Part shown: piece after piece, positions 1 to 64,000 of the stretch
How the letters are laid out: each line of letters starts with the position of its first letter
Position numbering within the stretch: the first letter of the stretch is position 1
NCBI GenBank assembly: GCA_965237955.1
Contig: OZ250169.1
Coordinates: forward strand, 6,368,001-6,432,000
Direction: 5' to 3'
Length of the DNA: 64,000 bases
Source of the DNA: Candidatus Marinacidobacterales bacterium
GTDB lineage: Bacteria; Acidobacteriota; Vicinamibacteria; Marinacidobacterales; SMYC01
Position numbers and translations under genes: made by a program
Notes under the pieces: generated by a model
What the model was told of the DNA's origin: nothing
The model's database searches: none
What the model saw: only the letters and a program-made list of their open reading frames with translations

Positions 1-1284
1 CGTCACCGAGAGCTGACGTTGCTGCAGCTGTGGGTGGAGTACGCGGAGAATAAGCCGGGAGCGTACGGCTACAGCCGTTATTGCGAGCTGTACGGTCAGT
101 GGAAGAAGAAGCTGAACCCGACGATGCGTCAACGGCATCGAGCAGGCGAGAAGACATTCGTCTATTTTTCGGGGAAGAAGCCTCACATCGTCGATCCGAA
201 AACGGGAGAGCTCGTCGAAATGGAGCTGTTCGTCGGGACGTTGGGCGCGAGCAGTTACACCTACGTCGAAGCGACACTGAACCAGTCGCTGGAATCGTGG
301 GCGAAGGCCCATAAGGGGATGTCGGATTACTTCGGTGGCAGTACGGAGATCTGGGTTCCGGACAACTTGAAGAGCGGCGTGGATTTGGTGGACCGTTACG
401 AGCCAGGGATCAACCGGACGTACGAAGAGCTGGCGACGCATTACGGTGCGGTTGTGGTCCCGGCTCGGGTGTTCAAGCCGAAAGACAAAGCGAAGGTGGA
501 GTCGGCAGTGCAGGTGGCGCAGCGCTGGATCCTGGCGGTGCTTCGTCATCGCACGTTCTTCAGCCTGGCGGAACTGAACGAAGCCATCTGGGAGAAGTTA
601 GAGGTCCTGAATGCGCGTCCGATGCAGAAGCTCGGTGTGAGTCGGCGGGAGTTGTACGAAAGGCTAGACCGGCCCGTACTGAAACCGCTACCGCAGGAGA
701 GCTACGAGTTATCGACGTGGAAGCGGTGCAGAGTGAACATCGACTACCACGTGGAGGTGGAGAACAACTTGTACAGCGTTCCCTATCAGCTCATTCACGA
801 GAAAGTCGAGGCACGGGTGACGGCCTCGGTGGTGGAGGTCCTGTTCAAGGGAAAGCGCGTCGCGTCGCATCCCCGCAAGAAAGGAAAGGGGCACTACTCC
901 ACGAACCCGGAGCATATGCCACGTTCGCATCGGGAGCACCTGGAGTGGACGCCGTCGCGGCTGCTCCACTGGGCGGAGCAGTCAGGTCGCGCCACGGGAA
1001 GGCTGGTTGCGGGGATTCTAGAGAGTCGGCCTCACCCGGAGCAGGGATTTCGCTCTTGCCTGGGAGTCATGCGACTAGGCAGCCGCTGGGGCAGTGAGCG
1101 TCTCGAGGCCGCTTGCGCACGAGCGGAAGCTTTGAGCTCTTACAGCTATCGCACGGTGAAAAACATTCTCTCGGCTGGTCTGGATCGTGTGGTGCTCGAA
1201 TCGGACGCCGAAGCGAAACCGCGAGAGGAGCACGAGAACATCCGAGGCGCGGATCACTACGAAGGAGGAGAGTCCCGATGCTGA
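1..1284 (+). CDS. istA: IS21 transposase IstA (5' truncated by window edge)
   Basis: DDE core with DNLKSGV, PKDKAKVE and NLYSVPY motifs. Confidence 0.95.
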   Translation, partial: RHRELTLLQLWVEYAENKPGAYGYSRYCELYGQWKKKLNPTMRQRHRAGEKTFVYFSGKKPHIVDPKTGELVEMELFVGTLGASSYTYVEATLNQSLESWAKAHKGMSDYFGGSTEIWVPDNLKSGVDLVDRYEPGINRTYEELATHYGAVVVPARVFKPKDKAKVESAVQVAQRWILAVLRHRTFFSLAELNEAIWEKLEVLNARPMQKLGVSRRELYERLDRPVLKPLPQESYELSTWKRCRVNIDYHVEVENNLYSVPYQLIHEKVEARVTASVVEVLFKGKRVASHPRKKGKGHYSTNPEHMPRSHREHLEWTPSRLLHWAEQSGRATGRLVAGILESRPHPEQGFRSCLGVMRLGSRWGSERLEAACARAEALSSYSYRTVKNILSAGLDRVVLESDAEAKPREEHENIRGADHYEGGESRC

Positions 1285-2036
1285 CACCCGAAACGATAGA
1301 AAAGATGAACGCCATGAAGTTGTTCGGCTTGGTGTCCGCGTTCGAAACCCAGTTGAGCTCGAGCGAATACAAGGAGCTGAGCTTCGAGGAACGTGTGGGA
1401 CTCCTGGTCGATGCCGAGTGGACCGCCCGCGAACAGCGTAAGCTTTCTCGACGACTGCGAGCGGCAAAGCTCCGCTATCCGGCATGTTTGGAGAACGTGA
1501 ACTTCCAAGCGCCTCGAGGCTTAAACCGCGAACAGATCTTGAGCCTGGGCAACTGCCGCTTTGTCGGTGAGCGCCATAACCTGCTCATCACCGGCCCGAC
1601 GGGGATTGGCAAATCGTTCTTGGCTTGCGCCTTCGTGGAGCGGGCCTGTCGTCGCGGCTTCACCGGATGCTACGTGCGAGCACCGCGCTTGCTCCACGAG
1701 CTCGCGGTCGCTCGTGGTGATGGTTCCTACGCCCGGCTTTTGACGAAACTCGCCAAGCTGGACTTACTGGCTATCGATGATTGGCTGCTTCACCCGCTGA
1801 AAGAATCGGAGAGACGGGATCTAATGGAGGTCATCGAAGACCGCGCCGAGCGTGGCTCCACACTCATCGCGACCCAGATTCCGCTCAAGCAGTGGCACGA
1901 AGCGATTGGCGACCCAAACCAGGCAGACGCTATCTGCGATCGCATTCTCCACAGCGCGCACCGCATCACTCTCAAAGGAGCTTCTCTGAGAAAGACCAAG
2001 GCTGCGCCAAAGGCATTTGACAACGCCGATGCATGA
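1278..2036 (+). CDS. istB: IS21 helper ATPase IstB
   Basis: ATG at 1278 after GGAGGAG; Walker A GPTGIGKS, Walker B LLAIDDW, AICDRILH. Confidence 0.95.
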   Translation: MLTPETIEKMNAMKLFGLVSAFETQLSSSEYKELSFEERVGLLVDAEWTAREQRKLSRRLRAAKLRYPACLENVNFQAPRGLNREQILSLGNCRFVGERHNLLITGPTGIGKSFLACAFVERACRRGFTGCYVRAPRLLHELAVARGDGSYARLLTKLAKLDLLAIDDWLLHPLKESERRDLMEVIEDRAERGSTLIATQIPLKQWHEAIGDPNQADAICDRILHSAHRITLKGASLRKTKAAPKAFDNADA

Positions 2037-2448
2037 GCGAGCGAGGGACCACAGCGTCGATGCGATAAAAACGGGTGAAACCGCCAAACCCGGGGCCAGA
2101 CGATGCGGCGCCAAAACGACGCGCGAGAATGCCTCAGGAAGCGTCTTCTCGAGCCAGGCCATACCCCAGCAACCCCCCGAAACCAGCCCCACATCGCCCG
2201 GGGTTCGGCCGCGGCAGGTCGCTGCCTACGGGAGCGGGAAGGTCGCTTCGCGTCTTTCCTTACGCCCGCTCCCTCCGGCACCGACCTGCCGCCCCTTGCT
2301 ACACAACACGCAGGTAAGATAGGTTCACGTTTTCAATCAGTGGGAAGGAGGTCACCCAACACTTCATCGCTTCGATGAGCGTTCGGCTTCACCGGATTCG
2401 CTGTTCAGCTTGCTCTGGATTCGGCGTTCACGATGGCTGGAATACGCA

Positions 2449-4382
2449 CTTAGGGCCGGCGACAAAATAAGTTCCCGTTTTCAAGACGGTCGGATGGTGT
2501 AGTTCCATTTGGGTAGAGTCTGGTCCTTTGTAACGGAAAGCGCCTGCATCCGCTCGTCAGTGATTTTGACGCCCTTCGGATAACGACGCCGGATAAGGTG
2601 TGCGCGTACTCGCAAACCGGAAGAGGTGGTGGTCGTGCGGATGTATTTGAGGATGGTTTCGTAGCTGTCGAGAGGCCTGCCCGCCCAGTTCTTGCTGATC
2701 TCGCTGAACAGACGGTGCTCCACTGGATTCCACTTGGATGTACCGGACGGATAGTGGGCTATGGTGATAGCGATGTCGTGGCGATTGCAAATCCGCGTTT
2801 GAAGCCCGTGCTTCCAACCCCGACACCGATAGCCATTGCTGCCCCCGGCGTCTGCCAATATCGCGAGGTCACGGGCTGCAGGATAGCGTCGCCGTCCTTC
2901 CGTTCGCCACCACTTCTCGATGGCATTCACGGCGAAGTCCGGGGTGTTGTACGAGGTACCAATGAACACTGTCCCGCGGTTCGCGAGCAGATCGTAGACG
3001 CCGTAGGGGATTGCGATGCCGTTCGATTCGGAACGGAAGTCATGGTCTTTGACGAGAGTCGGCTCGCGGTTCCAGGCCTGCCCGCCGTTTTTGAATAATC
3101 CCACCAGCTCCCGTTTCTTCGTGTCTACGCTGATGATGGGATGACCAGCTGCGGCAAAACGCTCGCGCAGTTCGGCGATACACGCGAATTGGGTATCGCG
3201 ATCTTCGGACGTGGCACCGCACAGCTTCTTGTGGTTCACCCGCAACGAGAAGCCGAGCTGTTTGAGCAGTCGACCGACGGTTTTGCTGCTGACGTTCACA
3301 CCGAGGCTTCTTAGCTCGCAAGCAATCTTGTCGGTGGTCCGCCGCGTCCATTTCACTCCCGTCATCGGATCGCCCGCGGTGTCGTGCTTCATGAGTTCTT
3401 CGATCTTGGCGATGACTTCTGGCGTTTTTTTTGCACGGCGCGCCGTCCGCCACCCTTTCGCCGAACTCCGTCGAGCTCAACATCTCTCATTAGCAATTCC
3501 CTACGACCTCTGGCTACCGTGCTCGGATCCATCCCGAGCAGTTCGGCAATCTGTTGGTCGCCACCGTGACCGAGCTTCATGGCCTCGACTCCCGCGTAGA
3601 GACGGCGCTGCTTTTCATCGAGCAGGCTGTAGAAAAGAACGATCGCAGCCTTCAACTCCACGGGGAGCACGCGGACTCCCCCGACCCAGCCCAACGTGGA
3701 AGGTGACGCCTCATGTACCTGGCGGGCCGAGAGCTGTTGCTTGCGCGTGCTCACATCGGTGGCCAGATACAGATATCGGCCGAACACCTGCTCGCGCGCC
3801 AATCTTTTCTCTCGGACTAGTTTCAACAGAGGAGCCTTGACGTCAACCTGCACCTCGTCCTCGAGCTCGTCGACGTAGTAGCCTGCCTCACAGGCCGCGA
3901 CCAACGCTTTTACCGTCGCAAGCAACGTCCCGTACTTCGAGAACCACACTGAGCGCAACGACCAAAGACCTTTTCGATCGAACTGGGCGATCTCGTCCAA
4001 CGTGTAGTAGCTACCACGGTGGGAGTAGCTTGTCCGATACGCCAACTCATTGAGCTTTCGGAAGACGGTCGAGTCCACATCGGTACCCAACACTGCCTTC
4101 AAATCATCGAGGGTAGCTATTTTGTGCTTCCTCAACAGGCGGTCGAGATCTTCAGACTGATAGCTCGTAGGTCTCATAATAGGAGAAGTGCTCCTTGGTA
4201 GGCGTAATCCTCCCTAAAATGAGGACCGTTTGTCAAACACGCGCTGGTTGCTGAAGATCTACAAATGTTCCGTTTCTAGGGAGCTTGCCAGGCTCTCGTG
4301 ATGCCAGACGACATCGCGATCACGACCTGAAACAGGAAGAGTGTGCTCAAAACTAGACAGTTATTTTGTCGGCGGCCCTTAG
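2449..4382 (-). mobile_element. ISAzo13-family element
   Basis: Imperfect 22 bp terminal IRs CTTAGGGCCGGCGACAAAATAA / TTATTTTGTCGGCGGCCCTTAG around the transposase. Confidence 0.85.
2481..4177 (-). CDS. ISAzo13 transposase in two ORFs (4177-3389 and 3392-2481), probable -1 frameshift
   Basis: Motifs GDPM, ISVDTKKRELVG, DAGGSNG, SKWNPVEHRLFS; A8 run at 3425-3432 at the frame change. Confidence 0.88.
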
Positions 4383-4470
4383 ATAGAGAGAAATTGATTG
4401 AACCTTTAAGGAGGTAAGTATGAAGAGTAAGGCGTATGTTGAAATCACTCTTAAAGTATCAGATAAAAAT

Positions 4471-6189
4471 GCCTCTCCTGCCATTTCAGTGGATCCTCTC
4501 GAGGGTGAGACCGCCACAGTTTAGGTAGACGAGACTGATGAGAGCTTCGGCAGAGTGGAGTCCAAAGCTGCGGTGGCTCAGCAGCCTGATTTTGTTGTTC
4601 ATTCCTTCGAGTCGGCCGTTGCTGAGTCTCCACGTGACCCACGCGATGACGCCATCGAAGTGGCTGCGGATCATCTTCGCCGCGCGTTTGACGGGCTCTA
4701 TCCTCGAGCTCATAGCGCGCCGCAGCCATCCTCGGAGAAACTTCTTGGCCCATGTCTCGGTTTTGTAGGTGTAGAGGTCCATGAAGTCGTCGCGCAGAAG
4801 CATGGCGCGGTAGAGGCGACGATTAGCTCGCACCTGCTCGCGGAGCACCCGTTTGTCTTTCGCGCTGCGGTTGTGTTTGGCCTTGAGAAGGGGAAACTTG
4901 GTGTTCTTGAGGTTGCGCCGGGCAGTCCCTTTGAGCTCGCGCACCAGCTCGCGCCGGGTCTTATCCACGGCCTCGTTCAGATGCTTGACGATGTGGAAGC
5001 GGTCAAAGATCACCCGTGCCTGAGGAGCCTTTTTGCCGACGACAGTTATGTACGGCTCCCACATGTCCATGCTGACCGCTTCGAGCTCCGCGGCTCTTTG
5101 TGGTCCGAGCTTGCGGAAAAACCGCAGCAGCGTCTTGGCCTTGCGCTCCTTTCCCGCCCAGACGACCCGGCCGCTGAGATGGTCTATTACCACTGTTAAG
5201 TACTTGTGGCGTTTGCGGTAGCTGATCTCGTCCATCCCAATCACCCGCAATCCATCGAGCTCGCGCCGCTCATCCCGCTGCTCGGCAACCACTCGCTGGA
5301 TGATCCGTCGCACCGAACGCCACGTCACTCGGAAATAGTTCGCTACGGCGCTGACGTCCGTCCTCTGTGCCAGCCACGCTACCTCTTGTTCGAAGCTTTT
5401 GGTAAAGCGGCTTCCCTTGTCGGCCCAAGGCACCTTTTCTCTGACCACTCCACACCGCCGACATACCACTCGTCGGATCGAGTAGCGAAGATAGGTCCGG
5501 ACTCCGAACAGGTCCAAGTGCCGCCAGTAGCGATTGTAGCGATCTTTGTTCTTGCGGACCTTTCGTCCGCAAATCCCGTACAGAGGCTTCCTCCTCCGTG
5601 GTACTACATCCACCACCACTCTGGCTTTGTCCGCCTGGAAGTGGAAACCTCGGACCCACAGGCCTTGCAATCCGATGAGCTTGTTGACTAACGTAGTAAC
5701 GCGCATCGCGGGAACGCTCTTTTCTCTTTCGGAAAAAAAGATTCTGGCGTTCTCGCCGATGCGCATCTACACATGGCTTACCCTCTCAACCCACGGGCCT
5801 CACCAAATGCCACTGCCCCTCAGCGGGAGACGAGGCTGTGGGAAACGCCCCCACGGTTCTGGTCGTTCAGACCTTGCTCACGACTGAGTTCTCTTCGAAG
5901 CCTGGAAGGGCGTTTTCCATAGCCTCCACTAATCGAGCCCCCCCTTCCTTATTCCATATGAATTAATCTTTCTTGTATATATATCAGGAGGGGCCTGTGG
6001 GCGCTCGTGGGAAACGCGAAGCGTTTTCCAAGCGATTGTGGAAAACGCCGCTCCACGTTTGTACGTGCTCACAACCTTTCCCTAAACGCCTCTCTCGCCC
6101 GGAGTTTCCGGCGTTTTCCACAATCGCGGCAGCGTCCATAGGCCATGCCCTCCAACACAAATCAGATCCCCCGAAACGGCAGGAGAACC
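4471..6189 (-). mobile_element. ISL3-family element, copy 1 (1719 bp)
   Basis: IRs GCCTCTCCTGCCATTTC / GAAACGGCAGGAGAACC; 8 bp TSD ATAAAAAT at 4463-4470 and 6190-6197. Confidence 0.95.
4486..5766 (-). CDS. ISL3 transposase (start may be 5706)
   Basis: Zn-finger region, IGMDE, SMDMW, DRFHIVK, SNGRLEGMNNKI. Confidence 0.95.
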   Translation of the reverse strand: MRIGENARIFFSEREKSVPAMRVTTLVNKLIGLQGLWVRGFHFQADKARVVVDVVPRRRKPLYGICGRKVRKNKDRYNRYWRHLDLFGVRTYLRYSIRRVVCRRCGVVREKVPWADKGSRFTKSFEQEVAWLAQRTDVSAVANYFRVTWRSVRRIIQRVVAEQRDERRELDGLRVIGMDEISYRKRHKYLTVVIDHLSGRVVWAGKERKAKTLLRFFRKLGPQRAAELEAVSMDMWEPYITVVGKKAPQARVIFDRFHIVKHLNEAVDKTRRELVRELKGTARRNLKNTKFPLLKAKHNRSAKDKRVLREQVRANRRLYRAMLLRDDFMDLYTYKTETWAKKFLRGWLRRAMSSRIEPVKRAAKMIRSHFDGVIAWVTWRLSNGRLEGMNNKIRLLSHRSFGLHSAEALISLVYLNCGGLTLERIH

Positions 6190-6451
6190 ATAAAAATAGA
6201 GGCGACGCCGCTGGTGTTTACGAGAAGTATAAAGATCCATTTTTAGAGAAAATCTCAGGGGCGGAGTCTAAGGAGCTTCTTATCAGAGGCGAAGATGTTC
6301 AGGTGCTTAACGGTTTTTCCAGTAAGGCAAAAGCGGAGGCGTATCTTAAATCTGATTTCTTTGAAAAAGATATTGTTAGAGAGCTTACTCCTCTTCTTGA
6401 GGCTCCACCAGAAATTAGAGTTTACGAAGCAATGTAGCACCGGAGGATGAC

Positions 6452-7111
6452 ATGGAATACCCTTACAATTTGGATTACGCTAAGAAACTAGTCATTAACG
6501 CCAATGAAAAAGAAGGGGTTCCATAGAGTTTACCTGCTGTGGATAGGTGTATGCTGGAACGGGAAAGTGCAGAAGCAGGGATTACAACAAGTGTCGTTAC
6601 CTATGCACCTAATTCCCATTTCTCCGCTCACACACACCCCAAGGGCGAAGAGATCTTCGTCCTTGAGGGTGTTTTCTCAGATGAGAATGGTGACTATGAA
6701 GCGGGTACTTATATTCGAAATCCTGCTGGAAGCAGCCATTCCCGTTTTAGTAAAGAAGGCTGTAAACTATTTGTAAAACTGAACCAGTTCTTGCCTGCTG
6801 ATGATCAACCAATTACTGTCAATGCTAATAAGCAAGAATGGCACCCTGGTCACGGTGAGCTTAAGGTGATGTTGCTTTCAAGTTTTGGAACAACAGGTAC
6901 AGCACTAGTCAAATGGCCTCCTGGAGCACGCTTCACACCCCAAAGTCATTTTGGAGGGGAAGAGATTTTTGTTCTAACAGGAACTTTTATTGATGAGCAT
7001 GGAAGATACCCTGCTGGAACTTGGATAAGAAGTCCTCACTTGTCGAGTCACAATCCTTACGTTGATGAGGGGTGCATTATTTTTGTGAAAACGGGTCATC
7101 TTTTGGACTGA
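6452..7111 (+). pseudogene. ChrR-like double cupin protein with in-frame TAG at 6524-6526
   Basis: GGAGGA RBS and ATG at 6452; two cupin repeats HTHPKGEEIFVLEG / HFGGEEIFVLTG. Confidence 0.8.
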
Positions 7112-7980
7112 CGTGGAGGTTTATAACTGGGAACAGCGACCGATAACTCCCTCTTCTGTCAAATAGGAGATGTCCCACTCGTTGTTGAATTTGAGGTAGC
7201 GGCGGCTCCTTGGCCGGCCTGAGAATAGGTCTGCCAATAAACCGTCTTCAGAGAGGCGCAAGGAGCCGCTAATGCATGGCTTTGGTGCATGAATAGCTCT
7301 TGACTTCGGCAACCGCTTCGACTCAGCTTCTCGATACATCGAATATCGAGGAGATGAACCCATGGCCGCGCGCAAGTCCACCAGAGTGAACCGCAAATAC
7401 AAGACGAAGTATCGCGTGACCAACTGGCCGGAGTATGAGCGTGGTCTCAAGAGCCGTGGCGACATCACGGTCTGGTTCAGCCAAGAGGCGCGCGAAGCCT
7501 GGACGCCACCGCGGAACGGCCGTCGCGGTGGCCAGCCGCGCTACTCGAATCTGGCAATCGTGACGGCTAAGACGTTGCGCATGGTCTTTCACCTTCCGCT
7601 CCGACAGACCGAGGGATTCCTCGACTCGTTGTTGCGGTTGATGGAGCTCGACCTGAAAGCACCGGACCACACCACGCTGTCGCGGCGGAACAAAGACGTC
7701 GACGTGCCTCGTCCACCTTGTCCCACCAGAGCGCACGCTGGCGCGCTCCATCTGATTGTCGACTCGAAAGGACTCAAAATCTTGGGTGCCGGTGAGTGGC
7801 ACGCCCATAGGCACAGGAGCTCGAAGGTTCGACAATGGCGGAAGCTGCACGTCGGGGTGGATGACGATGGCTTCATCGTGGCGGCGAAGCTCACGAAGAG
7901 CAGCGAGGACGATCCGTCCACTGTCCCCCTGTCTGCTCGAACAGGTCGATGATCTTGCTCCGGTTTCGTGGACATGTTTG

Positions 7981-8856
7981 CTAAGCAACTCGCTTCTCTT
8001 TCAGGAGTGTGCGTTCGAATTCGATCGGGCTGATGTTGCCGAGAGTCGAGTGGCGCCGCGTCGGGTTGTAGAAGTTGGCGATGTAGTCGACGGTGGCCCA
8101 GCGCGCTTGAGCGCGAGTAGGAAGAACCAGTCGATAGAGAGCCTCGGTCTTTAGCGTGCCGAAGAAGCTCTCGACAACGGCGTTATCCCAGCAGTCACCT
8201 TTGCCGCTCATGCTGCACTCGATTCCGTGGCGTCGCAAGAACTCTCGATACTCTCGGCTCGCGTACTGCACACCACGATCCGAATGGTGAATCATTCCGC
8301 GCGGCGGTCTTCGATAACGCACGGCCATTTGAAGCGCGGAGATAGCGAGGTCTGTCCGAAGGTGACTCGCCGTCGCCCAACCGATCACACGTCTCGAGAA
8401 TAGGTCGATGACCACGGCCAAGTACAACCAGCCTTCCCACGTGCGGATGTAGGTAATGTCCGCGGCCCAGGTTTCGTTGGGTGTCTTGGGAAAGAACTGC
8501 CGCTGCACGAGATTGGGAGCCACGGGTCGCAAATGCGAAGAATCCGTCGTCTTCCGAAAACGTTTCGGGAGACGTGCGCACAGCCCGCTTTCTCTCATCA
8601 AACGAGCCACGCGCCGACGTCCAACGGACTCGCCATCTGCTCGGAGCTCGTCGACCATGCGAGGGCTCCCGTACACCTCACGGTTTGCCCGGAAGGACGA
8701 TACGACTTTCGCAGACAAGCGTCGGTCTTCGAGCGCGCGACGACTCGGTTTCCGCTTCAGCCACGCGTAGAAACCGCTTCGCGATACTTCGAGTTGACGG
8801 CACATCCACGAGACATTGAACTCGAGGCGTTGAGCAACGATCGCCGCAAACTTCAT
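7981..8856 (-). CDS. IS3 transposase OrfB
   Basis: WAADITY, HHSDRGVQY, WDNAVVESFF. Confidence 0.95.
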   Translation of the reverse strand: MKFAAIVAQRLEFNVSWMCRQLEVSRSGFYAWLKRKPSRRALEDRRLSAKVVSSFRANREVYGSPRMVDELRADGESVGRRRVARLMRESGLCARLPKRFRKTTDSSHLRPVAPNLVQRQFFPKTPNETWAADITYIRTWEGWLYLAVVIDLFSRRVIGWATASHLRTDLAISALQMAVRYRRPPRGMIHHSDRGVQYASREYREFLRRHGIECSMSGKGDCWDNAVVESFFGTLKTEALYRLVLPTRAQARWATVDYIANFYNPTRRHSTLGNISPIEFERTLLKEKRVA

Positions 8857-9164
8857 TTCTTCACGCTCGCGAAGTACGCCGCCGTTTTTTTTAGGAAATC
8901 TCGCTCCATCCGAAGATCGCGCACTTCTTTTCGTAGGCTTCGCAGCTCTTCAAGTTCTTCGCTTGTCAGCGTGCCAGGCCCGCCCTCACCACGGTCGATT
9001 CTGTCCTGTCTCACCCAAGCATACAGAGACGTCTCCGTCACATCGATATCCCGCGCTAGCTCGCTCACCGGCTTACCCGTCTCGCGCACCAGGCGAACCG
9101 CCTCGGCTCTGAACTCCTTCGTGAATTGACGACGCTTCTTTTTCTCTGCCATTTGAACACCCAT
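8853..9164 (-). CDS. IS3 transposase OrfA
   Basis: HTH RRQFTKEFRAEAVRL; A8 slippery run at 8885-8892 (FLKKTAAYF). Confidence 0.93.
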   Translation of the reverse strand: MGVQMAEKKKRRQFTKEFRAEAVRLVRETGKPVSELARDIDVTETSLYAWVRQDRIDRGEGGPGTLTSEELEELRSLRKEVRDLRMERDFLKKTAAYFASVKK

Positions 9165-9730
9165 ATATATCTCCGTTCGTTAGGTGTCCACTGAAGCGAA
9201 GCAAGTCCATGACTCTCCGATCCGACGTTTCACAGCCGATGGGGCCTACGACACGCGGTCGGTGTATGAGCTGCTCGGTGAGGTCGGCACCGCGAACATC
9301 AAGATCGTGATCCCACCTCGACGAGGGGCGGTGCCTTTGGATAGCGCCGAGGGCACGTGGGGGCGGCGGAACGCAACCCTCGAGACGATTCGCAATGTCG
9401 GACGCCAAGGCTGGCAGCGGGAGTCACGGTATCGTCGACAGGGCGGACAGGGCGCCGTCGAGAATCTTTTCTTCGGGTACACGCGCACGCTCGGAAACAG
9501 CCTTCGCGCGCGCGGCTACGAATCGCAGAAGCGGGAGGCAAGGATCGGGTGCAACGTATTGAACCGGATGGCTAAGCTGGGCAAGACTGAGTGCCACGCG
9601 ATCGTTGGGGAGTAAGTTGAGCCGCCAAAAGGTCCCGTGTCCGCCCCGAACGGATTCATGCACCAACGCCATGCGGGATCCGATTAGCTTGCAGCCCGTC
9701 GGCCGACGCCGATTATTCCGAATGTGAACT

Positions 9731-10726
9731 TCAGCTAATACGAATCCGCGTTCCCATGCCTCGCTCTTCGGCAAGCTGTACGGCCAGGTGTCCGGACACG
9801 AGATCCTGGAAGGCCAGACCTGTTGCGTCGAATAGCGTGATCTCCTCGGCGTTTCTGCGGCCCGGCTTCCGGCCGGCTAGGATCTCTCCCAGCGTTGCCG
9901 GGATGTCCTCGGGGCGCAAGAGGCCCAGGGATACGGGATGTTGTGTTTCCCCGATAGTAGTGGCCTGGACCACGTCGTCAACCACCAGCGTCGCCCGCTG
10001 AAACAGACGGGCTTCGATCTCTACTTTTCCACGAGTGTCCGTTCCAAAGGCGCTCACGTGCATCCCAGGCTCGATCCAATCGTCAAAAAGAACGGGCTGT
10101 TTTCCCGGTGTCGCCGTCACCACCACGTCCGCGCCCTGGACAGCTTCCTGGGGACTCCGTGAAATTCGCACCTCCACTCTCTGTGTTCGAAGAGTTTTGG
10201 CGAATCGCTCGGAGTTCGCCGGCACGACGTCAAAGGCGCGGATTTCTCTAATGGGACGGACATAACACAGGGCTTCGGCCTGCCCCGTCCCCTGTGTGCC
10301 GCACCCCAGAATCGCCGCGACCTGTGCATCTTCCCGTGCCAAGTGCCGAGCAGCCAGTGCTCCAACCGCAGCAGTGCGAACTGTAGTGATATGGTTGCCG
10401 TCCATAAAGGCGGTCGGCAAACCGGAACGTGGGTCGAACATCACCGTTGTTGACTGGTGTGCGGTGCGTCCCTGGTTCGGGTTGTCAAGCCAGTAGCCAC
10501 CAGCCTTCAAGCCGATAACTTGTTCATCCATCAGATACCCGGACTTGATTCCAAAAATCCCGCGGTGTTCCTCGACGGATTCGCGCACCACCGGGTAGGC
10601 CACCGTCCGGCGATTTGCGAAGGCCACGAATGCTCTCTCGATGGCTGGGACGACGGTTTCCAGCGTGAGGAGGACTTTCAACTCGGCCCGGTTCAAGACG
10701 AGTATTTCTACACCTGGATTTTCCAT
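9731..10726 (-). CDS. Ornithine cyclodeaminase / mu-crystallin family protein
   Basis: ITTVRTAAVGA, GCGTQG Rossmann motif, FDATGLAFQD. Confidence 0.92.
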   Translation of the reverse strand: MENPGVEILVLNRAELKVLLTLETVVPAIERAFVAFANRRTVAYPVVRESVEEHRGIFGIKSGYLMDEQVIGLKAGGYWLDNPNQGRTAHQSTTVMFDPRSGLPTAFMDGNHITTVRTAAVGALAARHLAREDAQVAAILGCGTQGTGQAEALCYVRPIREIRAFDVVPANSERFAKTLRTQRVEVRISRSPQEAVQGADVVVTATPGKQPVLFDDWIEPGMHVSAFGTDTRGKVEIEARLFQRATLVVDDVVQATTIGETQHPVSLGLLRPEDIPATLGEILAGRKPGRRNAEEITLFDATGLAFQDLVSGHLAVQLAEERGMGTRIRIS

Positions 10727-10868
10727 GGAAATATTATATATCGACCAGAAGATGATCCTCGATCAGGTGAAGGCTCGCCTCGACCACTCTGATGACAGGG
10801 AGCTCGAGCGCATCGCCCAGGGACTCCCGGGCCTGATCACGGCGGTGGAGGAGGAACTGTACCAGGTT

Positions 10869-11169
10869 GGGTCGCAGGCCCCTTTCGTGTCAAAACCTAC
10901 TCTAAGAGCTCGGAGCATGCGTTTTTCCAAAGAGAACAGCGACTCGCGACTCCGCCGGCATGATCGCGCGGTGCACACCTTGCTCCCACGGCGATTCGAT
11001 GAGCTACGCCATGATCCTCAGATCCTCAGGAAGCGAGGGAGACGCGAACCAGTTTGTCATCAACGAGTTCCGCGCAATCCGCTACCTCGTGGCGTTCCCG
11101 GGTACGCGTCGTCCAAGCGAGCTTGCGCGCCGTTAGAGTAGGTTTTCGTTTCAAAGGGGCCTGTGACCC
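10869..11169. mobile_element. Tn3-derived miniature element (~300 bp)
   Basis: 37 bp imperfect IRs GGGTCGCAGGCCCCTTTCGTGTCAAAACCTACTCTAA / TTAGAGTAGGTTTTCGTTTCAAAGGGGCCTGTGACCC; no TSD seen. Confidence 0.75.
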
Positions 11170-11537
11170 GAGATGCCCGCCCATCACAACCTCGAGGCCT
11201 ATCTGGATGCCTACCTGAACGCCGCGGGCATCCGCGGTGCGAAGAAAACGCCGCTCTTCTGGAGCACTCTTGGAAGGACGAAAAAACTCACCACAAACCC
11301 GATGGCGCGTGTCGACGTCTATCGCATGGTTCGGCGGGGAGCTCGCGATGCCGACATTCAGACGTCCATCGGCTGCCACTCGTTTCGGGCCACCGGCATC
11401 ACGGCGTACTTAAAGAATGGCGCCGCCTCGAGCTTGCCCAGCAGATGGCGGCGTATGTTTCCGCACGCACTACCGGGCTCTACGATCGGCGCGACGAGGA
11501 AATCACCCTCGATGAGGTGGAACGGATTACGATTTGA
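11170..11537 (+). pseudogene. Tyrosine recombinase C-terminal fragment, frameshifted
   Basis: HSFRATGIT (HxxR) then frame change to LELAQQMAAYVSARTTGLYDRR; N-terminus missing at the MITE boundary. Confidence 0.85.
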
Positions 11538-11880
11538 TAAGAACAACTATAATGCATTGTTGTTGCCTCTCCTCTCCGTCCACCAAAGACCTCGCCACGT
11601 TTATACGGATATCCGGCAGGCGCTTGAAGCATATCAGTCTGTGCTCTATCTTTGTTTCGCTCCAAGACGTTGACTCTTGGGCGGATAACGCCCGTGAATT
11701 TCGACTCGTCTACTGAGTATCTAGCGACTCCCACACGGATATCCTATACTCTTCTCGTACACATCTAGTTATTCAGTCTCGAAGAAACTCTCTCAAGAAC
11801 GAATTGTCGAAAGCGCAACGATGCTTGAGATCCCATCCCGAGCTCATTTCGATGGCGCTTTGCCCCACGAGAACTCAGCT

Positions 11881-11990
11881 GTATAACCGAGCACTGGAGC
11901 AGTCGGCCCGGCAGGCCGTCTGCTTCACTGGATAAAAACGGGTATGCTCGGGCTCACGGCGCCGGGCCGCAGCTCAGCGCTACGTTATTT
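11881..11990 (+). other. attC site 1
   Basis: GTATAAC...GGAGCAGTCGGCCCGGC / GCCGGGCCGCAGCTCAG...GTTATTT imperfect palindrome. Confidence 0.8.
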
Positions 11991-12747
11991 GGATGCCTTC
12001 AACAGCAGTGGCAACTGTATCGAAGCAGGAAGCGGCCACGGAAATCACGACCGTTACAGCGCGCCCTCTGTGCCGCGTATTGAACTATGAATAGTCTCAA
12101 AGCGACCTTCCGCCGCGTGTGGATCACTGCCGGCCAGAGTGAACTGTGGAACTGCAACAGTACTTACTGTGCCGTGCCCTACGATTACCTCCCCACGGTA
12201 GACGGCGCCACTGACGATCTTGCGTGGCTCGACCGCGTCAGCCCAGGACTTCGGCAGACCGTGGACGGTACCTGCACGCTAGACAGCGAGGAGAACCAAA
12301 TCGCGCACCTGGACGACATCGTCGCGAAGGCACGTGGTCTTGGATTAAGCCTTCCTGAACCCTTTCAGCGTTTTATGACGATGGTGACTTACAGCAAAAG
12401 GTCCCGACGTCCACCGCTTGCTTTTTGGAGTTGTCGAGGGACTTCATACCGATCCGGGAGGCTGACGGGCATTTCCTCCTGCGTTTCCTCAACGACTCTA
12501 AAGCTGCGTCATGTGGTATCTGTGTATCGGGCCCAAGGAGTCGACTGCCGTCATTGCATCGTATTACTTCTTCGAGCCCGACTATTTCGACGCGATGGAA
12601 TATGAGGACATCGAGCATGAGGATCTCGTGTCGAAAGCATTTTTCTGTGCTGGCACGTTTACGGAGTTCTTATACCGATTCTGGGTTGAGGGAGGTGCCC
12701 CCACCATAGTTGAAGGTTCGAGGTGGTGGCGGCTCCTGACACATGGT

Positions 12748-14037
12748 TTACCCGACTTTGGCGTGCTTGTCGAGCGCTTGATTCTCAGTGACCTCCGCTA
12801 ACTTCGCTTCGAGGATCGGTAGCGATTGGTATCCAATGATACGACGGAAATTTTTCTCCGTGGCGAGCAGAGCCGAAGCGGCCCATCTCAGAACCATCTT
12901 GCCATTGCGCCAGCGGGTGACGCGACGGGTACGACCTCGCGCACCGCTGAAGTACGACTCGATGATGTTCGTCGATCCAAGGCAGCGTTTCAGAGATGCG
13001 GGGAGGTCGAGCTCGTTGATGGTGAACATCTCGTCGAGCCCCTCCCGGATGCTCTCCGCCGCCGAGGGGTAGTCGTCCTCGAGCCACTTCGCCTGTTGCT
13101 CCAACCGCGCTTTGCCCTTCTTTGCTGGGAGCTGCCAGGCCGAACGCAGGCTCGCTTGCACTTGCGGCTTCAGCTCCTGCGGCAGATAACCGAGCACATT
13201 GCGCTCCTTGTGCTTCCTGCAACGCTGGACCTTGTTGTGGGTACCGAACACAGCGTCGACGGCGAGCCGTAGCGCCTTGGAGCCATCGATCACGAACAGC
13301 CGACACCGCTCTGGGCTCAGGCCTCGTTCGACCAGGTCCTCCAGCAGCGCCTTGCACACTATCTGGTTCTCCGATGCTCCATCCCGAAGCCCCAGAACAT
13401 GCTTGTATCCCTCTGTATCTACGCCGATTGCCGCCAGCGCGTGGTGCTCGCCGAAGCGAATCCCGTCCAGGTACACGACCGCGATCTCCAGCTCGTCCAG
13501 CGGACGCTCCATCAGCCCCTGCAACTGCTCCGCGCTTGCTTCCACGAACTCACGGCTCACCTCGCTCTTGCTAACCCCTACCGTCTCCGCCATCTCGGGA
13601 AGAACCGACGCGTACTTGCGCGTCGACACACCCAGCATCAGGATTTCCCAGATGCGTTGGCTCAGCCGAGACGAGTTGTTCACCGCTTCGTAGGCAGGAA
13701 TCGCAACCTCCCCTCCCTCTGCCTTTCCCTTACGCCGCAGACGTGGCCGGCTCACTCTCAACTTCCGCTCCGCAAGGCTTACTACGCCACCCTGCCGGCC
13801 GTGCCAGCGAACATCGCTACCCTTCTTCCCCGGGTGTTTCTCCCCAGCCACACTTTGGGCTGACAGATCCAAGACCGCTTCGATCGTCGCTCGGCCAGCA
13901 ACGTCGATCACTTCGTCGATCGCTATCTCGGTTCGCTCAATCGCATCCAAGAACGGCAACAGAGCTTGCCCCTTCGAGCTCAGTATCTCTCGAAGCTTCT
14001 TCCTGTTCTTCGCATCGATGATTTGGTAATTTGACAT
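12748..14037 (-). CDS. IS256 transposase
   Basis: GVSTRKY, VYLDG, IDGSKAL, QRCRKHK, STNIIES; start MSNYQ as in copy 2. Confidence 0.95.
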   Translation of the reverse strand: MSNYQIIDAKNRKKLREILSSKGQALLPFLDAIERTEIAIDEVIDVAGRATIEAVLDLSAQSVAGEKHPGKKGSDVRWHGRQGGVVSLAERKLRVSRPRLRRKGKAEGGEVAIPAYEAVNNSSRLSQRIWEILMLGVSTRKYASVLPEMAETVGVSKSEVSREFVEASAEQLQGLMERPLDELEIAVVYLDGIRFGEHHALAAIGVDTEGYKHVLGLRDGASENQIVCKALLEDLVERGLSPERCRLFVIDGSKALRLAVDAVFGTHNKVQRCRKHKERNVLGYLPQELKPQVQASLRSAWQLPAKKGKARLEQQAKWLEDDYPSAAESIREGLDEMFTINELDLPASLKRCLGSTNIIESYFSGARGRTRRVTRWRNGKMVLRWAASALLATEKNFRRIIGYQSLPILEAKLAEVTENQALDKHAKVG

Positions 14038-14060
14038 CGTGGTGGCTCCTTTCTTTTTCC

Positions 14061-15779
14061 GGTTCTCCTGTCGTTTCGGGGGATCTGATTTGTGTTGGAG
14101 GGCATGGCCTATGGACGCTGCCGCGATTGTGGAAAACGCCGGAAACTCCGGGCGAGAGAGGCGTTTAGGGAAAGGTTGTGAGCACGTACAAACGTGGAGC
14201 GGCGTTTTCCACAATCGCTTGGAAAACGCTTCGCGTTTCCCACGAGCGCCCACAGGCCCCTCCTGATATATATACAAGAAAGATTAATTCATATGGAATA
14301 AGGAAGGGGGGGCTCGATTAGTGGAGGCTATGGAAAACGCCCTTCCAGGCTTCGAAGAGAACTCAGTCGTGAGCAAGGTCTGAACGACCAGAACCGTGGG
14401 GGCGTTTCCCACAGCCTCGTCTCCCGCTGAGGGGCAGTGGCATTTGGTGAGGCCCGTGGGTTGAGAGGGTAAGCCATGTGTAGATGCGCATCGGCGAGAA
14501 CGCTAGAATCTTTTTTTCCGAAAGAGAAAAGAGCGTTCCCGCGATGCGCGTTACTACGTTAGTCAACAAGCTCATCGGATTGCAAGGCCTGTGGGTCCGA
14601 GGTTTCCACTTCCAGGCGGACAAAGCCAGAGTGGTGGTGGATGTAGTACCACGGAGGAGGAAGCCTCTGTGCGGGATTTGCGGACGAAAGGTCCGCAAGA
14701 ACAAAGATCGCTACAATCGCTACTGGCGGCACTTGGACCTGTTCGGAGTCCGGACCTATCTTCGCTACTCGATCCGACGAGTAGTATGTCGGCGGTGTGG
14801 AGTGGTCAGAGAAAAGGTGCCTTGGGCCGACAAGGGAAGCCGCTTTACCAAAAGCTTCGAACAAGAGGTAGCGTGGCTGGCACAGAGGACGGACGTCAGC
14901 GCCGTAGCGAACTATTTCCGAGTGACGTGGCGTTCGGTGCGACGGATCATCCAGCGAGTGGTTGCCGAGCAGCGGGATGAGCGGCGCGAGCTCGATGGAT
15001 TGCGGGTGATTGGGATGGACGAGATCAGCTACCGCAAACGCCACAAGTACTTAACAGTGGTAATAGACCATCTCAGCGGCCGGGTCGTCTGGGCGGGAAA
15101 GGAGCGCAAGGCCAAGACGCTGCTGCGGTTTTTCCGCAAGCTCGGACCACAAAGAGCCGCGGAGCTCGAAGCGGTCAGCATGGACATGTGGGAGCCGTAC
15201 ATAACTGTCGTCGGCAAAAAGGCTCCTCAGGCACGGGTGATCTTTGACCGCTTCCACATCGTCAAGCATCTGAACGAGGCCGTGGATAAGACCCGGCGCG
15301 AGCTGGTGCGCGAGCTCAAAGGGACTGCCCGGCGCAACCTCAAGAACACCAAGTTTCCCCTTCTCAAGGCCAAACACAACCGCAGCGCGAAAGACAAACG
15401 GGTGCTCCGCGAGCAGGTGCGAGCTAATCGTCGCCTCTACCGCGCCATGCTTCTGCGCGACGACTTCATGGACCTCTACACCTACAAAACCGAGACATGG
15501 GCCAAGAAGTTTCTCCGAGGATGGCTGCGGCGCGCTATGAGCTCGAGGATAGAGCCCGTCAAACGCGCGGCGAAGATGATCCGCAGCCACTTCGATGGCG
15601 TCATCGCGTGGGTCACGTGGAGACTCAGCAACGGCCGACTCGAAGGAATGAACAACAAAATCCGGCTGCTGAGCCACCGCAGCTTTGGACTCCACTCTGC
15701 CGAAGCTCTCATCAGTCTCGTCTACCTAAACTGTGGCGGTCTCACCCTCGAGAGGATCCACTGAAATGGCAGGAGAGGC
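14061..15779 (+). mobile_element. ISL3-family element, copy 2 (1719 bp)
   Basis: Near-identical to 4471-6189, inverted; TSD CTTTTTCC / CTTATTCC; the empty site is visible in IS256 copy 2 near 38807-38814. Confidence 0.95.
14484..15764 (+). CDS. ISL3 transposase
   Basis: Same motifs as copy 1; intact CGICG zinc finger (YGICG in copy 1). Confidence 0.95.
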   Translation: MRIGENARIFFSEREKSVPAMRVTTLVNKLIGLQGLWVRGFHFQADKARVVVDVVPRRRKPLCGICGRKVRKNKDRYNRYWRHLDLFGVRTYLRYSIRRVVCRRCGVVREKVPWADKGSRFTKSFEQEVAWLAQRTDVSAVANYFRVTWRSVRRIIQRVVAEQRDERRELDGLRVIGMDEISYRKRHKYLTVVIDHLSGRVVWAGKERKAKTLLRFFRKLGPQRAAELEAVSMDMWEPYITVVGKKAPQARVIFDRFHIVKHLNEAVDKTRRELVRELKGTARRNLKNTKFPLLKAKHNRSAKDKRVLREQVRANRRLYRAMLLRDDFMDLYTYKTETWAKKFLRGWLRRAMSSRIEPVKRAAKMIRSHFDGVIAWVTWRLSNGRLEGMNNKIRLLSHRSFGLHSAEALISLVYLNCGGLTLERIH

Positions 15780-16070
15780 CTTATTCCTTCACAGCCGGAT
15801 TCTATCGAACCCGGCCTTAGGAGCCGCCACTCCTAACCTTCAACTATCTCAGGGGCATCTCCGGGTTGAGAATACGATCTGGTATTCGCTTCATGACGGA
15901 TTGCAGTTGACACCCATTCAGAAGGAATACCGGAGCCAAATCTCGAGAAAGTTGTACACGCGATGACCAGGTGTTCCCGAGCGTCCGGCGTTCTGGAAAC
16001 GCCATCGCCCCGTCTATGCTCGAGAAGTCGGATGCGCAGAGTCGTCGCCGACCACTGGGCGTCGGGCACC

Positions 16071-16151
16071 AAATAACAGCACGTGCAGCCGTCGGGCGCC
16101 AACATGACTTCTTCGATTGTCGGCGTCCGCAGCTGACGTGTTACGTTATTC
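16071..16151 (+). other. attC site 2
   Basis: AAATAAC...CACGTGCAGCCGTCGGGCGCC / GGCGTCCGCAGCTGACGTG...GTTATTC; CAAATAAC is the exact complement of GTTATTTG of attC1. Confidence 0.82.
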
Positions 16152-16228
16152 GGACTAGCTACTGTGAGATAAAGTGACGCGGGAGAATCGGTGTCGAAGC
16201 CGTTTCGAGCCAGTTTGAAGTCGAGCCT

Positions 16229-16558
16229 ATGGCGAACATCTTCCATGTCATTGGAACATTTCACATCACCGGTCGCACTGTGTTCTTTGTCTACGGGGAC
16301 ATAGTACAGGGTGTAGCACGGGCTGGAATGTTTGCGCGTGTGAGCCGTAGATCCGCTATGCCCATGGAACTGCCAGTTGATGCGGTCGAGTTCGTTGACC
16401 TAGCAAACGGTGAGTTCCACCTGGCACTGGGCTTTAAGTACGAGAACGAGGAGCAACTCGACCGCTGGAAGCGTCTCAACATCGGTGACGAAGACCTAGA
16501 GTTGATCGATGAGAAATCGCGTTTCGGTGAGCCGAGGTCTGAAGGTGTGTCGCCGTAG
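16229..16558 (+). CDS. Cassette-borne hypothetical protein (109 aa)
   Basis: Single ORF filling the space between attC2 and attC3. Confidence 0.7.
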   Translation: MANIFHVIGTFHITGRTVFFVYGDIVQGVARAGMFARVSRRSAMPMELPVDAVEFVDLANGEFHLALGFKYENEEQLDRWKRLNIGDEDLELIDEKSRFGEPRSEGVSP

Positions 16559-16588
16559 CGACCACCGAATGCGCACCATGCGGGAGCC

Positions 16589-16695
16589 GCATAACATCCG
16601 CTTGAGCAGACGGCCGGCACTCAGGATTCGACTGATGAATCAGCTTTACGGTATCTTCGACTAAAGCCGGCCGCAGCTCAGCGGCGACGTTAGCT
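16589..16695 (+). other. attC site 3
   Basis: GCATAAC...CCGCTTGAGCAGACGGCCGGC / GCCGGCCGCAGCTCAGCGG...GTTAGCT. Confidence 0.88.
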
Positions 16696-16714
16696 GGGTC
16701 TTCGGGGTCAGGCG

Positions 16715-17023
16715 GTGGGGATTAAGATGCTAACTCAGGTGTGTTTGGATTATTTGCTCCTTCTTGTGGACGGCGATGATTCGGTGATCGATAGCCGATA
16801 CTGTGAGAAAACGCTGGGTCCCCTTCTTGACGATATGCAGGAAGCAACGGAATCCGAAAAGCAGGCCTTAGCCGCCGCGGCACGTGAAAGGTTGGCATGG
16901 CTACTTCGTGAGCCAGATGAACACGGATATACCCCACGGAAGCTCGTCTCTCAAGAAACACGCGATTTCTTAACCGCCCTCGGTGAGGGAACCGTCTTGC
17001 AGGCGCGCGAAGGGACCAGCTAA
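16715..17023 (+). CDS. Cassette-borne hypothetical protein (~100 aa)
   Basis: Stop TAA lies inside the R'' box AGCTAAC of attC4. Confidence 0.75.
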   Translation: MGIKMLTQVCLDYLLLLVDGDDSVIDSRYCEKTLGPLLDDMQEATESEKQALAAAARERLAWLLREPDEHGYTPRKLVSQETRDFLTALGEGTVLQAREGTS

Positions 17024-17080
17024 CCCTCGCTGGCTGGCTCGACGGCGAGCGCCGCTCGCCGCTGAGCTCTAACGTTCGCC
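17018..17080 (+). other. attC site 4 (short, degenerate)
   Basis: CCAGCTAAC complements GTTAGCTGG of attC3; right arm ACGGCGAGCGCCGCTCGCCGCTGAGCT shared with attC5; ends GTTCGCC. Confidence 0.7.
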
Positions 17081-17092
17081 GGACTAGGGCGT

Positions 17093-17660
17093 ATGAGCAC
17101 CAAGGCAGAGCTAAACTCCATACTCTTTATCGCAATCGTGCTCGCGGTCTCTTGTCAGGATCAATCTAATCAAACCCCCTCAACGTCAACCGCGCGACGC
17201 ACGCCCTCAGGCTTCCTCATCGTCCGCCTGGCCCAACGCCCTCGCAGGAGAGTGGCGCGTGGTTGAGTGGTTTCCAGCGCGCATCGGAACGTGGTCCTCC
17301 GAGGAGGGCGAGCGGGTCGTCGGTCAGGTCGCGCGGTTGTATGCGAATGACCTGGTGGTTCCGGCGTACGGGTGCGAGCGCCCGCACTTTGCCGTCTCCG
17401 ACACCGGCGAGTTCTGGGGGCAGCTCGAGAGGTGCCAAACTGACGAGCCGCCTGCCAGTTGTCGGGACATCTGGTGGGCCCGTGATTCTATGCTCAAGTG
17501 TGCGGGCTCGGAGAACCGCCCATCACCGCTAGCTCAGGTGGCCGTCAGTTGTCCCGACGGAGAGGGGCTCGGGTTCAGCGTTGCGCAGCTCTCGGACGCG
17601 CGGGCCGTTCTCGGTTTGCCGGATGGCCGAGGTTTCCTCTGCCTGGAGTTGATGGAGTAG
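17093..17660 (+). pseudogene. Putative cassette lipoprotein, frameshifted
   Basis: MSTKAELNSILFIAIVLAVSC lipobox-like start directly after attC4; continues in ORF 17259-17660. Confidence 0.5.
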
Positions 17661-17763
17661 CGGCTGGGGCGAGTCGTGACGACCGCGTCGATGCGGGCGT
17701 TACTTGGCTTGATGTTAGCGATGTGCTGCAGTGTGAACCGCCCCGGGTTTTCCGGAGACTGTT

Positions 17764-18681
17764 TTAGTTGAGTCTCGCCATCTCTAGCGAGCCTTCCTGC
17801 GACCGATAGTAGTTCATCTCGTACTCGACGGGGGAGACATTTCCGATCGGCTCCAAGAGTCGTTGCGTGTTGTACCAATGGACCCACTCGAGGGTGGCGA
17901 ACTCAACGTCTTCGAGACCACGCCAGGGCCCACGTCGACGGATCACCTCGGTCTTGTAGAGGCCGATGATGGATTCAGCCAAAGCGTTATCGTAAGAGTC
18001 GCCTCGGCTGCCGACGGACGGCTCAATGCCCGCCTCGGCGAGCCGCTCGGTGTAACGGATCGAGACGTACTGCACGCCGCGATCGCTGTGATGCACCAAT
18101 TGATCTTCTGGGTTTAGTCGGCGCTCGTGCAACGCCTGCTCCAACGCATCGAGAGCGATGCCGGCAGTCAACGATGTCGTCGCTCGCCAACCGACGCTGA
18201 GTCGAGCGAAGACGTCGATGACGAAGGCGACATACACGAAGCCGCGCCACGTGGCGATGTAGGTCAGGTCCGAAACCCAGAGCTCGTTCGGGCGTGTGGC
18301 GTTGAAGTCGCCCTCCACGAGGTCCATCGGGCGAGCGCCGCTCGAATCCGGCTTCGTCGTCTTGAATCGACGTCCACGGACCGCGCCCTGGAGACCCATT
18401 TCACGCATCAGACGGGCCACCGTGCATCGAGCCACGTCGCGGCCCTCACGGCACAGCTGACGCCAGACCTTGCGCACGCCATACACGTCAAAGTTCTCTT
18501 GCCGTACACGACGAATCTCGCCGCGGAGTTGGACGTCGCGCTTCGCTCTCGCTGGCAGGCGGCTTGGGTCCTTCTCTCGCGCTTTCTGCTCGTAATAGGT
18601 CGACGGGGCGATCGGAAGCATCCGGCAGATCGGCGCGTCCCCGTAATTTTCACGGTTCGCGTCCACGAACAACACATTCAC
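17764..18681 (-). CDS. IS3 transposase OrfB
   Basis: WVSDLTY, HHSDRGVQY, DSYDNALAES. Confidence 0.95.
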   Translation of the reverse strand: MNVLFVDANRENYGDAPICRMLPIAPSTYYEQKAREKDPSRLPARAKRDVQLRGEIRRVRQENFDVYGVRKVWRQLCREGRDVARCTVARLMREMGLQGAVRGRRFKTTKPDSSGARPMDLVEGDFNATRPNELWVSDLTYIATWRGFVYVAFVIDVFARLSVGWRATTSLTAGIALDALEQALHERRLNPEDQLVHHSDRGVQYVSIRYTERLAEAGIEPSVGSRGDSYDNALAESIIGLYKTEVIRRRGPWRGLEDVEFATLEWVHWYNTQRLLEPIGNVSPVEYEMNYYRSQEGSLEMARLN

Positions 18682-18998
18682 CTCGGTCGGCGGTCGAGCT
18701 CCGCCTGGGCGAAAAACGCCGACGCCTTGCGAAGGATCTCGTTCGCCCGCTTTAGCTCACGGTTCTCTCGCTCAAGCTCCTTCAGCCGCTGACGCTCGTC
18801 CGTCGTCAGTCCCGCTCGTTTCCCAGCATCACGCTCTGCTCGCCGCACCCACGTGCGTAGCGTTTCCCGCGTACAGTCAATCTTCGACGCAATCGATGAG
18901 ATCGCTGACCACTGAGATTCGTGCTGAGCCTGCTGGTCGAAAACCATCCGCACTGCGCGCTCTTTTACCTCCGGTGAATACCTGCTTCGTCTTGTCAT
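18678..18998 (-). CDS. IS3 transposase OrfA
   Basis: RYSPEVKERAVRMV...EILRKASAFFAQAELDR. Confidence 0.95.
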   Translation of the reverse strand: MTRRSRYSPEVKERAVRMVFDQQAQHESQWSAISSIASKIDCTRETLRTWVRRAERDAGKRAGLTTDERQRLKELERENRELKRANEILRKASAFFAQAELDRRPR

Positions 18999-19257
18999 GA
19001 CTCCATCCTCTCAAGAGTTGGAGTCTCCGGAAAACCCGGGGCGGTTCATGAGAAGTTTCTAGCGGAGTCGACGCGGCCGAACGGTTGGACGATAACCAAT
19101 GTCTTCGTCATCGGTTGGGACGGCACCGGCAATCCTTTTGGCATCCATCGTCAAAGCGGTCGCATCTTAGTGGAGGACCACAACTTTGGAGGTGTCCACG
19201 AACTGGCCCCGTCGCTGGCGGTGTTCTTGCTTCAGGGGCTCAACATGTAAGGGAAAC

Positions 19258-19352
19258 GTCTAACATCAGCTGCAACGGACGAGCGGCGATATGTTGTTTA
19301 GAATGAAAAGACTTACGGCGAGCGCCGCTCGCCGCTGAGCTTTTCGTTATAC
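19258..19352 (+). other. attC site 5
   Basis: GTCTAAC...CTGCAACGGACGAGCGGCG / CGCCGCTCGCCGCTGAG...GTTATAC. Confidence 0.82.
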
Positions 19353-19436
19353 TCGCCTCGAATTCAAAGAAGATCTGCCAGAGAGTCGGCGGCGAAGTCC
19401 TGAAATCGATCGATGGCAACTACTTAGGGCCAGTGA

Positions 19437-19904
19437 TTACTTGCGATGTTTTAGAAGTCGCTCGTCAAAGCCGAAAGCCGTGTCCTTGTCGATGCGGACG
19501 CCGGCGAACTCCGGATGCGCCGGGTTCAGGAGCACGTTGTGGTCGTCGACGACGACCGCGGAGGGAACTCTCAACATGAGGGTTTGCCGGCTTGCGGCCC
19601 AGCGTGTTCCGATCTCGGCAAGTGCCGCCGGAGCAGGGAATGTCTTCCAATCCTCTGGCAAGGACTCGGAATCGATCGTACGCGAAGACGCCGCATCGGG
19701 AACATCGATGAACACCAGGCGGAGGTCGGATGGTTGGAGATTCGCGTCGACGTGAACGAGCAACTCCACGGTGGCCAGGGCAGGGCTGCTCGCGGTGTAC
19801 AAGATCGAGGTCCCTTTCTGATTCCAGCGTGCACCGTACATTCGGGCGCCGGTACCGCTGAGGTCTTGCGCGTACGCGGCCTTTGATATGCGATAGAGGA
19901 TCAA
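19437..19904 (-). CDS. RES-domain toxin (NAD+ phosphorylase type)
   Basis: LSGTGARMYGARWN, YTASSPALATVE, LRVPSAVV, NVLLNPAHP. Confidence 0.93.
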   Translation of the reverse strand: MILYRISKAAYAQDLSGTGARMYGARWNQKGTSILYTASSPALATVELLVHVDANLQPSDLRLVFIDVPDAASSRTIDSESLPEDWKTFPAPAALAEIGTRWAASRQTLMLRVPSAVVVDDHNVLLNPAHPEFAGVRIDKDTAFGFDERLLKHRK

Positions 19905-20332
19905 GACACGAGGCCGTGCTCGACGCGACCCAGCTCGTCAACTACCAGATCGATCCCGAGCTTGGACGCCACGAGGTCCATCGGCTTGCGATTGCCGAGC
20001 GCCACATTCGACCGCTGCATCCAAGCGAGGAACCTATCCTTGTCCTCAAAGACGTCGACGCCACGAACGACGACGCGCGCGATCTCCAGAAGATGATCCG
20101 AGACAGCCCGGCTTAGGCGGGTCGAACGTGAGTACCGCTGGATGGTGCGTTCCGTGATCGGGAGCAAGCGCGCCATCTGGGCCGTTGAGAGCTCCAAAAA
20201 GTTTGCCAGCTCCAGCAAGGACGCTTTGGTAAGCCCCTTCTCGCCGAGGTCGACGAGATCCAGCATCGTCTCGAACTTCCCCCGGAACGTTTTAGGACCT
20301 CCGAGCAGCTCGAGAACGGCGGCTGGATTCAT
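19901..20332 (-). CDS. Xre/MbcA/ParS-type antitoxin
   Basis: HTH ITERTIQR; C-terminal ALGNRKPMDL...ELGRVEHG; overlaps the toxin start by 4 bp. Confidence 0.92.
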   Translation of the reverse strand: MNPAAVLELLGGPKTFRGKFETMLDLVDLGEKGLTKASLLELANFLELSTAQMARLLPITERTIQRYSRSTRLSRAVSDHLLEIARVVVRGVDVFEDKDRFLAWMQRSNVALGNRKPMDLVASKLGIDLVVDELGRVEHGLVS

Positions 20333-20342
20333 GTAGATAGCT

Positions 20343-20386
20343 CCGTCATTTGACGTAATTATACCGTCACTTGTCGCAAAGATCAA
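20343..20386 (-). promoter_or_regulatory. Putative sigma70 promoter and operator of xre-res
   Basis: TTGATC-17 bp-TATAAT on minus; repeats GACAAGTGACGG and GTCAAATGACGG flank the -10 box. Confidence 0.65.
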
Positions 20387-20586
20387 ACTGAGGGGCTTTG
20401 GCCCGTTCCGGGCCCTCTGAAAGCGCCGCTTTTCGAGCTCTCCTCAGAATCGCATGGAAACATGTCCATCGTCAAAACTCGTCCGTCCTTGAAATCAGGC
20501 ACTTACACCGACCCAAGCCTGGGCTAGGAGCTGGTTCTCTGAGATTCCGCCGTGGGAAGGGCAAAACCGTGCTGCTCACACAGGCA

Positions 20587-21934
20587 TCATGCAGATTTCC
20601 GAGCAGGTTTTCGACGAGGCCCTGTTCTGGTGACACTCCGGACAGCAGGGCCAGCGCGTGAAGAGTCGCAGCGACGACAACTCGCTGCTTGATTTGCCGC
20701 GCTCCTGACCCACTGCGCGGTTTTGCGCTGCTCGGAGAGCCGCTCAAGCACATTCTCCTCTCGGCCGAAGTACACCTCGTCCGGCGTGCGAGCGCCGAGA
20801 ACGGCGCGCGGTATCTTTTCATTGTGCTCACGGACGTAGAACGCGACGAGACGCCGCACGGCCACCGTGCTGTCGAGCGTGTTTAGGAAAAGCCAACCAT
20901 GCTTCAATTGTCGCCAGAACGCCTCGATCAATGAGTTCGAGGAGATGATGTCGATCTGCGCGAGCACACGACTCAGAGAACCAGAATCCTCTAGAAGCTG
21001 GTCGACCTCGCCAAAGTTCTCCGAACCGCCGTCGGTGACAACAAGTACGTTAGCGTTTGCGGCGGTGCGGGGGAGGTCGCCTGACGCCTCGATGAGCAGC
21101 TCCCGCGTGGTCGCCGAGCTCAGGGTGTCGCTCACCCGCCAGGCGAGAATCCTTCGGCTGAAATTGTGGATGACCGCCTGGAGGTAGATTCGGACGCCGG
21201 TCGTCAGCCGGATCACTGTTGTGTCAATTTGCCAATACTCGTTTGGGCGCGTTGCTCTGAGGCCTTCTTTGGGCTTGGCGGGATGCACCCGCCTTCGGGG
21301 ACGCCTCCACCCGCGCTCGTGGATCAACTTGTACCAGGTGCTTGCAGACGCGAAGAGCTTGCCAAGACGCTGCGCGTAAAGCGCTAGATTCTGGACCGCG
21401 ATGTCGCGATACGTCTCGGACTCGACGAAATCCCTCATCGTCGAGACTTCGTCACGCGTGAGCTGGCTAGGGAAGGACTTCGGACAGCTCGGCTGGTCGT
21501 AGAGCCCGCAGCCTTCCTCCTTGCGCCTCCACGCGTGATAGCGCGCGGACGAGATACCGACAATCCTGAGGACGGTGTCCAGGACGAGCAGCTTGGACCC
21601 CGAGGCAACCGCACGGAGAATCGCCGATTTGCTTGCCCCATCAGGAACGCGATCGCCGTCGAGTTTGCCTCCGCGGACGTTCAGCAGCCTCACCAGCAAT
21701 CCGATGATCGCCGCCTGCTGCTTGGCGCGCTGTCGTAGGCGGTCGATGTGGAGTTGGAGGTCTACGAGCTGTTGGAGCAGGTCGACCAAACGGACGCACC
21801 TCGCCGCGCGCCCACCTGCGTCGCGTGGATGCCGGTATCGGGACGTTCCGGAACAGATACGCGTTACCCGTCGCGGCGATGGCATCGCGCAGCCTATGGT
21901 CGTAGCTCCGGCGCACTCGCTGGGTTCTATTCAT
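20587..21934 (-). pseudogene. Integrase-core (rve) DDE transposase, frameshifted near 5' end
   Basis: WQIDTT, VVTDGGSEN, SNSLIEAFWRQLKH; start MNRTQRVRRSYDHRLR is in another frame. Confidence 0.8.
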
Positions 21935-22150
21935 ACCCAAGAATGACAGGGAGCTATTCCCATGGCCAGCCGGCCGATAATGGCTGTCTGCAAAGGATCT
22001 TGTCGAACGTTCGCTCTCCATCCTCCACAATGATCGTGCGAGGAGCACGGCTTTGTCGGGCACCGAAGCGTTATCGCCGAGGTAATCGGCATTGTCACGA
22101 CGAGCGACAGCGGGGCAGATCAGTGTAGCGGCAGCGGATCAGCCGGAGCC

Positions 22151-22180
22151 TCCTAACAACCGCATGCAACGGACGGTCGC
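22151..22180 (+). other. attC left half-site
   Basis: TCCTAACAACCGCATGCAACGGACG resembles the left arm of attC5; no right arm found. Confidence 0.5.
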
Positions 22181-22271
22181 CGAGTCATGCTATTTTCCTG
22201 TGTTGGCGGGTAGGTGTGCTACCCTCCCACTCTCGAGCTACATCCACACGATGCGCGAAGGGAGGACCGCC

Positions 22272-24335
22272 ATGTTGAAGCGTTCGCTGATTGTAGCCTC
22301 TCTCGCCCTCTGCCTCGTGAGCCAAGCTACCGCCCAAACGAGCGGCAACCGGTTGACGCTTGAAGGGTACCTCGATTACGAGACCGTCGACGACCCCAGA
22401 CTGTCTCCCGACGGAAGCCGCGTCGTCTACACGCGCCAGTGGTTCGACAAGCTGGCCGATCGGCAGCAATCGTCCGTCTGGATCGTGAACGCCGACGGCA
22501 CCCGCAATCGCTTTCTGATCGATGGCTCGAATGCTCGTTGGTCTCCCTCGGGCGACCGGTTGGCATTCGTCGCGCCTGGCGAGCCCAAGGGGCCACAAGT
22601 ATTCGTACGCTGGATGGATGCAGAAGGGTCCGTCACTCAAATCACCCGCGTCGACCAATCCCCTTCCAACGTCGCATGGTCTCCGGACGGCACCAAGATA
22701 GCTTTCACCATGTTGGTAGAAAAGAAGAACGAGTGGCCCATCGATCTGCCGAAGCCGCCCCAAGGAGCCAAGTGGACCGAGTCCCCCAAGATCATCGAGC
22801 GGCTCGAATACCGCCGGGATGGTATCGGCTATATCGATACAGGGTACCTTCACATCTTTGTCGTTGCCGCGGAAGGCGGCACACCGCGGCAGATCACTTC
22901 GGGCGACTACGACCACCCCGGGAGAGACCCTACTGCGAACAACAATCTGGCCTGGACGCCGGATAGCAAACAGATCCTCTTCAGCGGGCTCCGTGCCCAA
23001 GATGCCGACTATCAATGGCGGGAGTCCGAGATCTACGCGGTCGATGTCGCCACGAGCGAGGTGCATCGCCTCACCGATCGCAAAGGCCAAGATCAGACAC
23101 CGAGAGTCTCGCCCGATGGAACGAAAGTCGCCTACAGGGGTTACGACTGGCACCGCGACTTTTATATGCACAAGATCTACGTCATGGACATCGACGGCCG
23201 GAATCCTCGACTGGTCTCCGGCGATTGGGACCGTCGCTCGAAAGCCCTTTTCTGGGGAAGCGACAGCGACAGGCTCTACTTTACGGCCGAGAACGAAGGC
23301 AGCCGCAACCTTTACGCCCTTCCTCTGACCGGACCTAAGGCCAACAAAGTGGTGCCGGTGACGGAAGGTAACCATTGGGTCACGGTGTCCGAGATCAGTC
23401 CCAAAGGCCAGGCCGTTGCGGTTCGGACCGATTTCCATCGGCCGCAGGACGTCGTTCTCTTCGACGTTGCCCGAGCCGGAGCGATGAAGCAGCTGACGCA
23501 CGTCAACGACGATATCCTCGAAGGCATCGATCTCGGGGAAGTGGAGGAGATCTGGTACGAAGCGCCGGACGGTGTTCGCGTCCAAGGCTGGTATATGACA
23601 CCGCCGGATTTCGATGCGACGAAGACCTATTCCATGCAGCTTCACATCCACGGTGGCCCTCACGCCATGTACGGAGCACAGTTCAAATACAGCTGGCACG
23701 AGCACGCGGCCAACGATTACGTCATCCTGTTTACCAACCCCCGAGGCAGCAGCGGTTATGGCAGCAAGTTTGGAAACTTGATCGCCGACGCCTACCCCGG
23801 CCCGGACTATCAGGATTTGATGGCCGGCGTCGACACGATGCTGGAAAAGGGCTTCGTCGACGAGCAGAATCTCTTCGTCACCGGCTGCAGCGGAGGGGGC
23901 ATCCTCACGGCATGGGTCGTTACCCAGACGGATCGATTCGCTGCAGCCTCTTCCAACTGCACCATCGTGGATTGGGTGAGCCTGCTGGGCACCACGGACA
24001 TCACCTGGGCCTTCTATCACTTATTCCTCAAGCTTCCCTGGGAAGACCCGACATTGTGGTTGAAGCACTCCCCCATCAATCACGTGGAGAACGTGAAGAC
24101 ACCGACGATGCTCATCACCGGAGAGGAAGACCTGAGAACGCCGGTCACCCAAGCTGAGCAGTTCTATCGGGCCTTGAAGTTCTTGAAAGTCCCGACAGCG
24201 CTTCTGCGCTACAAAGACCAGGCTCACGGAACCGGGAGCCGTCCTTCCAACTTCATGAGGACTCAGCTCTATTTGCGCTACTGGTTCGACAAATACAAAC
24301 GCCCATCGGGGCGGGCAACGGACCATCAGGAGTAG
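22272..24335 (+). CDS. Secreted S9-family peptidase with PD40 beta-propeller
   Basis: GGAGGA RBS, signal peptide, HGGP, NPRGSSGYG, GCSGGG nucleophile, EEDLRT, DQAHG. Confidence 0.95.
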   Translation: MLKRSLIVASLALCLVSQATAQTSGNRLTLEGYLDYETVDDPRLSPDGSRVVYTRQWFDKLADRQQSSVWIVNADGTRNRFLIDGSNARWSPSGDRLAFVAPGEPKGPQVFVRWMDAEGSVTQITRVDQSPSNVAWSPDGTKIAFTMLVEKKNEWPIDLPKPPQGAKWTESPKIIERLEYRRDGIGYIDTGYLHIFVVAAEGGTPRQITSGDYDHPGRDPTANNNLAWTPDSKQILFSGLRAQDADYQWRESEIYAVDVATSEVHRLTDRKGQDQTPRVSPDGTKVAYRGYDWHRDFYMHKIYVMDIDGRNPRLVSGDWDRRSKALFWGSDSDRLYFTAENEGSRNLYALPLTGPKANKVVPVTEGNHWVTVSEISPKGQAVAVRTDFHRPQDVVLFDVARAGAMKQLTHVNDDILEGIDLGEVEEIWYEAPDGVRVQGWYMTPPDFDATKTYSMQLHIHGGPHAMYGAQFKYSWHEHAANDYVILFTNPRGSSGYGSKFGNLIADAYPGPDYQDLMAGVDTMLEKGFVDEQNLFVTGCSGGGILTAWVVTQTDRFAAASSNCTIVDWVSLLGTTDITWAFYHLFLKLPWEDPTLWLKHSPINHVENVKTPTMLITGEEDLRTPVTQAEQFYRALKFLKVPTALLRYKDQAHGTGSRPSNFMRTQLYLRYWFDKYKRPSGRATDHQE

Positions 24336-24467
24336 GATCACTGCCGCGCCTTCGCCTCCCGCGTGACCCGGATTTGCCTCCCACCCCCCCGGTGGCGAGC
24401 GAGGCGACCTCCAAGTTTTCTCTTTTCCTTTTGGCGTCAATGGGTTGCCGTGCTACTCAAACAGACC

Positions 24468-24798
24468 TTATGGAGATGCACGAGCAGGTTTTCGACGAGC
24501 TCGGGTTCTAGCGGACTTCCGCGCCGCGGTTCGTGTACCTGAAGATTGGCAGCGCTGACAACTCGCTGCTCGATTCACCGCGTTCCTGGCCCGCTGCGCT
24601 TTCTTGCGTTGCTCGGAGAGGCGCTCTAACAGGTTCTCCTCGCGGCCGAAGTAGACCTCGTCCGGCGTACGACCTCCGAGAACGGCGCGCGGGATCTTTT
24701 CATTGTGCTCGCGGACGTAGAACGCGACGAGACGCCTCACGGCCACCGTACTGTCGAGGATGTTCAGGAACAGCCACGCGTGCTTCAATTGTCGCCAA
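24468..24798 (-). pseudogene. 3' fragment of rve transposase related to 20587-21934
   Basis: WRQLKHAWLFLNILDSTVAVRRLVAFYVREHNE nearly identical to the longer copy. Confidence 0.8.
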
Positions 24799-24868
24799 AT
24801 CGTTCCTGCGATGTCTGATGCGTCTTCCACAGAGAGCTCGAAGACACCCATTGCTCTACTCCCTGTCT

Positions 24869-24990
24869 GCAGAACACCGGGATGAGCGGCGGCACGGCGA
24901 AGGTGTCGACCGAGACCGCCAACGTTATCTACCCAGTGTCTCATGTCTGCCCGAAGGCTCGGTGCCGTCCGCTCAATCGCGTTGTTATGT
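24869..24990 (-). other. attC site (minus strand)
   Basis: Minus: ACATAAC...TTGAGCGGACGGCAC / GTGCCGCCGCTCA...GTTCTGC. Confidence 0.8.
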
Positions 24991-25659
24991 GTCCATTCCG
25001 TCGTCCCGGAGGAATCGATGCCCTTGCACCCGCTCAGAATGTAAAGACTAAATAGTGACAGGAAAGATAGTCAGGATACTCAATCCTTTGGCTCTCCGCT
25101 GCTTCGAGGACCCCGAGTCGTCCATCCGAACGCGAGAAAAGGCGCACATTGTTGTTGTTTGGGTATCCCGAACTCCTTGCCTGTAAAGAGCGCGAACTCA
25201 TAAGTGGTCCTATCGTCCCACTCGCGGAGTAGATTTCCCAGACTTCGACTAAAGACTCGCGCCTCCCCATCTGCTATCTGTCCACGCAACCACCTTTGAT
25301 AAGTCGCGTCAGCTTGTTCCCGAAGGCGCTTGAACGCGAGGTAATCTGACTCATCTTCACGACTCGCCCAATAAACATCCTCCGCTACCCGATTTGCAAA
25401 AACTCATCGTGATGCCTAGCCACAACATGATCAAACGAAGGGCGACCGCAAGTACGGCGATATGGTTTCTGAGCAGCGCTGGACCGACACGGCACATATC
25501 GCGTGCATCACAAGAGAGAAACGCAGACCAGAGCCGTACCGTCCCGATGACAGGCTCACCCCGCAGTTTGTCGCGGCGAGATTGCGGTAGTCCCGTCAAC
25601 TCAATCCTGAATTGCCAACCACGGCTTTCGGGGCAGTTCCTGCCGCTTCAACAAAGTAC

Positions 25660-25690
25660 ACATAACGTACCGATGAGCTGCCGCCGGGCT
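25660..25690 (-). other. attC right half-site (minus strand), left arm lost at IS5 boundary
   Basis: Minus: GCCCGGCGGCAGCTCATCGGTACGTTATGTG; GTTATGTG complements CACATAAC of the attC ending at 24990. Confidence 0.7.
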
Positions 25691-25717
25691 TCTACCTAGG
25701 AAATTCCAGGAAGTCGG

Positions 25718-26804
25718 TGCCTTGGTGCACAACTCGCGATCTCGGTCCACAATTGTCCTTTACTCACGGATTCGAGGTTCCCCATGAGCATTTTCAAACG
25801 CACTCAGCGGAAGTATGTGAAGAAGGCCTATCGCGTGAGGAATTGGCGTGAATATGAGGCGGGTCTACGCAACCGTGGGAGCCTGACCGTCTGGATCTCG
25901 CTCACCGTCGGCAAGCTTGTGAACTGGGACGCGCCCCGGCCGAGGAGGAGGAAACCGGGCCGTCAACGCAAGTACTCGAACCACGCCATCGAGACGGCTG
26001 TCACCCTGGGCATGGTGTTTCATCTGTCATCTAGGCAGAGCGAGGGATTGCTGCGATCGTTGTTCGCTCTGATGAAGCTAGACAATGATGTGCCCGATCA
26101 CACCACGATCTCGAGGCGCAAGGCGAAGCTGGGTAAGGTCCCCTTCTACCAAGACAAGCAGAAGACGCCGTTGCACATCTTGATCGACAGCAGCGGTCTC
26201 GCTGTCCACGCCGGCCAGCTGCGCAGAGCACCAAAGAGCAGGGACTATCGCAAGCTCCATCTGTGTGTCGACGAGCAGAGTGGCGAAGTCGTCGCCGGCG
26301 AGCTGACGAGCAAAAGAGCCCGCGATTCATCGCGGGTTGCATCGCTTGTCGGACAGATCGACAGTCCCATCTCATCGGCCAGAGCTGACACCGCATACGA
26401 CGCCGGCGGCGTCTATGAGGCGATCGAGAATCACAGCGCTCATTGCTCGCCGAGGGTGCTGATACCGCCGCGCAAGGGCGCCCAGCTCGCATCGGGGCCG
26501 GCGAGCAGCCGACAGCGCAATCGCAACATTGCAGCACAAGATCGGCTCGGCAAACGAAAGTGGCACACAGAATCGGGCTACAGCAAACGGAGCAAAGTCG
26601 AGACAACGTTCCATCGCTACAAGGCTATCGTGGGCTCAGCGATGCGAGCGAGAGGGTTGGCGGCACAGAGAGTCGAGGCAAGGATCGGGTGCAAGATTCT
26701 CAACACGATGACGGCGCTCGGGATGCCTGATAGCGAGATGATCGGATGATGGGAGTCGGGGCCAAGCGAGCTCTCGGCCTCTATCGGAGTTGTGCACCAA
26801 GGCA
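25718..26804 (+). mobile_element. IS5-family element type B, copy 1
   Basis: Perfect IRs TGCCTTGGTGCACAACTC. Confidence 0.93.
25784..26749 (+). CDS. IS5 (IS903-like) transposase
   Basis: NWREYEAGLRNRGSLTVW, PDHTTISRR, LIDSSG, ADTAYD, RSKVET. Confidence 0.95.
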   Translation: MSIFKRTQRKYVKKAYRVRNWREYEAGLRNRGSLTVWISLTVGKLVNWDAPRPRRRKPGRQRKYSNHAIETAVTLGMVFHLSSRQSEGLLRSLFALMKLDNDVPDHTTISRRKAKLGKVPFYQDKQKTPLHILIDSSGLAVHAGQLRRAPKSRDYRKLHLCVDEQSGEVVAGELTSKRARDSSRVASLVGQIDSPISSARADTAYDAGGVYEAIENHSAHCSPRVLIPPRKGAQLASGPASSRQRNRNIAAQDRLGKRKWHTESGYSKRSKVETTFHRYKAIVGSAMRARGLAAQRVEARIGCKILNTMTALGMPDSEMIG

Positions 26805-26926
26805 GCATGTCGGCGTGGATGACGACGGCTTCATCGTGGCGGCGAAGCTCACGAAGAGCAGCGAAGACGATCCGTCAGCGATACCTCGCGATCTTCATCA
26901 GGGACGGCGAGCTAAAGTCATAGCCG

Positions 26927-27799
26927 TCACTTCTTATGGCCGTAGCTGTTCGAATTTACTAGCCGGTCGAAGTACTGATACGCGGCTAGAGCGATCTCCG
27001 AGATGGCGAGCTCGGCCTCCGCGCCGTCCAGTAGCCAGTTCGCCATGGCAGCCACGATGAACGGCCGTTCTTCCAGATAGACAATCCCTACGTCGACGAC
27101 CACCCCCGACACGGTCCCGGTCTTGTGCGCCACGCGTGTGCCCGGCGGCAGTAGCGAACGGATGCGGCTCGATTTCGGGATCGTGAGGATGTGAAGGATT
27201 TCATTGCGCGACGCCAAGCTCAGCACGTCGCCTCGATAAATCAGCTCGAGGAGCTGCGCTTGCTCGTTCGGCGTCGAGAGATTCTCCCGATCCGCGATCC
27301 AGGCCTCGGTGTCCATCATCTTCCGCTGGAGCTTCGTGTGCGATAGCCCGAGCCCCGACATGGTGGCGTTGACGTTGTCCATACCGACCCGATCGATGAT
27401 CATGTTGGTGGCGGTGTTGTCGCTCACGGTAACCATGAGCGTCGCCACATCGCCGAGCGTCATGCGCACGCTCCCCGGGGTGAGCTGCTGGAGCACTCCA
27501 CTCCCCGGGACGATGTCGTCGGGCCGGAGCGTTACCACCTCGTTGAGGCTGTAGCGTCCCTCTTCCACCTGGCGAAAGAGCTCCACGAGAACCGGCAGTT
27601 TGATAGCACTCGCCTGCGTGAACACGATGTCGCCGTTCACGGAAAAGCTCTCATCGGTCTTGAGGTCCGTTATCGTGACGCCGACGACCCCGTCCACGCC
27701 GTCGGATAGAGCCTGAACTCTGTGCTCGAATCGAGCGCGGAGAATCTCCTGCGGGGTTTCGACCGGCAACACGGCAAGCACGAACATCCATAGGTTCAT
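26927..27799 (-). CDS. Class A beta-lactamase-like serine hydrolase
   Basis: SAIK (SxxK), SDN and KTG motifs; signal-like N-terminus. Confidence 0.9.
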   Translation of the reverse strand: MNLWMFVLAVLPVETPQEILRARFEHRVQALSDGVDGVVGVTITDLKTDESFSVNGDIVFTQASAIKLPVLVELFRQVEEGRYSLNEVVTLRPDDIVPGSGVLQQLTPGSVRMTLGDVATLMVTVSDNTATNMIIDRVGMDNVNATMSGLGLSHTKLQRKMMDTEAWIADRENLSTPNEQAQLLELIYRGDVLSLASRNEILHILTIPKSSRIRSLLPPGTRVAHKTGTVSGVVVDVGIVYLEERPFIVAAMANWLLDGAEAELAISEIALAAYQYFDRLVNSNSYGHKK

Positions 27800-28040
27800 A
27801 GGCACGATTCTGCTCCATGCGCTTTCGCCTCGCAACCTTCAACGCATAGGCTGCACAGATTGTCAGGAGGCTCCCAATGAGAAGAATTGCAATGGCTTTT
27901 TGCGATGGCAAGCGTCGCTGGCGCCCAGGATCGCCTCGAAGATCTGGGTGCTTGCGTCATCAAAGTGTTGGTGATATGACGCCAGTTGAAACGTTCCCCT
28001 TGCGCTGCAATCCTCTAAGGAGTGTCCCTTAGTCGAGCTG

Positions 28041-29342
28041 TCAGCCATGCTTCCTGCTCCAGAAGTTCATCGTCAAATACACCACACTCAACAGTGCAAG
28101 AAAAATCAACATCGCACTGAGCTCGTTAGGTGGCAAGTGCGACAAGAACCACAGAATTGCGAGCACGGACGTAGCCGGTATGAAATACCCGCCAGGCATT
28201 TTGTACGCTCCCGCCATATCCTGTTTGGCTATCCTGTATTTGATGACCGCTAGAATGACCCCCAGGTAAATCAACAAGAAAGAAGCGCTCGCTAACATCG
28301 CGAGTTGCCTGAACTCCCCGGTGCAGGCAAAAAAGCATGCAAGCACGGCGTAGCTGATGATCGCGATATGTGGAGTTGAATAACGTGGATGGATGTTGGC
28401 GAGACTCTTTGGCAGGATGACCTCGTCTCTTGCTGCTGCGAAAATGATTCTGGGCATATTGAGGGCAAAACCGCTCAGATTGCCAAACATTGAAAAGCAT
28501 GCACCGACAACGACGAGGGTTGCGCCCAACGGCCCGATCATCGTTTTGCCGACTTCGGCGAGCGGGGCATCCTTGAAATTGGGCAAGGTTGCACCAAGCA
28601 CGCCTTGAGCCGTAAGTTGGATAAGTGTGTACAACAGCACGACGCTCAGCGCGCTCAACATGATGCCTTTGGGAATCGTCGTTTGCGGCTTCTTGATTTC
28701 CCCGCTGACGTTCAACGCAATCTCGATTCCCATGAATGCAAAAAGCAAGATCAAAGACGCTTCGCCGAGGTCCGTCAGCGAAGGCGTGGATGTCCAGGAA
28801 AAATTTGAGGGCGAGAACGACAGCCACCCGAAAAGGACGATGAAAAGTAGCGGAGTCAATTTGGCGACGGTGTTGAACTTGACCAGGAACAGGCCTTTCT
28901 TGAGACCTTTGATGTTTAAATACGCGAAACTGGTAAACATTGCGACGAAGAGCAGTACCCGCATCCCCTGAGCTTTGAAAACCGGAAAGAAGTAGGCCAA
29001 GGTGCCAGCCAACGCATTTGCAACAGCAGCGTTGGCCATGATCGCACCGCCAAAGATGAAGATGTTCGTAGTGAGGAAGCCCGCATATTTGCCGAAAGCG
29101 ACTTCGATGTACGCGTAGGCGCCGCCGGTGACAGTGATTCGACTGCCGATTTCGGCGAAGCAGAGCATGATGAGCACTATGAGAACGCCGCATATGACAT
29201 ATGCGAGGACACTGGCGGTTCCCAATCGTTCGGCAACAATTGCTGGTAGGATAAAAATACCCGCACCGACGACGATATTGATGGAATTTGAGACCAGGCC
29301 CCAAACCCCAATTTCTCTTTTTAGGCCGTCGTTTTCACTCAT
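28041..29342 (-). CDS. APC-family amino acid permease
   Basis: VGAGIF, GGAYAY, about 12 hydrophobic segments. Confidence 0.95.
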   Translation of the reverse strand: MSENDGLKREIGVWGLVSNSINIVVGAGIFILPAIVAERLGTASVLAYVICGVLIVLIMLCFAEIGSRITVTGGAYAYIEVAFGKYAGFLTTNIFIFGGAIMANAAVANALAGTLAYFFPVFKAQGMRVLLFVAMFTSFAYLNIKGLKKGLFLVKFNTVAKLTPLLFIVLFGWLSFSPSNFSWTSTPSLTDLGEASLILLFAFMGIEIALNVSGEIKKPQTTIPKGIMLSALSVVLLYTLIQLTAQGVLGATLPNFKDAPLAEVGKTMIGPLGATLVVVGACFSMFGNLSGFALNMPRIIFAAARDEVILPKSLANIHPRYSTPHIAIISYAVLACFFACTGEFRQLAMLASASFLLIYLGVILAVIKYRIAKQDMAGAYKMPGGYFIPATSVLAILWFLSHLPPNELSAMLIFLALLSVVYLTMNFWSRKHG

Positions 29343-30180
29343 CCTAACCTCGAGATCGAGCTGCGTCGCTAAGCGTTCGAAGGTGGGGTGATCCCGTCAC
29401 CTTACTCCTTCGAGCGCGGTTCGATATCCACGCGGGCGATCGCCAGGCCATCAGGTGCATGATGGCAAGCGCGCCTGGGGGCAGGATCATACGTCTCGGA
29501 CGATCGATTCACCACCCGCCGCGGGGAAAGCGATCGCATACTGAATGCCTCGCTTTGACCCCCAACGAGGAGAGTGTGGAAGGACGCTCGCTCCGGCGGT
29601 CTCTTCGTTTTTCACGGTATGATGCCGCTGCCTTATCGGGTAGAAAAGAGGGCTCTATGTTTGGGGCACGAGACGGATTGTTGGGTTGCCTTATCGCCGT
29701 CGCGGTGGGATGCGGCGCTTCCGAAACCGACGAGGCCGAACAACGTCCCACTTCAGTCGTAACGGAAACAATATCGAGGCTGATACATGCCGCTTCGCCG
29801 GACGCGCAGCTGGCCAATATCGATTTGCAGAACATGCTGCAGAAGCAGTAGCAGACCCTACAGATGCTCTCAAATATCTCCAAGATGCTTCACGATACCG
29901 CCATGGGAGTGACCAGGAAGATCGGGTGAAGCGCCCAGAAGCGAAGTATCGCCCCCGACGCTTAGAACGACGGCACAGTAAGGATCGCATTCGGACGACA
30001 TCCCACCGGGTCGAGCCCAAACCTGCTGATACCCTATCAGACGTTCAATGTTATAGTGAACAACCACCGCCTATAAGACTGTGGCTTCAAGGGTTGTCAA
30101 TTGGAAATTGACTGTCGTCACGTTGCTACCCGCCGATCGCAAGGCGCCGAAATCGATTCGGTAGCGCAAAAAGGAGAAAA

Positions 30181-31398
30181 TTGATGAGCTCACTCGACCG
30201 CCGAACTTTCTTGAAGACCACCGCGGCTAGTCTCGCGGTTGTGCCTGCGAGCCGGGCGCTGGCAGCACCCTCCGACGAGGACCCTCTGGGTGTGCGCCAC
30301 GACTTCCCAATCACCGACACGCATACCTACCTCAACACTGCCGGCACCGGACCCTTTCCGATAGCGGTGAGGGATGCCGCCGTCGCTTTCGCGGACGAGA
30401 TCATGCGCACGCCTTTCTCCGCCCGTAGGGGACAGACTCGAGAGGAGGCGCGCGAGCGGTTTGCCGCGCTATTCGGCGCCAAGCCCGAAGAGATCGCCAT
30501 TCTCTACTCCACGAGCGACGGTGAGAACATCGTCGCCAGCGCTCTCGACCTCGGACCCGGCGACAACGTCGTCATCGACGAGCTCCACTTCGTGACGAGC
30601 TTCGTCCTGTACCGAGAACTCGAGAAAGAGAAAGGCATCGAGCTCCGTATCGTGCCTCAGCGAGACGGTCGCTCGGACATGGAGGATTTCGACGCCCGCA
30701 TCGATGGCAAAACGAAGCTCGTGTCGGTGGCGTGGGTCTCGAATCGTAACGGCTTTCGCGAGGACGTGCGAGGCCTGGCGGAGCTGGCGCACCGCAAGGG
30801 CGCTTTCCTCTACGCCGACGGCGTCCAGGCCATCGGACACTTCCCCACCAGGCTCACCGAGGAGGGCGTCGACTTCGTCACCACCAACTCGTACAAGTGG
30901 CTGTTCTCGAGCTACGGCGCCGCGCCTTTCTTCGTCCGTGAGGAGCTCCTCGATCGGATCCGCCCGGACCGCTACGGCCACGGGTCGACCAAGGAGACGC
31001 TCGACAACTACCACTACCGACTGCGAACGACGGCGAGAAAGTACGAGTACGCGGCCCCCGCGTACAACGCCGTCTATCAGCTGAACGCGGGCCTCGGGTA
31101 CTTGAAAGAAGTCGGCCTCCACCGCATCGAAAAGCACACCGTGGCGCTCGCCCAAGAGCTAAGAGACGGGCTTGCGAGTCTCGGATTCGACCCCTGGACG
31201 CCTCCCAAGAACAACTCCCCTATCGTCAGCTTCGCTCACGGACGAGACACTGACGAACTGAAGAAGCTCTTCGAGAAGGAGAGCATCGTCGTCAAATTCC
31301 GCGAGAAGGAGGGTTCGATGATTCGGGCGGCGGTCGCGCTGTTCAACAACCGAGCGGATATTCAGAAGCTGCTGAAGGTGCTGGAGACGGTTGCTTAG
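30181..31398 (+). CDS. Class V PLP-dependent aminotransferase (cysteine desulfurase-like) with Tat signal
   Basis: DRRTFLK; YLNTAG, DGVQ, SYKW. Confidence 0.9.
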   Translation: MMSSLDRRTFLKTTAASLAVVPASRALAAPSDEDPLGVRHDFPITDTHTYLNTAGTGPFPIAVRDAAVAFADEIMRTPFSARRGQTREEARERFAALFGAKPEEIAILYSTSDGENIVASALDLGPGDNVVIDELHFVTSFVLYRELEKEKGIELRIVPQRDGRSDMEDFDARIDGKTKLVSVAWVSNRNGFREDVRGLAELAHRKGAFLYADGVQAIGHFPTRLTEEGVDFVTTNSYKWLFSSYGAAPFFVREELLDRIRPDRYGHGSTKETLDNYHYRLRTTARKYEYAAPAYNAVYQLNAGLGYLKEVGLHRIEKHTVALAQELRDGLASLGFDPWTPPKNNSPIVSFAHGRDTDELKKLFEKESIVVKFREKEGSMIRAAVALFNNRADIQKLLKVLETVA

Positions 31399-31634
31399 TG
31401 CCAACAAAAACCCGCGAAGATATCGGTCGCGTGTCTTGCCGCGTCAACTGGTTGGAGGAGCTCGAGCGACTTGTTCCCACCGGGAACTAAAGAGGCCGAG
31501 AGCTTGCATGACTAAGGTTGCCAAGTTCGACGACGAAAAGAGACGCCGGTAGGAACTTCCTCCTGAAGGGACAGGCGGCGAAAGGGCACAAGCTCTGATT
31601 CGCAGCCCCTATTTCTCGGCTGGTTTCTGGGCGA

Positions 31635-32748
31635 GGCGTTGGTGCACGAATAGCTCTTGACTCCGGCAAGCGCTTCGACTCAGCTTCTCGATACATTGAA
31701 GATCGAGGAGATGAGCCGATGGCCGTGCGCAAGTCCACCAGAGTGAACCGTAAATACAAGACAAAGTATCGCGTGACCAACTGGCGGGAGTACGAGCGTG
31801 GCCTCAGGAGCCGTGGCGACATCACCGTTTGGTTCTCAGACGAGGCGCGCGAAGCGTGGACACCACCGAAGAACGGCCGCCCGGGTGGCCAGCCGCGCTA
31901 CTCGAATCTGGCAATCGTGACGGCGTTGACGTTGCGCATGGTCTTTCACCTTCCGCTCCGACAGACCGAGGGATTCCTCAACTCGTTGTTGCGGTTGATG
32001 GAGCTCGACCTGAAAGCACCGGACCACACCACGCTGTCGCGGCGGAACAAAGACGTCGACGTGCCTTCACCTAGCAGGGTGCTTGATGGCCCGATACATC
32101 TGATCGTCGATTCCACTGGACTGAAAATCTCGGGTGCCGGTGAGTGGCACGCCCACAGGCACAAGAGCTCGAAGGCGCGTCGACAATGGCGGAAGCTGCA
32201 CGTCGGCGTGGATGACGACGGCTTCATCGTGGCGGCGAAGCTCACGAAGAGCAGCGAGGACGATCCGTCCACTGTCCCGTGTCTGCTCGAACAGGTCGAC
32301 TCTCCGATCCGACGTTTCACAGCCGATGGGGCCTACGATACTCGGTCAGTGTACGAGCTGCTCGGTGAGGCCGGCACCGCGGACATCAAGATCGTGATCC
32401 CACCTCGACGAGGGGCGGTGCCTTCGGACGGCGCCGAGGGCACGTGGGCGCAGCGGAACGCGACCCTCGAGACGATTCGCAAAGTCGGGCGCCAAGGCTG
32501 GCAGCGGGAGTCACGGTATCGACGACAGGGCGCGGTCGAGAATCTTTTCTTCAGGTACAAGCGCACGCTCGGAAACAGCCTTCGTGCGCGAGGCTACGAA
32601 TCGCAGAAGCGGGAGGCAGGGATCGGGTGCAATGTATTGAACCGGATGGCTGAGCTGGGCAAGCCTGAATCCCAAGCGATCGTCGGGGGGTAAGTTGGGC
32701 CGCCAAAAGGTCCCGTGCGTGTCCCGAACTGATTCATGCACCAACGCG
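31635..32748 (+). mobile_element. IS5-family element type A, intact
   Basis: IRs GGCGTTGGTGCACGAA / TTCATGCACCAACGC. Confidence 0.92.
31719..32693 (+). CDS. IS5 (IS903-like) transposase
   Basis: IVDSTG, WRKLH, ADGAYD, AVENLFFRYK. Confidence 0.95.
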   Translation: MAVRKSTRVNRKYKTKYRVTNWREYERGLRSRGDITVWFSDEAREAWTPPKNGRPGGQPRYSNLAIVTALTLRMVFHLPLRQTEGFLNSLLRLMELDLKAPDHTTLSRRNKDVDVPSPSRVLDGPIHLIVDSTGLKISGAGEWHAHRHKSSKARRQWRKLHVGVDDDGFIVAAKLTKSSEDDPSTVPCLLEQVDSPIRRFTADGAYDTRSVYELLGEAGTADIKIVIPPRRGAVPSDGAEGTWAQRNATLETIRKVGRQGWQRESRYRRQGAVENLFFRYKRTLGNSLRARGYESQKREAGIGCNVLNRMAELGKPESQAIVGG

Positions 32749-32843
32749 CCGATATATCCGGGTGGGACGCTGAGCTTCTTAGCCGCGAATTAGCCGCGTC
32801 GTGCATGCGCTTTTCGGCGATGAGCCCGCGGTCTCGGGGGAGC

Positions 32844-35800
32844 TCACTGCTGAGGTTTCTTCCAGTGAGGGAGCCGTCCCGGGGTCCACGGAGCGCCAGC
32901 GGCGTCGAGCTTCGCTTCCAGCGTCCGAACGTCTTCCGCGATGAGGCGGCGCAGCTCCTCGAGCACGGGCTCGAACGCGTTGCCCGCGATCCTGAAGGCG
33001 GCCCGGTGCGTTTCGGTGGGGGCGGAAGTCGATCTCCAGTGACCCGAGACGATGCCTTGGACGCGCTCGACGATCGAAGGTGGTGTGGGCTCGCGCAGCG
33101 AGCGGATGGTCTTGTCCCCGTTGAGAGCGACGTCGATTTGGTAGAGACGATCTTCGAGACTCCGCGCTTCATCGAGAAGCGCCGTGTCGGCATCGGTGGA
33201 GAGCAGCAGGGCTTTCTCGATGTGCGCCAGGCGGTTCTCGGTCTCCTCGAGTGCGTGCGCCGCCCCGAGAACGGCGCGCTGGAGCGACGCCGTCTCCCGC
33301 TGAAATTTCACAAGCGCCACCCTGTCCTCGGCCGGGAGGCTGGCGGTACCAAGGGCCTCCGCTTCGAAGCGCCGCGGCTCGCCGAGCGGGATGATCTCCC
33401 CGTCGACGCGCTTCGACAGAGACACCGCGTAGGTTCCCGGCACCACCATGGGGCCCGCCGGGGGAGTCGCGAAGGGATTGTCGCTCTCTGGCTCCTCTAA
33501 GCGCGTGGGAAGCGAATCCGGAAACCGGAAATCCCACGTCACCCTGTGAAACCCTTCCGCCGTGGGGCCGCTCAGCCGGCGAACGACGGTTCCCTCGGCA
33601 TCGCGAACAGTCAGGTAGACGACCGGATCGTCCTCGCGCTCCTCGGCCCTCAGCTCGTCCCACGGAGGATAGCGGATCGTTCCTCCCTCGCCCTCGATGC
33701 GCTTCTCTTCCTCCCGGCGTTTCTTCTTTCGGGTCTGGAGCTCTTCCTTCAGGTAGTACGTAAGCACAGCGCCGACGGGCGGATTCTCCGCGGTGTAGTA
33801 CGAATCTCCCTGAAACGACTTGCCACGGAGGCCCAGCGGGCGCGCTTCCATGAACATCCACGATCGCTTCGGCTGGAAGAGGATGGCTTCCTCCTCGAGT
33901 GCTTCCGCGCTGACTCTACGAAGCGGAGAATAGTCGTCGAGGATATAGAAACCACGACCGAAAGTCCCGAGAACCAGGTCGTTTTCCCGGCGCTGGATGG
34001 TGAGATCGCGGACGGAGATGGTGGGCAGCCCACCCTCGAGTTTCGTCCAGCGACCCCCGCCGTCGACGGTTACGAACACACCGAACTCGGTCCCGGCGAA
34101 CAGGAGGTTCGGGTTCTCGTGGTCTTCGGCGAGGGCGTATACCGGACCATTGGCCGGAAGGTTGCCGGAGATCGACGACCAGCTCGCGCCTCTATCCGTG
34201 CTCCTGAACACGTAAGGCGCGAAGTCTCCCATTTTGTGGTTGTCGAAGCCGGCATAGACGATATTCTCGTCGCGGAGCGAAGCACCGAGGTGGCTCACGT
34301 AGGTTCGCTCGGGAACCTCTGGAGGAAGCTCGGTTCGCGCCCAGTGGCTTCCGGCGTCGTCCGTCACGTGGATGAGCCCGTCGTCCGTCCCCACGTAGAT
34401 CAAGCCCTCCTTCAGCGGCGACTCCGACAGCGAGACGATGTTGCCGTACTTCGACGTGTTGCGGTTCTTCCTCACCGCGTCCACACTCCACACTTTGCCC
34501 ATGACCTCGAGCTGGTTCCGATCGATCGCCGCCGTCAAGTCCGGGCTCACCGCCCGCCAGGAATTCCCCCGGTTGTCGCTGCGGAAGAGCCTGTTGGCAG
34601 CGAAGTACAACCGGGTGTGCGAGTGCGGGCTGATAATGAGGGGGGAGTCCCAGTTCCACTTGAGGCCATCCTCGCCCTCGCCCGGCTGCGGTTGGATGAA
34701 GATGGCTTCGCCGCTCTTGCGGTCGAATCGTACTAGACCGCCATGCTGAGATTGGGCGTACAGGATGTTGGGATCTTCAGGGTCCACCACGGTTTCGAAT
34801 CCGTCGCCGCTCCAGGTCACGAACCAGTCGGAGTTGACGATGCCGTGCGCGGACACCGTTCGCGAGGGTCCACCGAGGCTGAAGTTGTCCTGGGTGCCTC
34901 CGTAGACGTTGTAAAAAGGGAAATCGTTATCGACGCTGACCCGATAGAACTGGGTGAGGGGGAGGTTCGCCTTGAAGTGCCAGCTCGAGCCCCGATCGAA
35001 GCTTTCGTAGACGCCGCCGTCGCAACCGGCGAGGAGGTAATCCGTGTCCTCGGGGTCGATCCAGAGCGCGTGGTTGTCCACATGCTTGAACGTTTCGCCC
35101 ACCCGCGCGAAAGTCTTGCCCCCGTCCTCACTCACCATCATGTAGTTGTCCATGGAGTAGACCCGGTCGGGGTTTTTAGGGTCCGCCACCAGTTCCTGAT
35201 AGTACTGCGGGCTTCCGCTGACATGCGGGTTTCGCTTCTCCCAGTTGGAGCCGGCATCGATCGAACGATAGACGCCGAAGGCGTCGGCTTCGGCTTCGAT
35301 GATCGCGTAGACGACGTCCGGATTGGCAGGCGATTGGGCGAGACCGATCCGTCCCACATCGCCCTTGGGAAGACCACGAGTGAGCTTCTCCCAGTTTTCA
35401 CCGCCATCGGTCGTCTTGTAAAGGGCCGACTCCGGACCTCCGTCGATGAGCGTCCAAACGTGTCGCCGCCTTTGGTAGGACGCGGCAACGAGAACGTCCG
35501 GGTCGCGCGGATCCATGACGAAGTCCGTCACCCCCGTGTTCTCGCTGATCTCGAGCACCAGGGTCCACGTTTCTCCGCCATCCGCAGTCTTGTAGAGCCC
35601 CCGCTCCCCGCCCGCACGCCAGAGCGGCCCCTGGGAGGCCACGTAGACGGTGTCGGAGTCCCGCGGGTCCACCAGAATCTTGGCGATGTGCTCGGAGCTC
35701 TGAAGGCCCATGTTCTTCCAGCTCTTGCCCCCGTCTACGGACTTGTAGACGCCGTCGCCGTAAGAGACGCTCCTCTGGCTGTTGTTCTCACCGGTTCCCA

Positions 35801-36125
35801 CCCACACCACCAACGGGTTGTTCGGATCGATGCGGATGCAGCCGATGGAGAACGAAGACTGGTCGTCGAAGATCGGGGTCCAGGTCGTTCCCGAGTTCTC
35901 CGTTTTCCAGACTCCTCCGGAAGCGGCGGCCACGTAGTAGATCTTGCGGTTGTCGGGATGAACGGCGATGTCGACCACCCGTCCCGACGTGACTGCGGGA
36001 CCGATCGATCGAAAGCGAAGCCCGCTGAAAGTCTCGCTCGTCAGCCGGTCGTCCGATTCCTGAGCCGCGGCGGCGAGGCAAGCGAGCGCCAGGACGAACA
36101 GCGCGAATGAGCTTCGTTTCAACAT
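32844..36125 (-). CDS. Secreted VPS10/BNR-repeat glycosyl hydrolase-like protein
   Basis: Signal peptide, FRSIGPA, repeated S/TxDGGxxW Asp-boxes, YGGTQDN. Confidence 0.93.
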   Translation of the reverse strand: MLKRSSFALFVLALACLAAAAQESDDRLTSETFSGLRFRSIGPAVTSGRVVDIAVHPDNRKIYYVAAASGGVWKTENSGTTWTPIFDDQSSFSIGCIRIDPNNPLVVWVGTGENNSQRSVSYGDGVYKSVDGGKSWKNMGLQSSEHIAKILVDPRDSDTVYVASQGPLWRAGGERGLYKTADGGETWTLVLEISENTGVTDFVMDPRDPDVLVAASYQRRRHVWTLIDGGPESALYKTTDGGENWEKLTRGLPKGDVGRIGLAQSPANPDVVYAIIEAEADAFGVYRSIDAGSNWEKRNPHVSGSPQYYQELVADPKNPDRVYSMDNYMMVSEDGGKTFARVGETFKHVDNHALWIDPEDTDYLLAGCDGGVYESFDRGSSWHFKANLPLTQFYRVSVDNDFPFYNVYGGTQDNFSLGGPSRTVSAHGIVNSDWFVTWSGDGFETVVDPEDPNILYAQSQHGGLVRFDRKSGEAIFIQPQPGEGEDGLKWNWDSPLIISPHSHTRLYFAANRLFRSDNRGNSWRAVSPDLTAAIDRNQLEVMGKVWSVDAVRKNRNTSKYGNIVSLSESPLKEGLIYVGTDDGLIHVTDDAGSHWARTELPPEVPERTYVSHLGASLRDENIVYAGFDNHKMGDFAPYVFRSTDRGASWSSISGNLPANGPVYALAEDHENPNLLFAGTEFGVFVTVDGGGRWTKLEGGLPTISVRDLTIQRRENDLVLGTFGRGFYILDDYSPLRRVSAEALEEEAILFQPKRSWMFMEARPLGLRGKSFQGDSYYTAENPPVGAVLTYYLKEELQTRKKKRREEEKRIEGEGGTIRYPPWDELRAEEREDDPVVYLTVRDAEGTVVRRLSGPTAEGFHRVTWDFRFPDSLPTRLEEPESDNPFATPPAGPMVVPGTYAVSLSKRVDGEIIPLGEPRRFEAEALGTASLPAEDRVALVKFQRETASLQRAVLGAAHALEETENRLAHIEKALLLSTDADTALLDEARSLEDRLYQIDVALNGDKTIRSLREPTPPSIVERVQGIVSGHWRSTSAPTETHRAAFRIAGNAFEPVLEELRRLIAEDVRTLEAKLDAAGAPWTPGRLPHWKKPQQ

Positions 36126-36155
36126 AGGGGAGATTATAGAGGAGTGGCCTTTAGT

Positions 36156-37289
36156 AAGGATAGTCAATTTCAAGTCGCTCCCGCGTGCCTGCGGCGCGAT
36201 TATTCGCCTAAGGATGATCTGTTCAGCCTCGTAGGCGGTGTCGAGGTTAGCAGTCGTCGATGAAGAGGCTGGCGCCGGGGGATGGAGCTTCAGATTGAGT
36301 TATGTGTTGGCGAGAAGACGAACGAGTGGCGCGGCGTGCCGGCGTCGCGGCACAAGGGAGTGGCGAAATCGGCGATTAGTGTTTTGGAGGAGCGCGGGAG
36401 TTGCGGTGTCGCTTATGCAAATGGTCGAGCAATTTTTCGAATGACTTTGTGGTCGGTAATAAAGCCGATCACACGCAGGGTCCCACCGCACTCACATTTC
36501 AAAGGATCGACTCGATAGACCCGTTTGATGAGCCGCGCCCAACTTTTTCTGAGAGCGGCGCGCTTTTTTTGGCGAGAGCTCGGGTTCGGTCTTGGATTTT
36601 GAGCTGTTGTTGTCACCGAGGGATTGAAGGGAAATGCCGTGCTTTTTCTGGAAAACCAGTGTCCTCGAAGCGTAGGCGCCAAAGTAGTGAACGCCATGTT
36701 TTCGAGGCTCTGAATCGTCCGCATTCGGGCTCCTTCGAGGGTATGAGATGTTGCGGGGCCCCTTCGAAGGTCTACCCACCGCAAAAATCTGGGTGAGGAC
36801 TCGGGCGATGAACTCGAAAATGTCGAGGCTCTCGCCTTGGGGATGGGAAAGCAAAGTGTCGTCATGGGAGCCTTTGCTCTCGTAGAACAGAGTCTTGGAA
36901 CCGGGCGTCCAGTGAATGCGTGAGAGGCTGACGGGGCACCGCAATAAGTACCGGCAAAGCCTTTCGAGCCCCTGTGTGTCTTGCGGCCAAACGGTGGGAG
37001 AGGTGTCGACGGAAAAACCGCTATTTCGAAACGAGAGGAGCAAGTTCATGCGTGCGTCGCTCAAGAGGTCTTTACTCTTGAGCAAGCGAAATATTTTGTG
37101 AGCAAACAACTTCTCGGCGACGTTGGTATCGATATAGGGGACAGGCAGCCACTGACCTTTCTCGTCCCAGACCCCGCGAGAGGCGAGGCAATGAGCATGC
37201 GGATGTACGTTTAAAACACTTCCAAATGTTTGCGGTACGGCAACCACCCCGGGACGGGCTTTGTGGTCACCGGTGGCTTCGCTCATCAA
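36156..37289 (-). mobile_element. IS91-like (Y2/HUH) element remnant, copy 1
   Basis: HPHAH (HUH), SGFSVD, HYFGAY, C-terminal DPLKCECGG; N-terminus missing; frameshift at T7 run; ends GAAATTGACTATCCTT. Confidence 0.85.
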
Positions 37290-37444
37290 CTCGTTGATGG
37301 TCTCATAACCAAGGCGAACGGCTTATGCTTGATCTTGGGAGTTTTCGGGTCTAGCGTAGCTGAACCGTCCGGACAGGGAGGCGAGAACAATGAAAAACAA
37401 GACGTTTTGGATAGGCTTTGTGGTTGTTTACGTGGCGATGCAGG

Positions 37445-38889
37445 GGAGGTGCCCCCACCATAGTTGAAGGTTCGAGGTGGTGGCGGCTCCTGACACATGG
37501 TTTACCCGACTTTGGCGTGCTTGTCGAGCGCTTGATTCTCAGTGACCTCCGCTAACTTCGCTTCGAGGATCGGTAGCGATTGGTATCCAATGATACGACG
37601 GAAATTTTTCTCCGTGGCGAGCAGAGCCGAAGCGGCCCATCTCAGAACCATCTTGCCATTGCGCCAGCGGGTGACGCGACGGGTACGACCTCGCGCACCG
37701 CTGAAGCACGACTCGATGATGTTCGTCGATCCAAGGCAGCGTTTCAGAGATGCGGGGAGGTCGAGCTCGTTGATGGTGAACATCTCGTCGAGCCCCTCCC
37801 GGATGCTCTCCGCCGCCGAGGGGTAGTCGTCCTCGAGCCACTTCGCCTGTTGCTCCAACCGCGCTTTGCCCTTCTTTGCTGGGAGCTGCCAGGCCGAACG
37901 CAGGCTCGCTTGCACTTGCGGCTTCAGCTCCTGCGGCAGATAACCGAGCACATTGCGCTCCTTGTGCTTCCTGCAACGCTGGACCTTGTTGTGGGTACCG
38001 AACACAGCGTCGACGGCGAGCCGTAGCGCCTTGGAGCCATCGATCACGAACAGCCGACACCGCTCTGGGCTCAGGCCTCGTTCGACCAGGTCCTCCAGCA
38101 GCGCCTTGCACACTATCTGGTTCTCCGATGCTCCATCCCGAAGCCCCAGAACATGCTTGTATCCCTCTGTATCTACGCCGATTGCCGCCAGCGCGTGGTG
38201 CACGCCGAAGCGAATCCCGTCCAGGTACACGACCGCGATCTCCAGCTCGTCCAGCGGACGCTCCATCAGCCCCTGCAACTGCTCCGCGCTTGCTTCCACG
38301 AACTCACGGCTCACCTCGCTCTTGCTAACCCCTACCGTCTCCGCCATCTCGGGAAGAACCGACGCGTACTTGCGCGTCGACACACCCAGCATCAGGATTT
38401 CCCAGATGCGTTGGCTCAGCCGAGACGAGTTGTTCACCGCTTCGTAGGCAGGAATCGCAACCTCCCCTCCCTCTGCCTTTCCCTTACGCCGCAGACGTGG
38501 CCGGCTCACTCTCAACTTCCGCTCCGCAAGGCTTACTACGCCACCCTGCCGGCCGTGCCAGCGAACATCGCTACCCTTCTTCCCCGGGTGTTTCTCCCCA
38601 GCCACACTTTGGGCTGACAGATCCAAGACCGCTTCGATCGTCGCTCGGCCAGCAACGTCGATCACTTCGTCGATCGCTATCTCGGTTCGCTCAATCGCAT
38701 CCAAGAACGGCAACAGAGCTTGCCCCTTCGAGCTCAGTATCTCTCGAAGCTTCTTCCTGTTCTTCGCATCGATGATTTGGTAATTTGACATCGTGGTGGC
38801 TCCTTTCTTTTTCCTTCACAGCCGGATTCTATCGAACCCGGCCTTAGGAGCCGCCACTCCTAACCTTCAACTATCTCAGGGGCATCTCC
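37445..38889 (-). mobile_element. IS256-family element copy 2 (1445 bp)
   Basis: Same IRs as copy 1; flanks differ (GATGCAGG / GGTCCCGG), so no TSD. Confidence 0.93.
37502..38791 (-). CDS. IS256 transposase
   Basis: Near-identical to 12748-14037. Confidence 0.95.
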   Translation of the reverse strand: MSNYQIIDAKNRKKLREILSSKGQALLPFLDAIERTEIAIDEVIDVAGRATIEAVLDLSAQSVAGEKHPGKKGSDVRWHGRQGGVVSLAERKLRVSRPRLRRKGKAEGGEVAIPAYEAVNNSSRLSQRIWEILMLGVSTRKYASVLPEMAETVGVSKSEVSREFVEASAEQLQGLMERPLDELEIAVVYLDGIRFGVHHALAAIGVDTEGYKHVLGLRDGASENQIVCKALLEDLVERGLSPERCRLFVIDGSKALRLAVDAVFGTHNKVQRCRKHKERNVLGYLPQELKPQVQASLRSAWQLPAKKGKARLEQQAKWLEDDYPSAAESIREGLDEMFTINELDLPASLKRCLGSTNIIESCFSGARGRTRRVTRWRNGKMVLRWAASALLATEKNFRRIIGYQSLPILEAKLAEVTENQALDKHAKVG

Positions 38890-39092
38890 GGTCCCGGCCG
38901 ACGTGGCAACAATTTGGCTCATCAGCGGCTTGGTTTCGTTTATCGTCGCCGGCGCGCTATTTGCGGCGATTTACAAGCCTGAGACCGCGAGTCAGCAATA
39001 AGGGATTATCGGGTAGGCTGTGACCGAACCGAAAAGGCAGTCCGGTCACGGGCGCCCGCACACTTGACTCCTCAAACGAAAGGCGGCGGCAA

Positions 39093-40001
39093 ATGAACTC
39101 CCATACCTTCCTTACAGTCTTCGGAGCGCTGGCGCTCAGCCTCGTCGCCTGTGCCCCGGCCGACGAAGCAACGCCACCTGCGGAAGGTGCGGGCGCAAGC
39201 GGGCTGGAAAGCAGGCTTGGAGAAGGCCTCCTGTTTCACGCGTCCTTCGATCACGGTCCAGACGCGGACTTTGCTCGCGGTGACGACGTGCTCTACACGG
39301 CGCCGTCTTACGATGAGCTTGATCGGGCGAGACCGGGCATCGGCAATCCGGACGTTACGATCACGGCCGGTGCGGGTCGTTTCGGCGATGCGCTTCAGTT
39401 CGCCAGAAAGAACGTCCACGCTATCTTCTATCGCGCCCCGGGAAATACGCCTTACACGACGTCCGAATGGTCCGGAACCGTCTCGTTTTGGCTGAGCCTC
39501 GATCCCGCGGTCGATCTGGAGCCAGGCTTCTGCGATCCCATTCAGCTCACCGACTCGGCCTATAACGACGCCGCGATCTGGGTCGACTTCATCGGCGAGA
39601 ACGCCCGCCAGTTTCGGCTCGGGATCTTCGGTGACTTGAGCGAGTGGAATCCGGACGAACTCTCTCCCAACGACAATCCGTTTTTCACGGATCGTCTGAT
39701 CGCGGTCGACGAACCGCCGTTCGAGAGCGGCCAGTGGACCCACGTAGCCATCACCTTTTCGGGAATCAATACGGCATCGGGCGGAACGGCAAACCTCTAT
39801 CTGAACGGCTCCGCCCGGCCCAAGACCATGGAGGGACTGAACGAGTCCTTCACTTGGGACGCGTCTCGCGGCGAGGTCCGCCTGGGCATCAACTACGTGG
39901 GGCTCTTCGACGAGCTCTCCATCTTCGACCGCTCCTTGAGCGCGGACGAGGTGGGTGAGCTCTATCGGCTGGAGGCGGGCGTTGCTTCACTCCACCCGTA
40001 G
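39093..40001 (+). CDS. LamG / concanavalin A-like lipoprotein
   Basis: Lipobox LVAC; GTVSFW, WTHVAIT, LYLNG, FDELSIFDRSLS. Confidence 0.85.
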   Translation: MNSHTFLTVFGALALSLVACAPADEATPPAEGAGASGLESRLGEGLLFHASFDHGPDADFARGDDVLYTAPSYDELDRARPGIGNPDVTITAGAGRFGDALQFARKNVHAIFYRAPGNTPYTTSEWSGTVSFWLSLDPAVDLEPGFCDPIQLTDSAYNDAAIWVDFIGENARQFRLGIFGDLSEWNPDELSPNDNPFFTDRLIAVDEPPFESGQWTHVAITFSGINTASGGTANLYLNGSARPKTMEGLNESFTWDASRGEVRLGINYVGLFDELSIFDRSLSADEVGELYRLEAGVASLHP

Positions 40002-40026
40002 CTCAGTCGGCCGCAATCAAAGTAGC

Positions 40027-41571
40027 CTACAACGCAGGCTTGCGTTCAATCTTGAAGGTGAAAGCATGCTCGCAAGGTTTTTTGTCCGGGGTTTTGATAG
40101 TAAGGCCGTCTTCAGTCATCGTCCATTCCAGTTCTTCATCAACACCAAGCATCTTTATGGATTCGATCTCTGATTCATGTAGTCTAAATGCTTCGCCAGG
40201 CAGTAATCCAACGCCAGCCAGGAACTTGATTGTAACCTCATCTCCTGGCCAATCGAGACTAATCGCATAGATGACGTTATCCTTAACAGTAAACCTGATA
40301 TCCTGACCTGTATGTGGGACTTTCTTCCTCTTCTGGGTAGTATCCGCAACCTTAGGAGCCCACTTCCAAACAAGATCCGACATAGCTGAAGGACCTTCTC
40401 CATGTCTTATCCAAGCCGTGGTACCGTAAATCGCTTCACCGTTTACCTTCAGCCATTCGCCCATACCCAGCAGACGTTTCCTAGCCTCTTCAGGGATCGT
40501 TCCATCAGGTTTGGGACCAACATTGAGCAAAAGGAACCCATTCATGCTGACTCTATCCACGAGATCATCCACCAACGTATTTACCGATCTGAATTTTGCA
40601 TCCTTAGTGTAAGACCATACGGGTGGGTCATCTACAGAGGGAGCCGACATCCACGTATGATATGTCAGCTGCTTTTTTCCCCCTGAGTTCTCGAGACCAA
40701 CGCCGGGCGGAAAATCATGAACTTTATACGATACTAAGACTTCCTTGCCACGTTCAACGGATTTGTTGTAGTAGTAGGCTAGAAAGTTCTTTTGATAAAC
40801 ATCTTTCCTTATTCCCTCCAGAGGAGAGTCAAACCATATAAAGTCGGGATCATATTTATCGATAACTTCTATTAGTTTTCCGTACCATTCATCTAAGAAC
40901 TCCTTGTTGGGCTCGTCTCCTTTCTCGTGAATCTGGCCGTATAACCCTGAATACTTCGGATCGGAACAGTCAAATCTCTCGTCCCATACCGGAAAGAAAG
41001 TCCAGTTCGTGGAATGGTGGAATGTAGTTACGAACTTCATGTTGCGTTTCTTGATGGCTTTTTCTAACTCCCCGACAACATCTCTTTTCGGCCCCATCTT
41101 CGCAGCATTCCATTCTGAGTACTTGGTATCCCACATTGCGAAGCCATCGTGGTGTTCTGCGACTGGACCAGCGAATTTTGCGCCAGCCTTTTCGAAAAGC
41201 TCTGCCCATTCGTCAGCATCGAACTTCTCCGCCTTAAACATAGGAATAAATTCCTTGTATCCGAATTCCGAGAGAGGACCGTATGTTGCTACGTGGTGTT
41301 TGTGCTGTTCGGAATCTTCACTCGAATAAATAAAATAGGGATACCAGGTGCCATCGGGACCCATGGCAGGTACCGAATAAACTCCCCAATGTGTATAAAT
41401 TCCAAACTTGCCATCTTGTACCCACTGCGGGACTGGATAGCGTTTTAGAGATCTCCAGGTAGGCTTGTAGGATTCCTCGGCCATAGAGCCATTCTTGCAG
41501 CTGGCAAGCGAACCAGCTGTCATTATCACTACCATCGATATCCCGGCCAATAGAATCGACTTTTTAAACAT
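40027..41571 (-). CDS. Alpha-L-fucosidase (GH29)
   Basis: KFGIYTHWGVYSVP, AEHHDGFAMW, IWFD, LLNVGPKPDG, WLKVNGEAIYGT. Confidence 0.95.
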   Translation of the reverse strand: MFKKSILLAGISMVVIMTAGSLASCKNGSMAEESYKPTWRSLKRYPVPQWVQDGKFGIYTHWGVYSVPAMGPDGTWYPYFIYSSEDSEQHKHHVATYGPLSEFGYKEFIPMFKAEKFDADEWAELFEKAGAKFAGPVAEHHDGFAMWDTKYSEWNAAKMGPKRDVVGELEKAIKKRNMKFVTTFHHSTNWTFFPVWDERFDCSDPKYSGLYGQIHEKGDEPNKEFLDEWYGKLIEVIDKYDPDFIWFDSPLEGIRKDVYQKNFLAYYYNKSVERGKEVLVSYKVHDFPPGVGLENSGGKKQLTYHTWMSAPSVDDPPVWSYTKDAKFRSVNTLVDDLVDRVSMNGFLLLNVGPKPDGTIPEEARKRLLGMGEWLKVNGEAIYGTTAWIRHGEGPSAMSDLVWKWAPKVADTTQKRKKVPHTGQDIRFTVKDNVIYAISLDWPGDEVTIKFLAGVGLLPGEAFRLHESEIESIKMLGVDEELEWTMTEDGLTIKTPDKKPCEHAFTFKIERKPAL

Positions 41572-41687
41572 TTCTTCCTCCTATGTGTTTCCGAGCGGTC
41601 GCATTGGCCGCTTTCCTCCACGACGAAGTCTTCGCGATCGCCAGCGAACGCGCCGCGTACTTGACGTCAGAGCGAAAACTCGGGCGA

Positions 41688-44600
41688 CTACTTCGGAACC
41701 ATCACTGGAGCCCCGCCCGCCTCGACAACGGCCGCATTGAACTGCGGCAGTTCCTCGTCGAGAATCCCCCGAAACCGCTCGAGGTACGGGTCGGCCTCTT
41801 TCTTCAGATCCTCGAACCGCTGATAGGAGCCAGCGGTGGGACGTCCATAAGTGCCGTTGACGTGCCCAAAGAGATACGCAAGCTGGTTGTCGAGCTTGGG
41901 CGGGAAGTTGAGCGGGTCATCTCCCGTCTCGTTCTTGACCTGGATCAGATCTTCTTCGATCTCGGTGAGCTGGTCCTGGATCGCTTTGGCCGACGCTTCC
42001 AGCTCTGCTTCGATGCCCGCTTTCTTCGACCGCTTTACGACGTCGTCGAGTTGGACACGAACGTCGCGCAGCGTGCGGATCGCGTCGTGCGTCTCGTTGA
42101 GTTTGTCCCGAACCGCAAGCGTGAGCCGGAAGGCCTCCTCCAGATCCGCCTCGGTGACCTCGGTGAGGCGCGGGTCCTTCAGGACCTCGAGTTCTTCGGT
42201 CTGAACGGTCTCTCCCACGGTAAGACGGACTCGATAACGTCCCGGTTTCGCCCAGAAACCGCCGGTATAGCTAATGGACATATGGGAGTCTTTCAAGAGG
42301 TGCGGTTTCGGGTAGAGCAGGTCCCACACGAAACGATTCAACCCGGCCTTCGGCTCGAGCACACGTTCTTCCGTATCGTCCGGATCCGGCTTCTCGTCGT
42401 CGTCATCGTCCGCCGGCTTGCGAAGAAACCGGCGTACCGTCTCGCCCGCGCGGTCGAGAACCTCGAGGCTGACGTTTGTTCCCGCCTCCGGTGCCTCTTC
42501 CAGGTAGTAGCGAATCAGGGCACCGGCGCCAGGGTTCCACGGCTCATCCTGCCGGTCGAAGTCTCGGAGGCTCACGCGGTACGCGGCCCGCGGAGCGAAC
42601 AGAGCCACCTTTTGATTCGACAGCTCTTCCGAGAGTTGGTGCAGGGGCGTCAGGTCGTCGAGTATCCAGAAGGAACGACCCTGTGTTGCGACGACGAGGT
42701 CCTTCTCGTGCACGCGAAGGTCTGTCACCGGTACATGTGGCAGATTGAGCTGAAGGGACTGCCAGTGCGCGCCGTCATCGAAGGAAACGAACACGCCGAA
42801 CTCGGTTCCTGCGTAGAGCAGCCCCATCCGGTCGGGATCCTCGCGCACCACGCGAACCGGATGATCCCGCGGAATCCCGTTGTCTCCGCTGGTCAGGAGC
42901 GTCCAGCTCTCCCCGTAGTCATCGGTACGAAATACGTAGGGCCGGAAGTCGTCCATCCGGTAGCGAAAAACAGAGGCGAACGCGCGGCCCGGCTGATGGG
43001 TGGAGACCTCGATGAGATTGACGGTGCCGTCCACCGGCATCCCGCCCGGCGTGATGTCCGCCCAGCTCTTTCCGGCATCCATCGAGCGATGGATGCGACC
43101 GTCGTCCGTGCCCGCCCAGAGCATGCCTGGCGAGTGCGGCGATTCCTCGAAGGCGAAAACCGTACCGTAGACCTCGACACCGCTGTGGTCGTGCTGGACC
43201 GGTCCGCCGGGAAACTCCTGCTTCTCGACATCGTTCGAGGTCAGATCGGGACTGATGGTCTCCCAGTTGATGCCGCCGTCCACCGTTCGATGAACGAAGT
43301 TCGACGTGTGGTAGACGATTGCGGGATCGTGGGGGGAAATCAGGATGGGCGCGTTCCACTGGAAACGATAGGCGAGATCCTTCGGAGCCACGCCATCTGC
43401 AAGCTGAGGGTATATAATGACGTTCTGCCGCTCGCCGGTGCTTCGATCGAAACGATCGATCTGGCCGATATAGTTGCCCGCGTAGGTCAGCTCCGGGTTT
43501 CCCGGCGTCACCGCGATGTGACCGCTCTCACCGCCCGCCACCGAGCGCCAGTGCTCGAAGGGCGTGAGCCCACCGTCACTCCACGACGGCACGCTGATGG
43601 TGGAGTTGTCCTGCTGGCCTCCGTAGAGACGGTAGGGAAAAGCCTCGTCCACGATGACGCGATAGAACTCCGCGGTCGGCTGGTTATTGAGGGTCGACCA
43701 GTTCTTTCCACCATCGAGCGTCACCGTCCCACCACCGTCGCTGGCCTCGACCATGATCTTCGGATCGTCGGGGTTGATCCACAGGTCGTGGTTATCGCCG
43801 TGCGGTGTGCGTATTCTCTCGAAGCTCTTGCCGCCGTCGATGGATTTGTAGAACCGGGTGTTCATGACGTACAGGGTGTTCTCGTCCTTTGGATCGGCCT
43901 CGACGTGCGAGTAATACCAGCCGCGAGCGCGTAGGTCGCGGTTGCCGGTAACCCGCGTCCACTTCTCGCCGCCGTTCTCCGTTCGATAAATCCCTCCGGC
44001 GTCATCCTTTGCCGTCACGAGTGCATAGACCCGATCCGGGTTCGCGGGGGAGACGGAAACACCGATGCGCCCCACCTCTCCGTCGGGCAACCCGCCCTCG
44101 AGCTTCTTCCACTCGTCGCCACCGTCGACCGAAAGATAGAGACCACTCTCCTCACTGCCATCGACGAGGGTCCAGGGCTTTCGCTCCACTCGCCACATCG
44201 CCGCGTAGACCTGGCGCGGATTCTTCGGATTCATCGAGAGGTCGACGGCGCCCGTCCGCTCGGAGACAAAAAGGACTTTGTCCCAACTCTCGCCCCCGTC
44301 GCGCGAGCGAAAGACACCGCGCTCCTCGTTCGGCCCGAAGATGTGGCCGGTCGCTGCGACGTAAACGAGGTCGGCATCGGACGGATGGATGCGGATACGA
44401 CCGATCTGCCCCGCTTCGGTGAGACCGATGTGCTCGAAGCTCCGACCCGCATCGGTCGACTTGTAGATACCTTTGCCGACGGAGACGTTCCCGCGCGGAC
44501 AGGCGGAGCCCGTACCGACGTAGACAACGTTCGGATCGGAAGGTGCTACCGCGATGGCGCCGATCGAGCCGACCGCGAAGGTCTCGTCTGAGATGTTCTC

Positions 44601-44876
44601 CCAGCTCTGCCCGGCGTTCTCCGTCTTCCATACCCCGCCACCGCTCGCACCCATGTAGAAGGTAAAGGGGGCGTTGGCTACGCCCGTCACTGTGGTCGAG
44701 CGCCCTCCGCGGGTCGGACCGATCGAACGGTACTTCATTTCCTTGTAAAGGGTCTCGTCGTAGACCACATTCTCGTCGCGCTCGTCGTCCTCGGGGACGG
44801 GGACGGCGGCACGGGCACCGACACCAACCCCGACAAGAAAGAGCGTGATTACGCTCAGTGTAATATGCCTGCTCAC
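41688..44876 (-). CDS. Secreted VPS10/BNR-repeat glycosyl hydrolase-like protein
   Basis: YRSIGPTRGGR, Asp-box repeats, YGGQQDNS. Confidence 0.93.
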   Translation of the reverse strand: MSRHITLSVITLFLVGVGVGARAAVPVPEDDERDENVVYDETLYKEMKYRSIGPTRGGRSTTVTGVANAPFTFYMGASGGGVWKTENAGQSWENISDETFAVGSIGAIAVAPSDPNVVYVGTGSACPRGNVSVGKGIYKSTDAGRSFEHIGLTEAGQIGRIRIHPSDADLVYVAATGHIFGPNEERGVFRSRDGGESWDKVLFVSERTGAVDLSMNPKNPRQVYAAMWRVERKPWTLVDGSEESGLYLSVDGGDEWKKLEGGLPDGEVGRIGVSVSPANPDRVYALVTAKDDAGGIYRTENGGEKWTRVTGNRDLRARGWYYSHVEADPKDENTLYVMNTRFYKSIDGGKSFERIRTPHGDNHDLWINPDDPKIMVEASDGGGTVTLDGGKNWSTLNNQPTAEFYRVIVDEAFPYRLYGGQQDNSTISVPSWSDGGLTPFEHWRSVAGGESGHIAVTPGNPELTYAGNYIGQIDRFDRSTGERQNVIIYPQLADGVAPKDLAYRFQWNAPILISPHDPAIVYHTSNFVHRTVDGGINWETISPDLTSNDVEKQEFPGGPVQHDHSGVEVYGTVFAFEESPHSPGMLWAGTDDGRIHRSMDAGKSWADITPGGMPVDGTVNLIEVSTHQPGRAFASVFRYRMDDFRPYVFRTDDYGESWTLLTSGDNGIPRDHPVRVVREDPDRMGLLYAGTEFGVFVSFDDGAHWQSLQLNLPHVPVTDLRVHEKDLVVATQGRSFWILDDLTPLHQLSEELSNQKVALFAPRAAYRVSLRDFDRQDEPWNPGAGALIRYYLEEAPEAGTNVSLEVLDRAGETVRRFLRKPADDDDDEKPDPDDTEERVLEPKAGLNRFVWDLLYPKPHLLKDSHMSISYTGGFWAKPGRYRVRLTVGETVQTEELEVLKDPRLTEVTEADLEEAFRLTLAVRDKLNETHDAIRTLRDVRVQLDDVVKRSKKAGIEAELEASAKAIQDQLTEIEEDLIQVKNETGDDPLNFPPKLDNQLAYLFGHVNGTYGRPTAGSYQRFEDLKKEADPYLERFRGILDEELPQFNAAVVEAGGAPVMVPK

Positions 44877-45073
44877 GGTCGATCCTCCAATCCAACGAAC
44901 CTTCAGAAATGCGGGCCTATCCTAGCAGAGGACGGGCCGAACTCCTGCCCTAGAGCATCGGCACCTGCAGTCGGATCCGGGTCGCTGGTACGTGCTAAGA
45001 GGTGACACCAGTCCGGTGTTAGGATCGACTTCGTGGACTGGCGCATCTCGCCTCGTCCATCTGGAGTAAAGCG

Positions 45074-45319
45074 ATGTATTGGATGCGACTAGGAGTAGCG
45101 CTCGGCTTGGCAATCCTTACCCCGGCCGTGACCGCCGGGGCCCTCGAAGATGCCGGGAACGGCAACTGGCCCCAGTGGCGCGGGCCTTCGGCTAACGGCG
45201 TGGCGCCCGGCGGTAACCCGCCCGTCGCATGGAGCGAGGAGAGGAACGTTCGCTTCAAGCTGGAGATTCCCGGTCGGGGCTCGAGCACCCCGATCGTGTG
45301 GGAGGACCGGATCTACTTG
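45074..45319 (+). pseudogene. PQQ-type beta-propeller protein, N-terminal fragment
   Basis: NWPQWRGPSANG, GRGSSTPIVWEDRIYL; cut by the IS91-like end. Confidence 0.85.
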
Positions 45320-46009
45320 AAGGATAGTCAATTTCAAGTCGCTCCCGCGTGCCTGCGGCGCGATTATTCGCCTAAGGATGATCTGTTCAGCCTCGTAGGC
45401 GGTGTCGAGGTTAGCAGTCGTCGATGAAGAGGCTGGCGCCGGGGGATGGAGCTTCAGATTGAGTTATGTGTTGGCGAGAAGACGAACGAGTGGCGCGGCG
45501 TGCCGGCGTCGCGGCACAAGGGAGTGGCGAAATCGGCGATTAGTGTTTTGGAGGAGCGCGGGAGTTGCGGTGTCGCTTATGCAAATGGTCGAGCAATTTT
45601 TCGAATGACTTTGTGGTCGGTAATAAAGCCGATCACACGCAGGGTCCCACCGCACTCACATTTCAAAGGATCGACTTGATAGACCCGTTTGATGAGCCGC
45701 GCCCAACTTTTTCTGAGAGCGGCGCGCTTTTTTGGCGAGAGCTCGGGTTCGGTCTTGGATTTTGAGCTGTTGTTGTCACCGAGGGAGTGAAGGGAAATGC
45801 CGTGCTTTTTCTGGAAAACCCGTGTCCTCGAAGCGTAGGCGCCAAAGTAGTGAACGCCATGTTTTCGAGGCTCTGAATCGTCCGCATTCGGGCTCCTTCG
45901 AGGGTATGAGATGTTGCGGGGCCCCTTCGAAGGTCTACCCACCGCAAAAATCTGGGTGAGGACTCGGGCGATGAACTCGAAAATGTCGAGGCTCTCGCCT
46001 TTGGGATGG
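45320..46009 (-). mobile_element. IS91-like remnant, copy 2
   Basis: Near-identical to 36156-36846. Confidence 0.85.
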
Positions 46010-46300
46010 TCTCCACGAATTTCGAAAACGCCTCTAGGATTCGAGCTTTCGGCTCCGTTCGTGTTTTTGGACAGGACGGGAAGACAAGCTGAACGAGCTC
46101 CGGGACACGTCGCGACGCCGAGCGGCTGAGCTCGGCATGGAAGAGGAGTTCGAGGCGCTCAACACGATGGTCGGTGCGTTGCTGACGTCGCAGCCCGCGA
46201 AGGAGCTCGTCAGCCCCTTGGCCAGAGCTCGCGCCGGCGGCAAGCCGTTCGATCCAGATAGACTCGAGCTGTTCCAAACCCTGATCATGCCGGGATACTG
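46010..46300 (+). pseudogene. Internal fragment of a Fic-family protein
   Basis: LNELRD...ELGMEEEFEALNTMVGALL...ARARAGGKPFDPDRLELF resembles the region preceding a Fic domain (recalled similarity). Confidence 0.5.
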
Positions 46301-46389
46301 ACGCCGGCGTGCGAGAAAGATCAAGACTGACCCGCCCGGATGAATGAATAGAAGGGACAAGCACGGTAACCCAACATCCCTCTTTTTAC

Positions 46390-46418
46390 TTGACGTTATT
46401 CTGTACATAATTTAGAAT
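46390..46418 (+). promoter_or_regulatory. Sigma70 promoter with TGTACA palindrome (TA operator)
   Basis: TTGACG-17 bp-TAGAAT; TGTACA at 46402-46407; ATG 10 nt downstream with no RBS. Confidence 0.75.
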
Positions 46419-46428
46419 AGAATAACAA

Positions 46429-46710
46429 ATGAGCTTAACCTCGAAAGACATCGTGCCCCTTACCCGTGCCCGGGCGAAGCTGACCGAGCTCGTCGACGAG
46501 GTCCACACCGAAGGCGCGGAAAAGATCATCACCAAGAACGGCGAAAGCTGCGCCGCGCTGATCGACGCCGAGCGCCTCGATCACTATCACCGGCTCGAGA
46601 GGGAGCACATTCATCTCACGTTGCTCGACGAGGTTCTCCGCGGGTTGGATGATCTCGATGAGGGTAGAACCCTGAGCCTCGCGAAGTTGAAATCGAAACA
46701 TGGCCGCTAA
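46429..46710 (+). CDS. Phd/YefM-family antitoxin
   Basis: IVPLTRARAKLTELVDEV...KIITKNG. Confidence 0.92.
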   Translation: MSLTSKDIVPLTRARAKLTELVDEVHTEGAEKIITKNGESCAALIDAERLDHYHRLEREHIHLTLLDEVLRGLDDLDEGRTLSLAKLKSKHGR

Positions 46711-47071
46711 GCGGCCGCTGTTCACTGAGAATTTTTCGTCCAACCTCGCCGACATCGAATCTTTTCTGGGCGCCGATGGCGCTGGATACTTCGCGAAGTT
46801 TTTTGATCGCTTCGTAGAGGAGGTCGTTCCGAACGCTTGTCGTTTTCTGCTGTCCGGTCGTTCCTTTCTCGAGCGCTCCATCTACACGACACAAGCGGAA
46901 CAGCTGGCGGAGAGGCTCAAGCGTCGATTGCAGGACGACGATGATATCCGGGAGCTCATCGTCGACGACTTCCTTATTCTGTATCTCGTGCGAGCCGACC
47001 GCATCGTCTTTCTCTCCATCAGGCACCATCGTCAACTGTCCCATGACCTCAAAACGTTGTGGCGTGAGTAA
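46700..47071 (+). CDS. RelE/ParE-family toxin
   Basis: Overlaps the antitoxin; IRELIVDDFLILY...LSIRHHRQL. Confidence 0.85.
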   Translation: MAAKRPLFTENFSSNLADIESFLGADGAGYFAKFFDRFVEEVVPNACRFLLSGRSFLERSIYTTQAEQLAERLKRRLQDDDDIRELIVDDFLILYLVRADRIVFLSIRHHRQLSHDLKTLWRE

Positions 47072-47136
47072 CGACTAGCTTGAAAGAAATAGGCCTGACG
47101 CCTTTTTCGCAACCCGCAAAGCTTCGATCATCCAGA

Positions 47137-47775
47137 TCAGTTTCCCACCGACGCTTGCCAGTTCAGGACGACCGTGACGGGTGTCTTAGCGTCGGCGAGC
47201 GGCATCGCGACCAGGGACCTCTGGCCGTCGCTCGTGGGTTGGTAACGGCCGTGTTCGATGACGAAGAAGCCGTACAGCAGCCGGAGCGACGCCGTCGGCA
47301 CCGTGAACAGATCCATCGCGGCGATGTCGTCCTTGTGGTTCCGCAAGAAAGCGAGCCAGCGCTTCACCTGATCGGGCTCGGCAGGGCGGCGCGGCATGTA
47401 TCGCGACACCGTCATCTCTGAGATAAGGAATCCGAGCTTCGTGAGCTCCGCGTGGATACGCGGTGCACCCCGGGCGTCTTGCGCCATCATCCGGACGAGC
47501 CGACGAATCTCGGCGTCGACGCGAGGCCGCCCCGGATGGCGCCGCTGCGAGATCTTCGCCCAGTATCGTCGGAATCGATCCCGATTCCACCGCGCGACCG
47601 TGTCGGCGTTGACGACGAGTAAGCGGCTCGCCCACCCGGGCCACGAGGCTCGAAGCGAAACCCAGAATGCTCGGTCCGTGTCCTCGAGCGGTGGCCGGGG
47701 GCGCTTCTTCTTGAGCGCCGTAACTTGCTGCCGTAAGGCAAGGTTTTCAATGACAAGACCTCGATGACGGACGTT
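47137..47775 (-). pseudogene. Integrase-core transposase fragment joined to a TolB-like C-terminal tail
   Basis: ENLALRQQ, PGRP, GAPRIHAEL, AMDLFTV; tail DGQRSLV...VTVVLNW. Confidence 0.75.
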
Positions 47776-47810
47776 GTCTACGACGAGCGATAACTTTCTC
47801 TGCTCTTCGT

Positions 47811-48899
47811 TGCCTTGGTGCACAACTCGCGATCTCGGTCCACAATTGTCCTTTACTCACGGATTCGAGGTTCCCCATGAGCATTTTCAAACGCACTCAG
47901 CGGAAGTATGTGAAGAAGGCCTATCGCGTGAGGAATTGGCGTGAATATGAGGCGGGTCTACGCAACCGTGGGAGCCTGACCGTCTGGATCTCGCTCACCG
48001 CCGGCAAGCTTGTGAACTGGGACGCGCCCCGGCCGAGGAGGAGGAAACCGGGCCGTCAACGCAAGTACTCGAACCACGCCATCGAGACGGCTGTCACCCT
48101 GGGCATGGTGTTTCATCTGTCATCTAGGCAGAGCGAAGGGATTGCTGCGATCGTTGTTCGCTCTGATGAAGCTAGACAATGATGTGCCCGATCACACCAC
48201 GATCTCGAGGCGCAAGGCGAAGCTGGGTAAGGTCCCCTTCTACCAAGACAAGCAGAAGACGCCGTTGCACATCTTGATCGACAGCAGCGGTCTCGCTGTC
48301 CACCGCCGGCCAGCTGCGCAGAGCACCAAAGAGCAGGGACTATCGCAAGCTCCATCTGTGTGTCGACGAGCAGAGTGGCGAAGTCGTCGCCGGCGAGCTG
48401 ACGAGCAAAAGAGCCCGCGATTCATCGCGGGTTGCATCGCTTGTCGGACAGATCGACAGTCCCATCTCATCGGCCAGAGCTGACACCGCATACGACGCCG
48501 GCGGCGTCTATGAGGCAATCGAGAATCACAGCGCTCATTGCTCGCCGAGGGTGCTGATACCGCCGCGCAAGGGCGCCCAGCTCGCATCGGGGCCGGCGAG
48601 CAGCCGACAGCGCAATCGCAACATTGCAGCACAAGCTCGGCTCGGCAAACGAAAGTGGCACACAGAATCGGGCTACAGCAAACGGAGCAAAGTCGAGACA
48701 ACGTTCCATCGCTACAAGGCTATCGTGGGCTCAGCGATGCGAGCGAGAGGGTTGGCGGCACAGAGAGTCGAGGCAAGGATCGGGTGCAAGATTCTCAACA
48801 CGATGACGGCGCTCGGGATGCCTGATAGCGAGATGATCGGATGATGGGAGTCGGGGCCAAGCGAGCTCTCGGCCTCTATCGGAGTTGTGCACCAAGGCA
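47811..48899 (+). mobile_element. IS5-family element type B, copy 2 (two 1 bp insertions)
   Basis: Same IRs as 25718-26804; transposase 47877-48844 frameshifted. Confidence 0.92.
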
Positions 48900-49850
48900 A
48901 CGGATCGCCGGTTCATGCTTGCCGGTTTCCGGATCGCGCATTCGCTCGCGGGTGTGAAAGTGAATTTTGTAGTTCCCGCTGCGATAGGCCATGACCCGGT
49001 GGTGGTAAAACACGTGCCGGGTTCTCGTGCTCTTGCCGCCAGAAAGCAGCACGCCGGACGCGTCACGTGAGTCGATGGCCTGGCCTTCGGCGACGGTGGC
49101 GCCGGTGAGCGTTGCGACGGTGGCGTAGACGTCCTGATTCACCACGAATTCGCCGCTTACCGCCGGTTTGATCTTTCCGGGCCAGGTGAAGATCGCCGGC
49201 ACGCGCTGGCCGCCCTCCCAGGTGGTGGACTTCTCGCCGCGCAGCGGTGTGGCCACGCCGCCGAACTCCTTGAACATGGTCCACGGGCCGTTGTCGCTGG
49301 TGAAGACGATCAGCGTCTTCTTGCTCAGGCCCGCCTCCTCGACGGCTTTGACGATTTCGCCGACGGACCAATCCAATTCGCCGATCACGTCTCCATAGAC
49401 CCCGTTCTTGCTCTTTCCCTTGAACTCCGCCGAGGCAAAAATCGGCACGTGCGGCATGTTATGCGCGAGGTAGATGAAAAACGGCCCGTCCTTGTGCTTC
49501 TTGATCAGCTTGATCGTTTCTGCCGTGTATCGCCCGATAAACTCGGATTGCGGGCAGGGGCCTTTGCTTTCCCGGTTGATGATCAGCGGGGTCTTCCAGG
49601 CTTCCTCCGGGGCGTCACGGAACGATGCGTAGTTCGACCGCGGCCCGTCCCCGTCGTTGCTGCCCCTAGTGCCGTACCAGGTGTCGAACCCCTGGTCGAG
49701 CGGGTGAGTGCCCTTGCCAATGCCCAGGTGCCATTTGCCGATCAGTGCCGTGGCGTACCCTCGCTTCTTGAGCATCTCGGCAATCGTGATCCGCTCGGCC
49801 AGCTTCCTAGAGTTGCGACCCATGAGGCCGGGGCGGTTGGGGACGTCGTA
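48900..49850 (-). pseudogene. Arylsulfatase fragment
   Basis: GYATALIGKWHLG, HNMPHVP, FTSDNGP, WEGGQRVP; N-terminal catalytic motif degraded, C-terminus cut by IS5. Confidence 0.85.
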
Positions 49851-49889
49851 TAGAAGGTACTGTCCACGCCGCGCAGTCGCGAGTACGGA

Positions 49890-50590
49890 CTAACTACCAG
49901 TGCCACGGTACGGTGCGCATCCACATGGTCGAGTCCATTTTGGGCATCGTCCACCACCACAAAGATGGCCATCTTGCTCCACAGCGAACTGCGCGATGCC
50001 GTCTCCACAATGCGCCCCAGCGCCGGCAGTCGTCGTTGCGCCCCACCGAGGCTGCGGGAGTGTAGTTACCGGGACGCGTCCCCCAACTATGATCGTCGGG
50101 CAGGGCCAGTAGCGGAAAGCGCGGCACGCGTCCCTCCTGCTCAAATTGCTTGAACTCTTGGATCCAGTCTTCCGCGCGCTCCAGATCCGTATAGTCCGAC
50201 CGGCGCACGCGTGTGTAGGTGGGATGGATGTGACCTTCCAGACTCGGAAACCGCGGCCCCGCCTTGCCGTCCCTTTCCTCCACCATTTCCCCGTAACTGC
50301 GATAGCTGATTCCAGATCTGGCACACAGATCCCAGATAAATCCTCCATCGGGCGTGTAAAGATCAGGCCTCCAGTAATTGCTCTTCCCCGCCGCCCGTAT
50401 CCGGCGGGCCAGACCTTCTCAGTGTAATCGGTGGCGTAGGCAGCCGTGGACCAGGAATGCCCATCCACGCTGACCTCGGCGTCGACGTAAAAGTTGTCCA
50501 GCAACACGAACTCCCGGGCCAGGGCGTGATGATTGGGTGTGACTTCTTCTCCAAAAAGGGTCAGGCTGGGATCACCGTTGCCGAGAGAGC
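49890..50590 (-). pseudogene. Phosphoesterase / alkaline-phosphatase-like fragment, multiply frameshifted
   Basis: LLDNFYVDAEVSVDGHSWS, LPDDH, DDAQNGLDHVDAHRT in three frames. Confidence 0.8.
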
Positions 50591-51291
50591 CAGGTCATTG
50601 GGATGGCTCCCCACTTCAATCGTCTTTCTCACCGTCTCGGCGGGCTCCACCGGAGACGTAGAGTCGGTTTTCGGTAGAATCAAAAGCTTGATCACCGAGT
50701 TTCAAACCGCCAAAAAGATCCTCGACTGCATCGGCTTGCCACCACAGCCCATTCGCCTCCCCTTTTCAACGACACGGTCTACGTTGCCTTATGAACCGTT
50801 AGCGCTACGCCGGCAAGCCGGGGCAGTGCCGCGAAACGCCACCCGTCTATTTTCCCGACCTCGTACGAGCACGCCTTGGCACCTTTCACTCCGCAGGCCA
50901 TGTCGTCCAGTCCTTTTGAACGGACGAGTCACCCCCTATAACCTTTCCCACACCCCTTGAGCACGACTTCTAGTTCGCCTGGCGGAAAAGTAATGTACTA
51001 TCTTGAACATGGACGACGACGACCGAGCCATCTTCGCAAAGTGGCTGCGAGAGCATCTGAGCTAGGACCGCGGCGAACGAATGCGGTGGTCAGCTCCACG
51101 CCTTTTGGTGTGGGCGTTTTCTCGAATGAGTCATCGGCTGGGCTTTTCCCCCCGTAAGCGACACGGCCAGGCTTGTTTTTAACCCTTTGCGGCACTATGC
51201 TCCCCCTTCCCAGAAAGGGATATATCTCAGGTGCGGGTGCTCGTTTGTCTCGGGCATTTCGCTAAGTAGCGCGAAGCGGGGTTACTGAGGG

Positions 51292-52810
51292 ATGGCGTTC
51301 GCGGTTCTCCTGACCAGCATTGCTTTCATCCTCGTTGCCATCATCGTCCTGAAGCTTCATCCCTTTCTGGCCCTCATCCTGGCGGCCATCCTGGTGGGAC
51401 TTCTGTCCCCGCGGCCCCTCCTGGAAGGCGAAGTGGAGAGTGCCCGGCGGCAGCTCGAGAAGGAGCTTCGCGAAGGGGTCGAAAGCGGGGCTCTTTCTCG
51501 GGGAAAACTTGCGGGAGCGACTCGAAGGGGTCCGCTGGCGCGTCGAGGCCGGCAAACGGGCGCCCAAGCCCATCCAGGCCTTGGAGCTCACCGCTGTCGG
51601 GTTCGGCACCACGGCGGGTAGCATTGGCATCGTCATCCTTCTGGCGGCGATCATCGGCCAGTGCCTCATGGAGAGCGGCGCCGCGGACAAGATCGTGAGG
51701 CGGTTTCTAAGTCTCCTGGGAGAGGAGCGCGCCGGCATCTCCCTCTTGTCGAGCGGGTACCTCCTTTCGATTCCCGTTTTCTTCGATACCGTCTTCTTTC
51801 TGCTGGTACCACTGGCGCGCGCCCTTCGCTTGCGGACCGGCAAGAACTACGTCCTGTACATCTGCTCCATTTGTGCCGGCGCCGCGATAACCCACTCCCT
51901 GGTGCCGCCCACTCCGGGACCCCTGGTCATGGCCGACACCCTGGGGCTCGACCTGGGTTTGGCCATCGCCGGCGGGGCCCTGTTGGGTCTTCTTCCGGCG
52001 CTTTTTGGCCTGGTTCTCTCCGGGCGCGTGAACCGCAAGCTCGAGGTCCCTTTCCGTGACGCGGCAGGGCCGTCTCGAAAAGAGCTCGAAGCCGTCGTCA
52101 GCCGGAAGGAGCAGGAGTTGCCCGGCTTCTTCGTTTCCGCCTTGCCGGTGCTCTTACCGGTGGTGCTGATTACGGGCCACAGCCTTATCGACGCCCTGGC
52201 GAAGGCAAATCTCGCCTTCGCGCCGGCGACGGCCTGGACGGGGTTTTTCGGCAACAAGAACATGGCGCTTCTCCTGGCCTCTTTCATTGCGGCCGCGGTG
52301 CTCGTTCGGGAGAAGCAACTGGGTTTGTCGGAGCTCGGAAGGCGGCTCGAGCCCGCCATTGCGAGCGCCGGCGTGATCATCCTGATCACCAGTGCGGGCG
52401 GTGCTTTCGGCCAGATGCTGTCTCGCATCGGGATCGACGAGACGCTTCGGCAAATGCCGAGCGGGGAAGGAGGCCTCAGCTTCCTCTTTCTCGCCTGGGG
52501 CATGGCGGCGGTCATGAAAATTGCCCAGGGCTCGGGTACAGTATCCATGATCACCACCTCCGCCATCATGGTGGCGATTCTTCCGGACGCTTCGGCTCTT
52601 CCCTACCACCCGATCTACATCTTTGCCGCCATCGGTTTCGGCTCGGGCTTCATCTCCTGGATGAACGACAGCGCCTTCTGGGTGGTGTGCAAGATGAGCG
52701 GCTTTACCGAGGGGGAGACGCTCCGTACTTGGACCTTCGTGGTTGGTGCAATTGGGGTGGTGGGCCTCGTCGAGGTCGTTCTTTTAGCATCGGTGCTTCC
52801 CCTCGTTTGA
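51292..52810 (+). pseudogene. GntP-family permease with frameshift near 51510
   Basis: KLHPFLAL, IPVFFDTVF, HSLVPPTPGP, AQGSGTV, WMNDSAFW. Confidence 0.88.
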
Positions 52811-52833
52811 ATAGCCCACAGGAGTCGGCAGAA

Positions 52834-53844
52834 ATGAAAGCCTTCTACGATGAGAACGTAGATCCCAAAGCCTTCGAAGGGGAGACGGTGGCGGTCTTGG
52901 GTTATGGAATTCAGGGGCGGGCGCAGGCCCTCACCCTTCGGAACAGCGGCGTCGAGGTGATGGTGGGGAACCGGGAGGACGCCTACCGGGAGCGCGCCGT
53001 CGAGGACGGTTTCGGGGTCCTCACGGTGGAGGAGGCGAGCCGGCGCAGTAGCATCATCATCGTCTTACTTCCGGACGAGATCCAGCCCGAGGTGTTCGAG
53101 TCCGCCATTCGATCCGGACTGAGCGCCGGCAACGCTCTGGTTTTCGCCCATGGTTTTGCCGTCCACTACGGCCTCATCGAGCCGCCCGAGGACGTGGACG
53201 TCTTGCTCCTCGCCCCCCGAATGCCGGGCTCTTTTCTGCGCGAGCGCTACCTCAAGGGCTGGGGCATTCCGGCCTTCGTGAGCGTCCGGCACGACGCGAG
53301 CGGGCGGGCTTGGCCGAGGCTTCTCGCGCTTGCGGGCGCTCTCGGCGTCACCCGCTGCGCCGCCATCGAGGCGAGCTTCGCGCAAGAGACGGAGCTCGAT
53401 CACTTCTCGGAGCACTTCACCTATCCGTTGATCTTCCGGGCCCTGGAGGTGGTCTTCGAGACGCTGGTCGAGGCCGGCTATCCGCCCGAGCTTGCGCTCA
53501 TGGAGCTCCATGGGTCGGAGGAGCTCGGGCAAGTGCTCGTGGCGGCCGCAAGCGAAGGGCTGTTTCCTATGCTCGATGCGCACGCCTCGCCGGCCTGTCA
53601 GGTAGGGATCGCTCATTATTGGGAGCATGCGCTCGGTCCCACCCGGGAGCTGAAAAGGCGCGCTCGCGAGGTGCTCAAGGGGATCAAGGATGGGAGCTTC
53701 GCCCGGCACTTGGTCCGTGAGGCGAAGAGCTCCTATCCCGAGCTCCGGCGTTGGCGGGGCGCCCGTTCGCTCAATCTCGCGCAGGCCGAGAAGCGCTTGC
53801 GGGAGAAGCTGCGCGGCCAGCCGCAGGCTCATCGGGGGCAATAG
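52834..53844 (+). CDS. ilvC: Ketol-acid reductoisomerase-like protein (divergent)
   Basis: VAVLGYGIQGRAQA, LLPDE, FAHGF, APRMPG, ETELDHFSE. Confidence 0.8.
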   Translation: MKAFYDENVDPKAFEGETVAVLGYGIQGRAQALTLRNSGVEVMVGNREDAYRERAVEDGFGVLTVEEASRRSSIIIVLLPDEIQPEVFESAIRSGLSAGNALVFAHGFAVHYGLIEPPEDVDVLLLAPRMPGSFLRERYLKGWGIPAFVSVRHDASGRAWPRLLALAGALGVTRCAAIEASFAQETELDHFSEHFTYPLIFRALEVVFETLVEAGYPPELALMELHGSEELGQVLVAAASEGLFPMLDAHASPACQVGIAHYWEHALGPTRELKRRAREVLKGIKDGSFARHLVREAKSSYPELRRWRGARSLNLAQAEKRLREKLRGQPQAHRGQ

Positions 53845-53872
53845 TGGTGACGCGACCGGTTCTCTGTTCGGT

Positions 53873-55073
53873 GGTGCTTCCGCCATCAACTGTTACTCAG
53901 GCCGCCAGAAGCTCGTCCACGATCGGGGTGGTCGGCAGCCGGCTCGGCACGGCGTACGTGATCGCGCCGATGCTTACTAATAAAGATGGCGGCAGACACA
54001 CGAATACCTTGCGGAAAGTGAGTCGCCGGGTGGCGAGTTCGGCCTGCATCGCCGGAGTCCGGGTCTCACGCCCGAACTTCAGAGCGCCGTGCGGGCGGAC
54101 GAAGTTGTAATGACAACGCAGCAGCTCGAGATGTCTTCGAGCTTCTCCTCCGAGCGAGCATGGGAGAGCGTTCGCCGGGACAGATAGGCCGAGCCCTGTC
54201 GGATGGTCAGATTCATCCGTTCAATGAACGACGTGTTCAATGTCGACGAGTCCTCCGAGTTATTGAGCACTTCTTCGAACCGCCACGACGCTCCCATCAT
54301 CTCTCTTCGTTCGACCTTCACGATACGATCGTTTCTTCGCGTCTTGAGCACCTGGCCGTACAGAGCCGCTGGACCAAAGACGCGACGGACTCCGTGACGC
54401 TCTTCTCATAGAAATCGAATCCGTCGGTGACGATCAAGGGAAGACGCTCGAAATCCATCCGGTTCGCGACGTCGCGCAGTAGAGCGAGCGCGCTTCGTGT
54501 TTCGGTAGCTTCGTCTTCCAGTCACTGTCGATGGCCAGAGCCGCGACCAAACCTCGATCGCGACGAATATCCACGTTGGCCGCGTCTTGCCGCCGGCGAA
54601 GGAGCGAATCTCGTCCGCCTGCAGCTCCTCGACGCCGAATTCGGCAGTCCGTCTCTGGTTGAAGCCACGGCAAACGTCGGCGGCTTTCTCAAGCCATCGA
54701 GCGACGGTGTTCCAGGCAAGCCCTTCGATCCGAGCAATCGCGTAAATGCTGACACCTTCGACTCTGAGAGCGACCACTGCGTCGAAAGTCGCCCTTCGAT
54801 GGAGAGTGTGCCTTTCGTCGAAGAGAACGTCTTTTCGCACTCGACGCACCGGTAGCGACGGCGTTTCCCGGATCTCGTCCGGTAGAATCCGTGCCGAACA
54901 ACGTTCCCGGAGCCGACTTTTTCATGCGGACGACATTCGGGGTTGAGACAGCTCGGACTTTTCACTCGCGTGGGCCTTGTCGACGAAAGAACTACGTCCG
55001 TCGAAATCAGGCGCAAACTCTAGCACGCAGACTGTTTAGGGCCTGCCCACCAACACTTGATTGCGGAAGCACC
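53873..55073 (-). mobile_element. IS1-family-like element, degraded
   Basis: IRs GGTGCTTCCGC; zinc ribbon CLNPEC...RYRCVEC, QADEIRSF, NTSFIERMNLTIR in several frames. Confidence 0.82.
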
Positions 55074-55329
55074 GATCGTTCCGCGCCCGTGCTGTGTCTG
55101 AATCACAGCCAGCACGCTCCTCTGCGCGTGAATTCCGCTAGCCACGCGTCGGATTCAGCTCAGCTTTGACCAACGACTCATGCGAACCCCCCTCAAGTTG
55201 GAATTCTGCCTCCCCAGGCATGCCGACAGACCTTGATTTTTCCTATCCTTTTTCCTATCCTTCAAAAAAGGAGATGACGCTAAAGGGAAAGAAAGAATAC
55301 AAAAAGAAGGAAGAACTAAAAAGGAGGAC

Positions 55330-57369
55330 ATGATGAAAAAAATCCATAATTTGAAACTTTTTGGATTGGTGGCCTTCCTGGCTTTTGCTTTGGTTTTTAT
55401 TGGTATAGACGTTATTGAAGGCCAAACCCAAGACCGCCCAGCACTGGAAGATTACAGGATCATGCCAATTTTTCCTGGGCAACCTGTATCGGATCCACAG
55501 ATATCCCCTGACGGTACCAAAGTTCTCTTCACTTACAGGACCGCGAACGTGAAAGAGGACAGATACCACAGCCACATATGGCTCCTCCCCTTGGATGAGA
55601 AAAAGCCGAAACAGTTTACATACGGCAACGGCAACGACAGCCATCCCAGATGGTCCCCAGATGGGAAGACCATCCTTTTCCTCTCCGATCGTTTGAGCGA
55701 GGAGAATAAACCAGGGATGCAGATATTCGTGATCCCTGCCGACGGCGGTGAGGCAAGATGTCTTACCTCTGTAGAGGAAGGCGTTGAGCGCCCCACCTGG
55801 TCCCCCGACGGCAAGACCATACTTTTTCTCTCAAACGTCTTCAAAGGTGAGAGAGCGAAGGGCAGCGACATCATGATCATCAGACGCATGCCTTACAGGA
55901 ATACTAGTGGTGAATATATATATGACAAGTGGACGCATCTCTTCTCAGTCCCGTCCAAAGGCGGTGAGGTAAAGCAGCTGACCGATGGAGAGTTCAACAT
56001 AAATATGGCCGTCTGGTCCCCCGATGGCAGCCGCGCAGTCTTTCTCTCTCGCGGGCGCATCTACACCATCTCCTCAAAAGGAGGAGATCCAGAGCTTCTG
56101 TGGAAGGCTAACGGATCTATAGGAGCTCTAGGATTGTCCCCGGATGGGAAGTACTTCGCTTTCGGTGCGAGTGAAAGGGTTAGAGCGGACCCTGCCCCCC
56201 CCTTCTTTAGAAATTCCGACATTTCCGTCTTACCAGTAGAAGGCGGTGAGCCTGAGAACCTCACGGCTGACTTCGATAGGGATGTCAGCCGGAGTCCGTT
56301 GATTTGGTCTCCTGACTCCAAATACATCTACTTTTGGACTGACGACCACGGGAGCAGACACCTGTACAGGGTTAGCTTGAACAGAGAGGTGGAGAGGGTG
56401 ACCGAGGGAAATATTACCGTAGGGGGCTTAAGCCTGGACAGAACTGGTTCTGTTCTCGTCTTCAACGCTTCGGATGCTATGACCCCGACGGAGCTCTGGA
56501 TAAAGGATGAAAAAGGCACGAGGCGCCTCACGGAGATGAACGAGGGGTTGCTGAGCAAGCTGAGGTTGAGCAAGCCCGAGGAGTTCTGGTTCACCGCCAG
56601 CGACGGCGTCAAAGTCCAGGGATGGATAGTCAAGCCCCATGAATTAAAAGAGAAGGAGAGGTACCCGACGATCTTCTTGCTACACGGTGGGCTATACAGG
56701 GGTTCATACGGATTCCGACCGATGCCGCGCGCGCAGGTATTAGCGGACCACGGCTTCGCTGTGGTGTACATGAACTTTAGGGGCAGTGGCGGGTACGGAG
56801 AAGCCTTCGCAGGCGAGGTCTTATTCTCGCCCTCTGCTGACGGCTCAGGCAACTGGGGTGATCGGGATTACCAGGACATCATGGAAACCGTAGACTATGT
56901 CATCAATACCTATCCCTTCATCGACCCTGAGAGGCTGGGCGTCACGGGCGGCTCATACGGAGGCTTCATGACGAGCTGGATTGTTGGGCAGACGGACCGG
57001 TTCAAGGCGGCCGTTAGCTCGGCAAGTAGGAACAACCACTACAGCAGCATGTTAACTTCTGCTAGTTATGGGACTCGCCCTGAGATCTCTGAGAGGAAGG
57101 CCCCGTGGGATAACCTGCAGCGGCTCATGGAGAAGTCCCCCATCACCTACGTCAAGAACGTGAAGACGCCGCTGTTAATCATCCACTCTGAACTGGACTT
57201 TGTTACTGCGATTGAACAGGCTGAACAGCTCTTCACAGCGCTGTGGAAGCTGAAAAAAGTTGTTGAGTTCATCAGAATCCCCAACGAGCCCCACGGCGTG
57301 AGAGGGCCTAAGCACATAGTGGAGAGGGAACAGCACACAGTCAGATGGTTTGACACATACCTAAGGTAA
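55330..57369 (+). CDS. Secreted S9-family (acylaminoacyl) peptidase
   Basis: AAGGAGG RBS, PD40 repeats, GGSYGG, HSELD, NEPHG. Confidence 0.95.
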   Translation: MMKKIHNLKLFGLVAFLAFALVFIGIDVIEGQTQDRPALEDYRIMPIFPGQPVSDPQISPDGTKVLFTYRTANVKEDRYHSHIWLLPLDEKKPKQFTYGNGNDSHPRWSPDGKTILFLSDRLSEENKPGMQIFVIPADGGEARCLTSVEEGVERPTWSPDGKTILFLSNVFKGERAKGSDIMIIRRMPYRNTSGEYIYDKWTHLFSVPSKGGEVKQLTDGEFNINMAVWSPDGSRAVFLSRGRIYTISSKGGDPELLWKANGSIGALGLSPDGKYFAFGASERVRADPAPPFFRNSDISVLPVEGGEPENLTADFDRDVSRSPLIWSPDSKYIYFWTDDHGSRHLYRVSLNREVERVTEGNITVGGLSLDRTGSVLVFNASDAMTPTELWIKDEKGTRRLTEMNEGLLSKLRLSKPEEFWFTASDGVKVQGWIVKPHELKEKERYPTIFLLHGGLYRGSYGFRPMPRAQVLADHGFAVVYMNFRGSGGYGEAFAGEVLFSPSADGSGNWGDRDYQDIMETVDYVINTYPFIDPERLGVTGGSYGGFMTSWIVGQTDRFKAAVSSASRNNHYSSMLTSASYGTRPEISERKAPWDNLQRLMEKSPITYVKNVKTPLLIIHSELDFVTAIEQAEQLFTALWKLKKVVEFIRIPNEPHGVRGPKHIVEREQHTVRWFDTYLR

Positions 57370-57445
57370 ACGTGAGATCTTTATATGAGAGATGAAATAA
57401 CTATTTGGGTTCCACATCAATTGTTCACACAACTATCATTAAATG

Positions 57446-57803
57446 GGTGCTTCCGCGATCAAGTGTTGGTGGGCAGGCCCTAAACAGTCTGCGTGCTAGA
57501 GTTTGCACCTGATTTCGACGGACGTAGTCCTTTCGTCGACAAGGCGCACGCGAGTGAAAAGTCTGATCTGTCTCAACCCCGAATGTCGTTCGCATGAAAA
57601 AGTCGGCTCCGGGAACGTCGTTCGGCACGCCCTACTACCGTCTCCAGCATCGAAGGGCTTTCCGCGAGGTATTCGTGTGTCTGCCGCCATCCTTATTAGT
57701 AAGCATCGGCGCGATCACGTACGCCGTGCCGAGCCGGCTGCCGACCACCCCGATCGTGGACGAGCTTCTGGCGGCCTGAGTAACAGTTGATGGCGGAAGC
57801 ACC
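57446..57803 (+). mobile_element. 358 bp MITE derived from the IS1-like element
   Basis: Same IRs; first ~215 bp and last ~140 bp match the two ends of 53873-55073. Confidence 0.88.
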
Positions 57804-58279
57804 TCGAGAAGATGCAGGAAGCGCTGGACGCCATCGGTTTCTCCGCGCCGTCGAGGAGCTAAGACGGTCTTGTGCTGCCGCTTCGGACGGAGCGCGGTCT
57901 CGGATAGAATCAGGGCAGCCCCCCGCCCTGGTCATTGATGAGATTTCCGCAACCGCTCCTTCTCGTTCTCGCCCTCGCGGTGCCCGTCCATGCGGGGCCT
58001 CAAAATGGGCCCATCGACTACGAGACGGCGCGCCTCGAACGGCGACTCATGGCGGTGCGCACGTACGGAGCCATTCTTCTCGACGGGGCGCTCGAGGAGG
58101 GCGATTGGCGCGAGGCCCCGGTAAGCCAAGGACTTCATCCAAAGAGAGCCCCGGGAGGGGGAGCCCGCCACTTTCGATACCGAGGTCCGGGTTCTCTACG
58201 ACGACCAGAACCTGTATATCGGCGTCGAGGCCTACGACAACGAGCCGGACAAGCTCATCATCCGCGACCTGACCGGAAA

Positions 58280-59664
58280 CTACTTTGCAGCAGCCTCGGG
58301 AGTGAGTGTAAAGCCGAGCTTTTCGGCTGCCTTTCGCAAGCCGTTGATGTGGTTTCGGCGAAAGCGCTCCTCGAAGGCAGATGCACCGATGTCTGTGTAT
58401 TCGTGACCATATTTGAGCATGCGGAAGACGAGCTGAGCGAGCTTTCTTGCGGTGGCAAAGATCGCGGTTTTAGCGTCTTTACGTCGGGCGATGCGGCGAT
58501 AGTAAGCACCAAGTGCGGTCTTCGAACGGTTGAGTGACAATGCAGCCATGCGTAAGGCACCGGCGATACGGTTGGAGCCGGTGCCATTGGGGCGTTTGTA
58601 GAGTAGCTTTCCACCCGAGATGGGGCGGCGCGGCGCAAGACGGAGCCACGAGACAAAGTGATTTTCACTGGGGAAGGCAGAGAGGTCGAACCCGACCTCG
58701 GTGAGTAGGATCGCGGCGGTATCGGGGCTGATGCCGTCGATGCGGGTGAGATCGCATCCAGCAAAACGCCACAGTTCGGTTCGCTGTTCCTGCTCGCCGC
58801 GGCGCCGCATGGCGCTTTGCTTGTTCGGGTTCGGATGAGCGGGCACACTGTCGTGTCTGCGCTCGGTCGGCTGAAGCTCGATGACCACTTCACGGATAGA
58901 CGCTGGTCGTAGAGTTCGATTTCGGCTTGTAGCACATCGTAAAGGCGCAGCGCCGATGCGAGATTGAAAAGATGCTCGTCACGCCAAGTGCCGGTGAGAT
59001 GCTCTGCGATTTCGTCTACGCTTTTCTTGCATCGATGATCTCGAAACTCGGCGAGCTTCATCGGGTCACGTTCGCCAGAAACGATGGCACGAACGATGAG
59101 CATTCCGGTCTTACCGGTAATGTCGGTCACCGCACGGTGGACTTGCACGTTCATCTGGTCCAGAGCCTTCTGCATCCATTGGACGGCTTGGCCCCGATGC
59201 TCGATTAGTTCTTGACGCTGCCGGTGCATCGAGCGTAATCGGCAAATCGACTCCCCCGGGCGAAACGAGCCACGCAGAAGTCCGCAGCTGTGTAACGTCT
59301 GCAGCCATTGACAATCTTGCATATCGGTTTTGCGACCCGGAACGTTCTTCAGCTGCCGAGCGTTGACAAGAACGACCTCGATACCACGGGATTCGAGCAA
59401 CTCATAAACCGGAATCCAATAGACGTGGGTGCTTTCCATCGCCACCGACTCCACACCTTGCTCGATAAGCCAATCCGCAAGCTCAACCAGCGCCGGCGTT
59501 GTCGTGGAAAACACCCGCACGTTCGGCCGACCATCAGCTAGCTGCGGACCGCAGACCCAATGCTCTCGACTCCCGAGATCGATGCCCGCTACCATCGGTC
59601 GTATCGACGGCAGGGAATTCCGTGAGAGACGCTTCGCCGCTTTGCTCTTCCTTCGTTTGTTCAT
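58280..59664 (-). CDS. IS110 DEDD recombinase, frameshift near 58890
   Basis: GIDLG, MESTHVYW, KTDMQDC; C-terminal ISGGK serine motif, ATARKLA. Confidence 0.92.
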
Positions 59665-59690
59665 TCGCTCACCTCAAGTGTATTTTGTGA

Positions 59691-59849
59691 GCGAAGGCTC
59701 CGGCCCGAGATGGCGATCGAATGGATTCTGACCGTGGGGAGTGCTTTCGTTGGAAGCCTCGCCAATGATAGGGAGCCGGCTCGGACCCAAGCTGACCCTG
59801 GGGCATCATGCACCAATGACAGTACGGGGCTCGCTGCCGGAGCCTTCAC
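59691..59849 (-). ncRNA. Candidate IS110 bridge RNA
   Basis: Closing stem GAAGGCTCCGGC/GCCGGAGCCTTC enclosing two guide-TGG-hairpin-CCA-guide modules that match target and donor. Confidence 0.7.
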
Positions 59850-61870
59850 CGACAACCTTTCTACCAGCTTTGGTAGTTTCCTACTTGATAGGCCCGGCCT
59901 CCGGCCGGGGGCGTAGCTGACCCGTGACTACAACACGCGCTCCGTCGATTCCGTCGCCATCATCCTGGACACGTTCCACGATCGCCGCAACAGCTACACG
60001 TTCGAGACGAATCCGATGGGGGCCAAGTACGACAGTCAGTCTTTCAACGAGGGGCAGGAGTCCAACCACAACTGGGACGGCGTGTGGCACGTTGCCACCC
60101 GCATCGTAGAGACGGGCTGGACGGCGGAGATCGCCATCCCGTTCAAGACCCTGAAGTTCAGCGATGCTCGAGTTCAAACCTGGGGCGTCAACTTCATGCG
60201 CCGGAACCGGCGACTGAACGAGGACAGCTTCTGGTCGCCCATTCCAAGGATCCATACCGCAACCCGCGTTTCGCTCGCCGGGACCCTGGAGGAGATGCGG
60301 GACGTGCGTCCCGGATCGAGTTTCAAGCTCACGCCCTACGTGACCAGCGGCGTCACCGAGAACGAGCAAGCGCTCCGGGAAGGGGATTTCGATGCGGGCC
60401 TCGACGCGAAGATCGGAATCGGCACTGGCCTGACGCTGGACCTGACACTCAATACCGATTTCTCCCAGGTGGAGGCCGATGTGCAGCAGGTGAACCTGAC
60501 GCGGTTCAGCCTCTTCTTTCCCGAGAAACGAGATTTCTTCCTCGAGAACTCGGGCATCTTTCGTTTCGGTCCACCGGAGAGCCCGCGACGGAGGGCCTTT
60601 CGGAGCAGTTTCGGCCTGGCGGCTGGAGGAGGTGTGCGTGGTGGTCAGAGCCGGGGCAACGATTTACTCCTGTTCTTCAGCCGGACGATCGGCCTCTCCG
60701 AAGACGGCGAGCCCATCCCGGTACGCGCGGGAGGACGCCTTACCGGCCGCGCGGGATCCTACCAACTCGGGTTTCTCGGGATCCTGACCGGTGAAGAGAT
60801 GGGCATCTCGACGGGTGACAGCTTCAGCGTCGTGCGGGTGAAGCGAAACGTTTTCGCTAACTCCGACATCGGCGTCATGTTCATCAACCGGGAGACGATG
60901 GACTCTTCTCACTACAACCGGAGCATCGGTGTGGATGGCAACTTCCGTCTCAATCCGGCGATGGACGTCAATGCCTACATTGCCAAAACAGCTACGCCCG
61001 AGCTCGAAGGGGACGACCTCGCCGGCCGCATCGCCTACGCCTTCACCTCGAGGTCGCTGAATTTTTCGGCGTCGTACTCGAGTCTCCAGGACAATTTCAA
61101 CCCGGAAGTCGGCTTCGCGCCGCGGCTCGGCGTTCGGCGTGCGAGGGCCAACGTCCGGTACCGCTACCGTCAGCCCTGGTGGCGGGGCATCGTGCGCGAG
61201 ATCGGCCCCAACCTGGATTTCGACCACTTCACCGACCAGCAGGGCAAGGTGGTGAGCCGTTACGTCAACGTCCGCGTCTCGTTTCGGCTGCAAAGTGGTG
61301 GCATCGTCGCTCTCGGTCGACGTGGCAGCCTCGAGCAGCCCACAGATCCTTTCGAGATCCATCCCACGACGACCATCGAGCCCGGCTTCTACACCTTCGG
61401 CGAGAACTTCTTTACCGTCTTCACCGACCCGAGCCAGCTTCTCTCCAGCAACGTCAGCATCTCATCGGGCGACTTCTACTCCGGAAAGAAACAAACGTAC
61501 AGACTCGGCGGGGCGCTCAAGCTCGGCGGCCGGCTGACCGCGGTGGCCGCCTGGTCGTTCAACGACGTCGACGTCGACGAGGGGGCTTTCACGACGCATC
61601 TCGTCACGACCCGCTTCATCTACGCCTTCAGCACGAGGATGTTCCTGAACGGTCTCGTTCAGTACAACAGCGTCACCGAGGAATGGAGCAGTAACATCCG
61701 GTTCAACTTCATCTACCGCCCGCTTTCCGACTTCTTTCTCGTCTACAACGAAAGTCGGGACGATCGCGGTCAGCGCATCGACCGTGCGCTCATTGCCAAG
61801 TTCACCTACCTGTTCGATTTCTGAGCGGAACCCGGGGGCATTAAAGGGTTGATGGTCCGAGGAGCACACG

Positions 61871-62090
61871 ATGGTTCGTAGAGTCTTCTTTTTCGTCGCG
61901 ACGCTTCTTGCGCTCGCCGAGAGCGTTGCACCGGTGTCCGCCACGGGAGCTCGCGTCTGGCGAATCGAGGAAGCCTCCATCAGCGACATCCATGACGCGA
62001 TGAAACGCGGAAGACTCACGGCTCGAGAGCTGGTGCAGATTTACCTCGAGCGGATCGAAGCCTGCGACAAGCAGGGCCCGTCGCTGAATA
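61871..62090 (+). pseudogene. Amidase N-terminal fragment
   Basis: EEASISDIHDAMKRGRLTARELVQIYLERIEACDKQGPSLN then similarity stops. Confidence 0.8.
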
Positions 62091-62174
62091 CCCCTCTGGT
62101 CAAAAAACTCATGCGGCGTCTCGCTGACCCTCGTGCTCTGCGAGCCCGTGCAGCGTCGCGATGTTCTGGTGATT

Positions 62175-62368
62175 GAGCTCTTCCAGAGCTCGTTTGCCAA
62201 GCTGTTTTCCGATCTCGGCCAAGGTCTCCGCTCACCATCGGTCAGGCGCAAACGCCCCTGCAGCTGATCTCGAAGAATACGATTCTCGGTAACGAGGTAT
62301 TCGTTGCGCAGGAGCAGTTCTCGATCGACCGATCCCGTGATGCACGTCAGCATTGTCTTCCAGTCCAT
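62175..62368 (-). pseudogene. Integrase-core transposase N-terminal fragment
   Basis: ELLLRNEYLVTENRILRDQLQGRLRLTDGERR. Confidence 0.7.
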
Positions 62369-62559
62369 TGTGTCTCCCCGAAGAACTGGAGTAAGTACCT
62401 GACCACGGCCTGTGATTCAAACGGTCTAACGAACCTACGCCAAGCCCTCTCAAACTGGCCTGCGGTAGCGCGTTTGAGTTTATCGACCAGACGACCAGGT
62501 AGAAGTGACTGGCCCGCTGTGACTTTGAAGGTTCCGATGACAGGATTGCCGAGTCTTCA

Positions 62560-63390
62560 CTATTCCTTCCCGCGTGTGTTCGCTGCGATGGGAAGATCGC
62601 CCAGGATGATCTGCGGTGCGAGGCCGTGCTCTGTGATGATGACCTTTGCATTGTCCTTGAGTGCGTTTTCGGTCACCTCCAACTGTTTCAAGTCCTTTGC
62701 GTTTCCAACAAAGAACTTCGCTGCTGCCTCGTTTACAAGTCTGACAGCCCTTGCCTTTCCTTCTGCGACGCGGATCGCAGCTTCCCTTTGCCCTTCCGCC
62801 AACTGGATTGCGGCGAGCTTGTCCTGTTCCGCTGCCTCGAATCTCCCTGTGGCCATAAGCTTCATCGCACGACGTTCCTGCTCGGCAGTCTTCTCTTTAT
62901 GCATAGCCTCCTTGATGTCCCTGGGCGGATCGATCAAGCGGATTTCCACTTTGCAGACTTTTAGGCCCCAGTCTTCGGTCATCTTGTCGAGAACCATCTG
63001 TAGATTCGAAGATATGCGCTCGCGGGCCGTCAGACTCTCGTCCAGGGTAAGCTCGCCGAACTCTTGCCGAAGGTTGGTCTTGGCGAGCTGAAGAACCGCT
63101 GCCTTCCAGTCATCTATGTGGTAGAAGGTCTTCTGAATCTCTTCAGCCGACAGTCCGGGTCTGACCCAGATGAGTCCATCAACCCGGATCTCAACGTTGT
63201 ATTTTGTGATGACGTGCTGCGGTTCGATGCTCATCGTATGCTCCCGAATATCACGAACTCGAGTAATACTGAGAAGAGGCCACTGCAGATGAAACCCAGG
63301 CTCAGCGAATTTCTCGTACCTTCCCAAATGTTCCACGATTCCTCGTTCGAAAGGCCTGATGGTGTACAGAGGAAAAAAGATGGTTCTCAT
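62560..63390 (-). CDS. SPFH / band 7 family protein
   Basis: ERGIVEHLGRY, LTLDESLTARERI, WGLKVCKVEIRLIDPP, AEQERRA. Confidence 0.92.
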   Translation of the reverse strand: MRTIFFPLYTIRPFERGIVEHLGRYEKFAEPGFHLQWPLLSITRVRDIREHTMSIEPQHVITKYNVEIRVDGLIWVRPGLSAEEIQKTFYHIDDWKAAVLQLAKTNLRQEFGELTLDESLTARERISSNLQMVLDKMTEDWGLKVCKVEIRLIDPPRDIKEAMHKEKTAEQERRAMKLMATGRFEAAEQDKLAAIQLAEGQREAAIRVAEGKARAVRLVNEAAAKFFVGNAKDLKQLEVTENALKDNAKVIITEHGLAPQIILGDLPIAANTRGKE

Positions 63391-63878
63391 TTGCGACTCC
63401 TTTCGTTTATCTTCTGGAATTAGGCTGGCCTGATCGCGACTTCCGGCGCCGTCGTCGGGATCGGCTGCACTCCGTCGTTGGCGTCGCCGATCCGGGTGTT
63501 CACAGTGAGTCCTTTAGTGTCCGTCTTATTGCTCTACAGACAGAGACGACAAAAAGTGGAGAACAAACCGCGGCTCGGCCACATATCAGAAACAAGCAGT
63601 GCGTGACTTTATTGGGCGGGCGCCTCGGTTCCGAGCGTGACCGGAATGGTCCGGATAATGGCCCCGGGGAAAGCTCTTATCAGGCAGGCACAGGCTTCGG
63701 GGAACGCGGTAACAGATATTTGATAGCCAACGTCAGGACGATTGCCGCCAGCAGTAGCATGAGCAGGAGCCACAATTCCCTTGGAACGACGGGCTCGTAT
63801 CGCTGCTGGACCAGGATGACGAACTCCGAACCGGCGACCGGGGCGAAACTCGCAACCCAACGGCCGTCGTTTTCTTGT

Positions 63879-64000
63879 TGAACCGCCCCGGGTTTTCCGG
63901 AGACTCCAACTCTTGAGAGGATGGAGTCATGGCAAGACGAAGCAGGTATTCACCGGAGTTGAAAGAGCGAGCAGTGCGGATGGTTTTCGACCAGCAGGCT
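63879..64000 (+). mobile_element. IS3-family (IS51 group) left end, truncated by window
   Basis: TGAACCGCCCCGGGTTTTCCGGAGACTCC; OrfA starts at 63929 (MARRSRYSPELKERAVRMV). Confidence 0.92.

Follow-up and report, generated by a model that had tools for sequence, protein, structure and literature searches.

How cassette arrays without an integrase arise, and whether they stay in use, is the question raised by an array in a 64,000-nucleotide stretch of acidobacterial DNA (the window). Arrays of this kind are called CALINs, defined as two or more attC sites that have no intI beside them; four origins have been proposed for them, including loss of intI, and 95% have no recognisable intI pseudogene nearby (PMC4889954). 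The window array fits this definition, and no intI adjoins it as in a complete integron. It had been described from the sequence (the original prediction) as five attC sites without intI or attI, stretched and hidden by IS insertions, and either a CALIN or an array served in trans. Its features are listed in Table 1.

Table 1. Features of the array and its surroundings (positions in the window; fold z and R-box pairing probability refer to attC bottom strands).
Feature	Position	Strand	Details
Broken C-terminal tyrosine recombinase remnant, non-IntI	11173..11537	+	Pfam PF00589, E 0.0024
attI-like module, about 190 bp	11584..11771	+	Upstream box 11591; conserved motif 11741-11758; crossover G11768/T11769
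Cassette 0, ORF-less, with a1	11769..11984	+	Longest frame 21 codons
attC a1	11881-11990	+	65.9 bits; fold z -3.6; R-box pairing 0.82
Cassette 1, one ~230-aa SMI1/KNR4-like gene	11985..16145	+	Gene 12087-15966
IS256-family element	12691..15862	-	PF00872; 34 copies in genome
ISL3 element	14061..15779	+	PF01610; 58 copies in genome
attC a2	16071-16151	+	66.7 bits; fold z -4.9; R-box pairing 0.96
Cassette 2, 109-aa ORF, with a3	16146..16689	+	ORF 16229-16558
attC a3	16589-16695	+	65.6 bits; fold z -4.7; R-box pairing 0.94
Cassette 3, ~100-aa ORF, with a4	16690..17074	+	
attC a4, degenerate	17018-17080	+	16.6 bits, E 0.09; fold z -1.1; R-box pairing 0.22
5' cassette piece, lipoprotein-like signal	17075..17733	+	Signal at 17093; lipobox read by eye
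IS3-family element	17734..19048	-	Pfam; ALIL pseudoknot RF01497; about 30 copies in genome
3' piece of second SMI1/KNR4-like cassette, with a5	19049..19346	+	
attC a5	19258-19352	+	71.3 bits; fold z -3.3; R-box pairing 0.74
RES/Xre toxin-antitoxin pair	19437..20386	-	NF049844, NF049845 over cut-off
Left arm of sixth attC	22150..22206	+	Read by eye; no covariance-model score

attC sites, cassettes and IS elements

The attC sites were scored with a covariance model trained on 12 attC-like sites of the genome that lie outside the window, whose covariation (92% paired) was reached by none of 500 shuffles, and the bottom strands were folded and compared with shuffles. Palindromes are present at all five predicted positions, and four of them are good attC sites (66-71 bits, E about 1e-14 to 4e-16), combining the R''-L''...L'-R' palindrome, an AAC/GTT core, extrahelical bases and a bottom-strand fold. 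The R''-L'' spacer of the a2-a3 pair is 4 nt. The site at 17018 (a4) is degenerate, failing the covariance-model and folding check that had been proposed with the prediction and that the other four passed. The score of a1 is not independent, because one training site lies within a 220-bp stretch that is 90% identical to cassette 0 plus a1. Across the genome, 21 scattered attC sites score at E<=1e-3; an Rfam scan returned RF01497 as its sole match and none for attC. Consecutive sites of the array are 4081, 438, 323 and 2178 bp apart, so the 4-kb clustering distance given in PMC4889954 would drop only the first site, and the view of the array as hidden was overstated. Further downstream, the arm of the sixth attC is interrupted by a duplicated peptidase segment (duplication 22207-24334, 98.9%).

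The cassette start is complementary to its own R'' at four of the five junctions. These include the three quoted in the original prediction (core complementarity 7/7, 6/7 and 7/7), which had rightly recognised a real array. The junction of the a4-a5 interval is non-complementary (GTTCGCC vs GTTAGAC), and the prediction had overlooked cassette 0, whose start at 11769 matches its R'' complement at 8/9 positions. This cassette has a twin at C1:5241173-5241395 in the same genome (98/113 identical outside attC, 90% over 220 bp); among 54 relatives, only a 28-bp match in one was found. A promoter search gave no promoter-like site within it.

The gene of cassette 1 is disrupted by two frameshifts and by the IS256 element, and an intact homologue (P0001) aligns with it in four pieces across the IS. 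Its predicted structure (pLDDT 94) has best fold matches at Z 4.4-6.3, all below Z 8; those ranked 4 and 7 are titled SMI1/KNR4 (BF1740 among the matches; Z 5.5, rmsd 4.0, 114 aligned) and Knr4 (Z 4.6), consistent with the predicted SMI1/KNR4-like cargo, and we take the matches at ranks 1-3, 6 and 8 to be SUKH folds. At the sequence level, none of three close homologues reached the Pfam cut-off, PF09346 was matched below cut-off in 2 of 25 family members (best E 1e-4), and no match was returned by Atlas for a piece of the cassette 1 protein, by Foldseek for either of two protein models, cassette 1 included, or by a PDB sequence search for the cargo. For the cassette 2 protein the search returned only itself; the cassette 3 protein has one homologue (77%), and its ORF (16715-17023) terminates inside R'', as had been noted. 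The last "cassette", taken earlier to encode a lipoprotein, is a chimera of two cassettes joined across IS3. Its 5' piece is indeed lipoprotein-like, frameshifted into ORF 17259-17660, with a weak NCBIfam match (E 0.16), and its 3' piece is SMI1/KNR4-like (PF09346 E 0.006, below cut-off). The RES/Xre pair directly past a5 is possibly a further cassette whose attC has been lost; the covariance model found no matching attC for it.

All three IS elements named earlier are present. IS256 is flanked by a perfect 8-bp target duplication (12683-12690, 15863-15870), and ISL3 is nested within its 5' end and does not count as an insertion of its own into the array. IS3 has no 3-bp target duplication, and no reciprocal partner with matching flanks is found among the 31 copies listed.

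The module at the head of the array and its copies

The claim that no attI is present does not hold. Directly upstream of cassette 0 lies a module that ends at the G/TT where this cassette begins, and it aligns with the spacer between intI and attI in L101, a complete inverted-integrase integron from a relative: 127 of 207 columns are identical (z 16.5), collinear up to GTT, and none of the other 18 intI spacers compared with the window head exceeds z 3.4. A profile built from 13 copies in relatives, with the window left out, finds the window module at E 1.9e-17. The module is likely an attI site. An alignment inspected by eye shows a heptamer resembling an L box together with an AT-rich spacer of 5-6 nt, and the best conserved stretch includes a TATACT hexamer. 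A search for sigma-70-type promoters in 11500-12100 gave no site, other promoter types lying outside the search. The GTTATAC after a5 was considered as the right half of an empty attI and dropped along with the empty-site reading of a related locus (G013b), where one amidohydrolase cassette is present.

The module was found in 26 copies in 8 Acidobacteriota genomes, with up to 8 per genome and 6 in the window genome; seven 18-mer matches from outside the order and one order-level match (G006) were dropped before this count. The seven came from 401 genomes of the class searched with the 18-mer and lack the rest of the module, and an exact 30-base pattern gave no match in metagenome contigs. One copy lies beside an intact intI. 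In three, the 3' tail of an intI is clearly present in front of the module; one of these tails shares 95% DNA identity with the end of the L101 intI, and the tails differ in length, so decay of intI happens. In 21 copies, including all six of the window genome, no trace of intI precedes the module, and the decapitation of the window copy is therefore inferred from its relatives. A tail first seen by eye before the G009b copy was unsupported on closer comparison. Same-strand attC sites follow 16 copies, model-scored attC is absent downstream of the other 10, and the intact GTT end is missing in 5 of the 26. At 12 of the 16 array-heading modules the crossover 9-mer matches the complement of the first attC's R'' at 8/9 or 9/9 positions, compared with 0.1-1.3% of random GTT sites; these counts come from related genomes, and part of the counted copies also served to derive the motif. 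The 9-mer test was also passed by 3 of the 5 new, non-own matches of the final model.

Two relatives, G009 and G013, share an orthologous module locus with 98% identical flanks and no intI tail, at which G009 has 1,246 bp more, corresponding to two cassettes, placed exactly at the crossover; this difference has no polarity and is one event, in relatives of the window genome. One of the extra cassettes shares 95% identity with the first cassette of another G013 module. Module copies sit at different loci in sister genomes. Two module islands, whose junctions are of the replacement type, have no counterpart at the orthologous site of the sister genome, and the junctions of islands do not look att-like. 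The 5' ends vary, although several copies start near the same upstream box, one of them directly after a host stop codon. In G025, a copy without the GTT end lies upstream of an ordinary gene. Movement of module and array as an attC x attG circle was rejected, as left island junctions are not of GWT type and the flanking host DNA is replaced. For a window-genome copy joined to a truncated gene (C1:4038374), no inversion partner was found near the 4.14 Mb attC.

Probable integrase loss and rival origins

As had been claimed, no intI neighbours the array. The genome search proposed with the prediction gave a single TIGR02249 match over cut-off, 3.03 Mb away (C1:3.346 Mb), and no IntI C-terminus elsewhere in the genome. 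This intI is frameshifted, its product is 60% identical to the IntI found beside this module type and 82% identical to an intact IntI of its own type (L115), its attI spacer is unrelated to the window module (z 0.3), and its own array is interrupted by an IS in the second cassette. The position where intI would be is occupied by the recombinase remnant, rejected as a degraded intI (TIGR02249 17.9 bits vs a cut-off of 265; first 84 residues against an IntI, BLASTP E 3.1, 22% identity).

The array, headed by a likely attI, is most likely an inverted-integrase integron that has lost intI and kept its insertion site. Cassettes would have been integrated as circles at G11768/T11769, intI would have been deleted afterwards, and IS elements would then have eroded the array in this genome; the module may also carry the cassette promoter. 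It is very unlikely that the array is a plain CALIN, with cassettes inserted by the genome's IntI at a random attG site. IntI is known to place cassettes at GWT sites throughout genomes (bioRxiv 2022.09.11.507474), the 21 scattered attC sites and an intI are at hand, and such insertion may account for arrays with no detected head, but attG sites have just three bases in common, and the insertion point here ends a 190-bp module that is homologous to the spacer of a complete integron and heads other arrays, which already disfavours this origin for the window array. Relocation, by IS-mediated rearrangement, of a distal part of the array that belongs to the genome's integron is highly improbable: the genome is IS-rich, the IS3 in the array has no target duplication and an IS interrupts the array linked to intI, yet the window array carries a head of its own with no relationship to the spacer of the genome's intI, and IS3 copies with reciprocal flanks are missing among those listed. 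It could still hold for the part to the right of IS3.

Two further readings concern the module itself. That it is a free-standing satellite attI and promoter platform spreading without intI, and not the leftover of repeated intI loss, is unlikely; the many copies lacking an intI trace, their number per genome, the recurring start near the upstream box and the different loci occupied in sister genomes speak for it, but the variable 5' ends, the junctions that are not att-like and the three intI tails of different lengths speak against it. Least probable is that the module has been kept chiefly for expression, as a promoter or as a binding region for a regulator, and no longer recombines, as the TATACT hexamer and the G025 copy could suggest; the cassette difference between G009 and G013 lies at the crossover, and the promoter search found no consensus promoter. 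For the window genome today, this promoter role is compatible with intI loss from an inverted-integrase integron.

The integrase-less arrays of the family that carry this module are likely integrons minus intI that could still trade cassettes through an IntI encoded elsewhere, which may be able to insert and excise cassettes at such modules. The predicted service in trans finds support for the family in the G009/G013 difference and is doubtful for the window genome today: its array is probably frozen and inactive, since the genome's one intI carries a frameshift and belongs to another type. More tentatively, one integrase may serve a set of dispersed attI platforms, as many as eight in a genome, across the family, many "CALINs" being live satellite integrons that trade in trans, with the window array stalled only by loss of its matching IntI. 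Retention of a lineage-specific attI distinguishes integrons that were decapitated from split arrays and from off-target insertions, also where no intI remnant is left, and the module allows a direct test of activity in trans with one module, its cognate IntI and a single attC. Should these sites prove live, integrons can be distributed systems, and the arrays of environmental genomes that are now counted as relics would be capture points.

Comparison with known systems

Like the ORF-less cassettes described previously (PMC8876359), cassette 0 stands in first position and combines an attC with the lack of a convincing ORF; unlike them, it has no detected promoter-like site. Its array shares with SALIN and attG insertions the location of cassettes far from intI and at many loci per genome (bioRxiv 2022.09.11.507474). 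In that report attG is a 3-base GWT consensus, unlike attI, whereas the insertion site in the window is a long conserved module. In Xanthomonas, arrays persist after the loss of intI through a frameshift or a deletion, and additional unlinked CALINs are said to be mobilisable in trans (bioRxiv 2025.06.18.660453); an inactivated intI, kept arrays and additional unlinked arrays are also found here. However, the Xanthomonas intI has a fixed place at ilvD and the CALINs there occupy conserved loci, whereas heads lie at variable loci here, and they carry the module, whereas attI is not reported for those CALINs in the accessible text of that study. No description of attI-retaining CALINs was found in a partial survey of the literature, a weak indication of novelty. 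With CALINs, which are attC-defined (PMC4889954), the window array shares its small size, richness in IS and an IntI elsewhere in the replicon; unlike them, it keeps a lineage-specific attI-like module that marks its origin without a trace of intI. Integrons with an inverted integrase are known from Treponema (PMC4889954, PMC8352920). The own intI and all six order-level intI loci with an attC match have cassettes downstream and co-directional, and the window module derives from an intI-attI spacer of this type; unlike these integrons, the window has no intI and its genome has several attI-like modules.

Cassettes and insertions of the window array

The five attC-like palindromes of the original prediction (a1 to a5) are all present, at 11881, 16071, 16589, 17018 and 19258. 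A covariance model was built from 12 aligned attC-like sites from outside the window, collected with two scanners; its 20 pairs show compensatory changes and 92% conservation, a level reached by 0/500 shuffles. With this model, a5, a2, a1 and a3 score 71.3, 66.7, 65.9 (the training set holds a near twin of a1) and 65.6 bits, and a4 only 16.6 bits, while folding compared with shuffles gives z of -3.3 to -4.9 in those four and -1.1 in a4. The complementary cassette ends claimed at three junctions were borne out; in the a4-a5 interval they are non-complementary. By definition, the array is a CALIN (an attC cluster without neighboring intI) and not a complete integron, and taken alone it is ordinary. 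The usual R''-L'' spacer is 5 nt long; in the host genome 4 nt fits 13/22 attC sites and 5 nt fits 7/22. Spacer length may bear on which IntI recognizes them.

Overlooked in the prediction was a first cassette (cassette 0), 113 bp without an ORF, starting between G11768 and T11769, closed by a1 and with a twin at C1:5241173. The next, cassette 1 (11985-16145), contains IS256 with ISL3 nested within it. Because an intact 230-aa homologue of its product aligns across IS256 in four pieces, cassette 1 is a single gene broken three times. The protein family (680 members at E<=0.001) has a confident predicted fold (pLDDT 94); the top-ranking structures resemble it only modestly (Z 4.4-6.3) and include SMI1/KNR4 BF1740 and Knr4, and Pfam matches of the family stay below cut-off. 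IS3 stands between a lipoprotein-like 5' piece and an SMI1/KNR4-like 3' piece without a 3-bp duplication, a duplication (3 or 4 bp) being present in 12 of the 31 listed IS3 copies. In the second array, a 680-bp cassette shows a 9/9 start/R'' match.

Coordinates of features in the window and in related loci
Feature	Position	Strand	Remarks
attI-like module	11584-11771		heads the array
IS256	12691-15862		perfect 8-bp duplication
IS3	17734-19048		no 3-bp duplication
Repeated segment	20457-20566		93% identical to C1:5238703-5238817, adjoining attC right arm of 5.24-Mb array
Peptidase-like gene segment	22207-24334		98.9% duplicate of C1:3826884-3829007; cuts half attC at 22206
Second, eroded array	24866-25693	minus	faces first array
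Weak attC of second array	24869-24990	minus	24.7 bits
attC right arm of second array	25662-25693	minus	left arm lost beside an IS
Own intI	C1:3346207-3347146		TIGR02249 match
First cassette of own integron	C1:3347398-3348244		L011 3398-4244
Tyrosine recombinase genes	G009:C2:3522347; G009:C2:4542705; G018:C1:1525875; G027:C697:509		near-identical; within or beside cassette arrays

The module heading the array and its family

The claim that no attI is visible did not hold: the module preceding cassette 0 aligns with the intI-attI spacer of L101, a complete inverted-integrase integron of a relative (G009), over 127/207 columns, collinear up to GTT. The alignment scores 73, against 22 +/- 3 for shuffles; the remaining 18 spacers, including that of the host genome (z 0.3), give z 3.4 at most, and about 5000 random pieces of this genome, which holds further module copies, reach a top score of 60. 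The family was found by DNA search (55 genomes), 18-mer search (401 genomes) and a sequence-only model (55 genomes). When built exclusively from 13 copies in relatives, a profile recovers the window module at E 1.9e-17, along with four further copies of the host genome that reach E<=0.03 or are of shorter form; a rebuilt profile detects six host-genome copies and finds no matches on the reversed genome. An expected promoter was not detected in the module, the recombinase remnant preceding it is non-IntI, and no intI trace was found upstream.

Altogether, 26 copies were counted in 8 genomes (six in the host, eight in G009, five in G013, two each in G002 and G014, and one each in G001, G008 and G025), which are kin, the counts being non-independent. 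Intact intI adjoins 1/26; three (G013e, G009f, G009g) carry a clear intI 3' tail and one more a doubtful one. A same-strand attC lies downstream, within about 8 kb, in 16/26, three of the other ten having been examined across 1.5 kb only. The crossover 9-mer matches the R'' complement of the first attC at >=8/9 positions in 12 of these 16, compared with 0.1-1.3% for an 8/9 match at random GTT sites; of the others, two match at 7/9, one at 5/9 (8/9 if compared with a degenerate attC recognized visually), and the last is interrupted. In the host genome, 3/6 copies head arrays, the window's among them (random position, 0.7%).

Several copies have unusual settings. Three stand in tandem within 22 kb (L157 and L166, G009:C2:4.54-4.57 Mb), two with intI tails, and an identical pair without the GTT end (C1:8035787 and C1:356734) lies in a duplicated segment. 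At L159 (C1:4038314-4038813), the G/TT of a copy abuts a repeat-containing gene truncated to its 3' end, the kind of joint expected from recombination between attI and a secondary site; a search for the reciprocal product found none. Separately, both intI of L106 (G002) and L116 (G001) end near the catalytic tyrosine codon and then run into similar sequence, which suggests an element targeting intI.

Cassette traffic, integrase and proposed history

A locus common to G009 and G013 (flanks 98% identical) comprises a symporter gene, module and amidohydrolase cassette, with an intI tail absent in both. G009 has 1,246 bp extra, consisting of two cassettes with matching ends placed exactly at the crossover; across 748 bp, the second of these shares 95% identity with the cassette in first position at another G013 module. 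Intact intI genes are found elsewhere, two in G009 and none in G013. Most simply, this two-cassette event (gain or loss) took place at a site lacking an intI of its own, and so points to action in trans. However, two other module islands are missing at the sister genome's orthologous site with junctions that are replacements, not att junctions, which counts against a tidy story of such traffic.

The window corresponds to C1:6368001-6432000 of the host genome (8.13 Mb, single contig, 60% GC). Roughly a dozen places of this genome carry attC sites, 21 in total at E<=0.001 (127-150 candidates scored). Published attC sites of Acidobacteria are described in the accessible text of PMC8352920. The genome's one TIGR02249 match above cut-off, 3.03 Mb from the window, is an intI frameshifted after about codon 113; since recent IS copies show 19 private gap events in 199 kb, assembly error is an unlikely source. 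This IntI is most similar to homologues of Acidobacteriota MAGs (82% and 73%), and on the strength of that single gene the host is taken to be an acidobacterium. The cassettes of this intI follow it in the same orientation, as in 6/6 order-level intI loci with an attC match (17 searched). The first holds two genes, DUF4160 and an HTH protein (weak matches), which we take to be toxin-antitoxin-like.

We consider it fairly probable that an inverted integron collected cassettes at the putative crossover between G11768 and T11769 and then lost intI, leaving the module and array. Excision by attC x attC recombination is possible with any IntI. Insertion at the module probably requires a matching IntI, because non-cognate attI/IntI pairs are generally inefficient, as stated in the portion available of PMC8946536. 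The own IntI is broken and 60% identical to that of L101, so the array is probably now frozen and decaying.

Relation to known systems

Putative attI sites adjoining archaeal intI have been reported, and proposed CALIN origins reviewed (PMC8618304), in the extracts consulted. The main texts searched, in so far as these were accessible, contain no report of CALINs in which several loci of one genome retain a common attI, which is weak evidence for novelty. A retained attI family makes CALIN origin and activity testable. The main rival route to the window array, set against loss of intI from an inverted integron, is attG insertion, as outlined in the accessible part of a preprint (bioRxiv 2022.09.11.507474). 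For Xanthomonas, the available text of another preprint reports loss of intI with arrays kept, together with unlinked CALINs (bioRxiv 2025.06.18.660453).

Follow-up and report, generated by a model that had tools for sequence, protein, structure and literature searches.

A likely folded single-stranded insertion donor in an IS110 element whose bridge RNA donor guides match one DNA strand around a hairpin

Introduction

Bridge recombinases are under development for genome editing, and both the strandedness of their circles and the exchange of both strands are openly disputed. The IS110 members known from genome editing use the double helix. The locus described here raises the question of the form in which an IS110 element presents its own DNA for insertion, and our answer is that this element likely inserts as a folded single strand. 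A branch whose full donor site takes shape only when a single strand folds would provide a direct test of the dispute, as it predicts the strand, the fold, and the bases that matter.

The element lies in the window, by which we mean the whole stretch of 64,000 nucleotides that was analysed, taken from the genome of a Candidatus Marinacidobacterales bacterium (G000). A sequence-only reading of the window had suggested that the donor of this element may be a single-stranded hairpin with a pre-melted bubble, and that its preferred targets may be hairpins too. No paper describing a folded donor in IS110 was found.

The Element and Its Boundaries

The IS110 element is 1648 bp long and occurs in seven near-identical copies in the genome, where CTGACC is the end point of 7/7 near-identical left ends and 7/7 right ends. 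The empty site is represented in a public sequencing run (X1), in which a contig links position 58268 directly to 59917, with 1648 bases skipped and 6 ambiguous letters. It contains a single CTGACC; the two ends share a short core, and there is no target duplication. A six-base target duplication was ruled out by this single CTGACC together with homologs that narrow the shared core to CT, and homologs with differing target and donor arms place the crossover at this dinucleotide. Copies, homologs, and the empty site locate one CT core at 58269..58270 (+), at the right end of the element, which is on the 3' side of the transposase gene. The left-end CT core (59917-59918) and the adjoining right target arm GACCC, which is host DNA, span 59917..59923 (+) and match the right target guide at 7/7. 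The + strand, which runs antisense to the transposase gene, corresponds to the cleaved, or top, strand.

All strings quoted in the sequence-only reading, including those of its joined end, occur where they were placed (e.g., CTGACC at 58269 and 59917, and CTGACCG at 58269), with one correction: since the crossover lies at CT, positions 59919-59923 belong to the target and are identical to the donor arm by coincidence. The proposed joined end occurs naturally in the genome, where one of the copies lies directly against a diverged sibling's right end (L003:1499-1558). The expected circle junction is borne out by such natural end-to-end junctions and, in the accessible text of the ISPpu9 report (PMC12288879), by ISPpu9 circles, all of which map to the core. 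A junction between TATCA and AGTAGG was ruled out, because every copy and natural end-to-end junction breaks at the outer core. A genome scan for stray left-end motifs remained at the control level (18 vs 16), and plasmid and E. coli annotations provided no ISfinder name. A loose end at 59922 with a right-end-like start was seen in run X4; it may be a blend of two contigs and was left out of the evidence.

The IS110 DEDD transposase gene occupies 58280..59664 (-), and the element ends 11 bases past its stop codon. The window copy is frameshifted near 58899, and this 2-nt frameshift is common to 4/6 full copies. Intact copies elsewhere in the genome encode 460 aa with the catalytic residues D29, E77, D114, D117, and S349. 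One of them (L006) scores 257.5 bits with NF033542, for which the cut-off is 140, and contains both Pfam domains, DEDD (PF01548) and Transposase_20 (PF02371).

The Bridge RNA and Its Guides

A bridge RNA is predicted upstream of the transposase, in the left end, at 59685..59855 (-). Its closing stem pairs 59685-59704 with 59836-59855 and encloses the target loop, followed by the donor loop. Such an RNA was found by profile in 154/164 upstream regions, with four guides readable, and had no match among Rfam families. The target loop carries the left target guide GUACUGUCA (59817..59825, -) and, at 59790..59798 (-), the right target guide GGGUCAG (59798-59792) with the handshake dinucleotide CU (59791-59790), which is complementary to 59915-59916. 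In the donor loop, the left donor guide CCUAUCA (59766..59772, -) pairs in sequence with an internal site at 59886-59892 and not with the duplex flank, while the right donor guide CGGUCAG (59728..59734, -) matches the core and the right donor arm. This arm, GACCG (58271..58275, +), is together with the core 7/7 complementary to its guide. The same layout recurs in homologs, which were selected on that match, and in all parsed elements the right donor guide match coincides with the element's 3' end.

The homolog set consists of 61 related element types with 34-100% protein identity and 40 distinct guide 8-mers. Across these types, the target loop's handshake base and the first base of the tail (donor position 7) vary together in 44/61 cases, compared with 24.9 under permutation (0/10000). 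This covariation, as in IS621 (PMC11208158), confirms the strand and the core. A donor-loop handshake with the target gave no signal (10/60).

The Left Donor Guide and the Internal Site

The internal site TGATAGG (59886..59892, +) lies about 30 nt inside the left end, beyond a hairpin, on the strand also matched by the right donor guide, and has TG where the duplex would have AG. As the sequence-only reading had observed, both donor guides of the window element match one strand on opposite sides of the bubble, at 7/7 each. Across the 61 types, the left donor guide matches the internal same-strand site at a mean of 6.18/8, with 42/61 types at 6 or above; the permuted mean is 3.42, and 0/5000 permutations reach the observed value. 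The ordinary duplex flank, also described earlier as unmatched in the window, gives a mean of 2.82/8 against 2.77 when permuted, with 0/61 types at 6 or above.

The internal-site signal holds within each of three identity bands (0/5000 each), and the internal match exceeds the ordinary one in 58/61 types, the two being equal in 2 and the internal one worse in 1. When branch-disjoint tree pairs with different guides are compared, 21/23 favour their own site, 0 are against, and 2 are ties; the same test at a fixed offset gives 17 for, 2 against, and 4 ties. The highest mean match, 4.93, falls at offset 0, where the guide site and the core are in fold register; all other offsets score 1.3-2.8. 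When the whole left end is searched, complementarity of the left guide reaches at least 7/8 in 1/61 types for the transposase strand and in 29/61 for the other strand. Checked by covariation in this way, the left donor guide tracks the 7-8-mer beside the inner hairpin, as had been anticipated, and not the duplex flank. The internal-site match averages just 5.1/8 at 43-52% identity. In three relatives with 31-34% identity, judged by eye, the internal matches are 8/9 (L178), 7/9 (L179), and 5/9 (L180) against ordinary matches of 2, 3, and 1, and in L183 the guide matches 4/9 at either site.

The Joined Ends and Their Predicted Fold

The inner hairpin (59893..59909, +) adjoins the guide site and has a 7-bp G+C stem (CCCGGCC from 59893, GGCCGGG from 59903) with a 3-nt loop. 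Between it and the core lies a 7-nt tail (59910..59916, +), which takes the position of the ordinary left donor, has no left donor guide match, and covaries at its last base with the handshake guide. The arms of the outer stem are the copies of a sub-terminal inverted repeat: GTAGTTTCC in the left end (59873..59881, +), about 35 nt inside the end, and GGAAACTAC in the right end (58275..58283, +), where the clade conserves a GAAAC-like motif. A variable spacer (59882..59885, +) forms the return arm, which would lie unpaired opposite the right donor arm.

A Watson-Crick stem of at least 4 bp adjoins the guide site in 44/61 types, compared with a mean of 9.0 and a maximum of 20 in 1000 shuffles. 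The adjoining stems comprise 32 different arm sequences, and the tail measures 6-9 nt, about the length of the guide duplex. As for the check on compensatory change proposed earlier, the stems stay in place although their sequences differ; the outer stem was among the criteria for selecting homologs and therefore does not count as evidence of its own. In Pseudomonas, short elements that lack both transposase and bridge RNA retain the hairpin, the guide site, and the repeat, with a right-end box within 330 nt at 8/20 loci, one of them doubtful. No consensus site was found that would make the hairpin a terminator or part of a promoter, and a sigma-70 consensus promoter, which may not be the host's type, is absent in 59600-60000.

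The natural junction is predicted to fold with the outer stem and the inner hairpin at -13.3 kcal/mol (z -2.33; 5/200 shuffles as good), and the exact structure given in the sequence-only reading is predicted at -13.4 kcal/mol compared with an optimum of -14.2 kcal/mol. Its two stems are retained, but its bubble would not be fully open, being about half paired in prediction: over 61 junctions, the mean unpaired probability in the predicted ensemble is 0.53 for the core and right arm and 0.64 for the guide site. Pairing with the return arm would give back a perfect duplex core in just 3/61, bubble positions T to +2 pair in 15-20%, and, against dinucleotide shuffles, inner segments fold at p 0.05 or better in only 15/61.

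Targets

The left target guide tracks the ordinary duplex flank, with a mean of 3.64/8 against 2.64 when permuted (0/5000, n = 58) and three perfect 8/8 matches. The target loop matches opposite strands of a duplex target throughout the clade, weakly so in the window copy, where the left flank matches the left target guide at only 2/8. A search for a folded target site on one strand covered offsets 0-44 upstream of the core; the scores stayed within 1.3-2.8 of 8, and no clear maximum emerged. Stems of at least 6 bp are present in 16/67 targets, with 3.8 expected; this count omitted the copies of the window's own genome, because their flanks resemble the donor arm. The suggestion that hairpins are preferred targets consequently finds no support as a rule, since the left target guide follows the duplex flank and such stems occur in this minority only. 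Because targets match in ordinary duplex form, a hairpin at the target is not needed. Seven insertion sites in the genome share CTGACC-N-G(A/T)(A/G)A(C/G), a donor-like right arm.

Proposed Mechanism

The bridge RNA's donor guides match one strand flanking a conserved hairpin. Judging from the sequence comparisons, the insertion donor is probably this strand in folded form, released as a single-stranded circle. The transposase would make the circle by copying out the antisense (top) strand, a step also reported for IS621 and CazIS110-1, and the joined ends would fold into the outer stem, the bubble, and the inner hairpin. This fold would mimic the opened duplex of the IS621 complex, the return arm taking the place of the bottom strand. 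The donor loop would pair with both sides of the bubble, while the target loop would bind an ordinary duplex target; exchange would involve only the top strands, at CT, and the handshake pair would assist it. If a second exchange followed, the chromosome would be broken into arms capped by hairpins; replication would therefore complete the insertion, as it does for integron attC x attI. The hairpin may be dispensable for excision itself. A single strand as the working substrate and the exchange of one strand are likely, as predicted from the geometry.

More tentatively, the widespread large IS110 branch may be an RNA-guided counterpart of the integron, in which the element's own DNA would be accepted for insertion only as a folded single strand, exchanged in one strand with a duplex target, and finished by replication. 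Relatives span 100% to about 31% identity and include plasmid-borne proteobacterial, Streptomyces, and Bacillota elements as well as ISPpu9. Were this so, the hairpin would make insertion one-way, since duplex DNA could not contain the complete donor site, and it could allow the element to move directly from single strands that arrive by conjugation or transformation. Such a recombinase would be RNA-guided, adapted to single-stranded cargo, and inherently directional. The folded donor would also explain the missing left donor guide in searches confined to the duplex flank.

Alternative Explanations

The covariation described above shows geometry and not the strandedness of the circle, and the same fold and same-strand pairing might be real but transient, driven by the RNA-protein complex in a supercoiled double-stranded circle or at an integrated end, with a duplex as the travelling donor. 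The accessible parts of two reports fit this picture, in that double-stranded IS110 circles occur in nanopore data (10.64898/2026.08.31.748434) and CazIS110-1 used a duplex donor well (10.1101/2025.10.25.684509); in addition, both junction strands are predicted to fold equally well (-12.1 and -12.4 kcal/mol). We nevertheless consider a duplex donor unlikely, since full cruciform extrusion of the 59-nt junction from relaxed duplex would demand about 59 kcal/mol, not counting supercoiling and RNA pairing, the inner stems are short (4-7 bp), and the mismatch bubble is large. An origin of the guide match by inheritance or accident, with a vestigial left donor guide, would suit the sequence shared by related elements and the weak matches in some mid-distance members and ISPpu9-like elements. 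It is very improbable, being largely refuted by the paired test, in which 21/23 branch-disjoint pairs follow their own guide, and by significance in each identity band with 40 distinct guide 8-mers.

The internal site could instead be an inverted duplex half-site, bound uncut by the donor loop for enzyme loading near the left end or for transcription control, with recombination proceeding on right-arm half-matches and the hairpin being accessory. The guide site, spacer, and GAAAC repeat do resemble an ordinary left half-site when followed along the transposase strand, and the donor-like right arm of the seven genomic sites, along with the poor left flank of the window insertion, agrees with half-matches. 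Half-match reactions of IS621 (10.64898/2026.08.31.748434) and the formation of ISPpu9 circles without an intact hairpin (PMC12288879) are documented in the accessible text of the respective sources. Such a half-site would, however, leave unexplained both the stem of changing sequence beside it, with its 6-9 nt tail, and its fold register with the core; the crossover core would have no left guide, as the ordinary match is at chance, and the short non-autonomous elements, with no promoter to regulate, retain the whole arrangement. This explanation is therefore rather doubtful, and the folded single strand remains the preferred one.

Relation to Other Recombination Systems

IS621 and ISCro4 (IS622) (PMC11208160, PMC11208158, PMC13626964; PDB 8wt6, 9t56) likewise have a DEDD and serine transposase, and the element shares with them a two-loop bridge RNA in the left end, the CT core, right guides on the top strand, a left target guide on the bottom strand, and handshake pairing. 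Unlike in IS621 (PMC11208158), the top strand here is antisense to the transposase, which places the right donor arm at the 3' end. The left donor guide does not match the bottom strand beside the core but the top strand, at a site about 30 nt inward. The repeat is asymmetric and about 9 bp long, compared with 2-3 bp in IS621/ISCro4, and the protein has 460 aa compared with about 330.

Top-strand mismatches engineered into IS621 substrates enhance the reaction (PMC13626964). According to the accessible text of two further reports, IS621 excises a single-stranded circle (10.64898/2026.08.31.748434), and CazIS110-1 integrates top-strand single-stranded donors, with top-strand joining more than 1300-fold over bottom, and with a duplex donor about 20-fold better at one junction (10.1101/2025.10.25.684509). 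CazIS110-1 and half-match excision by IS621 thus share with our proposal the top-strand copy-out, the single-stranded circle, and top-strand-biased integration. In the available sections of these papers, the donor guides pair ordinarily with the end junctions and no folded donor is described; the IS621 circle is proposed to become duplex before insertion (10.64898/2026.08.31.748434), whereas we propose the single strand.

Our working analogy is integron attC (PMC3458562, PMC4792948, PMC2727003), for which the accessible text describes a folded single strand recombining with a duplex partner, exchange of one strand, and replicative resolution, but with a tyrosine recombinase, protein-only recognition, and no guide RNA. 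Given that tyrosine recombinase and the attC R/L boxes, and a DEDD IS110 transposase here, the likeness is functional only. In ISPpu10 (10.64898/2026.03.19.712850), also an IS110 element, a DNA stem-loop adds to RNA pairing as here, although it lies in the target, outside the guide pairing, while ours lies in the donor and would reposition the guide site. Members of the IS1111 group (10.1101/2024.04.26.591405; PMC11208160) have sub-terminal inverted repeats of similar length; their guide RNA is downstream of the transposase, whereas here it is upstream and one repeat is shifted about 30 nt inward by the hairpin.

ISPpu9 and MITEPpu9

The accessible text of the reports on ISPpu9/MITEPpu9 of Pseudomonas putida (PMC12288879, PMC8450116) describes an AG core on the transposase strand, as here. 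The 43-bp A box consists of the core, a 7-nt tail, a 5-bp hairpin, a 9-mer, a spacer, and CAAACA, and the 16-bp B box of a complementary repeat, a 5-nt arm, and the core (PMC12288879 Table S2). As far as these descriptions go, the window element has the same order and spacing of AG core, left box of about 43 bp with an inner palindrome, and right box of about 16 bp. The accessible text of the ISPpu9 paper notes the palindrome without assigning donor guides or suggesting that the donor folds (PMC12288879); the folded-donor reading would offer a role for this unexplained feature of the left end.

In the same source, as far as accessible, ISPpu9 circles join at AG and no junction promoter is made. 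With a point mutation in the hairpin, the one published mutation of this feature, circles with the right junction were still made in end-point PCR, which weighs against the folded donor, and with a mutation next to the core the right junction was lost; these mutants were assayed by circle formation (PMC12288879). The handshake pair had been considered as an explanation of the A2 mutant of ISPpu9 and was withdrawn, as in IS621 that pair hinders excision. The ISPpu9 sequence was not found among viral contigs or plasmids. In ISPpu9-like elements the left donor guide is ambiguous, matching the inner and ordinary sites at 5/9 each in L207 and at 6/9 and 5/9 in L193, compared with 7/7 at the internal site of the window element. 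The B box of L207 is identical to that of ISPpu9, and its protein is 42% identical to the window transposase.

The Element, Its Copies and Its Transposase

The IS110-family insertion at window 58269–59922 is bordered on both sides by CTGACC and carries its transposase gene on the minus strand within the same interval. In G000, the genome that holds the window, the element occurs as six full copies that are nearly identical and one that is interrupted, together with a diverged sibling. The left ends (7/7) and the right ends (7/7) stop at identical positions, and a contig of the public sequencing run X1 contains the empty site, with 1648 bases skipped and six ambiguous letters. An intact 460-aa protein is encoded by two of the six full copies, and an intact form of the element is also found in run X7. 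A 2-nt frameshift (window 58898–58900) is common to four of the six, including the window copy, which indicates the spread of a defective copy, probably mobilised by intact copies. The 460-aa protein is an IS110 transposase according to NCBIfam and Pfam; its alignment with IS621 and ISCro4 covers the surroundings of the catalytic glutamate and serine.

The gene interrupted by the insertion (window 57935–61824) has DUF5916 on its downstream part and appears to carry another 1-nt frameshift, near 58124, on the upstream side of the insertion. Short reading frames at 54522–55016, 57503–57790 and 61841–62368 resemble transposase remnants by eye only; two of them have near-identical starts, at 55016 and 57503, on either side of a peptidase-like gene. 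Another IS110 element of this clade is also present in several copies in G000 (loci L011–L020); it is about 45–52% identical and has the same folded-end layout.

Guide RNA, Strand and Core

A long closing stem is predicted in the 260 bases upstream of the transposase gene. Homologous loci were taken from GTDB genomes (36), metagenomes (80), plasmids (8), the host's phylum (30) and G000 (20), and an RNA profile built from 40 close sequences gave a hit in 154 of the 164 upstream regions, with all four anchor columns in 148. Parsing succeeded for 118 of these; the 30 left out lacked a right end (13), or had a weak or truncated left repeat (12), a weak right-guide match (3) or a non-AG core (2). 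Filters blind to the left donor guide (right-guide scores of at least 6, core-to-site distance of 22–42 nt, one mis-parse removed by hand) kept 96/118, corresponding to 61 element types with 40 distinct left donor guides, among which the mis-anchored row L040 was retained. No element could pass these filters without the inverted repeat and right-guide matches, so neither feature is an independent result.

Read on the transposase strand, two guide matches end in AG: that of the right target guide, in the flank preceding the left end, and that of the right donor guide, at the element's 3′ end. Relatives whose target and donor arms differ start immediately after AG. The cleaved strand (CT) is therefore the one antisense to the transposase, and IS621 has the opposite orientation in the accessible part of PMC11208158. 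Covariation links the base just past the right target guide to the base at which the left end starts (44/61 against 24.9 permuted); it corresponds to the handshake pair described for IS621 in that same part, and is an independent check in agreement with the strand and core assignment. At six loci the right end is followed directly by the element's own left end. The sequence-only reading had drawn a fold for the joined ends, and that fold is predicted for the one such junction in G000, formed with a sibling's end; what that reading had observed in the sequence is confirmed.

The Left Donor Guide and the Internal Site

As far as PMC11208158 could be consulted, the left donor guide of IS621 binds the bottom strand next to the core. 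Among our 61 types, the match of the left donor guide to the ordinary flank beside the core averaged 2.82/8 against 2.77 permuted, and no type (0/61) reached 6. The same guide matched an internal site, a 7-mer inside the left end beyond the inner hairpin, at 6.18/8 against 3.42 permuted (0/5000 permutations reached 6.18), which bears out the covariation of guide and 7-mer that the sequence-only reading had named as a check. This site lies on the strand also read by the right donor guide, and the match is strongest at the offset which the outer stem, formed by two sub-terminal inverted repeats, brings into line with the core. The signal persists within three identity bands (7.0, 5.1 and 5.9 of 8) and in three hand-parsed elements at 31–34% identity. 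In branch-disjoint pairs from a FastTree protein tree, 21/23 follow their own site and none goes against it; at a fixed offset the counts are 17 for, 2 against and 4 ties. The left donor guide is ambiguous in L183 and in two ISPpu9-like elements. A same-strand donor geometry is strongly supported by covariation. The element belongs to the IS110 group, but its donor system is not of the IS621 type.

Neither a same-strand nor a fold-back donor turned up in the openly accessible text that was searched. Such a donor is absent from the portions available of PMC11208158, PMC11208160, PMC12288879, PMC13626964, PMC8450116, 10.1101/2024.04.26.591405, 10.1101/2025.10.25.684509, 10.64898/2026.03.19.712850, 10.64898/2026.08.14.744561, 10.64898/2026.08.31.748434 and 10.64898/2026.10.21.760802; the last, in its available portion, uses 25-nt donor windows, which would cover the internal site in part at most.

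The Inner Hairpin

A stem of at least 4 bp lies between the internal site and the core in 44/61 types (shuffled mean 9.0). In line with a check that the sequence-only reading had proposed, its position is kept while its arms vary (32 different sequences); the tail between hairpin and core measures 6–9 nt. Predicted folding of the hairpin segments averages −4.4 kcal/mol, against −1.0 and −1.6 in neighbouring windows, and only 15/61 segments beat dinucleotide shuffles at p 0.05. The idea of a "pre-melted" bubble survives as a relative term: core-adjacent positions are predicted to pair seldom in the fold register, and the return arm, the spacer facing the right donor arm, would rebuild the CT/AG core in only 3/61, but the bubble is predicted to be roughly half paired. 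Reaching the fold from relaxed duplex has a computed cost of about 59 kcal/mol.

Among 20 Pseudomonas-type loci chosen by the ISPpu9 left-box motif, the optimal fold contains the hairpin in 16 (by eye), a right box lies within 330 nt in eight (one doubtful) and a transposase match occurs at only one, so short dependent elements keep the arrangement. L186, L191, L192, L198, L199, L200 and L204 are short Pseudomonas-type elements (90–220 nt) whose left and right boxes resemble those of ISPpu9; most of them enclose REP-like inverted repeats. The ISPpu9-like motif reaches 49 copies per genome, and several genomes have it without a matching transposase.

A Probable Single-Stranded Donor and the Evidence Against It

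Folded single-stranded substrates have an analogy in IS200/IS605. In the present clade, the excised circle probably stays single-stranded and folds into a mimic of an opened duplex. If the return arm were exchanged in the role of a "bottom strand", each chromosome arm would end in a hairpin cap; a single strand exchange resolved by replication is therefore predicted, much as the accounts available to us describe for integron attC. The accessible parts of three reports describe related behavior: the excised form of IS621 is a single-stranded circle (10.64898/2026.08.31.748434), for CazIS110-1 the top strand is copied out and integrated and a single-stranded donor is accepted (10.1101/2025.10.25.684509), and IS621 substrates react better with engineered top-strand mismatches at bubble-equivalent positions (PMC13626964). 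On balance, single-stranded donor function is likely.

The evidence against an indispensable fold comes from ISPpu9, whose ends are the same as those of the present element (PMC12288879, here and below as far as its text was accessible). A hairpin mutant still formed correct circles, which were lost when bases next to the core were changed, and deletion of the flank that the right target guide reads had no effect; the assay was end-point PCR of excision, and the authors suggested a role in integration (PMC12288879). Since that mutant excises and the left donor guide is ambiguous in ISPpu9 relatives, excision can probably proceed without the fold, which some members of the clade may lack.

Targets

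The suggestion that preferred targets may also be hairpins does not hold as a rule, and hairpin targets are not required: across the clade it is the ordinary duplex flank that the left target guide tracks (3.64/8 against 2.64 permuted, n = 58, three perfect matches). Stems of at least 6 bp occur at only 16/67 reconstructed targets (3.8 expected, related loci counted), which makes palindromes a preference of some members and not part of the pairing. Seven G000 sites share CTGACC-N-G(A/T)(A/G)A(C/G), a pattern derived from these same sites and present at 40/3696 CTGACC positions in the genome. The seven sites look like the right end of the element itself; two of them are ends of siblings.

In tandem arrays at G000:C1 4904900–4912823 and 5050936–5055701, copies sit at siblings' right ends, and in both arrays the sibling is itself split by further inserts of about 4.6 kb and 1.4 kb. 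The right target and right donor guides differ at a single base, which may drive self-targeting. The closest relatives (L057, L058, L059, L060, L091, L095 and the G000 sibling at 4904900) lie in near-perfect palindromes whose centre is 7 bases away from the core, and both strands therefore present the same right target arm. L030–L038 are inserted in tandem 7-mer repeats of the TGATCAG/TGGTCAG type. In L137, L140–L143, L150 and L182, the right target guide ends in an A run, the insertion site is A-rich and the core is non-AG; the genes entered are presumably IS3-family transposases, with the site, by eye, at what we take to be their frameshift signal. The L137 element is carried by 74 of 5426 E. 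coli genomes.

Follow-up and report, generated by a model that had tools for sequence, protein, structure and literature searches.

In the window, meaning the whole 64,000-nucleotide stretch of DNA analysed here, both donor guides of a predicted IS110 bridge RNA match one and the same strand of the element at sites about 30 bases apart; the match of the left donor guide lies within the left end and not at its canonical place. Since both guides match the same strand at this distance, the donor is likely recognised as a strand folded on itself, and we think it probable that this donor is a fold-back single strand or a cruciform, of which only the top strand is exchanged. More tentative is our proposal that a large and deep IS110 clade combines an RNA-guided recombinase with an obligatory self-folded single-strand donor; its scope is 41–100% identity to the window protein, with at least 7,225 protein clusters matched in one search and these partly checked.

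Results

The element, its copies and the interrupted gene

The IS110-family element occupies 58269-59922 on the minus strand (1,654 bp, including a 6-bp word common to both ends). Its left junction (59917-59922) and right junction (58269-58274), read on the plus strand, each consist of the core CT and four shared nucleotides. The source genome (G000) contains six full copies and one interrupted copy, and the same 6-bp word stands at the break of all seven left and all seven right junctions. The left end comprises 258 bp and the right end only about 11 bp past the stop codon. An element boundary at the internal site described below was ruled out, as the extra 24 nt are found in all seven copies. 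The element interrupts a plus-strand gene for a DUF5916 protein (PF19313), whose upstream part ends at 58268 and whose downstream part covers 59923-61824. In contigs from two of four runs (X1 and X4), 58268 is joined to 59917 with six letters shared, and the DUF5916 frame continues across this empty site; the target that the initial annotation had reconstructed is thus real. The window allele is also present gap-free in the contigs of X1 and X4, which may include the window's own source.

The recombinase gene (58280-59664, minus strand; PF01548 and PF02371) is frameshifted in the window copy by two extra bases near 58900. This frameshift is common to four of the six full copies, including the window copy, and the other two, on G000 C1 near 4,255,260 and 5,054,044, encode a 460-aa recombinase. 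The window recombinase carries the D, E, D and D motifs of a DEDD RuvC-like domain and, aligned with the IS621 loop, the catalytic serine of a Tnp domain, and the best fold matches to the predicted model of a 91%-identical homolog are IS621 and ISCro4. In the model P0001, residues 175-221 form a cluster of short helices between two long coiled-coil helices. This cluster is part of the extra length over IS621 and might, as a guess from the model, be the hairpin-binding part.

One tandem element junction exists in G000, and another copy lies inside the right end of a relative. The second copy of the tandem adjoins the right end of the interrupted element copy (G000:C1). At G000:C1:5051614-5053055 and 4905567-4910148, an element copy and a related element (76–78%) have each been split by other insertions, of about 1.4 kb and 4.6 kb. 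A loose end resembling a circle junction was not counted, as the copy within the relative's right end explains it equally well. In run X4, the flank of a loose end behind window position 59922 equals that of the copy at G000 4,255,260 save two differences, which create a match to the element's own right-end repeat and may reflect a strain variant or conversion during recombination. Elsewhere in the window, a 679-aa peptidase-like ORF (55330-57369) lies between two pieces of a further insertion sequence that looks IS1-like by eye (54079-55016 and 57425-57790). No relatives of the element were found among viral contigs.

The predicted bridge RNA

The initial annotation had proposed a two-loop bridge RNA upstream of the recombinase, and its architecture is borne out. 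The predicted core, a closing stem with two guide loops supported by folding and by homolog covariation, covers 59691-59849 on the minus strand. A perfect 12-bp stem (59693-59704 with 59836-59847) is present, the 14-nt arms extend through a U-G pair on the minus strand only, and all guides of the two loops stand on that strand where they had been placed. Loop 1 holds the left target guide ACTGTCA (59817-59823) and the right target guide GGGTCAG (59792-59798) with a 2-nt handshake-like extension (59790-59791). The right target guide recurs at the left junction (59917-59923) with 7/7 matches, or 9/9 with the next two bases (59790-59798 versus 59915-59923). Loop 2 holds the left donor guide CCTATCA (59766-59773, the 7-nt word being 59766-59772) and the right donor guide CGGTCAG (59728-59734), which recurs 7/7 at the right end (58269-58275).

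The folding z score was −2.4 for the 165-nt RNA and −3.0 for the 257-nt end, while the single-sequence minimum free energy structure of the inner loops was unstable. A search against Rfam gave only two chance snoRNA matches, both outside the RNA, and scans of the left end for a sigma-70 promoter and a terminator gave none. The left end was without transcript cover in contigs of the RNA runs X10 and X11, although contigs of this kind cannot show absence.

For comparison, 173 homologous loci were gathered, five from the same genome were dropped and the window was added, which gave 169 loci. Of these, 134 could be parsed and yielded 87 distinct guide-and-site sets; the remaining 35 escaped the pattern, being short or deleted, lying on the opposite strand or having diverged too far. 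All permutation tests below ignore kinship. The right target guide, scored with its controls as the best AG-ending word in a search window, matched the left junction at 6.49/7 (4.45 permuted; 79 sets), and the right donor guide matched the right end at 4.90/5 (4.26 permuted; 81 sets), with 5/5 outside the core in 77 of 81. The first handshake base agreed with the first left-end base in a fraction of 0.77 versus 0.52 (75 sets). RNAalifold was given the window with 36 of 57 non-redundant homolog RNAs, and these 37 sequences shared 35 consensus pairs, 17 of them with compensatory changes. In the consensus, the guides lie in two internal loops, except for two predicted guide–guide pairs. When homologous left ends were folded and compared in this way, compensatory pairs were found and the right guides tracked junctions.

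A second IS110 family, 56% identical and present in the same genome, carries right guides of another sequence, and these match its own junctions. Its copies (541345, 632121, 2887221 and others) often land in one repeated sequence, by appearance beside the end of an insertion sequence, and its left donor guide word is the left target guide word of the window element. Canonical IS110 families of the same genome were dropped as a positive control for want of clear boundaries.

From this covariation the left end almost certainly encodes a genuine IS110 bridge RNA, here a predicted RNA, with loop 1 for the target, loop 2 for the donor and the core CT, as the initial annotation had supposed. The one-base co-variation of target and donor that it had pointed out holds on the donor side across homologs and is weak on the target side, where three of seven left junctions in G000 have G. 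The loops and core of its bridge-RNA reading stand, but the reading falls short in assuming an IS621-like duplex donor, to which the left donor guide does not conform.

The left donor guide and the internal site

The left donor guide has an exact match within the left end at 59886-59892 on the plus strand, which the earlier reading had missed; the chance of one given 7-mer occurring in a 258-nt end is about 0.016. This internal site, our proposed surrogate for the bottom strand of the donor, lies 25-31 nt inward of the left end, with a conserved hairpin on one side of it and a 9-bp subterminal inverted repeat on the other. Across 74 sets, the left donor guide scored 0.73/6 against the canonical left donor and 5.03/6 against the internal site. 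In fixed register its match to the internal site was 5.98/7 (4.87 permuted; 80 sets), and with a register of ±1 it was 6.48/7 on average (5.23 permuted), comprising 45 perfect sets, 28 at 6/7, seven at 5/7 and none below. Mutual information between guide and site peaks on the diagonal at positions 2-6. Guide and site disagree 36 times at positions 2-7: in 23 cases a wobble pair with the antisense strand could still form, and four cases are of the reverse type; when distinct guide/site pairs were counted once, these numbers became 10 and four of 20 mismatches.

Ten distant homologs (41–57% identity), chosen and read by eye, gave 5.2/7 for guide versus internal site (2.58 permuted) and 0.9/6 for the canonical position. 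This set excludes L149, L154, L156, L174, L178 and L181 (shift, bulge or unclear register), L175, L179 and L180 (the L176 clade), and L147, L162 and L177 (partial or deleted). Counted on an 80-row protein tree, the guide changed 30 times, the site 35 times and both taken jointly 48 times, so that by arithmetic about 17 changes coincide. Tree-aware independent-pairs tests were not significant, with one to four pairs per test, and were underpowered.

The hairpin and the subterminal repeats

A 7-bp DNA hairpin (59893-59909, plus strand) separates the internal site from the 7 nt of the left end nearest the core. The subterminal inverted repeats, read in the window sequence on the plus strand, are 9 bp long (left 59873-59881, right 58275-58283); their mean length in 70 sets was 7.0, including 5 bp that were used as parsing anchors. 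A stem of at least 5 bp abuts the site in 71 of 75 homolog sets, with 23 different stems and a mean of 5.39 versus 2.87 after shuffling. In 73 of 80 sets, 5 nt separate the internal site from the left repeat, which is also the spacing between the core and the right-end repeat.

The antisense strand of the reconstructed circle junction folds into a stem of the 9-bp repeats plus the hairpin, at −15.1 kcal/mol. In this fold the core faces TG of the internal site, and both are equidistant from their own repeat. The predicted geometry is that of an opened donor duplex, in register, built from one strand. The four bases adjacent to the core vary freely (1.2–1.8 bits), even among close relatives. Copying of these four left-end bases from the flank was considered and rejected (0.86 versus 1.02 expected).

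In two homolog families, hairpin, site and repeat persist in short units joined end to end (28/30 and 4/7 cases by pattern), and the pattern misses look similar by eye; the shortest mini-element keeping this block is 60 bp. Tandem arrays of mini-elements of 60–190 bp, each made of the left-end block and the right end, occur at L021, L023, L032, L050 and L036-L064, and the four bases after the core differ between their units.

Target choice

Across homologs, the left target guide matches the right flank weakly in the canonical register, and so the top strand is the strand antisense to the gene; it is on this strand that the core of the predicted system reads CT. This match amounts to 2.10/6 versus 1.46 (z 5.5), in 78 of 120 flanks left after tandem-like and duplicate ones were removed. 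At the six landing sites of the window element, one of which represents the paired outer flanks of the tandem, this guide matches 3, 1, 2, 3, 1 and 1 of 6, which is near chance, and the initial annotation's reservation about the left guide of loop 1 was well placed. Against the element's own repeat motif, the same six sites score 6, 7, 5, 6, 5 and 6 of 7, and in 86 homolog flanks the five bases beyond the right-guide match lean toward the repeat motif. We infer that the recombinase protein recognises a repeat-like motif at targets. Target choice would then rest here mostly on the right target guide and a motif resembling the element's own inverted repeat, and would therefore lead to landing in its own and its relatives' right ends. 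Reading the left target guide as a fold-back along the right flank gave no offset above |z| 2.3 (75 flanks). Further landing sites were sought in the reads, which yielded one flank that was known before and one consensus that was unclear.

In a sister clade, the left flanks of L002, L004, L005, L008, L009, L094, L095, L099 and L142 show a palindromic landing site, in which the reverse complement of the right-guide word stands directly upstream (7/7 in 8 of 86 flanks). These palindromes hint at two complexes or a hairpin target. A distant subgroup (L150, L175, L176, L177, L179, L180) has a core that is not AG, and its members land in A-runs within a different insertion sequence; by eye, these runs look like the frameshift site of an IS3-like element. 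Four independent elements (L061, L108, L136, L145) have a similar repeat-like right flank which, as an impression only, may be CRISPR repeats.

Discussion

According to the fold-back model, a circular copy of the element's top strand would be made, or this strand would be extruded as a cruciform. Pairing of the 9-bp inverted repeats would close one side and the left-end hairpin the other, so that the core and right donor would face the internal site, in register, across an open bubble. The right donor guide could then pair with the core side and the left donor guide with the internal-site side, in the way of the two strands of the IS621 duplex. The top strand alone would be exchanged with an ordinary duplex target, with replication or repair completing the insertion, and such an exchange would give exactly the observed junctions. 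The second exchange is presumably suppressed, because it would give hairpin-capped ends; a T-T mismatch at the second core position may, speculatively, be what suppresses it. By analogy, the insertion would be finished by replication or repair as for integron attC sites. At attC sites and IS200/IS605 ends, the folded single strand is the substrate, one strand is exchanged and replication resolves the product. To our knowledge, attC recombination works without an RNA guide, and the attC and IS200/IS605 enzymes are unrelated to the IS110 recombinase.

Published work on other family members bears on this model in both directions. IS621 is described to excise a single-stranded circle (10.64898/2026.08.31.748434), and top-strand ssDNA of CazIS110 integrates (10.1101/2025.10.25.684509). 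Against the model, CazIS110 is reported to prefer dsDNA about 20-fold at one junction (10.1101/2025.10.25.684509), IS621 circles are proposed to turn double-stranded before insertion (10.64898/2026.08.31.748434), and a point mutant of the ISPpu9 A-box palindrome gave normal minicircles by end-point PCR (PMC12288879). Deletion of the ISPpu9 A box abolished minicircles, and the authors leave the role of the palindrome in integration open (PMC12288879). In our data, the orientation bias predicted for a lagging-strand-template substrate was not seen in that direction: six of seven copies are co-oriented with weak GC skew and the second family is mixed by hand count, which is uninformative on strand bias.

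All guide–site covariation would be accounted for if both sites stayed double-stranded and the left donor guide opened the internal site as a separate anchor. This could happen within a duplex that forms a loop or with the help of another RNP by a donor-loop/donor-loop half-match, and the hairpin would be no more than a helper. Such a split duplex donor also fits the ISPpu9 minicircles that survive mutation of the palindrome (PMC12288879) and the half-match recombination reported for IS621 (10.64898/2026.08.31.748434). But by itself it leaves unexplained a hairpin that abuts the site with so many different stems, as well as the in-register 5-nt spacing at both repeats, and gives no reason for one donor loop to reach two same-strand sites. 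We consider it unlikely, although worth keeping in mind.

The left donor guide may instead be vestigial, the right guides and protein recognition of the repeat motif being sufficient and the resemblance of guide and site coming from shared ancestry or gene conversion. The nearly idle left target guide of the window element, the repeat-like motif at its landing sites (5-7 of 7) and the non-significant tree-aware tests are in keeping with this view, but guide and site change together from 100% down to 41% protein identity, about 17 changes coincide on the tree (30 and 35 separate versus 48 joint) and mismatches are skewed to wobble pairs, which makes vestigiality improbable.

It is highly improbable that the left end is only a translation-blocking leader which yields no functional guide RNA, with the matches as by-products. 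The lack of RNA cover in the X10 and X11 contigs, the lack of an Rfam match and consensus promoter, and the regulatory structured leader described for ISPpu9 (PMC12288879) would agree with a leader, but dozens of elements have right guides that follow their own, mutually unrelated target and donor words, the wholly different words of the second family in the same genome are likewise tracked, and the scaffold contains compensatory pairs. Inversion of the spacer of about 30 bp by a first recombination, building a canonical duplex donor that then integrates, would by sequence logic bring the guide-matched left half next to the core, but is hardly credible, as all seven left ends in G000 are un-inverted and the would-be canonical 12-mer was found five times and never at an element end.

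For a donor folded from a single strand, no earlier description was found in the literature searched (figures, preprint supplements, subscription journals and ISfinder lay outside its scope). Bridge-recombinase editing tools assume a duplex donor, and recent preprints show single-strand excision; a clade with ends built to fold would join the two, and would make it possible to test directly if single-strand circles serve as true substrates. A folding donor would also explain the failure of standard donor reconstruction for many orthologs. If the model is true, the clade would offer a programmable integrase for ssDNA cargo that needs only about 60 nt of ends and exchanges one strand, comparable to an integron integrase guided by RNA. 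A minimal test system is given by the two naturally intact copies together with the 60-bp mini-elements found in relatives.

Comparison with known systems

The window element shares with IS621 and ISCro4 (IS622; PDB 8WT6, 9T56) the DEDD/Tnp fold and an RNA in a long left end (PMC11208160; PMC13626964; 10.1101/2025.05.14.653916), as well as the target loop preceding the donor loop, the CT core and right guides that pair with the top strand. The dinucleotide after its right target guide sits where the IS621 handshake guide lies (PMC13626964). The proteins differ more, with about 20% identity in structural alignment and 460 aa here versus 328 aa. The left donor guide of IS621 is described as pairing next to the core, with the bottom strand (PMC11208160). 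In the predicted window RNA it does not pair there, so that one defining feature of an IS621-type donor is absent, and it matches the internal same-strand site instead. The four core-adjacent bases, read by a guide in IS621, are freely variable here. The repeats are 7-9 bp and about 41 bp apart in the circle, whereas those of IS621 are given as 2-3 bp and flank a 14-bp donor; moreover, the top strand is antisense to the gene here and the left target guide is weak. The subterminal repeats fall within the 7-17 bp range given for the IS1111 group (IS4321, IS5075, ISEc11; PMC11208160), but here a long left end, and not a long right end, carries the RNA.

CazIS110-1 resembles our model in its top-strand copy-out and top-strand integration, whereas its guides are described as canonical (10.1101/2025.10.25.684509). 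ISPpu10 uses a DNA stem-loop as an added recognition layer, placed in the target and not in the donor as far as that source describes (10.64898/2026.03.19.712850). In the report on ISPpu9 and MITEPpu9 of Pseudomonas putida, as far as its available part goes, the palindrome is dispensable for circles, REPs are the targets, and no guides are mapped and no folded donor is proposed (PMC12288879). Nevertheless, these elements are alike in having AG at both ends on the gene strand, in an A box with a palindrome after the core whose layout is the same by eye, and in MITEs built of two element ends (PMC12288879), and 13 nt of the ISPpu9 A box are, by eye, identical to the site region of the homolog L157.
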